A stretch of 35,752 nt of DNA, from the UHGV virus genome UHGV-0215880, one strand, 5' to 3'. Positions 1-35,752 of this stretch are shown in pieces (position 1 is the first letter of the stretch; each line of letters opens with the position of its first letter). Under the pieces are notes generated by a model. It was not told the origin of the DNA. It did not search any database and was given only the letters and a program-made list of their open reading frames with translations. This stretch comes from a virus. The position numbers and the translations under genes were made by a program.

Positions 1-37
1 GAGATAGGTGTTTTTTTGTTATGTTAATATTTTTTTG

Positions 38-66
38 TTGAAAAATAGAACAAACGTTCGTATAAT
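38..66 (+). promoter_or_regulatory. Near-consensus sigma-70 promoter: TTGAAA (38-43), 17-nt spacer, TATAAT (61-66)
   Basis: Read directly. Hexamers and spacing match consensus. A GGAG RBS sits at 77-80 and an ATG at 91. Confidence 0.6.
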
Positions 67-90
67 GTTTCTGATAGGAGAGTGTATCAG

Positions 91-576
91 ATGGTGAGAC
101 GAACTAAAAAAGAGTTTAAACCTTACAATGATTATGTTGACCGTCCTTTTGAATTAAAGTGGCCAACGGCGTTTCCGTTGGGCGAATTGACTGAAGCAAT
201 AAAGAGTACTGATGAATATCATGCTCGCAATATTGATAGACTGCCGCAGCAATCACAGCGACAAATAGAATATTTTTTAGATCGCTCTATTAAGCAAAAT
301 AAAGTTTTAGAAATCCAATTAAATTCTTTAGATGAATATGAACGAGTTAAGCCCCACGTTTTCGGTGTATTTCGTGGAATGGCAGAATTTGATGTTGTAT
401 TGATTGGAGAAAACGAGGTCGATTTTTATGATATTAGAAACATTCAGATTCATAACTTCACGAAATGGAGCGAAGAGCATATACCTGAAGAAAATCCATT
501 TGAAGAAGAAACAGAACGTTGCGAAACTATAGATGAATTTGTGGACGAATATTTCGATGATGAGTGGATAGAATAA
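91..576 (+). CDS. Hypothetical acidic protein, possibly YolD-like
   Basis: The track ORF is 82-576 starting at GTG. ATG 91 has better SD spacing (GGAG 77-80). The gene has its own promoter and its own terminator. The YolD-like call rests only on weak motif-pattern resemblance. Confidence 0.6.
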   Translation: MVRRTKKEFKPYNDYVDRPFELKWPTAFPLGELTEAIKSTDEYHARNIDRLPQQSQRQIEYFLDRSIKQNKVLEIQLNSLDEYERVKPHVFGVFRGMAEFDVVLIGENEVDFYDIRNIQIHNFTKWSEEHIPEENPFEEETERCETIDEFVDEYFDDEWIE

Positions 577-586
577 TTAAAAACGT

Positions 587-630
587 AAAAGCTCTACTTC
601 TCAATCATGGTGAGTAGAGCTTTTTTGTTT
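587..630 (+). terminator. Intrinsic terminator: stem GCTCTACT/AGTAGAGC followed by T6
   Basis: Perfect 8-bp inverted repeat at 591-598 and 613-620 with a T-run at 621-626, just after the stop codon at 574-576. Confidence 0.7.
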
Positions 631-675
631 ATTCGGTATAATTTATATATCTATTCGCTTGCCTTTTTTATTTTT

Positions 676-904
676 TTGATGTAGATTTTATCTTGTTGTT
701 ATAGTCTATTTTGCTAATTTGAATTAAAATGATATTACGCAAACCCTTGTGAGTTCTAGTCTGTCTAAATATGGTGTTGCAGAAAAATTACATCGTGAAA
801 CTAAATAATTTATTTAGATAGAGCCTAGAATCCTTATACAACAAGGATTCTAGGTTGTTTTTTTGTTGTTAGTAATTTATTGATTTAGTTATTGATGTAG
901 ATTT
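676..904. repeat. Direct repeats beside int: TTGATGTAGATTT (676-688 and 892-904) and TTGTTGTTA (693-701 and 863-871). Candidate attP arm-type sites.
   Basis: Exact 13-bp and 9-bp direct repeats in the non-coding region directly downstream of int. A hairpin lies between them at 824-854. Confidence 0.45.
824..867 (+). terminator. Hairpin CCTAGAATCCTT/AAGGATTCTAGG followed by a T-rich run
   Basis: 12-bp perfect inverted repeat with a 7-nt loop, then TTGTTTTTTTGTTGTT. Its orientation blocks rightward transcription into the int antisense strand. Confidence 0.55.
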
Positions 905-910
905 GCTATT

Positions 911-2092
911 TTAAAAATTTACATAGCTACTGAAAGCATCTGTTGCTTCTTTAGTAACTTCATCAGAAACATGAGTGTAAGTATCCATAGTTATTTGTAA
1001 AGAAGAATGTCCTAAACGTTCTTGGATTATTTTAGACCTAACATTATCTGATTCGAATAATAATGTTGCGTGGGTATGCCGAAAACCATGACAACCAATA
1101 GAATGTAAGTTAGCTTTTTCTGCCAATCTTTTGGAACGTTGGTAAATGTCTTGACTTCGGAACATGGTACCATCAATTTTTGTGAAAATAAGTTGTGTTT
1201 TAACCCCACCTTTTTTCATTAAAGCCTCACGCTGTCTAAGTTTCCATTTTTTTAAGATATAAGCAGTCTTGTTATCAAAAGAAATTTTACGAATAGAATT
1301 GGGAGTTTTAGGATCGTTTATAGTCAATCCATTTGTACTGATAGCAGTAGTTTTATTTATATTAACTACCTGCTTTTTAATATCAATATCATTCCAATTC
1401 AATGCTAAAGCTTCACCAACACGTATACCAGTAAAAGAAAGTAAGCGAAAAATAGCACAGTCTAAGTCAGCATAGTATTTTAGAACTAAACTTTCTTCTT
1501 TGGCTTGATTGGCAATGCTATCAGCTGTATTTAAGAAATGTTCCAGTTCGTCTTTTGTATAGAACTTTCTTTTTGTATTCTTTTCTACTTTCTTTAGCGA
1601 ACTAGGCTTAGTTATTTTCTTAAATGGGTTTGAGTCTATTATTTCTAAACCAACAGCATAGTCACAAACACGAGAAGCGTAACTCAAAAGTACTTTTCCC
1701 ATTTCATTCTTTTTATACCATTCATTAACAGATTTTTGCACGATCTTTACTGTTAAACGCTCAAGTCTCATTTTCCCGAATGTGGGTAAAATGTGTTTTT
1801 TCATACGTCGCTCAGTAGCTATGAATGTGGATTCCCTAACTGTTTTTTTGTATTCGTCTAACCACATATAATAAACTTCTTCAAAAGTGGTTAAACGAGT
1901 ATGCTCGTTAGCTAGATTTCCATTATCAAAATCTAATTTTTTTTGATTAAGCTTGAGCTGTGCTTCTTTTTTTGTATTACAGTTTCTGATAGTGACATTA
2001 ATTTGTTTACCAGTTAAATAATCTACGCCTAAATAGGCAGTTACTTTCCAGTATTTTTGGCCTTTTTTTGTATATTGTTTAAAAGTTGCCAT
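911..2092 (-). CDS. int: Tyrosine site-specific integrase
   Basis: The C-terminus carries the R..HGFRHTHATLL...LGHSSLQITMDTYTHV catalytic signature. The N-terminus MATFKQYTKKGQKYW is typical of Firmicute phage integrases. An RBS GGAAAGGA lies upstream. Confidence 0.93.
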   Translation of the reverse strand: MATFKQYTKKGQKYWKVTAYLGVDYLTGKQINVTIRNCNTKKEAQLKLNQKKLDFDNGNLANEHTRLTTFEEVYYMWLDEYKKTVRESTFIATERRMKKHILPTFGKMRLERLTVKIVQKSVNEWYKKNEMGKVLLSYASRVCDYAVGLEIIDSNPFKKITKPSSLKKVEKNTKRKFYTKDELEHFLNTADSIANQAKEESLVLKYYADLDCAIFRLLSFTGIRVGEALALNWNDIDIKKQVVNINKTTAISTNGLTINDPKTPNSIRKISFDNKTAYILKKWKLRQREALMKKGGVKTQLIFTKIDGTMFRSQDIYQRSKRLAEKANLHSIGCHGFRHTHATLLFESDNVRSKIIQERLGHSSLQITMDTYTHVSDEVTKEATDAFSSYVNF

Positions 2093-2216
2093 TTTTTATC
2101 CTTTCCACTTGGGCAAGCGAACAGAGGGAATGACAAATTTCTAGCACCTCCTTATTAAATTTTAAAGCCCCTAGCATGAATCGAACATGCTAGAACTCAC
2201 CAGAGAGGGGAATCTT

Positions 2217-2735
2217 TTATTTTAGTATTTTGATTTTATTAGTATCCAGCGCTTCAGATCTAGCTACGATTTCATCACCCGCTTTTATTTGCATAAAAGG
2301 TAATTTATTATCTTTCGTGAAAGGTGATGCGATTGCTTTTAAAACACCGATGTAGTTTTGTCTGTCAGTGGAATCTAAATTTTCCCAATCAGTAGATAAA
2401 TTTAGTTGTACGTAATTAATATTGTTATTAGATTTTGTATCTACTTCCGCACTTAAAATATACGGGTAATCTTCGTTTTTATAGTTATTAAGTTCTTCAT
2501 TTAACTTTTCTTGATTTTGTTTCTGATAGTTTTTTGCTTCAGTAACGGTGGTTTTATCATTTCTGTTATTTTGAGTTTTTTTATTTATATTTAATGCACC
2601 GGTAACCATTAAAATAAAACTAATAACTAAAAATAATAAAGCTTTTTTCTTAGGCTGTTTTTTGAAAAGCGAAATAATAAACAAAATGAGACTAACAAGT
2701 ATACCTAACAACCCGATTAAAACTAAAAATTCCAT
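2217..2735 (-). CDS. Membrane protein with two N-terminal TM helices and an Asn/Lys-rich extracellular domain. Candidate superinfection-exclusion protein (Sie2009-like position).
   Basis: Hydrophobic stretches LVLIGLLGILVSLILFIISLF and ALLFLVISFILMVTGAL. Sits between int and the ImmA/repressor pair. Hairpins flank it at 2167-2189 and 2793-2815. Confidence 0.6.
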   Translation of the reverse strand: MEFLVLIGLLGILVSLILFIISLFKKQPKKKALLFLVISFILMVTGALNINKKTQNNRNDKTTVTEAKNYQKQNQEKLNEELNNYKNEDYPYILSAEVDTKSNNNINYVQLNLSTDWENLDSTDRQNYIGVLKAIASPFTKDNKLPFMQIKAGDEIVARSEALDTNKIKILK

Positions 2736-2822
2736 ATGAAAACCTCTTTCTATTTGATATAATAAATTTGTAAGCTAAATCTCGAAATGAGGTTTTAAGT
2801 CCGTGTTGTCGCACGGGCTTTT

Positions 2823-3245
2823 TTACTGTGCGTAAGAATAATTCTTTTTGAAGTATGAATGACAAACATCGAAACATTCCGTTCTTAAATTACTATTGAT
2901 AGAATAAAAATCCATGAAATTATCTAATTTAAATTGTGATTCATCCGTTAGTTCATTTTCTACAAAAATGTTTAATAGAATTATAATTGCTATTTTATTA
3001 GCTTCTGTCTCAAACTTTGAATGAAAAGTAATAGAGCTATCATATAACGTTGTATATTCGTAGTGTGAAGCGATAAAATGGCCGAGCTCATGTGCTAAAT
3101 GAAAGGCTTCTGCTCTATCCTCATGTAATTTTTCGTTTAAAAAAACGATTCTTGGCTTAGGATAGTAGAATCCAGATTCTTCCATTTCCATATAAACCAA
3201 TTTTAAATTATAATCACTTAGCAATTCTTTCAGTTTTAAATACAT
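2823..3245 (-). CDS. immA: ImmA/IrrE-family zinc metallopeptidase (anti-repressor protease)
   Basis: HEXXH motif HLAHELGHFIASH. Directly downstream of the XRE repressor, as in ImmR/ImmA pairs. The track start 3257 is GTG. ATG 3245 has an SD GGAGTGG upstream. Confidence 0.8.
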   Translation of the reverse strand: MYLKLKELLSDYNLKLVYMEMEESGFYYPKPRIVFLNEKLHEDRAEAFHLAHELGHFIASHYEYTTLYDSSITFHSKFETEANKIAIIILLNIFVENELTDESQFKLDNFMDFYSINSNLRTECFDVCHSYFKKNYSYAQ

Positions 3246-3262
3246 ACCAACTACCACTCCAA

Positions 3263-3583
3263 TTACTCGTTTTCTTCCAAAGCTTTAGCAATAGCAATTG
3301 CTTTACGCATTGTCTCCTTTGAAATTTCTTTTCCATCAAATGAAAATACAGTATCATCTTCTGATAAATCTACTTTTTTTGGAGCTTCTTTGAGTTCTCT
3401 TCCAAGAAGGTAGTCTACAGATACATCAAAGTAGTCAGCTACTTTTCTTAGACCTTCTGAATTTGGAGAAACTTTTTTCCACTTGCTAAAATATCCATTT
3501 GAGTAGCCTAGAGTAATTTCTAATTGTCGAATGGACATCTTCTTCCTTTTTGCTAATTCTTTTATTATTTCATAAGTATTCAT
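3263..3583 (-). CDS. XRE-family HTH repressor (cI/ImmR-like)
   Basis: N-terminal HTH_XRE MSIRQLEITLGYSNGYFSKWKK. Divergent from the cro-like gene. AAAGG RBS upstream. Confidence 0.85.
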   Translation of the reverse strand: MNTYEIIKELAKRKKMSIRQLEITLGYSNGYFSKWKKVSPNSEGLRKVADYFDVSVDYLLGRELKEAPKKVDLSEDDTVFSFDGKEISKETMRKAIAIAKALEENE

Positions 3584-3641
3584 TGATTTGACAACCTTTC
3601 TGAATGCTTACAAAAAAAGTTTAGAAAAAACTCTATTTTAA

Positions 3642-3670
3642 TTGACAAATCAGAGTTTAAGTTCTATACT
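3642..3670 (+). promoter_or_regulatory. Candidate early rightward promoter: TTGACA (3642-3647), 17 nt, TATACT (3665-3670). Flanked by inverted repeat AAACTCT (3628-3634) / AGAGTTT (3652-3658).
   Basis: Best sigma-70 match on the plus strand in the switch region. The 7-bp perfect inverted repeat brackets the -35 and is an operator candidate. Confidence 0.5.
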
Positions 3671-3789
3671 GTATTTTGTAAACAAGTTAATCAACTAAAA
3701 AGACAACAAAAAACAATATTGATAAATGAACGCTAACCGCCAAGAAAGCTATAAATCAATGTTTCAATGTCTTATTTAATTACGTTTTG

Positions 3790-3818
3790 ATTATAGAATA
3801 AAACTCTATTCGTGTCAA
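3790..3818 (-). promoter_or_regulatory. Candidate repressor promoter on the minus strand: TTGACA (3818-3813), 17 nt, TATAAT (3795-3790). Faces the plus-strand promoter.
   Basis: Perfect consensus hexamers with 17-nt spacing on the minus strand. A third copy of AAACTCT (3801-3807) lies in its spacer. Confidence 0.5.
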
Positions 3819-3876
3819 CCAAATTTAGAAATTAGTTGATTAATTTGTTTACTAATTCAGAGAAAGGAGAAAAAGC

Positions 3877-4059
3877 ATGGCAAATATTCAAGAAACACGT
3901 CAAAAAATTTTAGACCATTTTAAATCTAACGATTGGGAAATTCCTGATGTAGCAAGTGCGTTAGGAATTACAGAACAATATCTACGAAAAATCCTAAACA
4001 ATCCAGAAAAACATTTAAAGCAAATGACCGATATTATTGCTTATTACAAAATCAGATAG
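3877..4059 (+). CDS. Cro-like small HTH regulator
   Basis: 60 aa, HTH DVASALGITEQYLRKIL, RBS AAAGGAGAAAAAGC, divergent from the repressor gene. Confidence 0.7.
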   Translation: MANIQETRQKILDHFKSNDWEIPDVASALGITEQYLRKILNNPEKHLKQMTDIIAYYKIR

Positions 4060-4071
4060 GATGTGTAAAAA

Positions 4072-4341
4072 ATGGAAGTGATTTTAACTCCAGAAAATGA
4101 AGCTTCTCTAAGGGATTTTGTACATGGAATTATTGTTGATGAAATAGAAAAAGCACGAAGAGATACCTCAATTGATAAGCGAGTTTTAAATCAAACAGAG
4201 ATTGCAAAATATTTCAATGTATCCACTACAACAATAAGGGAATGGGAGAAGCTAGGTCTTCCGCATGGATCAGTAAGTAAACAAGGGAAGTTCTACGACA
4301 AAGAAGAGTGTCGCAGATGGCTTCTATCACAAAAAAGATAA
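4072..4341 (+). CDS. Excisionase/MerR-like HTH DNA-binding protein
   Basis: HTH LNQTEIAKYFNVSTTTIREWEKLGLPH resembles Xis/HTH_17 family. It lies in the early operon, not next to int. Confidence 0.5.
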   Translation: MEVILTPENEASLRDFVHGIIVDEIEKARRDTSIDKRVLNQTEIAKYFNVSTTTIREWEKLGLPHGSVSKQGKFYDKEECRRWLLSQKR

Positions 4342-4374
4342 ATCTTGGGCAAGCGAAATTTAGGGAGGTAGAAC

Positions 4375-4656
4375 ATGAGGGATGATGAAATTAGTTTAAG
4401 GGAATTAATTAATATTAGAAATAATTTTAGAAATTTTAAATGGGATGAGAGAATCGGAATTCCTAAACCAGAAGGATTTGACGAACTACCTATGTTTTCT
4501 GAAGGTTTTTTCTATAAAAGAAATAAGTATGATGAGATTCGATATGCAACTATGCTTGCAGAGAATTTAGTAGAAAAAAGGAAGACGTTGTTAATTGAAC
4601 AACGCCTTGAAGAAATTGATGATATCAGACTTATGGGTAATGATACTTATGAATAA
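4375..4656 (+). CDS. Hypothetical protein
   Basis: Strong RBS AGGGAGGTAGAAC before the ATG. Confidence 0.65.
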   Translation: MRDDEISLRELINIRNNFRNFKWDERIGIPKPEGFDELPMFSEGFFYKRNKYDEIRYATMLAENLVEKRKTLLIEQRLEEIDDIRLMGNDTYE

Positions 4657-5004
4657 ATTTGTGACTGCAATAAAAGTAGTTAGTAGATAAGGGACCCAAA
4701 ATAAAAATTTTTTATTTTGATGTTCTTCTATAAGTTTATTGGACTTGTTAGTTGTGTAATATCTGTATTTTTCTGTCGAATAAAAAGGACTAGAACATTC
4801 AGTAAAATAATTGCCGCTTTCATCTTTACCAATAAGAAACTGGCTATTTATATATACCATCACAAATAGTGAAATGCTTGAGTTTGGAAACTTTTTACGT
4901 AATTCACCTTCAGTAGCTCCTTTTTTTCGAAAATAATTTGTTTTTCTATAAATATATTTAAATATTTTAAGAGTGTTTTTATCTATATCTTCATGAGTAT
5001 CCAC
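4591..5004 (-). CDS. Reverse-oriented moron: 137-aa protein with an N-terminal wHTH-like region and a C-terminal TM helix
   Basis: A 137-codon ORF in AT-rich DNA. GTG start with RBS GAGGTGA. It has its own extended -10 promoter. C-terminal hydrophobic stretch FLFWVPYLLTTFIAVTNLFISII. Confidence 0.5.
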   Translation of the reverse strand: MDTHEDIDKNTLKIFKYIYRKTNYFRKKGATEGELRKKFPNSSISLFVMVYINSQFLIGKDESGNYFTECSSPFYSTEKYRYYTTNKSNKLIEEHQNKKFLFWVPYLLTTFIAVTNLFISIITHKSDIINFFKALFN

Positions 5005-5029
5005 TATTATTCACCTCGCTTTCAAAATA

Positions 5030-5038
5030 ATTATACCA
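5030..5038 (-). promoter_or_regulatory. Extended -10 element TGGTATAAT on the minus strand, driving the 4591-5004 gene
   Basis: The reverse complement of 5030-5038 is TGGTATAAT, about 25 nt upstream of the GTG start and its RBS. Confidence 0.45.
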
Positions 5039-5055
5039 GAAAGGAAATAATCAAA

Positions 5056-5778
5056 ATGACAAATTTAGTAATTATGAAAGACCACCAAGCAGTAACAAGT
5101 AGTTTACAAGTTGCTGAAGTTTTTGGCAAAGAACACAAAGTTGTTCTAAAAGCCATTGATGAATTAAAAGAGGGGGTGGCACAAAATTATGCCGACCTAT
5201 TTTACGAAGATACCTACATTCATCCACAAAACAAACAATCTTATCGCCAAGTTATTATGAATCGCGACGGCTTCACTTTGTTAGCAATGGGGTTCACTGG
5301 TCAAAAGGCATTGCAGTTCAAACTGAAATATATTGAGGCTTTTAACCAAATGGAAGAATTGCTTAAAACTCAATCAAACTTACCGATGAATAACACAGAA
5401 TTATTATTAGAAGCTGCGCTAAAGCATGAACGTGGATTGACTCTTGTAAATCAACGTTTAGATAAGCTAGAAACAGAAACTACAATTAATAGAAGCCAAC
5501 AACGAAAGATACAAGGGCTAGTTTCATCAACTGTTATCAAAGTATTAGGTGGCAAAAAAACATTGGCTTATCAGGATTCAAGTATTAAGCAATCAGCCTT
5601 TAGTAATTGCTATAAACAATTGAAAGCATTATTCGATGTAGCCTCTTATGTAGATATTCCAAAAGTTCGATATGAAGAAGCATTAGCTCTAATTCCTAAA
5701 TGGAAGCCTGAATTGGAATTACAAGCAAGAATTGATATGGCTAATGGGAATGGAGATATGTTTAAAAAAATAGGCTAG
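5056..5778 (+). CDS. Rha-family phage regulatory protein / antirepressor
   Basis: N-terminus MTNLVIMKDHQAVTSSLQVAEVFGKEHKVVLKAIDEL matches the Phage_pRha pattern. RBS AAAGGAAA 8 nt upstream. The track ORF is extended upstream to 4993. Confidence 0.8.
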   Translation: MTNLVIMKDHQAVTSSLQVAEVFGKEHKVVLKAIDELKEGVAQNYADLFYEDTYIHPQNKQSYRQVIMNRDGFTLLAMGFTGQKALQFKLKYIEAFNQMEELLKTQSNLPMNNTELLLEAALKHERGLTLVNQRLDKLETETTINRSQQRKIQGLVSSTVIKVLGGKKTLAYQDSSIKQSAFSNCYKQLKALFDVASYVDIPKVRYEEALALIPKWKPELELQARIDMANGNGDMFKKIG

Positions 5779-5781
5779 TAA

Positions 5782-5801
5782 TGATAAAAGGATAAGCCTT
5801 A
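5782..5801. terminator. Bidirectional hairpin GGATAAG/CTTATCC between convergent genes
   Basis: 7-bp perfect stem with a 6-nt loop. It lies between the Rha stop (5778) and the DUF1508 stop (5804). Confidence 0.45.
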
Positions 5802-5803
5802 AC

Positions 5804-5992
5804 TTATCCCCAGTTAAAAGTAGTGTCAACAATAATAGCTTTTTGATCCATATCACTTTTGATGGATTCAATAATTTCTAAAACAGAAGATTTATAGTAA
5901 TAAGTCTTACTTGATGCGATTACTTCATTTTCTTCGGTTTTAATTACAAAATAGTATTTTTTATTAGAAGCTTTCTTTATTACAAAAAACAT
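5804..5992 (-). CDS. YegP/DUF1508-like small protein
   Basis: The segment YYFVIKTEENEVIASSKTYYYKSSVLEIIESIK fits the YegP repeat pattern. RBS GGGGTG. Two TATAAT boxes on the minus strand at 6016-6035. Confidence 0.6.
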   Translation of the reverse strand: MFFVIKKASNKKYYFVIKTEENEVIASSKTYYYKSSVLEIIESIKSDMDQKAIIVDTTFNWG

Positions 5993-5993
5993 T

Positions 5994-6022
5994 TTGACAC
6001 CCCACTTTCAACTGAATTATAT
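5994..6022 (+). promoter_or_regulatory. Promoter TTGACA (5994-5999), 17 nt, TTATAT (6017-6022)
   Basis: Consensus -35 and a good -10 upstream of the 6047 operon. Overlaps the divergent DUF1508 promoter. Confidence 0.5.
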
Positions 6023-6046
6023 CAAAAAAATTATAGGAGGGTAAAT

Positions 6047-6241
6047 ATGAAAGCAATACGTGAAGCACGATTGATAGGCGCATTTTTAGTGATGATTGCG
6101 CTAGGTGTGTTATTGAAAAATCACTTTTCAATGCCAATACTAGCAACGCTAAGTTCACCTTTCTTTATCCATTGGTTTTTTAACTGGGATGAAGCGAAGT
6201 ATCAATACTCTAAAAAAGGAGGCGATAAAAAATGTATGTAG
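6047..6241 (+). CDS. Small membrane protein
   Basis: RBS ATAGGAGGG. Hydrophobic stretch LIGAFLVMIALGVLL. Confidence 0.6.
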   Translation: MKAIREARLIGAFLVMIALGVLLKNHFSMPILATLSSPFFIHWFFNWDEAKYQYSKKGGDKKCM

Positions 6242-6417
6242 CTGTAGGTGAAGCTAGTAGAGAAACATATGTGATTGGAGAAACACAAGCGGAAGTCATG
6301 CGAAAGTTGTTTGAAGAATATCCGTATGTTTCAGCTGATAAAAATGTTTATCCAGAGAGATTAAGCATAGTAGAAAAAGAGCCCCGAACGTCTGCAAACG
6401 AACAGGGCAAATATTGA
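6232..6417 (+). CDS. Hypothetical protein
   Basis: RBS AAAGGAGGCG. Confidence 0.6.
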   Translation: MYVAVGEASRETYVIGETQAEVMRKLFEEYPYVSADKNVYPERLSIVEKEPRTSANEQGKY

Positions 6418-6461
6418 ACCAAAAAATTAAAAAAATGACTAACTAAGGAGAGTATACCAAA

Positions 6462-6797
6462 ATGAACGATAAAATTCAAAAAATGATTAAGAAACTAGCA
6501 AAAGAATGCCAGAAAGAGGATATAGGTTTATCTTTGGCCACTATCGATTCAGAAGGAGAATTGGCAATGGCTCAAGTTGGAGAAGATGCGATGGTAGCTA
6601 TTGCTGCACATAGCCAATATACAGTAGTAAAAGAAGAACTAGCTGAATTAGATTGTGATTGTCCAATGCATCGTCACTTGAAAGAAATGTACGGTATTGA
6701 AACAGAAACTACAGCTAAAAATAAACATACTTTTGTAACAGATGATCCAAACGATTTGATAGATATATTATCGAAAATTTCTCGAGGTGAGTTGTAA
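6462..6797 (+). CDS. Hypothetical protein
   Basis: RBS TAAGGAGAG. Confidence 0.65.
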   Translation: MNDKIQKMIKKLAKECQKEDIGLSLATIDSEGELAMAQVGEDAMVAIAAHSQYTVVKEELAELDCDCPMHRHLKEMYGIETETTAKNKHTFVTDDPNDLIDILSKISRGEL

Positions 6798-7024
6798 TGA
6801 TTGAAGTAAGAGGTTTGGGTAACGACATTTACGAATTAATGTTAGCAAACGCACAGAATAACATTATTCAATCTGTTCGGACATCTGCATCTTATGGCAA
6901 TACAAGTTGTGTGGTAAGCAGTAAAGGAGCTACAAAACCATTTTTAGATCAATTACAAATGCAAGGTGTCGATTATATCGAATTGGAAGATGAAAAAATA
7001 AAACTATTTTGGGAGGGATTGTAA
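6797..7024 (+). CDS. Hypothetical protein
   Basis: ATGA overlap with the upstream gene. Confidence 0.6.
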   Translation: MIEVRGLGNDIYELMLANAQNNIIQSVRTSASYGNTSCVVSSKGATKPFLDQLQMQGVDYIELEDEKIKLFWEGL

Positions 7025-7125
7025 TGCCTGAATTTGATTCGCTAGGGGCAAGACAAGAGCCACCCGAAGAAAAAGAAGTATTAGAGCCGATGTGGGAATA
7101 CGATGAGGAGGAAGACGAAAGATGA
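7024..7125 (+). CDS. Small acidic 33-aa ORF, translationally coupled on both sides
   Basis: Its ATG overlaps the upstream stop (TAATG) and its TGA overlaps the next ATG (ATGA). It is below the track threshold. Sequence MPEFDSLGARQEPPEEKEVLEPMWEYDEEEDER. Confidence 0.4.
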   Translation: MPEFDSLGARQEPPEEKEVLEPMWEYDEEEDER

Positions 7126-8063
7126 TTCAATCTACTTTATCCATGAGCCACCAAGAATGGCTTGAGGATAGGCGTAAAGGAATTGGAGGATCAGACGTTG
7201 CAACAATCTTAGGCTTGAATCAATATAAATCAGCTTATCAATTATGGCTAGAGAAAACAGGTCAAGTTGAGCTGAAAGATACAGAAAGCGAGCCAGCCTA
7301 TTGGGGGAATGTTTTAGAAGAAGTTGTTGCGAAAGAGTTCCAAGAAAGAACAGGAAAAAAAGTTCGTCGTAGAAATCAAGTCTTCGAACATTCGCTCCAT
7401 CCTTTTTTAAGAGCAAATATTGATAGAGAAGTGGTTAGAGAAAATGCCATTCTAGAATGCAAAACTGCAAATCAATTTTTAGCGAAAGAATGGGCAGGAG
7501 ACGAAGTGCCATTGAGTTATCTTTGCCAAGTTCAGCATTATATGAATGTTTTGAATAAAGACTATTGTTATATTGCAGTTTTAATTGGTGGTCAGAAATT
7601 TATTTGGAAACGAGTAGAACGTGATCAGGAATTAATCGATGTACTGACCGAGCAATTAGTTGATTTTTGGGAAAATAACGTAATCAAAGGCGTTGAACCT
7701 ATTATTGACGGAAGTAAGGCAACAGCTGACTTTTTAAAGGATAAGTATAGCGACATAGAAGAAACGCAAACTACTTTACCTGCTTCGTTTGACGAATTGA
7801 TAGATCAAAAAAATGAAATGAAGAAAACCAAAAAAGAGTTGGATGTAGCTATTAGAAAAATTGAAAATGAAATAAAAAGTGAATTGGGAAAAAGAAATGC
7901 AAGTATTGGTATTACCAAAAAACATATTGTTGAGTGGAAGGAAATACCTACTAAAAGATTGAACAGTAAAAAGTTTGCTGAAAAATATCCTCAAATTGCA
8001 GAAGATGAAGAAATATATATGGTTACTACGCCACGAAGATTAATAGAAAAGGAGATTGAGTAA
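7122..8063 (+). CDS. YqaJ-like PD-(D/E)XK recombination exonuclease
   Basis: N-terminal WLEDRRKGIGGSDVATILGLNQYKSAYQLW is the YqaJ viral recombinase signature. It is paired with RecT downstream. Confidence 0.85.
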   Translation: MIQSTLSMSHQEWLEDRRKGIGGSDVATILGLNQYKSAYQLWLEKTGQVELKDTESEPAYWGNVLEEVVAKEFQERTGKKVRRRNQVFEHSLHPFLRANIDREVVRENAILECKTANQFLAKEWAGDEVPLSYLCQVQHYMNVLNKDYCYIAVLIGGQKFIWKRVERDQELIDVLTEQLVDFWENNVIKGVEPIIDGSKATADFLKDKYSDIEETQTTLPASFDELIDQKNEMKKTKKELDVAIRKIENEIKSELGKRNASIGITKKHIVEWKEIPTKRLNSKKFAEKYPQIAEDEEIYMVTTPRRLIEKEIE

Positions 8064-8161
8064 ATGTGTAAAGTATGCCCAAGATGCAAAAGTAAAGTAA
8101 GAGATAAAAATTGGAAGTATTGTTCCATTTGTGGTTTGAAATTGAAGGAGGAAAAATAATA

Positions 8162-9052
8162 ATGGCAACAAACGAAACCTTAAAAAATCAATTATCACAA
8201 CAAAATCAAAAACAAGTTCCTGCGAATCAATTAGGTTTAAAAGGATTAATGAATACTCCTACTATGAAGCGGAAATTTGAGGAAGTTCTTCATGAAAATG
8301 CTAATGCTTTTATGTCAAATGTCATGACCTTAGTTTCTAATGATAGCTACTTGGCAGAAAGCGAGCCAATGTCTATCTTAAGCGGGGCTTTAACAGCTGC
8401 TACATTAAATTTAGGATTAGATAAAAATCTAGGTTATGCCTATCTCGTACCATTTAATACTAAAAATAAGCAGACTGGCAAATGGGAGAGGAAAGCCCAA
8501 TTTATTTTAGGATATAAAGGGTATATTCAATTGGCTCAACGGTCAGGTAAATATAAAGCATTAAATGTTATTGAAGTTTACGAAGGAGAGTTACTGAGTT
8601 GGAACAGGTTAACGGAAGAATTTGAATTTGATCCAAACGGTAGACAATCAGATGATGTAATCGGATATGTTGGATATTTTGAACTATTAAATGGATTCAA
8701 GAAAACTGTTTATTGGACCAAACAAGAAATTGAAGCTCATCGAATCGCAAATAGCAAAGACAAAGAAAAAACAAAATTGAGCGGTGTCTGGGCTACAGAT
8801 TATAATGCGATGGCTCGTAAAACAGTATTAAGAAATATGTTATCAAAATGGGGAATTTTATCTATCGAAATGCAAGAAGCGACAACTTCAGATGAAAAAG
8901 TTCAACAAATGCAAGAAGATGGAAATATTATTTCTGAAACGGAAGTAGAAGAAAATACTACGATGAAAACAGCAGAAATAATTAATGAAGCTGATTCAGA
9001 TTCATTGAATCAAACAGATTTATTTGATACTAAAAATCCACCATTAGAGTAA
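8162..9052 (+). CDS. recT: RecT-family ssDNA annealing protein
   Basis: Core GYAYLVPF...AQFILGYKGYIQLAQRSG is the RecT pattern. ATG with AAGGAGG RBS. My reading of the sequence shows an in-frame TAATAA before this ATG, so the track N-terminal extension from 8111 was not used. Confidence 0.8.
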   Translation: MATNETLKNQLSQQNQKQVPANQLGLKGLMNTPTMKRKFEEVLHENANAFMSNVMTLVSNDSYLAESEPMSILSGALTAATLNLGLDKNLGYAYLVPFNTKNKQTGKWERKAQFILGYKGYIQLAQRSGKYKALNVIEVYEGELLSWNRLTEEFEFDPNGRQSDDVIGYVGYFELLNGFKKTVYWTKQEIEAHRIANSKDKEKTKLSGVWATDYNAMARKTVLRNMLSKWGILSIEMQEATTSDEKVQQMQEDGNIISETEVEENTTMKTAEIINEADSDSLNQTDLFDTKNPPLE

Positions 9053-9065
9053 AGAAGGAGATGTA

Positions 9066-10028
9066 ATGGCAAGACCTGCAAAAGAAGGTTTGGATTATTT
9101 TCCTCTTGATGTTGGAATTTTTGAAGACGAAAAAATAGAAGCTATTGCTGGGGAATTTGGTATTAAAGGAGAACTTGCGGTAATCAAACTGCTTTGTGCG
9201 ATATACAAAAAAGGATATTTCATTTTGTGGGATGATTTATCGCAAGCAACTCTTTTAAAACGCCTGCCTGGAGTAAGTAAGGAAATGCTCAATCAAATAG
9301 TGAACCGCTTAGTCTTATGGGGATTTTTTGATAAAGAACTGTTTGACTCGGTCAAGGTGCTTACGAGTGAGAATATCCAAGCGACATTTTTCGAAGCGAC
9401 AAAAAGACGGAAAACACCAAAACCAACTAAATATATAGTTAATGTCAACAGTAACTCTCAAAGTGAAACAGTTAATGCTGACATTAATACACAAAGTAAA
9501 GTAAAGGAAAGTAAAGTAAATAAAAGTAAAGTAAACAAAAAAGAAACAGAAAGTAGCATCAATCCGTCGTCACCTGAAACGTCGGTTGAGAAAGCATTCT
9601 TTGAAGAGCCGTTAGGTGAAGAAAAACTAACGGAGTTAATCCGCTATTATTCACAGAATGTAAGTCCTGCTACTCCTGTTAATATCACTGATTTACAATA
9701 TGATCTTGCTGATTTTGACGGAGATCTCGAGTTATTGAAAGAGGCTGTTAATATCTGTGCTAGAAATAATGAACGAAGATATAGCTATTTTGCTGGTATT
9801 TTGAAAAATTGGCGAGCAAATGGTGTAAAAACATATGCTGATTATCTAAATAACGAGAGAGAACGAGCAGATAAAAAAACACAAAATAAGCAATATCAAA
9901 ATAAACCTGTTCGGCAAGAAAAGGTGCCTGAATGGATGAATCAAGCGAACGGTGAAGAAGAAAAGCTATCACCAGAAGAGCAAGCTGAATTTGAAAGACA
10001 AATGCAAGAATTGTTGGGAGGAGAGTAA
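9066..10028 (+). CDS. Replisome organizer / DnaD-domain replication protein
   Basis: N-terminal phage_rep_org-like region FPLDVGIFEDEKIEAIAGEFG. C-terminal DnaD-like region YSYFAGILKNWRANGV. Confidence 0.75.
   Translation: MARPAKEGLDYFPLDVGIFEDEKIEAIAGEFGIKGELAVIKLLCAIYKKGYFILWDDLSQATLLKRLPGVSKEMLNQIVNRLVLWGFFDKELFDSVKVLTSENIQATFFEATKRRKTPKPTKYIVNVNSNSQSETVNADINTQSKVKESKVNKSKVNKKETESSINPSSPETSVEKAFFEEPLGEEKLTELIRYYSQNVSPATPVNITDLQYDLADFDGDLELLKEAVNICARNNERRYSYFAGILKNWRANGVKTYADYLNNERERADKKTQNKQYQNKPVRQEKVPEWMNQANGEEEKLSPEEQAEFERQMQELLGGE
9493..9537 (+). repeat. Three tandem copies of AGTAAAGTAAA (15-bp period) inside the rep gene. Candidate origin iterons.
   Basis: AGTAAAGTAAAgga AAGTAAAGTAAAtaa AAGTAAAGTAAAcaa read directly. 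Encodes the KVKESKVNKSKVNKK linker. Confidence 0.55.
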
Positions 10029-10031
10029 ATC

Positions 10032-10334
10032 ATGATTGAAATGAGAGTACTTGATTATCGAATTACTAGCGATGATAGGCAAGTAATCGTAAATAAAGCG
10101 AGACGAAATGAACACGGAGAGTTAACCATTTTGACTGATAAAGACGGTACACAAAAAGAATCACTCGCTTTGATTGGTTATTATGGCAATTTAAATAAGG
10201 CTCTCGTCGCAATAGAACGCGATTATGTGCTTTCTAGTGGTAAAACAATACAAACAGTCAAAGAATACAAGAAAGAGCTAGAATCGATTCACAGCAAGCT
10301 AAAACGTGAATTAGATTTCGGGGAGGAATTTTAG
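10032..10334 (+). CDS. Hypothetical protein
   Basis: Tightly packed between rep and MazG. Confidence 0.6.
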   Translation: MIEMRVLDYRITSDDRQVIVNKARRNEHGELTILTDKDGTQKESLALIGYYGNLNKALVAIERDYVLSSGKTIQTVKEYKKELESIHSKLKRELDFGEEF

Positions 10335-10634
10335 ATGAATGAATTAGTTAAATTAGTGGAAGAATGGGCGAAAGAAAAGCGTTTAGATAAAGCAGAGCCT
10401 GAAAAGCAAATGTTAAAAGTGATTGAGGAAGTCGGAGAAGTTGGCGCTGCATTGGCAAGAAACAACGAAAACGATTTAAGAGATGGTATTGGTGATGTAG
10501 TTGTGACGTTAATTATTCTCGCTATGCAAAATAACATGGACTTATACGAATGCTTAAATCAAGCATATAGCGAAATCAAAAATCGCCAAGGGGAAATGGT
10601 AAACGGAGTATTCGTCAAAGAAGCCGATTTGTAA
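10335..10634 (+). CDS. MazG-like nucleotide pyrophosphohydrolase
   Basis: EEVGEVGAALARNNENDLRDGIGDVVVTLIILA matches the MazG EExxE...D motif. Confidence 0.75.
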   Translation: MNELVKLVEEWAKEKRLDKAEPEKQMLKVIEEVGEVGAALARNNENDLRDGIGDVVVTLIILAMQNNMDLYECLNQAYSEIKNRQGEMVNGVFVKEADL

Positions 10635-10642
10635 GGTTCGAG

Positions 10643-11077
10643 GTGGAAGAGATGCGAATTATTTTGCCGATTGAACCTAAGCCACAAAGTCGCCCTAGGT
10701 TTGCAAGACGTGGGAATTATGTTCAAACGTACGAAGATCGAGCGATGAAAGAATACAAAAATCAAGTAAAAAATTATCTTCGTAAATCAAGAGCAAAGTT
10801 GATTGAAAAAGGGCCAATTTCCGCACATGTGACGTTTTACATCCATCCGCCTAAATCAGCTCTAAGCAATAAACAAAAGCGATTAAAGGTAAATATGGAG
10901 CGAATGTATTGTGATAAAAAGCCCGATTTGGACAACTATTTCAAAGCAGTGACAGATGCTGCTGAAGGTATTTTATATAAAAATGATGGTCAAATTGCTG
11001 TGATGGTTTGCCAAAAACTGTATAGCATGCGACCACGAACAGAAATTGAAATTATGAGTTTGGAGGAAAAGGAATGA
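10643..11077 (+). CDS. rusA: RusA-family Holliday junction resolvase
   Basis: MRIILPIEPKPQSRPRF...PDLDNYFKAVTDAAEGILYKNDGQI is the RusA pattern. ATG 10652 is an alternative start. Confidence 0.8.
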   Translation: MEEMRIILPIEPKPQSRPRFARRGNYVQTYEDRAMKEYKNQVKNYLRKSRAKLIEKGPISAHVTFYIHPPKSALSNKQKRLKVNMERMYCDKKPDLDNYFKAVTDAAEGILYKNDGQIAVMVCQKLYSMRPRTEIEIMSLEEKE

Positions 11078-11214
11078 CGAAAAACAAACTCAGAGAAACA
11101 AAAAGAGCCATTCGTCAGAGAATTCTTTTTTTGACTGGTGATGATGAATCATGGATGAATAATCCAGAAATCGTGGAAGAGGTCCAGAGATTAATCAAAA
11201 CGACTGAATTCTAA
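11074..11214 (+). CDS. Small 46-aa ORF coupled to rusA
   Basis: ATGA overlap with the rusA stop. RBS GGAGGAAAAGGA. Sequence MTKNKLRETKRAIRQRILFLTGDDESWMNNPEIVEEVQRLIKTTEF. Below the track threshold. Confidence 0.4.
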   Translation: MTKNKLRETKRAIRQRILFLTGDDESWMNNPEIVEEVQRLIKTTEF

Positions 11215-11428
11215 CCTTATAAACGATAAGCGACCATTACCAAAATTAGAGCCTGACAAGCTGACGAAAGAAGAATATCAGCACTTATTAGACTTAGGTT
11301 ATCAAGTAAACGATATTAAGAAAGCTCTCGGACTTGGAACAACCACATTTCAAAACTGGCGAAAGGCAAACGGCATAGAAAACATAATTAAGCGAAAAGA
11401 AAATAACAAAGTAGAGGAGACAAAACAC

Positions 11429-11836
11429 ATGAAATTTAATTTAAATACAGCAACGTTACTTATTTCAGGAAATTTTGGAGTAAAAGCAGAGGAATGTTTA
11501 ACGATCTCAAAAAGCGGTCTGGCTTTAAGTGGTCCAGTAGTTCAACGATTGAACAAACCAGAATGGGTCCAACTGTATTTAGACGAACAGAACAAAGCGT
11601 TATTTGTTTTACCATGTGTGGCAACTGCGGAAGGTGCAAGAAGTTGTGTAAGTCCTAAGGCAAATAAAAAAACGGGCTATCGAAAAAGCTGGAATGGTCA
11701 TGTGTTAAAAAAAGCTGCCGAAGTTGGAGGCTTTAACATTGAAACAGATGTTTACCATGTAAAACCAGAAGAAGTGGAAGGATATCCAAATGCTTTAGGA
11801 TTTGATTTGACAAAGGCGGTCAAAGTGAATGGGTAA
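11429..11836 (+). CDS. Hypothetical protein
   Basis: RBS GAGGAG 9 nt upstream of the ATG. The same frame stays open 246 nt upstream with no start codon. Confidence 0.6.
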   Translation: MKFNLNTATLLISGNFGVKAEECLTISKSGLALSGPVVQRLNKPEWVQLYLDEQNKALFVLPCVATAEGARSCVSPKANKKTGYRKSWNGHVLKKAAEVGGFNIETDVYHVKPEEVEGYPNALGFDLTKAVKVNG

Positions 11837-11922
11837 AACTAAATCTAAAATCAAAAAGAAAAAACGTAGATTAAAAGAAAAAGCTATTGCAAATGGCACA
11901 TACAGTAAGCGAGGGAAAAGTG

Positions 11923-12063
11923 ATGGTATGTATAAAATGCAAGGGACAGATGATTGTCTGGGAAAAAGATAGATTCGGTCATTCAAAAGCAACTTCTTGT
12001 CCGTTATGCAACAAAAGTGGGCAGAATGTTGCGAAAAAGTTAGCTGAAATAAAGAAGAAATAA
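11923..12063 (+). CDS. Small zinc-ribbon protein (46 aa, CxxC x2)
   Basis: MVCIKCKGQMIVWEKDRFGHSKATSCPLCNKS... RBS GAGGGAAAAG. Below the track threshold. Confidence 0.45.
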   Translation: MVCIKCKGQMIVWEKDRFGHSKATSCPLCNKSGQNVAKKLAEIKKK

Positions 12064-12115
12064 ATGAAAGGAGTGGAGGTTTGGTCGACCACAAAGAATT
12101 CTTTACTCCTTTGGA

Positions 12116-12583
12116 ATGATGAAAAAAATACTTGATGTATGCTGTGGTAGCAGAATGTTTTGGTTTGATAAGCAAAACGACCAAGTTTTGTTTATGGATA
12201 ACAGAAAGCATTACGAAAAATTAGACAGTGGGCATGTTATCGATGTTAATCCTAATCTAGTTGCAGATTTTAGAAAGATGCCTTTTGAAGATAACTCGTT
12301 TTATCATGTTGTATTTGATCCTCCGCATTTATTGAGGTGTGGTAATAACAGCTGGTTGGCTAAAAAATATGGCAAGCTAAACGAGAAAACTTGGAAAGAA
12401 GATATACAAAAAGGTTTTCATGAGTGTATGAGGGTTTTGAAGCCCAATGGGACGTTAGTTTTTAAATGGAACGAGGAACAAATCAAGTTATCTGAAATAT
12501 TAAGCACAATTGATTGTGAGCCATTGTACGGCAATAAAAGAGCAAAAACACATTGGTTAGTATTTATGAAAGCGAGTGAATAA
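12116..12583 (+). CDS. Small SAM-dependent methyltransferase, likely orphan DNA N6-adenine or N4-cytosine MTase
   Basis: Motif I-like ILDVCCGSRMFW followed by motif IV DPPH. No adjacent restriction gene. Confidence 0.6.
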   Translation: MMKKILDVCCGSRMFWFDKQNDQVLFMDNRKHYEKLDSGHVIDVNPNLVADFRKMPFEDNSFYHVVFDPPHLLRCGNNSWLAKKYGKLNEKTWKEDIQKGFHECMRVLKPNGTLVFKWNEEQIKLSEILSTIDCEPLYGNKRAKTHWLVFMKASE

Positions 12584-12905
12584 GATGAATGAGCAAATAA
12601 ATTTGCTTGAGTTAGATAATGATAAACTTTGGCAATTTTATGGGCATTATTGTAATGACGATTGGTCCGCTAAGACAGAGACCGTGAATGGTGATGCTGA
12701 TATAGTGCTAGGTTTTAGAGTTAAACTATCGAAAAATGAGCTGAGAAAAATATGCAGAGATGCCATTGAAATAAGCAGAATTAAGTATGGATATTCTGTC
12801 AGGTTTTTAACAAATAATGTAAAGAAAGAGCTGTTCGTTCGTTTTGACAACTACACCACTAGTAAAAAAAGAGATGTCTTTGAACATATAAATTTATATT
12901 TTTAA
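12576..12905 (+). CDS. Hypothetical protein
   Basis: Overlaps the MTase stop. Alternative ATG at 12585. Confidence 0.55.
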   Translation: MNKMNEQINLLELDNDKLWQFYGHYCNDDWSAKTETVNGDADIVLGFRVKLSKNELRKICRDAIEISRIKYGYSVRFLTNNVKKELFVRFDNYTTSKKRDVFEHINLYF

Positions 12906-12925
12906 GCGGAAAGAGAGTAAAGAAG

Positions 12926-13312
12926 ATGATCCCAAAATTTAGAGCAAGAGATCAAAGAGGTAACTGGCATATTGGACTTCTAACTTTTATGTTTGGCCAG
13001 TATGCCATCGTAAATGAATCAGATGAAAATTCGGTTTATCTGATTGATAAGGAAACAGTCGGACAATCAACAGGTTTGAAAGACCTGAACGGCGTTGAAA
13101 TTTTTGAGGGAGATATTGTTAAGGTCACGGTGAATAATTATGGGACTGGTGAACGATTTGAACAAATCGATAAAGTTGTTTATGAAGACTGCAGATTTTG
13201 TTTTAATGACGGCTTTTATTACTCAGAAACTATCAAATATTCTGGATATGAAAATAAAGAAGTCATCGGAAATGTCTACGAAAATCCAGAATTATTGGAG
13301 GGAACAGAATGA
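12926..13312 (+). CDS. YopX-family phage protein
   Basis: MIPKFRARDQ...TGLKDLNGVEIFEGDIV matches the YopX pattern. Confidence 0.7.
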   Translation: MIPKFRARDQRGNWHIGLLTFMFGQYAIVNESDENSVYLIDKETVGQSTGLKDLNGVEIFEGDIVKVTVNNYGTGERFEQIDKVVYEDCRFCFNDGFYYSETIKYSGYENKEVIGNVYENPELLEGTE

Positions 13313-13668
13313 GCGAGCTAGAAAAGATGGGTAATATTCTTATGGAAACAGCTTTGAATTTTACACACCCAATATTTGAAGATACGTATCCAGAATGGGG
13401 AACGGTATGTAACATCGGGGAAGAGCTAGTCAGAATGGCAAAACCAGAATTCAGCGAAAATCAGCAGGTTGTGCTGGATTGGTTGAAAGAATCATGCAAA
13501 TTAAACGGATTACGTGAAGTTATCGAAATTATGGGATTTTTATCAACTACTGGTGGAAAAATGAAGTATAAGCAAGTAGCTTATGCATATGGTGATTTAA
13601 ATGATGATGAATTAGCTCAAGTATTACAGTCATTTAGCCAGTGGGTTTGGGAACAGGAGGAAAAATAA
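13309..13668 (+). CDS. Hypothetical protein
   Basis: ATGA-coupled to yopX. Confidence 0.6.
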   Translation: MSELEKMGNILMETALNFTHPIFEDTYPEWGTVCNIGEELVRMAKPEFSENQQVVLDWLKESCKLNGLREVIEIMGFLSTTGGKMKYKQVAYAYGDLNDDELAQVLQSFSQWVWEQEEK

Positions 13669-13947
13669 ATGAAATTTTATGAAATGAAAGAACCTTATTT
13701 TGCATTAATCGCTGCTGAAGATGAAAAACAATGTTTAAAACTTTACAAGGATATTGTTTGCGACGTAGAGGACGAAAAAGAGTTTTTCGAGGAAATCAAA
13801 ACAATTGATAAATACGAAGCGTTCAAAATGCTTGCTAAAAGTCATACAGAAGAGGGTGACAAGACTGGCGCAGAAGAAGCTTTCAATCAGTTAGAAAATC
13901 TTGAAGAAAAAGGCGAAGTATTGCTGATTGACAGCGGTTTGCTTTAG
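13669..13947 (+). CDS. Hypothetical acidic protein
   Basis: The ATG overlaps the previous stop. Confidence 0.6.
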   Translation: MKFYEMKEPYFALIAAEDEKQCLKLYKDIVCDVEDEKEFFEEIKTIDKYEAFKMLAKSHTEEGDKTGAEEAFNQLENLEEKGEVLLIDSGLL

Positions 13948-13958
13948 GAGGTATCGGA

Positions 13959-14177
13959 ATGAGTATGAGTATTCAACCAGGAGACAAAGTAAAGTATATC
14001 GGTGAAGGAGTTCCACAATACACAGACAAATTTTTAGTAGTAAAAACAGTATTAGTGAATGGGTTGATTCTTGAATTTCCTGAGAAAGACAAAAGAAAAG
14101 TTGCTCTTGAAGGCGGCGGCATTTGGAACATGAACTCATTAGTTTGCGGATTTAACGAAGTGGAGGAATCTTGTTGA
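13959..14177 (+). CDS. Hypothetical protein
   Basis: RBS GGAGG. Confidence 0.6.
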   Translation: MSMSIQPGDKVKYIGEGVPQYTDKFLVVKTVLVNGLILEFPEKDKRKVALEGGGIWNMNSLVCGFNEVEESC

Positions 14178-14356
14178 ATAAACGCCAAAAAAATAAGCAA
14201 TTCAAAAAGTGGCTAATTAAAAACGGATATAGCGAAGATGGGAATGTCAGGTGTGTAGAATGCGGTAAAAAAATTGATATGAATGATAAGTGGCAATTAA
14301 CTTATCAAGCATGTGATTCTACTTGTTATGGCAAAGCAATAAATGCATATCCATAG
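14171..14356 (+). CDS. Small Cys-rich (zinc-finger-like) protein
   Basis: CVECGKK...CDSTC. TTG start after GAGGAATC. Confidence 0.5.
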   Translation: MLNKRQKNKQFKKWLIKNGYSEDGNVRCVECGKKIDMNDKWQLTYQACDSTCYGKAINAYP

Positions 14357-14369
14357 GAGGGAAACAGCG

Positions 14370-15074
14370 ATGAATAAACAAGAATTGATTGAAGAGTTAG
14401 AATGCATAGAAGTTTCTACAGACAGCCTTGATTATTTGAGAGGTGCTGACTATGCCAACGAAAGAGCAATTAGCTTAGCAAAACAGCTAGACGAACCGAA
14501 AAAAGTCGTGGTGCCGAAGTTTGTTGCGGAATGGATTGAGTATGCCAAAAAGAAAGGTGATAGTCTAAGCGCTTCATTCAAACCGTGGGACCTATATGGC
14601 GCTGAATACGGTAAGGTTAATAGTTGGATAAAGGACAATGAAGAGACGTATGCTCGTGCGTGGTTAGAGGGATATGAAGTCGAGAAAGAGCAGTTGTATT
14701 GGGCGGTCAGAGGTGTTACAGATTATTTTAGATGCGACGAGAAAATTATTGTTTTTAAAAAGGAAGAAGAAGCGTTGGAAGTTGCTAATCTCATTGGTAT
14801 AAATACAGAAGTTAAAAAAATGAATAGTATCGATTGCTCAGAATGCATATCAATTGAAGAGTTAAGGAATGAAAATGAAGAACCTCTATTTTATGTTGCT
14901 TTACCAAAAATCGGTGACACAGAGTTTTGTTATCTTTGGACTGATACCGATGGAGCTGTATATACACAAGGCAATAAAGGGTTATGCATCGGAAGACTGA
15001 AACATACAGAACAAGAAATCAAAGCAATTGATGAACGTTACTGGCTGTTTGCTGTGAAAGTGGATGGTGAATAA
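14370..15074 (+). CDS. Hypothetical protein, possibly DUF1642-like
   Basis: RBS TAGGAGGG 7 nt upstream of ATG 14370. The track start 14343 lacks an SD. The DUF1642 resemblance is from memory only. Confidence 0.6.
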   Translation: MNKQELIEELECIEVSTDSLDYLRGADYANERAISLAKQLDEPKKVVVPKFVAEWIEYAKKKGDSLSASFKPWDLYGAEYGKVNSWIKDNEETYARAWLEGYEVEKEQLYWAVRGVTDYFRCDEKIIVFKKEEEALEVANLIGINTEVKKMNSIDCSECISIEELRNENEEPLFYVALPKIGDTEFCYLWTDTDGAVYTQGNKGLCIGRLKHTEQEIKAIDERYWLFAVKVDGE

Positions 15075-15260
15075 ATGAAACGCAACTGGAAAAGAGTAAT
15101 AAATAAAGTTAGTGGCATTGCAATAATGATTCTTGTAGCCAAAGCAACCGTGAGCTATTTCGTGTATGGCAATGACATAACAAGCAGTGACCTTGTTTAT
15201 TTCCTTTCATGCTCGTTTATTTTGGGATTAGGGCTATATTTAGGGGGTTCCAGCGTATGA
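15075..15260 (+). CDS. Small two-TM membrane protein
   Basis: TAAATG junction. Hydrophobic stretches IAIMILVAKATVSYFVY and LVYFLSCSFILGLGLYLGG. Confidence 0.55.
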   Translation: MKRNWKRVINKVSGIAIMILVAKATVSYFVYGNDITSSDLVYFLSCSFILGLGLYLGGSSV

Positions 15261-15457
15261 GTTATCCAGAAGTTTTTATCTTAGGAAGGCAAGTTGATGG
15301 AGTGTATGTTGAGTACTTACATGGAGCAGAGAAAGCCGATTTATTTTTCGATTATACGATAGCTCGTGATGAAAGAAATCATATGAATAAAACCAATACA
15401 AAAGATGGCGAATGGAGAATTTTAAAATACGGGAGGCCAATTACATTGGAGTTTTAA
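15257..15457 (+). CDS. Hypothetical 66-aa protein
   Basis: ATGA overlap with the previous stop. RBS TAGGGGGT. The track ORF starts at an upstream extension. Confidence 0.55.
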   Translation: MSYPEVFILGRQVDGVYVEYLHGAEKADLFFDYTIARDERNHMNKTNTKDGEWRILKYGRPITLEF

Positions 15458-15505
15458 CTTATTGCAACTTTTTTACAATAACTAGCCGATTTTTTGCAAA
15501 CAAAA

Positions 15506-15643
15506 AGCCAGCCGACCAATGGCTGACTAATGTGGTAGTTAGCACTTTTCCCAAGTAAAGTGCTAATAGTGCCAACAAATAAGGTTGACATTGTGTCTCT
15601 GGTGGAGACAGGAACTATCGATAACTGTTTTCCGCCAGTTATC
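15506..15643. repeat. Cluster of four perfect or near-perfect hairpins in a 390-bp non-coding region: 15506-15528, 15539-15566, 15595-15609, 15620-15643. An isolated TTGACA lies at 15585-15590.
   Basis: AGCCAGCC/GGCTGACT, TTAGCACTTT/AAAGTGCTAA, GTCTC/GAGAC and GATAACTG/CAGTTATC. The first is followed by a T-run on the minus strand only. Confidence 0.5.
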
Positions 15644-15776
15644 ATAGAAAAGGAGAAATTTATTTCAGAAATAAAATCCCCAAGAAAGTTAATATGATTA
15701 TATCATGAGTAAATGTATTTGAAAATACTATCTCATAGTACGTATTGTAAAAAGTATATTTAGTAGAAAAATAAAA

Positions 15777-15823
15777 AGCCGGATTCCTCCGGCTGTTGGT
15801 AATATTCTCGACACGAATATTAT
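15777..15823 (+). promoter_or_regulatory. Hairpin AGCCGGA/TCCGGCT (15777-15794) followed by a candidate arpU promoter: TTGGTA (15796-15801), 16 nt, TATTAT (15818-15823)
   Basis: Read directly. RBS AAAGGA and ATG 15847 lie downstream. Confidence 0.45.
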
Positions 15824-15846
15824 ACCATAAACGGGGGAATCAAAGG

Positions 15847-16314
15847 ATGGTACTTTTTGACGTAAAGAAATATGAAACACCAGATGCAAAGGACGTAGAT
15901 ATGGAACAAACAAAACATAATGTCAGTGTGTTCCTATCTGCCTATCTTGCTGCTAGATGTCGTGTTGGCCAGCCGAGGGAACCAAAAGTAACAGCTTCAT
16001 TCTCTTTGGTTCCACCATCAACGGCCAATAACGTTTTCGAAGCCGAGCAAATGTTAATCCAGAAAGAAGAAGCCCAAGAAGAGTTTGATTACCTTCATAA
16101 GCTTTTTGTTAGAGGTTATTCTGCGATTCAGCATCCGCACAAACCAGATGTTACCGAGCGAAGAAAAAGAATCTTCTATGACCGTTATATCAACGGCAAT
16201 CCGATCTATCTAGCAGCGCAACGGAATTGCATCAGCGAAGAATCAGTGAAACAAGAATCTAATATGATTATTGTTCAATTTGCTTCGGCACTGGAACTGG
16301 TTGCTTTTAAGTAG
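15847..16314 (+). CDS. arpU: ArpU/RinA-type late-gene transcriptional activator
   Basis: About 155 aa. Sits upstream of the HNH and terminase genes. The central and C-terminal regions are conserved (HNVSVFLSAYLAARCRV..., ...RIFYDRYINGNPIYLAAQRNCISEESV). The track ORF starts at a 5-prime extension with no SD. Confidence 0.7.
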   Translation: MVLFDVKKYETPDAKDVDMEQTKHNVSVFLSAYLAARCRVGQPREPKVTASFSLVPPSTANNVFEAEQMLIQKEEAQEEFDYLHKLFVRGYSAIQHPHKPDVTERRKRIFYDRYINGNPIYLAAQRNCISEESVKQESNMIIVQFASALELVAFK

Positions 16315-16326
16315 CCATTTATTACA

Positions 16327-16370
16327 CTTTTTATACCTCTTTTATACACTTTATCTACACTTCATATACC
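16327..16370 (+). repeat. Four tandem imperfect 11-bp repeats (consensus YTTTATACMCT) directly after arpU
   Basis: ctttttatacc / tcttttatacac / tttatctacac / ttcatatacc. Confidence 0.5.
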
Positions 16371-16614
16371 TTTGAAACGGGTTATTATGATAGTGTCAAA
16401 AAAATAAGAAATGCGACACACTTACACAAATACATTAACGGAACGATTGCCTACTTATTTTTTTGATTTGAGATTACAAGGAAGTAAAAAAATCTACTTT
16501 CTTCGTTTAGTCACTTGTGATCTCATTTAGATTCTCTCGCAAACTGCAAATTATAAAACTAAAGAAGTGAGGTGGATTTCCTCTCTCTTTTTTCTACAGG
16601 TTTGCGAGAGTTAA

Positions 16615-16686
16615 TGGAGCATAGCTTAATCGGTAGAGCAGCGGTCTCCAAAACCGTTAGTATAGGTTCGAGTCCTATTGTTCCAG
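16615..16686 (+). tRNA. tRNA-Trp (anticodon CCA), phage-encoded
   Basis: Hand-folded cloverleaf. Acceptor TGGAGCA/TGTTCCA with one G-U pair. D-stem GCTT/GAGC. Anticodon stem GCGGT/ACCGT, loop CTCCAAA. T-arm ATAGG-TTCGAGT-CCTAT. Discriminator G. Confidence 0.75.
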
Positions 16687-16765
16687 TAAGTGGCATAAGC
16701 TACTTAAATAATATAGATCGTCAATGAATGTTCGGACAAACAAATTGGCGCTACTACCTTTCACT

Positions 16766-16799
16766 AGGACTGCATTTATATGCAGTCCTTTTTGTTTTA
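16766..16799 (+). terminator. Strong intrinsic terminator AGGACTGCA/TGCAGTCCT followed by T10
   Basis: 9-bp perfect stem, 6-nt loop, then TTTTTGTTTT. Lies 80 nt after the tRNA. Confidence 0.8.
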
Positions 16800-16838
16800 A
16801 TTGTAGTAGGGTTTTCATTTTGAAAGGGGAAATGTCAA

Positions 16839-17126
16839 ATGGCAAAAGCAAAGAAAGAAGAAGTGCAGGAAACAAAGACTGCTAAAAAGAAACCAGCAGT
16901 TAAAGAAGTTGAGCAACCTGACAATGTGGAAGTAACTGAAGAACCTGTTGAAGCTAATGAAATTACAACAGGGACTATTAAAGTTGGTGACCTAACAATT
17001 AGTAATGAAGGTATTAAATACGAATCTACTAATGATGAAGCACCACAAACAATTGAACGCCAAACACCATTTGGGGTTGAGGTGTGGGATCCTATCGAAA
17101 AGCGCACCGTGTTGAAAGATGCCTAA
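16839..17126 (+). CDS. Hypothetical Lys/Glu-rich protein
   Basis: RBS AAAGGGGA. First gene of the late operon. Confidence 0.6.
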   Translation: MAKAKKEEVQETKTAKKKPAVKEVEQPDNVEVTEEPVEANEITTGTIKVGDLTISNEGIKYESTNDEAPQTIERQTPFGVEVWDPIEKRTVLKDA

Positions 17127-17502
17127 GTATTGCCGCCAAGAAGGTTGCCGTACTCTATTAGAAAAGGGTAGCTACTGCGACGAGCATAAGCGAAAGAAGC
17201 GAGTGATCAAACGTTACTATTCTAAAAACAAATCATTCTACAAATCAGATGACTGGAAAAGCGTTGCTGATGCTGTCCGCTTTCGTGATAAGTATAAATG
17301 TACAATTTGTCATAAACCTGTGTTTGGTCGTGATAGTCAAGTGGATCATATCAAGCCAATTTGGTTGAATCCAAATATAAGATTAGACATGAACAACTTA
17401 CGTTTGGTTTGTGCAACGTGTCATCCAAAAGTTGAATATCGTCCACAAACGCAAAAAGAAATTGAAATGAAAAAAAATTATAATCCCGCAGATTATTTTT
17501 AA
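17119..17502 (+). CDS. HNH homing-type endonuclease, terminase-associated
   Basis: CTICHKPV...VDHIKPI...NLRLVCATCH is the HNH motif. It sits immediately upstream of a P27-type small terminase, which is typical of cos-packaging phages. Confidence 0.85.
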   Translation: MPKYCRQEGCRTLLEKGSYCDEHKRKKRVIKRYYSKNKSFYKSDDWKSVADAVRFRDKYKCTICHKPVFGRDSQVDHIKPIWLNPNIRLDMNNLRLVCATCHPKVEYRPQTQKEIEMKKNYNPADYF

Positions 17503-17605
17503 GCCCCCCTCTGAAATTAATTTAAATTTTTTTTCATGGGGATAGGGTAGGGGGACCTCTTTAGACACCTCCAGAGCATTTTCAAAAAAAGAAAGGGGGG
17601 TAAAA
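17503..17605 (+). other. Candidate cos region: C6 tract followed by G-rich tracts (GGGGATAGGGTAGGGGG) between HNH and terS
   Basis: GCCCCCCT (17512-17519) is near-complementary to AGGGGGAC downstream. The position matches where cos sites sit in HNH + P27 terS phages. Confidence 0.35.
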
Positions 17606-18064
17606 ATGGCTGGACGTAAAAGTAAAAAACAAAAAATCCTTGATGAAGCCTTGCAACATAAGGAATTTGAGCGAATGCGTATCATAGAAATATTAAAATC
17701 ATTAGGAAAGTTCACGCCTGCTTTGAACCCTTTGATTGAAATGTATCTGGATGCGTGTGAAGTCTATCATATCAAGTATTTAGAGTGGAAAGACAGTGGT
17801 TTTAAATCCACAAAAGTTCACACAAACAAAAATGGGTCAAGAAACGAAATTAAGCATCCTTTGGCCCAACAAGTTGAAGTTTGGAGTGAGAAAAAAACTA
17901 AGTTATTAAACCAACTAGGCCTTGATATGAAAAGCGGTGGCCTTGATTATGTTGATCCTTTAGCAAGTGAAAATGCTAAGAAAAAAGAAGAAGCTAAAAA
18001 AGATGAACCACAAACAAATAATCGTTTGGTTGAATTTAGAAAGATGCGTGGTGGTCAATCATGA
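17606..18064 (+). CDS. terS: Terminase small subunit, P27 family
   Basis: 152 aa. Basic N-terminus MAGRKSKKQKILDEALQ. Position and size fit. RBS AAAGGGGGG. Confidence 0.8.
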   Translation: MAGRKSKKQKILDEALQHKEFERMRIIEILKSLGKFTPALNPLIEMYLDACEVYHIKYLEWKDSGFKSTKVHTNKNGSRNEIKHPLAQQVEVWSEKKTKLLNQLGLDMKSGGLDYVDPLASENAKKKEEAKKDEPQTNNRLVEFRKMRGGQS

Positions 18065-19794
18065 TTGATATGACTGTCAATTATGCTGATAAATTTGCCA
18101 AATCGGTTCGCAGACACAAAGAACGGTATCCAAAATCAATCTATTTAGCAGTTAAACGATATAACAAGTGGAAGAAACGGAAAGATATTTTCTTTGATCT
18201 GGAAAAAGCAAATTTGATGCTAAGTTTTACCGAATCATTTTATAAACATTCAACTGGTGAATGGTCGGGGCAACCGCTCGAATTAGAAGATTGGCAGAAG
18301 TTTTATTTCTCAAATATTTATGGTTGGCAAAAATGGTCTGATAAGTGGCAACGAAATGTTCGTGTTATTCGTAAATCATACCTGCAGGTGCCAAAGAAAA
18401 ACGGTAAGTCTTTAATGGAAGGCGCGCCAATTTTATATGGAATGTATGGAGAAGGTGTGAAGGGCGCCCAATTTTACTGCCTAGCCGCTGATTTTGACCA
18501 AGCGCAAAATGTTGCCAATCCTTTAGCAACCGTTATTGAAAACGATAATGATTTACTTGATGGTACACGTGTTTATCGGAAAGAAAAGAAAGTAACGACT
18601 ATCAGTTACGCTTTCTTTGAAGATGATTTCAAATATCAAAACAATTTGCGTGTGTTATCTAAGCGTGAAAAAGTCGATGGTAAAAATACTTATATTGTTG
18701 TTGCCGATGAAGTTCACGAGTGGGAGGACACGTCGAGATATGATGGTTTGAAATCAGGACAAGCTGCACAACCAGAACCATTATTTTTAGTTTGTTCTAC
18801 TGCTGGTAAAAACAGTGGGGCCTTAGGTGTTCAAATTTATCAAGATAGTAAACATATTCTTGAAGAAGATAATGACGATGACTGGTTCATTATGATTTAT
18901 GAACCAAATAAAGGTTACAACTGGGAAGATGAAAAAGTTTGGGAAATGGTCAATCCGAATTTATATGTCTCGTTTGATATCACTTTTTTACGTGGGGAAT
19001 TTAAAGATGCCTTACGAAATCCATTTAGGAAAGCCGAGTTTCTATCAAAGCATTTGAATGTTTTTGTCAATTATGCCGAAAATTATTTTGATAAAGAACA
19101 AATTGATAATTGCTTGGTAGATGATTTAGGAGATATTACAGGCGAACAAGTCGCTATCGGTATTGATTTATCCAGAACAACTGACTTGACATGCGTATCA
19201 ATTAATATTCCAACCTTTAATGATGAAGGTGAAAGCATTATAAAAATAAAACAAATGTATTTTGTACCAACGCATAATATTGAAGAAAAAGAAAAATTAA
19301 GAAATGTTCCTTATCAATATTATGCAGAACAAGGTTTTGTAACGCTTTGTGAGGGTCGTACTGTTGATTATGATCTTGTCTATAACTATGTCATTGACAT
19401 GTACAACAAATACGAATTAGACATTATTCAAATCAATTATGATCCAGCTATGTCTGAAAAGTTAGTGGAACGTTTTGAAATGGAAGGATTCAATACGGCC
19501 GAAGTAGGTCAATATCCATCAGTAATGAATGAAATGCTAGATGATTTTGAAATACTAGTAGATAACGGACGAGTTCAAACTGACAATCCGTTATTTATTT
19601 TTTGTACCAACAATACAACAGTTGTAACGAATATACAAAGTCAAAAAGCGCCCAGCAAAAGAAAGTCACCAGAACATATTGATGGTTTTGTGGCTTTTTT
19701 AATTGGTCATAAAGATTCAATGGATTTAATGGTGGAAGTTGGAAGCGAAGAAGAATATGAGGATTATATTAAACAGCTTTACAACAGAAAATAA
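18061..19794 (+). CDS. terL: Terminase large subunit
   Basis: 577 aa. ATGA overlap with terS. ATPase Walker B-like VVADEVHEW and a C-terminal nuclease region. Confidence 0.9.
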   Translation: MIDMTVNYADKFAKSVRRHKERYPKSIYLAVKRYNKWKKRKDIFFDLEKANLMLSFTESFYKHSTGEWSGQPLELEDWQKFYFSNIYGWQKWSDKWQRNVRVIRKSYLQVPKKNGKSLMEGAPILYGMYGEGVKGAQFYCLAADFDQAQNVANPLATVIENDNDLLDGTRVYRKEKKVTTISYAFFEDDFKYQNNLRVLSKREKVDGKNTYIVVADEVHEWEDTSRYDGLKSGQAAQPEPLFLVCSTAGKNSGALGVQIYQDSKHILEEDNDDDWFIMIYEPNKGYNWEDEKVWEMVNPNLYVSFDITFLRGEFKDALRNPFRKAEFLSKHLNVFVNYAENYFDKEQIDNCLVDDLGDITGEQVAIGIDLSRTTDLTCVSINIPTFNDEGESIIKIKQMYFVPTHNIEEKEKLRNVPYQYYAEQGFVTLCEGRTVDYDLVYNYVIDMYNKYELDIIQINYDPAMSEKLVERFEMEGFNTAEVGQYPSVMNEMLDDFEILVDNGRVQTDNPLFIFCTNNTTVVTNIQSQKAPSKRKSPEHIDGFVAFLIGHKDSMDLMVEVGSEEEYEDYIKQLYNRK

Positions 19795-19812
19795 CTGAAA
19801 GGAGGTGGGAAT

Positions 19813-20982
19813 TTGGGAATTAGATCATGGTTCAATCAAAGATTTCGTATGTCGAGTAAGAAAAAAGTATTAGGTAGTTCAATACTTGCGAATCAATTTG
19901 TCTTGGGTGACGAAAATATTTTATCTTCTAGCGACGTTTATCACTATCTTTTAGCAATTTCCAATATGTTTGCTTGTGGATCGTGGACAATCGAAAAAGA
20001 AGATGGAAAAGACATTAAGGGAGCCAAAGAACTGCAGAGTTTGAAACATCCAAATGGTTATTTAACCGACTTTGAATTCAAACGTTTGCTTGTAAATGTC
20101 TATTTGTTACAAGGAGAAGTATTTGTGGTGAAAGACGGTAAACAGCTTCACATCATGAAGGGAATTACACCAGAAATATCAGAAGAAGGTATCAAACAAT
20201 TTAAATATGACGGCCATACGCTTTATCAAAATGAAGTTCGCCAAATTAAAAATATTGGATTATCGAATAATTATGGCAATGGACTGATTGATTTAGCTAG
20301 AGATACTTTAGAAGGGGTCATGAATGCAGAAAAAGCTTTGACAGAAAAATATAAAAAAGGCGGCTTGTTGGCGTACTTACTGAAATTAGATACTCATTTG
20401 TCACCAAAAAACGCAATGCAAAACGCAATGCTTGATGCCATTCAAGGACAACTAGAAGAAATTCCAGACGAAGGAAAGACTGTCATTATTCCGTTGTCTA
20501 AAGGTTACGCCATCGAAGGATTCGAAAGTCCTGTTCAAGACGATAAAATTCTTTCGTATTTAAATGTCTATAAACCAGAACTTGCAAAGTTTTTAGGTTT
20601 TGATCCTGACGCATACAATCAATTATTAAAAGTTGATTTAGAGAAAGCAGCGATTTATTTAAAAGCATTCGTTGTTGATCCGATTGTTCAGAATGTCTGT
20701 GAACATTTAACGGAACTATATTTTGGACCAGAATCAACAAATCGTATTTCTTTAACAATTGATATTAAAAAGTATTTAACAATGTCACAAAAAATCACAA
20801 ATACGCAAGGTTTAGTTCGTACTATGGTTTATACACCTGATGATGCACGCGTGGATTTAGGTGCCGAACGATTAAATACAGAAGAATCAACCAAGCTCTA
20901 TGCATCGAAAGATTTGATTGGGCTAGATGAACTAACCGAGCTTAACAAGTCTAAAATGGAAGAAGGTGATTCAACTGGATAA
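19813..20982 (+). CDS. Portal protein (HK97-like)
   Basis: 389 aa directly after terL. TTG start 5 nt after GGAGGTGG. ATG 19849 is an alternative. Confidence 0.8.
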   Translation: MGIRSWFNQRFRMSSKKKVLGSSILANQFVLGDENILSSSDVYHYLLAISNMFACGSWTIEKEDGKDIKGAKELQSLKHPNGYLTDFEFKRLLVNVYLLQGEVFVVKDGKQLHIMKGITPEISEEGIKQFKYDGHTLYQNEVRQIKNIGLSNNYGNGLIDLARDTLEGVMNAEKALTEKYKKGGLLAYLLKLDTHLSPKNAMQNAMLDAIQGQLEEIPDEGKTVIIPLSKGYAIEGFESPVQDDKILSYLNVYKPELAKFLGFDPDAYNQLLKVDLEKAAIYLKAFVVDPIVQNVCEHLTELYFGPESTNRISLTIDIKKYLTMSQKITNTQGLVRTMVYTPDDARVDLGAERLNTEESTKLYASKDLIGLDELTELNKSKMEEGDSTG

Positions 20983-21550
20983 GTTGGAAATTAGAAGTTT
21001 TGATATTAAAAACATGACGACGCGTTCCCTAGATGATGGCAGTGAATCAACTGTAGTTGAGGGGTACGCGTCTGTTTTTAACTCACGTACGAACATAGAT
21101 GGTTGGTATGATGAAGAGATTGCACCTGGTGCATTTTCCGAATCACTAGCAAAAAACAAAGATGTTCGCTGCTTATTCAATCATGATTGGAATTACGTGT
21201 TAGGCCGTAAAAGTGCTAATACATTAATTATTGAAGAAGATTCAAGAGGGTTGCATTTTGAGGTTACATTGCCGAACACCACATTTGCGAATGATTTAAA
21301 AGAATCAATGTCGCGTGGTGATATTAATCAATGTAGTTTTGGTTTCTGGGTAACTGCACAAGAAGAGGACTATTCTGGTGATGTTCCACTTATTAGAATT
21401 ACCAATGTTGATTTGTGGGAAGTCTCAATTGTACCTTTGCCTGCATACGAAGATACTGAAGCTTCATTAAGAAGTAAGTTCCAAGAAAAAAACATTGAAA
21501 CAATTAAATTAAGAAATAAAATTTTAAAAACGATTGGAGAATATAAATAA
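20966..21550 (+). CDS. Prohead serine protease (HK97 family, S78)
   Basis: LEIRSF...EGYASVFNSRTNIDGWYDEEIAPGAFSESL is the U35/S78 signature. Confidence 0.85.
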   Translation: MIQLDKLEIRSFDIKNMTTRSLDDGSESTVVEGYASVFNSRTNIDGWYDEEIAPGAFSESLAKNKDVRCLFNHDWNYVLGRKSANTLIIEEDSRGLHFEVTLPNTTFANDLKESMSRGDINQCSFGFWVTAQEEDYSGDVPLIRITNVDLWEVSIVPLPAYEDTEASLRSKFQEKNIETIKLRNKILKTIGEYK

Positions 21551-22881
21551 TGAAAATGCGTAAAATTTTAGAAAAACGAGCTGCTAAATTAAAAGCAAAA
21601 TTAGCTTCAATGGAAGAACGTGCAAAAAGTGAAACTTTAACACGTGATGAATTAAGTGATATTGAATCACAAGTGGAGGAAGTCACAGCAGAATTAGACG
21701 AAATCAACGATGCTATCGCAGAATTGCCTGAAGAAGATGTGACAGAATTAGGCGATGTCGTAGATGATTTAGGCGCAGCAACTGATGAAATTGTTGAAGA
21801 AGTAGACGGAAAAGGCACTGAAGAAGATGATTTAGAACCAGCTGACGATAAAGAACGCAGCCGTGTTTTAGATATTATCGGGAAAGGTATTTCAAGTCGG
21901 GGAGAAGAAAAAGTGAAAAAATTAACTCAACGTAGCGCGTTCTTACGCTATTTGGCTGGTCGAATTACACCTAATCAAGCTCGTTCATTTGGTGTTGGTT
22001 TTAACAACGGTAAAGTATTGGTGCCACAAGAATTAAGTAAAGAGATTATTTCTTACCTACAAGAAGAAAATCCTTTGCGTAAATTTGCAAGTGTTCATCA
22101 AACTAAAGGAACTCAAGGTTTCCCAGTACAAGTAAAACAAGCCGAAGCAAATACAGTTACTAGTGAACGTGATGAAAATAATTTAATTCCATTTACTGAC
22201 ATTGAATTTGATGATGTTTACTTAAACCCAATCGAATTTGATGCAATTATTAAAGTCACGAAGAAATTAACGCATATGTCAGACTTTGACATTGAAGCTA
22301 TCGTGTTAGATGAACTAAAGAAAGCGTACTTGCGTAAAGAAACATTCTGGTATTTTTCAAGTCCTGATAACAAAGGAGCATTAGCTAAAAAAGCCGTAGC
22401 CTTTACTGGTAAAGGTGACAATGATTATTTAAAAGTTGTTCAATTAAAAAATGCTTTACCGACTGCTATGCGTTCAGGCGCTCGCTTTATGATCAATCGT
22501 GCAGCACAAACATTGTTGGAATCCATGCTAGATAGCACTGGTAATCCAATTCTTAAAGATGCTGGGAATGATGATTTTGATTACAAGTTATTTACTTATC
22601 CAGTAGAAGTTACAGACTACGCAGATAAATACAATGAAACTACGAAGAAATTCGATCCAACAGTACCAGTGATCTATTTCGGTAATTTCTCTTATTTCCA
22701 CATTCAAGATGTTATTGGCTCATTGGAAATTGAAAAATTAACTGAACTATTTGCGCGTGAAAATAAAGTCGGGTTTAAAATTTATCATTTAAACGATGGT
22801 CAATTAATTTATGGGCCGTTTGAAACACCTGTTTATAGCTTAGACTTAAGTACAACCCCAGCACCTAATCCAGGTGAATAA
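21550..22881 (+). CDS. Major capsid protein (HK97 fold) with an N-terminal coiled-coil scaffold/delta domain
   Basis: 443 aa. Acidic coiled-coil N-terminus. Single-base overlap with the protease stop. Position fits. Confidence 0.85.
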   Translation: MKMRKILEKRAAKLKAKLASMEERAKSETLTRDELSDIESQVEEVTAELDEINDAIAELPEEDVTELGDVVDDLGAATDEIVEEVDGKGTEEDDLEPADDKERSRVLDIIGKGISSRGEEKVKKLTQRSAFLRYLAGRITPNQARSFGVGFNNGKVLVPQELSKEIISYLQEENPLRKFASVHQTKGTQGFPVQVKQAEANTVTSERDENNLIPFTDIEFDDVYLNPIEFDAIIKVTKKLTHMSDFDIEAIVLDELKKAYLRKETFWYFSSPDNKGALAKKAVAFTGKGDNDYLKVVQLKNALPTAMRSGARFMINRAAQTLLESMLDSTGNPILKDAGNDDFDYKLFTYPVEVTDYADKYNETTKKFDPTVPVIYFGNFSYFHIQDVIGSLEIEKLTELFARENKVGFKIYHLNDGQLIYGPFETPVYSLDLSTTPAPNPGE

Positions 22882-22883
22882 TT

Positions 22884-23171
22884 ATGGAAATTAATCTAGA
22901 AGATTTTAAATCTCATTTACAATTTGAGGAAGGCATGGATGATGCCATGCTTGAATTTTATTTGGATATGGGTAAGAAATATGCAAAAAGGGCAACTGAT
23001 GATGAAAATTCGTCAGTTGCCTATTATATTGCATCCATTTTTTGGCTGTATAAAGTGCCAGAAGCTGAAATGGAGAATGCCTTTAATGCTTTAACGCCAT
23101 TGATTTTAAGTGAAGGGCTGGTGGTAGATGATGCCAAAAGTAACGCTAAACAGAATGAAATGGAAAGCTGA
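22884..23171 (+). CDS. Head-tail connector (gp6-like)
   Basis: 95 aa. DFKSHLQFEEGMDDAMLEFYLDMGKKYAKRAT matches the Phage_connect_1 pattern. Confidence 0.7.
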   Translation: MEINLEDFKSHLQFEEGMDDAMLEFYLDMGKKYAKRATDDENSSVAYYIASIFWLYKVPEAEMENAFNALTPLILSEGLVVDDAKSNAKQNEMES

Positions 23172-23457
23172 ACTTTGTAAACAAGTTCCTGGTTTAGATG
23201 ACAATGACAGACCAGCGATTATACATGAGAAAATTCGAGATATTTTTTATGTTGAGTTAGGTATTACCTCACAAGAAAAATATTTATCAAAACAAGCCAA
23301 AATTGATGTTGTGAGAAGAATCAGAGTTCGTTTCGATAAATCTATCACAGAAACAAAAAACACGCTTAGAATCGATTCTGTGACCTATAAAATCACTCGT
23401 ATTTATACAGATATGGATAAACGAGAAATGGAGTTGAGTTTGGCTTATGTCGATTAG
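23128..23457 (+). CDS. Head closure / head-tail adaptor protein
   Basis: 109 aa. Position fits. The gene overlaps the connector gene. Confidence 0.6.
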   Translation: MMPKVTLNRMKWKAELCKQVPGLDDNDRPAIIHEKIRDIFYVELGITSQEKYLSKQAKIDVVRRIRVRFDKSITETKNTLRIDSVTYKITRIYTDMDKREMELSLAYVD

Positions 23458-23785
23458 TTTTGAGAAATTAAGGGCAACGCTAAAAACAGTAGGTGTACCT
23501 GTGACACGTGACAAAGCGGAAAAAGGAACGGACTATCCATATATCGTGTATTCCAATGTTAGCAAAGGTAAAAAGATGGCTTCCTCTAAAGTTCATAGGC
23601 GATTGCCATATTATCAAATTTCTTTCTTTACAACAGGTACAGAAAAAGATTTGACTGATTTAGAAAATGCGTTGGAAAACGCTGGTATTTCTTATGCTGA
23701 TTTTGTAGGTATTCAGGGTGATGAAAACGATGATACAGTGACAAATTTTTATACGTATGTGAGGTGTATAGAAAATGGCCAATAA
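23447..23785 (+). CDS. Neck / tail-completion protein
   Basis: 112 aa in the neck-gene block. Confidence 0.55.
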   Translation: MSISFEKLRATLKTVGVPVTRDKAEKGTDYPYIVYSNVSKGKKMASSKVHRRLPYYQISFFTTGTEKDLTDLENALENAGISYADFVGIQGDENDDTVTNFYTYVRCIENGQ

Positions 23786-24137
23786 TAATGGATTTGCGGA
23801 TATGGGAGACTATTTGGGTACTCTTGCACAAGTAGACCCAACAAAATTGTCGTTGGAATCATTAACGAGTGCTGCCAATTTTTATAGAGAGCAGTTGCTG
23901 CCCAAAATACCTAAATCACTATTAAAGAAAAAACATATGGCTGATCAGGTAAAAGTCATTATTGAAGATGACCAAGTACAAGTTGCGTTTGAAGGAACTG
24001 CCTTTTACTGGCGATTTGCTGAAAATGGAACAAAGAATCAAAAAGCCCAGCATTTTGCTAGTGGTACGTTTGAACAAAATAAAGATCAGATTGAAAAAAT
24101 CATGACACAACAAATATTAGATTTATGGGAAGGATGA
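23775..24137 (+). CDS. HK97 gp10-family tail-completion protein
   Basis: FYWRFAENGTKNQKAQHFASGTFE resembles the gp10 core motif. Confidence 0.6.
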   Translation: MANNNGFADMGDYLGTLAQVDPTKLSLESLTSAANFYREQLLPKIPKSLLKKKHMADQVKVIIEDDQVQVAFEGTAFYWRFAENGTKNQKAQHFASGTFEQNKDQIEKIMTQQILDLWEG

Positions 24138-24781
24138 GTAATTTGGGAAAACAAGATGTGTATTATTTTGAAGGATTAGATGACATCTTAATTGCCATGA
24201 TGGCAACGCCTGATGAAGTTGGGGTGGCACCAACTTATAGTGAAGTAATTAGATTACCAATCGCTACAAAGTTAGGTATTAAGGGAAATGGAACAGCTTT
24301 AGAAAAATGGGCTTCAAGTAAAATGTTTCGTCGTGTGAGCCGTGAAACAAAACATGAAATTGGATTGGATCACGTGGGAATTCCTATCGAAGTGATGGAT
24401 GAGCTAAAAGGCTTAATTGCCCAGGCTGGTGTTACTTTTGGAAAAAATACGGCGCGTGAATTTCCTTATTTCGCCTTTGGATTTATTGGAAACATTGAAG
24501 ATGGGGGGAAGAAAGTAGTTTGGTACCCTAAAACACAATTATCAAATGTCATTGATGAAGAATATACTACTGCAGAAGACGAAACAAAAATTGATGATGT
24601 AACTGCTAATTTTGTTTCAGTCGGTTTGAAGCATAACAATGTTATGTATTCAAGCTTTGATTCTAACCGATCAAGTGCAAAATCAGGGGACTTTGAAAAA
24701 TTCATTGCACAACCTATTTACGATGAAGAACAATGGAAAAAATTAGTAACTCCATCAACACCTGGGGGTGGAGGTGAATAA
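24125..24781 (+). CDS. Major tail protein
   Basis: 218 aa, immediately upstream of the chaperone and tape-measure genes. Alternative ATG 24134 gives an ATGA overlap with the gp10-like gene. Confidence 0.75.
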   Translation: MGRMSNLGKQDVYYFEGLDDILIAMMATPDEVGVAPTYSEVIRLPIATKLGIKGNGTALEKWASSKMFRRVSRETKHEIGLDHVGIPIEVMDELKGLIAQAGVTFGKNTAREFPYFAFGFIGNIEDGGKKVVWYPKTQLSNVIDEEYTTAEDETKIDDVTANFVSVGLKHNNVMYSSFDSNRSSAKSGDFEKFIAQPIYDEEQWKKLVTPSTPGGGGE

Positions 24782-25236
24782 TGGCAAAGTTAGCTGATTA
24801 TGGGATTGTCGTTTCAGATACACCAACTGTCACAATTAAAGGTCATCAGTTCCCAATCTTGTTAACCATGGAAACCATGGAGCATATTGCGGATATTTAT
24901 GATGACGACTATTCAAAATTTGAAGAAGATATGAACGCAATGCTAAATAAGAGTGGTGGACGTATCTCTTCAAAAGAATTATCTGCTTCGGATTTAAAGA
25001 TCATGCGTGCTTTAATTTATGGCATGTTAAAAACTGGCGGATTAGACGAAACACCAGAAACAATTTTTAAATTCTTAGGAATGAATTCTACGGTTGTTGA
25101 AGTTTATGGGGCCTGCATGGAGGTATTCGCAGCACAGAATTTTCAAGATGTTGATGTAAAAAAATCCAAGAAGCCACAAGATTATCAAACTCCGCAACAA
25201 AAGAAAAACAAAAAGAAAAAACACAAACGGAAGTAG
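24781..25236 (+). CDS. Tail assembly chaperone (gpG-like). A −1 frameshift in the A-rich 3-prime end would extend it to 25412 (gpGT-like).
   Basis: Position between the major tail protein and TMP. Lys-rich C-terminus over AAGAAAAAACACAAA. The −1 frame is open from about 25200 to the TAG at 25410-25412. Confidence 0.7.
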   Translation: MAKLADYGIVVSDTPTVTIKGHQFPILLTMETMEHIADIYDDDYSKFEEDMNAMLNKSGGRISSKELSASDLKIMRALIYGMLKTGGLDETPETIFKFLGMNSTVVEVYGACMEVFAAQNFQDVDVKKSKKPQDYQTPQQKKNKKKKHKRK

Positions 25237-25427
25237 GAACGCCATGGGCGTTTTATCTGTATGTAGCCCTTACTCTTTTAGGATGGAGTGAGGGTTTCTT
25301 TTTGAAATCAACACCGAACTTGTGGCTTAAGTCATACATACAGTGGTTAACGAGTAATACGGAGTTTGAACCACCTGCAAGTGTGACTATGGATAAAAGT
25401 CCTTGGTGGTAGGAAAGGAGCGCTAAC

Positions 25428-27725
25428 GTGTCAAAGAAAGAATCTGATGTTGTCTTAAATTTTAAGACAAACGGAGAAGTCAATTATTCTCGAACAATTA
25501 AAGATATCAACAAAGAAATGAACTTAGCGGCTACCGAGTACAAAAACCAGGTATCCGCTATGGATAAAGATGCAACACAAACAGAAAAATTAACGGCAAC
25601 TAAGAAAAAGCTTGAAAAGCAATTATCTTTAGCTGAACAAAGAACCAAATTATTACGTGAGGAATACGAAAAATCAGTTAAAGAAACTGGGGAGTATTCA
25701 GAGCAATCACAAAAGCTTTACAAACGCTTGTTGGAATCAGAAACAGGTGAAAATAAATTACGATCTGCATTAGAAAGTACCAACGAAGCCTTGAAAGAAC
25801 AAGGTGACTTGTCTGTTAAGACTGCCGAGAAGTTAGCTAAAATTGAAAAAGCTGGGGACAAAATGAAATCTGTCGGTAAGAAGATGACTGTTGGTTTAAC
25901 AGCACCGATCATGGGAATTGGCGCCGCTTCTATTGCTGCGTTTAAAGAATTAGATGAAAATTTAGACAGTATTGCTACAGCAACAGGAGCAACTGGTGAT
26001 CAATTGGAATCATTGCAAGGTAGTTTTAAAACAGTTACTGGTCAGATACCAGCAGATATGCAAGACATATCAACAGGTATTGGAGAGGTAAACACTCAAT
26101 TTGGATTTATGGATAAGCAATTAGAAGATACTACTGAACGAATGCTTAAATTTGCTGAAATTAATGGTGCAGATGTATCTCAATCAACAATAAATGCCAA
26201 AAAGTCAATAGACTTGTTTAGATTATCTGCAGAGGATATACCTATGGTTCTTGATAGCATTACAAAAACTAGTCAAGATACTGGGGTTGGCGTTGATCAA
26301 TTATTTGATGCAGTAAATAGAGGAGCGCCCCAACTAAAAGCGATGGGCTTTGAGTTCTCGGAAGCAACGACATTAATTGGCCAAATGGAAAAATCTGGTA
26401 TAGATTCAGCAAGCACACTTAGCTATCTAGGGAAAGCTAGTGTAGCTTATGCAAAAGACAATAAAACTATGCAAGATGGCTTGAGCGGAACAATAGCAGC
26501 CATTCAAAGTGCCACAACGGAACAAGAAAAAATAAACATTGCTAGCGAAGTTTTTGGTACTAAAGCCGCGCCTAAAATGGTTGAAGCTATTGACAGTGGT
26601 GCGTTGTCAATGGACGGTTTTGCCGATTCAGCTAAAAATGCTAAAGGAGCAGTAGATGAGACATTCAATACTATACAAGACCCAATAAACCAAGCGAAAA
26701 TTGCACAAAATCAATTTAAGGTTGCAATGGGAGAACTCGGAGAACAAGTACAAATTGCACTTCTTCCTGCTTTTGAAGCGGCAACGAATGCCATTAAGAA
26801 AGTTTCTGAATGGTTTAACGGACTGACCGACAATCAAAAGCAAACAATCATTACCATTGCAGGTGTAGTCGCGGCTATTGGACCAGTCTTGGTGGTTTTA
26901 GGAACACTTGCTAGTTCCATTAGTAGTCTGATTCCAGTAATTGCCTTTATTGCTTCACCTATTGGAATTGTAATTGCTGCACTAGCAGCTTTTGTTGCTG
27001 GAATTGTGATTGCTTACAACAAAGTAGGCTGGTTTAGAGATTTTATCAATACATCCTTTAATGTGATCAAAGATATAGTGGTTGGTGTATTCAAAGTTTT
27101 AGCAGATACGACAAAATCTACTTTTGATTTCATCACAGGCTTTATTGGCGGCGCTATGGATGGTGCTGTAAAAATCATTAGTGATTACGTCAACGCGATT
27201 ACAAGAATTTTTGGCGGCATCATAGATTTCGTTACAGGAGTGTTTACAGGTGATTGGTCAAGAGCGTGGCAAGGTATTGTTGATATTTTCGGCGGTATTT
27301 TTGAAGGAATTACTGCAGTAGCCAAAGCACCAATTAACGCTATGATTACTCTAATTAATGGTTTTTTAGGTGGTTTAAACAATATCAAAATACCAAAATG
27401 GGTACCTGGCGTTGGTGGCAAAGGATTTAGCATTGCGAAAATTCCATATCTTGCTGAAGGCGGTCATATGATCAATGGACAAGCAATCGTTGGTGAAGCT
27501 GGTCCTGAATTATTAACCGCCAAAAATGGCAAGACTACAGTCACACCACTTTCACAAGACGAAAAAGCGCGTGGAATTGGTGGTGCGTTAAAAGGCAATT
27601 CTACTGTTAATAACTATGTGACAATCGGTCAAGTAGATGCAAATAATCCGAGCGAAATCAACCGTTTGAACAGAAAAATGTTTCAAGCGAATGTCTGGAA
27701 TAATTTAGCGACAGGAGATGTGTAA
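25428..27725 (+). CDS. Tape measure protein
   Basis: 765 aa. GTG start after AAAGGAG. Coiled-coil N-terminus, hydrophobic central segments, Gly-rich C-terminal region. Confidence 0.9.
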   Translation: MSKKESDVVLNFKTNGEVNYSRTIKDINKEMNLAATEYKNQVSAMDKDATQTEKLTATKKKLEKQLSLAEQRTKLLREEYEKSVKETGEYSEQSQKLYKRLLESETGENKLRSALESTNEALKEQGDLSVKTAEKLAKIEKAGDKMKSVGKKMTVGLTAPIMGIGAASIAAFKELDENLDSIATATGATGDQLESLQGSFKTVTGQIPADMQDISTGIGEVNTQFGFMDKQLEDTTERMLKFAEINGADVSQSTINAKKSIDLFRLSAEDIPMVLDSITKTSQDTGVGVDQLFDAVNRGAPQLKAMGFEFSEATTLIGQMEKSGIDSASTLSYLGKASVAYAKDNKTMQDGLSGTIAAIQSATTEQEKINIASEVFGTKAAPKMVEAIDSGALSMDGFADSAKNAKGAVDETFNTIQDPINQAKIAQNQFKVAMGELGEQVQIALLPAFEAATNAIKKVSEWFNGLTDNQKQTIITIAGVVAAIGPVLVVLGTLASSISSLIPVIAFIASPIGIVIAALAAFVAGIVIAYNKVGWFRDFINTSFNVIKDIVVGVFKVLADTTKSTFDFITGFIGGAMDGAVKIISDYVNAITRIFGGIIDFVTGVFTGDWSRAWQGIVDIFGGIFEGITAVAKAPINAMITLINGFLGGLNNIKIPKWVPGVGGKGFSIAKIPYLAEGGHMINGQAIVGEAGPELLTAKNGKTTVTPLSQDEKARGIGGALKGNSTVNNYVTIGQVDANNPSEINRLNRKMFQANVWNNLATGDV

Positions 27726-27727
27726 AA

Positions 27728-28432
27728 ATGGATAGATATACGCCTAATTTTGTATGGAAAGGAGCAAATGCTCTTTTAGATTACGGCTTAACTATTGAGT
27801 CTGAATTACCTGAAATTGTCGCTAAACCAAGATATAACGAAATCACTGTTATTGGCAGTAACAGAGTGCTGAACGAATGGTTTGGTGATTATGAACCATT
27901 TGATTTAAAAATTAAAGATGTCAGCGTTAGTTATGAACGTTTGCCAGAAGTGAAACGATGGCTTAGTGGACAATCTGAATTAATCACTCATAACAATGTG
28001 AATGTGTATGTTAATGCAGTATGTAATATTAACAATGAAGTTGAATATGTCAACGAATGGGGAACTTTTTATTCATTTGAAATAACTTTTCGTTGCGAAC
28101 CTCTAAAAAGAAAAGTAAACGAACCTTTCATAAATCTAAATAAGGGTGAAAATACTGTAATAAACCATGGCGATGAGGTTTCTCAACCGTTAATTGAAAT
28201 CCATTCCAATGGTGGCGATATTGAAATTAATTGTGGTAAGAACACGTTAACCATATTAGATACAAATGCTGGTTTGCTGTCATTAGACAACGAAATGGCT
28301 GTTTGTACGCAAGATGGACGTATTCAGCGAACGAAAGGCAGTTGGATAAAAATGCTACCAGGTAAAAATAAAATAATGGTAACAGGAAATATCGCTAGTA
28401 TAAGAATGAAGATAAGGAGTGTATTTTTTTGA
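27728..28432 (+). CDS. Distal tail protein (Dit)
   Basis: 234 aa directly after the TMP, the conserved siphovirus gene order. Confidence 0.7.
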   Translation: MDRYTPNFVWKGANALLDYGLTIESELPEIVAKPRYNEITVIGSNRVLNEWFGDYEPFDLKIKDVSVSYERLPEVKRWLSGQSELITHNNVNVYVNAVCNINNEVEYVNEWGTFYSFEITFRCEPLKRKVNEPFINLNKGENTVINHGDEVSQPLIEIHSNGGDIEINCGKNTLTILDTNAGLLSLDNEMAVCTQDGRIQRTKGSWIKMLPGKNKIMVTGNIASIRMKIRSVFF

Positions 28433-31266
28433 TCAATCCAATTTATATTTATGAAAAAGTGCCAATTGACTTATCCGAAAATGGGGTTTCTCTTTTAGAT
28501 TGGGCAGATGCTCCAGAAATTACTCGTTCATTAAATAGCGAATATTCGTTTTACGGAAATTATTCGTTAGTAGGGAAAAATAATAACCAAATAAAAAAAG
28601 GATATTATTTGAAAGCGATGGTATCGGACGGATCATGGCAATATTTTAGAATCAAATCAGTTGATAAGAATCTACATTCTATTTCTATTAAGGCTCTACA
28701 CATTGGTTATGAAGCCAACCGAAATTTTATCCAAATGGCATATACGGCAAACGGCACTGGTAAGCAGATTATGGAAAATCTAAAATCCAATTTAGCGTTT
28801 AAACAACCATTTATCTATGAAAGTAATATCAATACGCGGCATCAGTTTACTGCAAAAGAAGTAAATCCAATATCTGCAATTATTGGGCAAAATAACGGCA
28901 ATGAGAATCTAACAGGAGTTACTTCTGGCGAGTTAGATATGGATAATTACAGACTAATGTTAAAAGATAGAATTGGTGAGGATAACGGTTTTAGGATAGA
29001 CTTAGGTGTTAATTTAGAATCAATAAAAGAGACTGTTGATGACTTAAATGTTTTCAACAGTCTCTATTTAATTGGCGGGACACCTGATGATGTTAACTAT
29101 AACGAAGATCAAGAGCCAGTAACATTTGCCTTTTTGGAAACAAAGGGAGTAAACGATGAAAATAGACGTATTACCAGTAGAACAAATAGTGAATGTAAAA
29201 CTATAGAGGAATTGAAGAAGTGGGGTCAATCACTCTTTGATAAAGAGCGAATACATGAACCAAAAGTCACTCATGAAATTAATATGGTTACTTTGGAAAA
29301 TACGATTGAGTACCAAAAACTTTACGGCAAGATGATGAAGTTGAATTTCGGAGATACTGTTTATTGTGATATTGAATATAACGGTATAACTGGGGTTAAA
29401 GAACGAGTAACAGAATGTACGTGGCTTCCTACTTTAGGTAAGTATAAAAATATCGTGTTAGGAAACGAAATAAAATCTTACACAGATTCAGTAAATACCG
29501 CAGTTAATCAAATAACTAAAAAACTGGAAGTTAAAAGCGAAGATTTGCAAAATGCAATAGTGAATGCTACCCAATGGATAACAGGAACAAAAGGTGGCTA
29601 TGTTCGTTTTCGCCCTAAAGATGCTCCAGAAGAAATTTTAATTATGGATAGACCAAATGCAAATGATGCAAAAAAAGTATGGCGTTGGAATCTAGGAGGT
29701 CTCGGCTATTCGAACAATGGAGTAAATGGCCCGTTTGAAACAGCTATTACTCAAGATGGCTCAATTGTTGCGAATTTTATTACTGCAGGTATTCTAACAG
29801 GGATTTTAGTGCAGGGTGTGGCTTTAAAAACATTAGATGATAAAGATTTCCAAGTTGTTATGGAAGGTGGCAAGGTTTCTTTCGAGAGAAAGAGAGTAAG
29901 TACTGGACTAAATGATGTTCATGGCGAATTGTTTGGTGACATTAAGGCCACTTATGATGGAAGCGGAAAAAATGCAAATGGATTCGCTGTTAGACAAAAA
30001 CCTGGTTACATTTTTTCAATCAATACGATTAGCAAAAATAATGATGTACAATCAGTTCCAATTATTCAAATACCGGCAGATGCTCATCCAGATAATAGGA
30101 AAGTAAACAGTTACGCATCCTGGACGCATGATGGTAAGTTCAGTGTTTCTGGAAAAACTACACTCAAAAGTGAAATGGATATTAGCGGTATTTTAACAGG
30201 AACTATCGCTAAATTTGATAAGGTCTACATCGGCGGTAAGGAAGTCATCCCTGGCCAAAATGGCGGTGGCGGTTCTGGAGCTGGTACAGGCGGTTATCCA
30301 TCCGAAGTTACAAGTGATGCAGATAAATTTGCTTGGGACTTATGGAGTTACCTTTTAGCTAACGGATACAGCAAAGCAGCTGCTGCAGGTATTCTCGGAA
30401 ATGTTCAAGGTGAAGTTGGCTCAAGTATGAACCCAGATACCGAGCAAATAGGCGGTCCAGCTTACGGATGGGTTCAATGGGATGGTTCAGCGTATCCATT
30501 GGTAGGCGCCCCAACTTGGAATGGTCGAGAATATGTACAACGCTTAATCGCAGCTGCAGGTATCAAACAAGACTATAGGACGTCATTAGCTCAAGCTCAA
30601 TTAATTAATTGGTGTATGTTCAATGGGCAATGGTTAGGACAAGTAAGTCCATTAACAGTTGATGAATTTAAAGTTGTCAGCTCGCCTAAAACAGCTGCTT
30701 ATGCGTTTGAATTAAACTTTGAACGTCCAGCTGCAGCACATCCAGAAAGACAAACCTATGCACAAGTATGGTATGACAAATTCAAAGATTTGAAAGCTTC
30801 TACTGCAACAGGAAAAGCTGGCATAGAACATTTGGAGACCTTAATGGGCAAATGGCTTGGTAATGGGCAATGTTATGCCGTTCCAGCCGAATATTCTGGT
30901 TTTATGGGCGGCTGTGGTTTAGGTGCAGGAACAATTTATGGCTTTTCACATGTAATTGGTGATACATCATCTGCTGCAGATATTGGTGAAGCATATGATT
31001 GGAATGCGGTAGGTTGGCGAGTAATCCAAAATCCAACGTATCAAGATTTAGTGGTAGGAGCAATCGTCAATATTAGACGAGGTGGCCAATGGGGAACAGG
31101 TTGGACAGTAGACCCAACATATGGTCACACGGGCGTGATTTACGGCTTAAATAACGGACGTATCCAAACCATAGAACAGAACGCCGAGCAAGGGCAAATT
31201 GTCGCAAAATATGACCGATTATATTTTGCTAATTCTATTCAATCGATTGTTATTCCACCAAAATAA
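28429..31266 (+). CDS. Tail-associated lysin (Tal) with N-terminal tail endopeptidase region, a lysozyme-like GILGN domain and a C-terminal CHAP peptidoglycan hydrolase
   Basis: 945 aa. Gly linker GGGGSGAGTGG. AAAGILGNVQGEVGSSMNP matches the phage tail lysozyme pattern. NGQCYAVP...YGHTGVIY is a CHAP Cys/His pair. Confidence 0.8.
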   Translation: MINPIYIYEKVPIDLSENGVSLLDWADAPEITRSLNSEYSFYGNYSLVGKNNNQIKKGYYLKAMVSDGSWQYFRIKSVDKNLHSISIKALHIGYEANRNFIQMAYTANGTGKQIMENLKSNLAFKQPFIYESNINTRHQFTAKEVNPISAIIGQNNGNENLTGVTSGELDMDNYRLMLKDRIGEDNGFRIDLGVNLESIKETVDDLNVFNSLYLIGGTPDDVNYNEDQEPVTFAFLETKGVNDENRRITSRTNSECKTIEELKKWGQSLFDKERIHEPKVTHEINMVTLENTIEYQKLYGKMMKLNFGDTVYCDIEYNGITGVKERVTECTWLPTLGKYKNIVLGNEIKSYTDSVNTAVNQITKKLEVKSEDLQNAIVNATQWITGTKGGYVRFRPKDAPEEILIMDRPNANDAKKVWRWNLGGLGYSNNGVNGPFETAITQDGSIVANFITAGILTGILVQGVALKTLDDKDFQVVMEGGKVSFERKRVSTGLNDVHGELFGDIKATYDGSGKNANGFAVRQKPGYIFSINTISKNNDVQSVPIIQIPADAHPDNRKVNSYASWTHDGKFSVSGKTTLKSEMDISGILTGTIAKFDKVYIGGKEVIPGQNGGGGSGAGTGGYPSEVTSDADKFAWDLWSYLLANGYSKAAAAGILGNVQGEVGSSMNPDTEQIGGPAYGWVQWDGSAYPLVGAPTWNGREYVQRLIAAAGIKQDYRTSLAQAQLINWCMFNGQWLGQVSPLTVDEFKVVSSPKTAAYAFELNFERPAAAHPERQTYAQVWYDKFKDLKASTATGKAGIEHLETLMGKWLGNGQCYAVPAEYSGFMGGCGLGAGTIYGFSHVIGDTSSAADIGEAYDWNAVGWRVIQNPTYQDLVVGAIVNIRRGGQWGTGWTVDPTYGHTGVIYGLNNGRIQTIEQNAEQGQIVAKYDRLYFANSIQSIVIPPK

Positions 31267-31284
31267 CGAAAGGAGGATTTTTCA

Positions 31285-32193
31285 ATGGTTAAATGGCAAG
31301 CAACGCTAAGTACAACTGAACCTTACAATTACATTGGGATTCAGAATGTACGACAAGGAAATCGAAACACAGAAGTCTTAGAAGCCATACTAGTTGAAAA
31401 TGCTTTGCCACTTGATTTAACAGGTTGCGAAGTATTTTTTGAATCAGTTATTGATAAAAAGTATCCGATTCAACGAGCAGCAAAAATTGTGAATGCCAAA
31501 AAAGGGGTTATCCAGTATACCTTTGATGAATATTCTATGCAGTCATTGCACAGACAGGAAGCATATTTCAGTATTCATAAAGGCGACAATCTAATTGGAT
31601 CAACGCAGAACTTTTCTTACTTTGTTGTCAATGCCGCTTCTAAAACAGAAGGTGAAATGGGTTCTTATTGGCAATCAATAGAAGATTTAATTGCAGACAT
31701 GACCGCTTTTATCAATGAAAATAAAGGCGATTTTACAGCTTGGATGAATGCTAGAAAAGAAGAGTTTGAAAAGTGGCGCAAAAATCAACAAGATACATTT
31801 GAAGCTTGGCGGAACAGCCAAGAAACAGATTATCTAAAATGGTTCGAATCAATCAAAGATATTTTAAAAACTGTTGATCCAGGCGGAACAATGCTAGCCG
31901 AATTAATGGATGCACGTGTAGACATTCAAGGAGTGCGCCATAATTCAATTTCTGAACGTTTATTGGCAGATATGGAATATTTATATCATCGGCTAGAGGA
32001 ACGGCTATACACCATTAAATACGGCAATGTAAACACGTTAGAAATTTTAGAGGATGATTCATTTTCTAATAATCATGAAGTTGAACTGGTGGGTACAGTC
32101 AATTTCCCAATTGAGGAAGGGGCATTAATCATAGCGACAGTTGATGATCCAAAACAAAATGTTTTTACGATTGAAGGTGTAAACAATGGTTGA
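31285..32193 (+). CDS. BppU-like baseplate upper protein
   Basis: N-terminus TLSTTEPYNYIGIQNVRQGNRNTEVLEAILVENALPLDLTG matches the BppU_N pattern of lactococcal-type phages. Confidence 0.65.
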   Translation: MVKWQATLSTTEPYNYIGIQNVRQGNRNTEVLEAILVENALPLDLTGCEVFFESVIDKKYPIQRAAKIVNAKKGVIQYTFDEYSMQSLHRQEAYFSIHKGDNLIGSTQNFSYFVVNAASKTEGEMGSYWQSIEDLIADMTAFINENKGDFTAWMNARKEEFEKWRKNQQDTFEAWRNSQETDYLKWFESIKDILKTVDPGGTMLAELMDARVDIQGVRHNSISERLLADMEYLYHRLEERLYTIKYGNVNTLEILEDDSFSNNHEVELVGTVNFPIEEGALIIATVDDPKQNVFTIEGVNNG

Positions 32194-32503
32194 TGCTAAG
32201 AGAATGATGGAAACTGATGAAAATGGTATTAAACGTCAGTTTTTTCCTATTACACATTTTTCAGCTATCCTTGGTTTATCAGAGATAATGAACGGACAGG
32301 CAAAAGTTTTATCTGTAAACGGAAAAACTGGAGCAGTGATTATTACACGTGCAGACTTAGATCTGCCAAGCGATGGCATTATGATATCACAACAAGAGTA
32401 TGACAAAATGTTAAAAATTATAGCCGATTATGAAGCTGGAAAACTAGGTGGTTCTGGTGTTGAGTTTGAAAAAGTAAAAGGAGATGAAGAAATAAATGCC
32501 TGA
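32186..32503 (+). CDS. Small tail fibre / receptor-binding module protein
   Basis: Carries the SVNGKTGAVIITRADL motif shared with the next ORF. Confidence 0.55.
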   Translation: MVDAKRMMETDENGIKRQFFPITHFSAILGLSEIMNGQAKVLSVNGKTGAVIITRADLDLPSDGIMISQQEYDKMLKIIADYEAGKLGGSGVEFEKVKGDEEINA

Positions 32504-32813
32504 TTTATATGTAGTGAAAAAAGACGGCGTAGCTATTGATGTACAAACTAGTACAGCTGGTGTTGTTGGATTAAATGAATTTGTTGATGGAAAAATTAGT
32601 GGTGCTGAAGCAGGCACTGTCTCGTCTGTAAATGGTCATACAGGTGAAGTTGTTTTAACTGCTTCTGATGTAAAAGCACTGCCAGACACAACTATTATTC
32701 CAACACTTCCTGGCAATGCCACTTCTGAAAAAGACGGTTTAATGTCTAAATCGGATAAAGAAAAATTGGATGCATTACCAGTTTTTACATTTGAAAAGGT
32801 AGGTGAAGCGTAA
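32496..32813 (+). CDS. Small tail fibre / receptor-binding module protein (paralogue)
   Basis: SVNGHTGEVVLTASDV motif. N-terminus MPDLYVVKKDGV is paralogous to the next gene. Confidence 0.55.
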   Translation: MPDLYVVKKDGVAIDVQTSTAGVVGLNEFVDGKISGAEAGTVSSVNGHTGEVVLTASDVKALPDTTIIPTLPGNATSEKDGLMSKSDKEKLDALPVFTFEKVGEA

Positions 32814-33325
32814 TGCCTGATATTGTTCAGCTAAAAGAAAATGGTGTCAATAAGTACATGAAAACACACGCAGATGCTATTGATGGTATTGAGGGAAAAT
32901 TAGTAAAGGCTGTTGGAAATGAAACTATTCTAGGTACTAAAAATTTTCAAGATGGAATTCAAGTAAAAGGAAAAGAGCCAGTCCTTACAAATGCTAAAGC
33001 AGATTATGCAATGGTAGATAAAGATAACAACGCTTCTGTGATGTCAGGTGGTTCTCTAAAATTATACCGACGGGGAGATCTGGTATATCTCACAGGATCA
33101 TTCCAATTATCTGCTTTAAAAGATAACCAGGCGGTGTGGTTCAACATTCCAACATGGGCATATCCGATTGAAGCGGTTCGAATGTATGGCAAAACCAGCG
33201 ATGACAAAATGTGCTTGTTATACATGAACACAGCAGATAACTCAAATATTGTATGTAAAGATAGTGTCGCAAAAGGAGCATGGATTACTATTTCAAGTTG
33301 TTGGATGGCTAAAAATCCATATTAA
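32813..33325 (+). CDS. Putative receptor-binding head-domain protein
   Basis: N-terminus MPDIVQLKENGV is paralogous to the 32496 N-terminus. Last tail gene before the lysis module. Confidence 0.5.
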   Translation: MPDIVQLKENGVNKYMKTHADAIDGIEGKLVKAVGNETILGTKNFQDGIQVKGKEPVLTNAKADYAMVDKDNNASVMSGGSLKLYRRGDLVYLTGSFQLSALKDNQAVWFNIPTWAYPIEAVRMYGKTSDDKMCLLYMNTADNSNIVCKDSVAKGAWITISSCWMAKNPY

Positions 33326-33339
33326 AGGAGGAAAATAAA

Positions 33340-33714
33340 ATGAAAGTAGTATACAAAGTATTGTACCCAATGGGTTTTGAAAAAAACGAAGTAGAGGATA
33401 ATTTTCCAACATCTTTACCTTTTGTTGAGATTAAACCGCTTGAAGCTTTGGACAATGAACAATCACAATTCTTTAATTTTTCAGAACAAAAATGGGAAGA
33501 AGCAGTCACACAAGATTATTCGAAGAAATTAAATCTGTTAGAAAACCTTTCAGCAGTATTAGAAGCGGATAACGCTGTTTTAAAACAAGCAAATGAAAAA
33601 CTAGCTGCTAAAGCAGAATCGTTAGCTCAAATCAATTCAAAGACCATGCTTACTTCGCTTCAAAATACTAAAGAAATTGATGCGATTAAAGAACAAATCG
33701 GAGGTGCAAAATAA
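33340..33714 (+). CDS. Hypothetical coiled-coil protein
   Basis: RBS AAGGAGG. Confidence 0.6.
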   Translation: MKVVYKVLYPMGFEKNEVEDNFPTSLPFVEIKPLEALDNEQSQFFNFSEQKWEEAVTQDYSKKLNLLENLSAVLEADNAVLKQANEKLAAKAESLAQINSKTMLTSLQNTKEIDAIKEQIGGAK

Positions 33715-33851
33715 TGTATTCATACGATGACATTAAGTTAATGTTTGACTGGGGGCTGTTTACTCCTGAACAGGTCGCAGAATTTGTACCTAGTTGTATT
33801 ACAGAAGAGGAATTTACTAAAATGATAGGAAAACCGTTTAGCGAAAGCTAG
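33714..33851 (+). CDS. XkdX-family small protein (45 aa)
   Basis: MYSYDDIKLMFDWGLFTPEQVAEFVPSCITEEEFTKMIG matches the XkdX pattern. TAATG overlap with the previous stop. Below the track threshold. Confidence 0.55.
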   Translation: MYSYDDIKLMFDWGLFTPEQVAEFVPSCITEEEFTKMIGKPFSES

Positions 33852-33885
33852 GCGGTTTTATTTGTAAGTAGAAAGTAGGTGCAGG

Positions 33886-34107
33886 ATGAACTTAACACTA
33901 GAACAATGGTTAGCGCTGATTACATTTTTAGGCGGAATTATCTTCGCATTAATGAAATTCTATCATGTCTTCTCTCAATTAGAGGATAGCATGAAAGAAC
34001 TAAAACAAGCTGTTGACCGATTAAATAACCATGAGGTGCGCATTAGTCGATTGGAAGAACAAAATAAAACCCTCTTTCGAGGAATTGGAGGAAATAAAAA
34101 TGATTGA
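33886..34107 (+). CDS. Small membrane protein (N-terminal TM + coiled coil), holin-associated
   Basis: WLALITFLGGIIFALMKFY is a TM helix. RBS AGGTG. Adjacent to the holin. Confidence 0.55.
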   Translation: MNLTLEQWLALITFLGGIIFALMKFYHVFSQLEDSMKELKQAVDRLNNHEVRISRLEEQNKTLFRGIGGNKND

Positions 34108-34333
34108 TTGGAAGTCAAGAATAAAAAATAAACAATTCTGGTTGTCTCTTATTCCTGCAGTTTTGTTACTTATTCAAGTAGTTGCAGTTCCTTTTGGGTA
34201 TAAATTTCAAATTGATGTGATTAATCAGCAATTGCTAGATGTTATCAATGCAGTGTTTGTTGTATTAACTATTTTAGGAATTGTGACAGACCATACAACA
34301 CCTGGATTATCAGATAGAAAAGGAGACAAATAG
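34100..34333 (+). CDS. Holin (phiLC3-type, two TM)
   Basis: MIDWKSRIKNKQFWLSLIPAVLLLIQ...LLDVINAVFVVLTILGIVTDHTTPGLSD matches the phi-LC3 holin family. RBS GGAGG. The track ORF is extended upstream. Confidence 0.75.
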   Translation: MIDWKSRIKNKQFWLSLIPAVLLLIQVVAVPFGYKFQIDVINQQLLDVINAVFVVLTILGIVTDHTTPGLSDRKGDK

Positions 34334-35575
34334 ATGAAAAAGAAACTATTAGTAACATTATTGGTAGGCCTGTTTTTTTTAGCGCCAGTTAGTACATTTG
34401 CTGCAAAAGGAGACCAAGGCGTTGATTTGTCTATTTGGAATGGATATCAAGCAACATTTGGTTATTCACATGATAAATTCTCAATTTCACAAATTGGTGG
34501 GCAAAATAACTATGGAATTTATGATCAAGTTACTTATTCTAGTCAAGTAGCTAGTACGATTGCTCAAGGTAAACGCGCGCATACGTATGTATGGTGGCAA
34601 AATGTCCTTACCTACGAAAATGCAAAGCAAGTATTAGATTACTTTTTACCTAAAGTACAAACACCAAAGGGATCAATTGTCGCCTTAGATGCGGAAGATG
34701 GCGTTCAATCGACGGATGTAACGCTATGGGCGTTAGACTATATCAAAGAGGCTGGATATACACCGATGCTTTACGGATACAAAGGGTATCTTACTTCAGC
34801 TTATGATCTATCACGAATTGCAAAGAAGTATCAATTATGGATGGCAGAATATCCAGATTATGTAGTGACACCTTATCCAAATTACAATTATTTTCCTTCA
34901 TTTGAAAATATCGGTATTTTTCAGTTCACGTCAACCTACGTTGCAGGAGGGCTAGATGGTAACGTTGATTTAACAGGTATTACCGATAATGGTTATACAA
35001 AAAATAACCAACCAGAAACAAACACACCAGCTATTGAAGAAGGTAAAGAAGTTGAAAAAACACCTACTTCTGCAGTAAAAGTTGGTGATATCGTCAAAGT
35101 AAAATTTAATGTAGATGCTTGGGCAACTGGCGAAGCTATTCCAGATTGGGTAAAAGGAAACAGCTATAAAGTACAAGAAGTAACTGGAAGCAGAGTATTG
35201 TTAGAAGGTATCCTGTCATGGATTAGCAAAGGCGATATTGAATTATTGCCAGATGCAACAGTTGTTCCTGATAAGCAACCAGAAACAACACACATAGTAC
35301 AATACGGCGAAACGTTATCCAGCATTGCTTATCAATATGGAACAGACTATCAAACGTTGGCGGCATTAAATGGATTGGCTAATCCAAATCTTATTTATCC
35401 TGGTCAAGCTTTGAAAGTAAATGGATCAGCAGTAAGCAACGTTTACACAGTTCAATACGGTGATAATTTATCAAGTATTGCAGCTAAACTCGGCACTACT
35501 TATCAAGCCTTAGCTGCATTAAACGGATTAGCAAATCCTAACTTGATTTATCCAGGACAAACGTTGAACTATTGA
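34334..35575 (+). CDS. Endolysin: Sec signal peptide + GH25 muramidase + SH3-like domain + 2xLysM
   Basis: Signal peptide [28 protein letters not shown]25 start [10 protein letters not shown]. Two LysM repeats ([11 protein letters not shown]...NPNLIYPGQ and [11 protein letters not shown]...). Confidence 0.9.
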
Positions 35576-35611
35576 TAGTTTTAATATAAAATAAGGATAC
35601 GCTTATTAAAT

Positions 35612-35646
35612 TTCTCTTGAGTCGTCTTCCCCAAGGCGGCTCTTTT
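35612..35646 (+). terminator. Hairpin GAGTCG/CGGCTC followed by T5, after the endolysin
   Basis: 6-bp stem with one G-U pair and a 12-nt loop, then TTTTT. Weak. Confidence 0.35.
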
Positions 35647-35648
35647 TA

Positions 35649-35722
35649 GGACCATTAGCTCAGTTGGTTAGAGCCAATCGCTCATAACGGTTAGGCCACA
35701 GGTTCGAGTCCTGTATGGTCCA
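35649..35722 (+). tRNA. tRNA-Met (anticodon CAT). Elongator-type or tRNA-Ile2 precursor. No encoded CCA.
   Basis: Hand-folded. Acceptor GGACCAT/ATGGTCC. D-stem GCTC/GAGC. Anticodon stem AATCG/CGGTT, loop CTCATAA. T-arm ACAGG-TTCGAGT-CCTGT. Discriminator A. Confidence 0.8.
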
Positions 35723-35752
35723 TAGTTAAACACCTACCTCTTTTTTTTGTGA

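Follow-up and report, generated by a model that had tools for sequence, protein, structure and literature searches.

A conserved prophage region with two facing promoters, a co-varying operator motif and a leader RNA helix as a candidate convergent lysis/lysogeny switch

In an Enterococcus prophage (virus genome UHGV-0215880), the repressor gene and the early lytic genes are separated by a gap of 293 bp, within which two strong promoters face each other. Since this layout recurs in more than 100 prophages, along with repressor sites that match and leaders that overlap and are structured, we regard it on comparative grounds as a real, barely studied kind of lysis/lysogeny switch. Our literature search for a description of such a switch returned only a prediction for Clostridium (PMC11318856). 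We propose that the region works as a self-contained convergent switch cassette that combines operators, a coupling of the two opposing transcripts and an RNA clamp in the lytic leader (helix P1), and give this model as a whole a probability of about two in three. In the following, the window denotes the whole analysed stretch of DNA (35,752 nt), to which all coordinates refer. The promoters and the signals next to them are:

3642-3670, plus strand: P(+), the early/lytic promoter TTGACA-17-TATACT (-35 TTGACA at 3642-3647, -10 TATACT at 3665-3670)
3790-3818, minus strand: P(-), the repressor (lysogenic) promoter TTGACA-17-TATAAT (-35 at 3818-3813, -10 TATAAT at 3795-3790)
3677-3678, plus strand: predicted transcription start of P(+), 7-8 nt past the -10; arm 1 of P1 begins here in all clades
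G3783, minus strand: transcription start of P(-) by homology to the mapped V583 TSS 1959310, the 7th nt past the -10
3611-3629, plus strand: A-rich tract preceding the -35 of P(+), seen in the sequence and kept in the alignment, possibly acting like an UP element
3595-3601, minus strand: AGAAAGG (minus-strand reading), the Shine-Dalgarno in front of the repressor gene, read from the sequence
3863-3869, plus strand: Shine-Dalgarno of the first lytic gene, AAAGGAG, read from the sequence

The first-pass annotation of this DNA had placed the two promoters at 3642-3670 (+) and 3818-3790 (-), and both were recovered from the sequence at these positions. Its statement that they are convergent and not back-to-back holds as well, given the coordinates and the positional conservation in relatives. 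The strict pattern TTGACA-N17-TATAMT, searched on both strands of the 35.7-kb window, has two matches compared to 0.02 expected ones, and both are located in the 293-bp gap. None of 100 shuffled windows contained two or more such sites. With regard to the transcripts, starts about 105 bp apart and leaders of about 200 nt had been suggested. Our predicted starts at 3677/3678 (+) and 3783 (-) agree with this, i.e., they yield an overlap of 106 nt and leaders of 199-200 nt for the lytic (3678 to 3876) and 200 nt for the repressor RNA (3783 to 3584). Within the predicted overlap, for which one 5' end is mapped in a homologue, the two leader RNAs are fully complementary.

The layout is kept in 117 distinct homologous intergenic regions from Enterococcus, Vagococcus, Listeria and Lactobacillaceae prophages, among them phiFL1-3 and V583 pp4. 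The promoters stay at their positions even as the intervening and flanking sequence diverges. In 100 of the 117 relatives the site corresponding to P(+) scores at least 10/12, and in 115 of them at least 9/12; the predicted overlap has a median of 109 nt (range 83-121). Here, the wider sample mostly comes from a search whose DNA pattern prescribes the -35 of P(-) and an invariant 14-mer described below, such that both are conserved there by construction.

For the minus promoter, we could relate the prediction to published data. The dRNA-seq study of Michaux et al. (2020, PMC7724050) reports for the repressor gene EF2040 of V583 pp4 a primary TSS at 1959310 with a 200-nt 5'UTR that is antisense to EF2039, and Supplementary Tables 1 and 3 of that study hold no TSS of EF2040 nearer to the start codon. 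The 51 nt upstream of this TSS, with a P(-)-type promoter, are identical to L107, L138, L187 and L195 from our collection at 51/51 positions. That is, the minus promoter of the first-pass annotation has a homologue whose primary start is mapped 200 nt from the start codon. A 209-nt leader, likewise flagged as antisense, is listed for EF2852 of V583 pp6 (PMC7724050). These data tell where a P(-)-type RNA begins; that it extends into the repressor gene is not implied. A P(+)-type start for pp4 is absent from the dRNA-seq of the V583 lysogen (PMC7724050), which is expected if the promoter is repressed, yet lends it no positive support.

These observations also bear on a classical back-to-back switch, in which weak gene-proximal promoters would do the work and the consensus hexamers would be vestigial or due to chance. 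AT-rich DNA is indeed rich in promoter-like matches (14 versus 12.3 expected within 2.5 kb at a loose threshold), and V583 pp5 (EF2141/EF2142) uses divergent promoters with short leaders of 14 and 35 nt (PMC7724050). The two strict matches, the positions kept in the 117 relatives and the homologous distal promoter with its mapped start all stand against it, and the family alignment revealed no conserved -10 close to either gene. We considered an alternative divergent promoter on the minus strand (TTTACA-17-TAAACT, 3682-3654), a weak 9/12 site that overlaps P(+), as well as one near the cro-like gene, and rejected both for their non-conserved -10 elements. A back-to-back arrangement is in our view extremely unlikely, and we keep to the convergent one.

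The control of these promoters is addressed by a short repeated motif and its relation to the repressor:

3627-3637, plus strand: first putative operator half-site (half-site 1), AAAACTCTATT, ahead of the -35 of P(+), an exact 11-nt repeat of 3800-3810
3652-3658, plus strand: second putative operator half-site, the inverted copy AGAGTTT, from -26 to -20 within the spacer of P(+)
3800-3810, plus strand: third putative operator half-site, AAAACTCTATT, within the spacer of P(-) (minus-strand positions -24 to -18)
3263-3583, minus strand: gene for an ImmR-like HTH repressor of XRE/CI type, 106 aa (PHROG 8, E 5e-22; helix SNGYFSKWK)

The AAACTCT motifs that had been pointed out before are real, while their earlier coordinates were off by 1 nt; they are located at 3628-3634, 3652-3658 (inverted) and 3801-3807. 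AAAACTCTATT forms an exact direct repeat, and AAACTCTA has no further occurrence in the rest of the window. Thus, the motif is found in the spacer of both promoters, and one more copy in inverted relative orientation is placed upstream of the P(+) -35, which is bracketed in this way. Across immunity groups, the recognition helix of the repressor and the motif change together: YFSKWK is found with AAACTCT, YLAKWK with CTGAGTAAT and YLGSWK with ATTAATAAT. Repressors that are only ~80% identical overall but have a common helix also have a common motif, and half-site 1 gives way to another motif in the other immunity groups as the helix changes. Because of this co-variation, we read AAACTCT/AGAGTTT as the operator that the repressor would bind, which supports the earlier suggestion of a shared operator. 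What speaks against it is the geometry at P(+), where the half-sites are everted with 24 bp from centre to centre, which is odd for a simple HTH dimer. The repressor itself shows weak Pfam matches to HTH_26, HTH_19 and HTH_3 that are under the curated cut-offs, and its nearest solved relative is the HTH domain of P22 C2 (E 2.5e-4).

We then turn to the RNAs. The leaders of the window fold better than shuffled sequences (z-scores of -3.3 and -3.2), and a terminator scan found no intrinsic terminator in either leader or in the intergenic region. In the minus RNA, the operator repeat is predicted to form a hairpin that is followed by the U-rich run UUUUUUCUAAACUUUUUUU, and there is a weak possibility that this element could attenuate transcription. 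It also fits a reading in which P(-) mainly makes a short regulatory antisense RNA ending before the repressor gene, with the repressor being expressed from another promoter or by regulated read-through. In its favour, dRNA-seq reports 5' ends only, and the weak minus-strand site overlapping P(+) could serve as such a promoter. However, a lysogen has to express its own repressor, and the distal start in V583 pp4 is the only one of EF2040 and is classed as primary (PMC7724050). Furthermore, next to the negative terminator scan, no sRNA or terminator is given at the pp4 switch locus in the tables of that study, and the weak proximal promoter lacks conservation, its -10 being different from group to group. 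We consider a short antisense RNA as the main product of P(-) quite unlikely and treat P(-) as the promoter of the repressor mRNA.

Both leaders contain conserved RNA features that the first-pass annotation had passed over. The most pronounced one is a helix of 24 bp, P1, of the lytic leader:

3675-3698, plus strand: arm 1 of P1 at the 5' terminus of the lytic RNA, part of an inverted repeat with 92% complementarity that is also found by RNAalifold
3832-3855, plus strand: arm 2 of P1, which ends ~8 nt before the Shine-Dalgarno of the first gene

In P1, the first bases of the lytic leader pair with those just before the ribosome-binding site of the first gene, which P1 leaves uncovered. It is present in essentially all clades, with arm 1 beginning 4-7 nt past the -10, and the repeat is missing from chance matches of our search pattern in unrelated genomes. 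RNAalifold reports 12 pairs for P1, 10 of which show compensatory changes on both sides. Counted per alignment cell, 93.6% are paired, compared to 76.8% for shuffles and 29-46% for slid controls. Among the transition mismatches, 74 cells are of G·U type and 10 of A·C type (p ~2e-8, a value that ignores shared ancestry). The arms vary independently of the operator type, the repressor helix and the first downstream gene. Given the compensatory changes and the bias of G·U over A·C, the comparative evidence indicates that P1 acts, and is under selection, as RNA.

The same inverted repeat could in principle constitute DNA sites, either for looping or for a second regulatory protein. The arms are 157 bp apart from centre to centre, which is near 15 helical turns, and the individual arms are palindromes in some clades, e.g., AGCTAATTTATTAGCT; moreover, compensatory changes alone do not separate DNA sites from RNA pairing. 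The G·U bias on the plus strand, in contrast, would not be expected from DNA recognition, and the arms co-vary with none of the proteins considered. On these two grounds we discarded operator or looping sites as an explanation. Beyond that, the start of arm 1 always coincides with the predicted +1 of P(+). A role as DNA sites is thus very unlikely, and P1 is taken as an RNA helix in what follows.

Further leader elements are located between and next to the arms of P1:

3697-3776, plus strand: long central hairpin where both transcripts overlap, from predicted folds of both strands
3697-3705 with 3768-3776: base helix P2 of this hairpin, AAAAAGACA with TGTCTTATT
3735-3749, plus strand: GC-rich apical motif AACCGCCAAGAAAGC, placed by the predicted fold in the loop at the tip of this hairpin
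3771-3784, minus strand: invariant 14-mer CTTATTTAAYTAYG, the complement of the nucleotides with which the repressor mRNA begins
3605-3615, minus strand: UUUUGUAAGCA, 3' arm of a possible repressor-leader helix that pairs with the complement of 3674-3684 (inverted repeat, predicted fold)

Nearly all clades share the plan of the central hairpin, and single-sequence folds predict the GC-rich apex in 50 of 56 representatives. Covariation is seen for the base helix only, i.e., the P2 pair adjoining AAG/CUU is A-U, C-G or U·G depending on the clade. Other clades carry the related motif GGTCGCCAAAC in either orientation, and the notion that the GC-rich tip may serve as a kissing loop is an idea drawn from the folds, not a result. 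The 14-mer is invariant in 47 intergenic regions that were found via the protein, and the mapped start of V583 pp4 is located at its edge. A protein site repeated across the phage was dismissed for the 14-mer, since the window holds a single exact copy. A P1-like clamp in the repressor leader (3605-3615/3674-3684) is a weak candidate, since the helix occurs in some clades only, where a compensating variant is seen, and has a mean score of 7.9 versus 6.6 for shuffles. Concerning small open reading frames, none of at least 20 aa exists in the central part, and a 17-codon frame (3728-3781) is not kept between groups. Scanning positions 3400-4100 against Rfam gave no match with an E-value below 4. 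For the phiFL1A switch region, the sole match up to E 1 is a miRNA model inside the repressor gene, which is far below threshold (E 0.37, 20 bits versus a gathering score of 79).

The genes around the cassette are as follows:

2823-3257, minus strand: ImmA-like M78 metalloprotease gene (anti-repressor) with HELGH (Peptidase_M78, E 6e-10; PHROG 87 metallo-protease, E 1e-25)
3877-4059, plus strand: first early gene, a 60-aa HTH protein usually labelled 'cro-like' (PHROG 1337 DNA-binding protein)
4072-4341: excisionase-type HTH gene, early in the lytic operon (PHROG 66)

The order of the first of these relative to the repressor is that of ImmR/ImmA pairs, i.e., an XRE-type HTH gene followed by a co-oriented M78/COG2856 HExxH gene, both on the minus strand. 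A convergent switch beside such a pair had been called unusual. Since 47 of 51 family representatives have an ImmA-like HExxH frame behind their repressor gene, the pairing is rather the norm of the family, and there is a predicted precedent in Clostridium clostridioforme prophages (PMC11318856). The first gene after the cassette, in turn, differs among relatives. One and the same cro-like allele (100% identical) is found behind four different operator types, 0.3-2.8 kb from the repressor, and is therefore not an immunity-specific Cro, which makes the label 'cro' for 3877-4059 doubtful. The lambda-type pattern, in which an immunity-specific Cro acts on the operators of the repressor, is not what we find here.

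From these elements, we derive the following model. The 293-bp region would be a self-contained lysis/lysogeny cassette on two convergent sigma-A promoters. P(-) would start the repressor-ImmA mRNA at G3783, with a 200-nt leader running leftwards across P(+), and P(+) would start the early lytic mRNA at ~3677/3678, with a leader of 199-200 nt running rightwards across P(-). The XRE-type repressor is expected to recognise AAACTCT/AGAGTTT, such that the two inverted half-sites around the -35 of P(+) would hold the lytic promoter off and the copy in the P(-) spacer would provide negative autoregulation. With P(+) shut, head-on interference on P(-) would be gone and lysogeny stabilised. Once ImmA cleaves the repressor, P(+) would fire through P(-), and the overlapping RNAs would pair, probably from the GC-rich tip of the central hairpin that is found in both of them. 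Repressor synthesis would then collapse upon induction. P1 most likely protects or processes the lytic mRNA, e.g., as a 5' stabiliser or as an RNase III site for trimming the antisense-sensitive leader.

Promoters and operators might also be real while repressor occupancy alone exerts control, with interference and antisense pairing being minor and the leaders serving mRNA stability or translation. With a copy of the motif in each promoter spacer, the repressor could by itself set the two activities, and P1, being off the ribosome-binding site, resembles a 5' stabiliser. On the other hand, a conserved overlap of 106-120 nt, symmetric 200-nt leaders and a GC-rich hairpin motif in either orientation are hard to explain without coupling. 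Occupancy alone would furthermore have to do without an immunity-specific Cro for shutting off the repressor promoter, and the analogous systems of 186 and pCF10 employ interference as well as antisense RNA (cf. PMC5001618). We judge control by occupancy alone to be rather improbable and prefer the coupled convergent switch.

By its layout, and by way of analogy, this cassette is the type of switch known from 186/P2 and pCF10. The 186 pR/pL and P2 Pe/Pc promoters likewise are facing lytic and lysogenic promoters between divergently placed genes with overlapping transcripts. There, the repressor acts at the lytic promoter, and it should thereby also relieve interference on its own promoter, as we assume here; an excisionase-type HTH gene early in the lytic operon is a further likeness. 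The description as 186/P2-like in the first-pass annotation is thus appropriate for facing promoters and overlapping transcripts but not for homology: the repressor is of XRE/HTH_3 type with P22 C2 as nearest relative, and the resemblance is therefore analogous and not by descent. Where 186 has the CI wheel and Tum, the window encodes a 106-aa XRE/P22-C2-like HTH protein and an ImmA protease. The overlap is 106 nt compared to 62 nt in 186, the 200-nt leaders hold conserved RNA structure in contrast to 186/P2, and the operator motif is also placed inside the lysogenic promoter. While the lytic promoter of 186 is much the stronger one, both promoters of the window are near consensus, so no winner of a head-on conflict is evident.

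The pCF10 prgQ/prgX pair (and pAD1 iad/traA) comes from the same host genus and also has convergent promoters, with the regulator gene read from a distal promoter inside the leader of the opposing operon and a long 5' overlap. This overlap is 223 nt in pCF10, where transcriptional interference, antisense RNA and RNase III form the mechanism. In contrast to the window, pCF10 is a plasmid conjugation switch whose PrgX is a peptide-sensing RRNPP regulator without an ImmA. We detected no sequence similarity between pCF10 and the window, and none of the pCF10 RNAs was matched in the Rfam scans. As for the kissing-loop antisense pairs pCF10 Qs/Anti-Q and R1 CopA/CopT, complementary transcripts from convergent promoters are predicted here.

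ICEBs1 of Bacillus subtilis and phage ImmR/ImmA pairs share the gene order of an XRE-type gene and an M78 protease gene, and by this analogy induction via repressor cleavage is to be expected. The ICEBs1 promoters PimmR and Pxis are described as divergent (PMC11318856), i.e., back-to-back, unlike the convergent ones of the window with their long overlapping leaders. Software-predicted convergent promoters between an ImmR-like gene and its neighbour, with 186-like interference invoked, are reported for prophages phi5 and phi12 of Clostridium clostridioforme LM41 (PMC11318856). The likeness is one of layout, and that report is a prediction that gives neither an analysis of conservation nor an operator definition, start sites or RNA structure. 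Lambda-type CI/Cro switches, e.g., EF2141/EF2142 of V583 pp5, have the same divergent HTH repressor and early genes around a common control region. There, however, promoters are back-to-back with short leaders, and Cro competes for the operators of the repressor, compared to convergent promoters, 200-nt leaders and a cro-like gene independent of the operator type here.

To our knowledge, hardly anything is known of how lysogeny is controlled in prophages of Enterococcus and Listeria, although they transfer virulence and resistance traits and are among the candidates for engineered phage therapy. Should the model hold true, it would provide one testable model for the large family of ImmR/ImmA prophages, and it would extend convergent-promoter switching, worked out so far in coliphages 186/P2 and plasmid pCF10, to phages of Gram-positive bacteria. 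The conserved leader RNA, absent from Rfam, is an addition in its own right. Tentatively, and as a possibility we would not yet bet on, a portable cassette of ~300 bp in many Bacilli prophages (Enterococcus phiFL1-3, V583 pp4, Listeria, Vagococcus, Lactobacillaceae) may make the decision largely via its own RNA and transcription geometry. That is, mirror-image 200-nt leaders, an orientation-independent kissing hairpin and a processed or protected P1 would replace the Cro arm, and only the half-sites and the recognition helix would be exchanged. Under the main model, too, new immunity types would come about through the exchange of a helix and a few half-sites in a constant frame of RNA and promoters, and the cassette would also offer compact bistable parts for Gram-positive synthetic biology.

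Re-reading of the sequence and a promoter scan placed both promoters of the switch where the first-pass annotation had seen them, i.e., facing each other within the cassette, the 293-bp gap between the repressor gene and the first early gene. These are the predicted lytic promoter P(+) (TTGACA-17-TATACT, 3642-3670, plus strand) and the repressor promoter P(-) (TTGACA-17-TATAAT, 3818-3790, minus strand).

Genes around the switch
911-2092, minus strand: tyrosine integrase
2217-2735, minus strand: membrane ORF
2823-3257, minus strand: M78/ImmA-like metalloprotease, contains HELGH
3263-3583, minus strand: XRE-type repressor, 106 aa
3877-4059, plus strand: 60-aa HTH protein, first gene after the 293-bp gap
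4072-4341, plus strand: excisionase-like MerR-type HTH protein
4993-5778, plus strand: Rha/ORF6C antirepressor

The window comes from an Enterococcus prophage, of which it is the left end. The identical repressor protein is present in many chromosomes. A strong plus-strand terminator-like hairpin (2797-2820) lies between the minus-strand membrane ORF and the ImmA-like gene. Reversed within the early lytic operon is a 137-aa ORF without family match (4591-5004, minus strand), a moron-like arrangement with its own terminator-like hairpin (4582-4608).

On both strands of the 35.7 kb, the pattern TTGACA-N17-TATAMT matches P(+) and P(-) only (two sites, chance expectation 0.02). The predicted P(-) start is G3783, the 7th base after the -10 following the rule from prophage pp4 of E. 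faecalis V583, which yields a leader of 200 nt. The predicted transcripts overlap by 106 nt, and the lytic one covers the -10 and -35 of P(-) from +113 to +141. We regard the convergent promoters as real and their earlier interpretation as essentially right.

The repressor leader of about 200 nt proposed from sequence is matched by mapped data from a homologue. V583 dRNA-seq reports one primary start for EF2040, the Cro/CI-type repressor of pp4, at 1959310 with a 200-nt 5'UTR, flagged antisense to EF2039 (Michaux et al. 2020, PMC7724050, Supplementary Table 1). Counted from the -10, this start falls on the 7th base, and exactly 200 nt further on is the GTG of a repressor homologous to that of the window. 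The 51 nt upstream of the start (TTGACT-17-TACAAT) are identical at 51/51 positions to the family loci L107, L138, L187 and L195. Since the EF2040 start is mapped 200 nt upstream, starts no more than 60 bp from the codons, which would have spoken against the convergent reading, are not what is found on the repressor side. Likewise, EF2852 of pp6 has a 209-nt leader flagged antisense (PMC7724050). For the lytic promoter that faces it in pp4, the V583 lysogen data list no start, as expected if that promoter is repressed.

In V583 prophage pp1, the plus start lies 42 nt ahead of the cro-like EF0307 and the minus start directly beyond the stop codon of that gene (292433 and 292693; PMC7724050). 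The promoters are convergent and 260 nt apart, spanning the whole cro-like gene; both carry CTTGCGTAA...TTAC, and this switch family is unrelated to the window's. pp5 (EF2141/EF2142) has a classical back-to-back switch.

To assess conservation, we used a protein-anchored sample (repressor search of IMG/VR; 80 loci, 47 distinct intergenic regions) and a second sample found with a DNA pattern built on the best-conserved stretch, together 117 distinct regions in 58 clusters. The gap length of about 290-300 bp, both promoter positions and the predicted overlap (median 109 nt) are kept in the combined set. P(+) scores at least 10/12 in 100 of the 117 regions; the pattern fixes the conserved 14-mer and the P(-) -35, such that in the second set conservation can be judged independently for P(+), the P(-) -10 and the repeats only. 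The family includes E. faecalis phages phiFL1A to phiFL3B, and a genome scan added members from several Enterococcus species, Vagococcus, Listeria fleischmannii, Lapidilactobacillus, one Streptococcaceae and one Coprobacillus genome. In 47 of 51 representatives, the repressor gene is followed by an HExxH ORF. The convergent layout, first considered unusual beside an ImmR/ImmA pair, is therefore its normal partner in this family.

The proposed shared operator, an inverted AAACTCT/AGAGTTT pair bracketing the P(+) -35 with a third copy in the P(-) spacer, is present as described.

Putative operator half-sites
3628-3634, plus strand: AAACTCT, one side of the P(+) -35
3652-3658, plus strand: AGAGTTT, P(+) spacer, -26 to -20
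3801-3807, plus strand: third AAACTCT, P(-) spacer, -24 to -18

An exact 11-nt repeat of the intergenic region reads AAAACTCTATT. The two spacer motifs have identical orientation relative to their own promoters. Half-site geometry differs between the promoters; at P(+) the sites are everted, with a spacing of about 24 bp. From one immunity group to another, the sequences around the P(+) -35 and in the P(-) spacer change jointly, and they do so along with repressor residues 28-37.

Recognition helices and operator motifs
SNGYFSKWK: AAACTCT/AGAGTTT
SNGYLAKWK: CTGAGTAAT
SNGYLGSWK: ATTAATAAT

Other helix/operator pairs occur (e.g., TCTACAAAG, GTATAC, TTGTTAAAAT), and the same helix goes with the same motif even where repressors are only about 80% identical overall. 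Because the motif changes with the helix and stays when the helix stays, there is good indirect evidence from sequence co-variation that AAACTCT is the repressor's operator. A TTTAGAA direct repeat (3620-3626, upstream of the P(+) -35; 3824-3830, adjoining the P(-) -35) is kept in several immunity groups and is thus not immunity-specific. In one IMG/VR contig (L036/L115), a 33-bp deletion removes the upstream half-site and the lytic -35 from an otherwise intact cassette; given this deletion, the prophage may be non-inducible.

Overlooked in the first-pass annotation was P1, an inverted repeat of 24 nt (3675-3698 and 3832-3855, 92% complementary) that links the predicted P(+) +1 with the sequence immediately ahead of the first gene's Shine-Dalgarno. 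It occurs in practically every clade with differing sequence (GTAAACAAGTT..., GTAAGCTAATTT..., GTAAGTTAATTTGATAG..., GTAAGATAAATAG...), its first arm always beginning 4-7 nt after the -10, and is recovered by RNAalifold. Pairing holds in 93.6% of cells, compared to 76.8% for shuffles and 29-46% with a slid partner, and 10/12 pairs show two-sided changes. Within the helix core, 74 transition mismatches are of G·U type (54 contexts) versus 10 of A·C type. Since selection on a DNA site would give equal numbers, P1 is, judged from these alignments, under selection as plus-strand RNA, which is indirect support for P(+) as its source. Where unrelated bacteria match the search pattern by chance, the repeat is missing, and across family loci its arms track neither operator type nor first gene.

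Inside P1, the overlap zone is predicted to form a single long hairpin (3697-3776). At the base, AAGACA pairs with UGUCUU, the adjoining pair co-varying across clades, and the apex carries a GC-rich island (3735-3749) amid AU-rich RNA. The 5' end of the repressor mRNA, mapped in the homologue, AUAGUUAAAUAAG, is the foot of this hairpin and corresponds to a 14-mer invariant in the protein-anchored sample. This 14-mer (CTTATTTAAYTAYG, 3771-3784) is the most conserved intergenic block there and has no second copy in the window. In other clades, the related GC-rich motif at the tip, GGTCGCCAAAC, can point either way with respect to the promoters (e.g., L086, L092, L107); exact matches are plus in 5 clusters and minus in 9. 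Such indifference fits an element needed in both complementary RNAs, and one idea is that a loop-loop contact might initiate antisense pairing.

The label 'cro' for the first gene is doubtful. This gene differs among loci (cro-like HTH, Bro/antirepressor-like or small ORFs), and the same cro-like allele (MTDIAEITQRDREK..., 100% identity) recurs downstream of four different operator types (L006, L016, L018, L058), at a distance of 0.3-2.8 kb from the repressor start. Antirepressor-like or small ORFs frequently separate the leader from this allele, and P1 arm 2 seems to mark the module boundary. A Cro competing for immunity-specific operators is thereby ruled out for this allele. Shut-off of P(-) without protein, through interference or antisense RNA, is therefore more attractive, if not proven.

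Coliphage 186/P2 is similar in layout and in the working proposed here, without shared descent; the proteins of the window's switch are an ImmR/ImmA pair. Even greater, again without shared descent, is the likeness to prgQ/prgX of E. faecalis plasmid pCF10, which combines convergent promoters and a long overlap with interference and antisense RNA. ICEBs1, the ImmR/ImmA prototype, in contrast has divergent promoters, and software-predicted convergent ones were reported beside ImmR/ImmA genes in two Clostridium clostridioforme prophages (PMC11318856). The literature searched contained no account of the cassette of this family, its operators or its leader RNA, and no Rfam model matches the leader region of the window or the phiFL1A switch region.

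Building on what is established, i.e., the elements, their conservation and co-variation, the RNA selection on P1 and the homologous P(-) start, we infer the dynamics as follows. In the lysogen, the repressor would sit on the two P(+) half-sites, leaving P(-) unopposed and damped by its own half-site. Upon induction, ImmA would cleave the repressor and P(+) would fire across P(-); the complementary 106-nt leaders could then pair, and repressor output would drop. Through P1 the 5' end of the lytic mRNA would be base-paired, and its length of 20-27 bp also makes this helix a plausible target of RNase III. The switch would thus have a conserved RNA component, which is worth testing.
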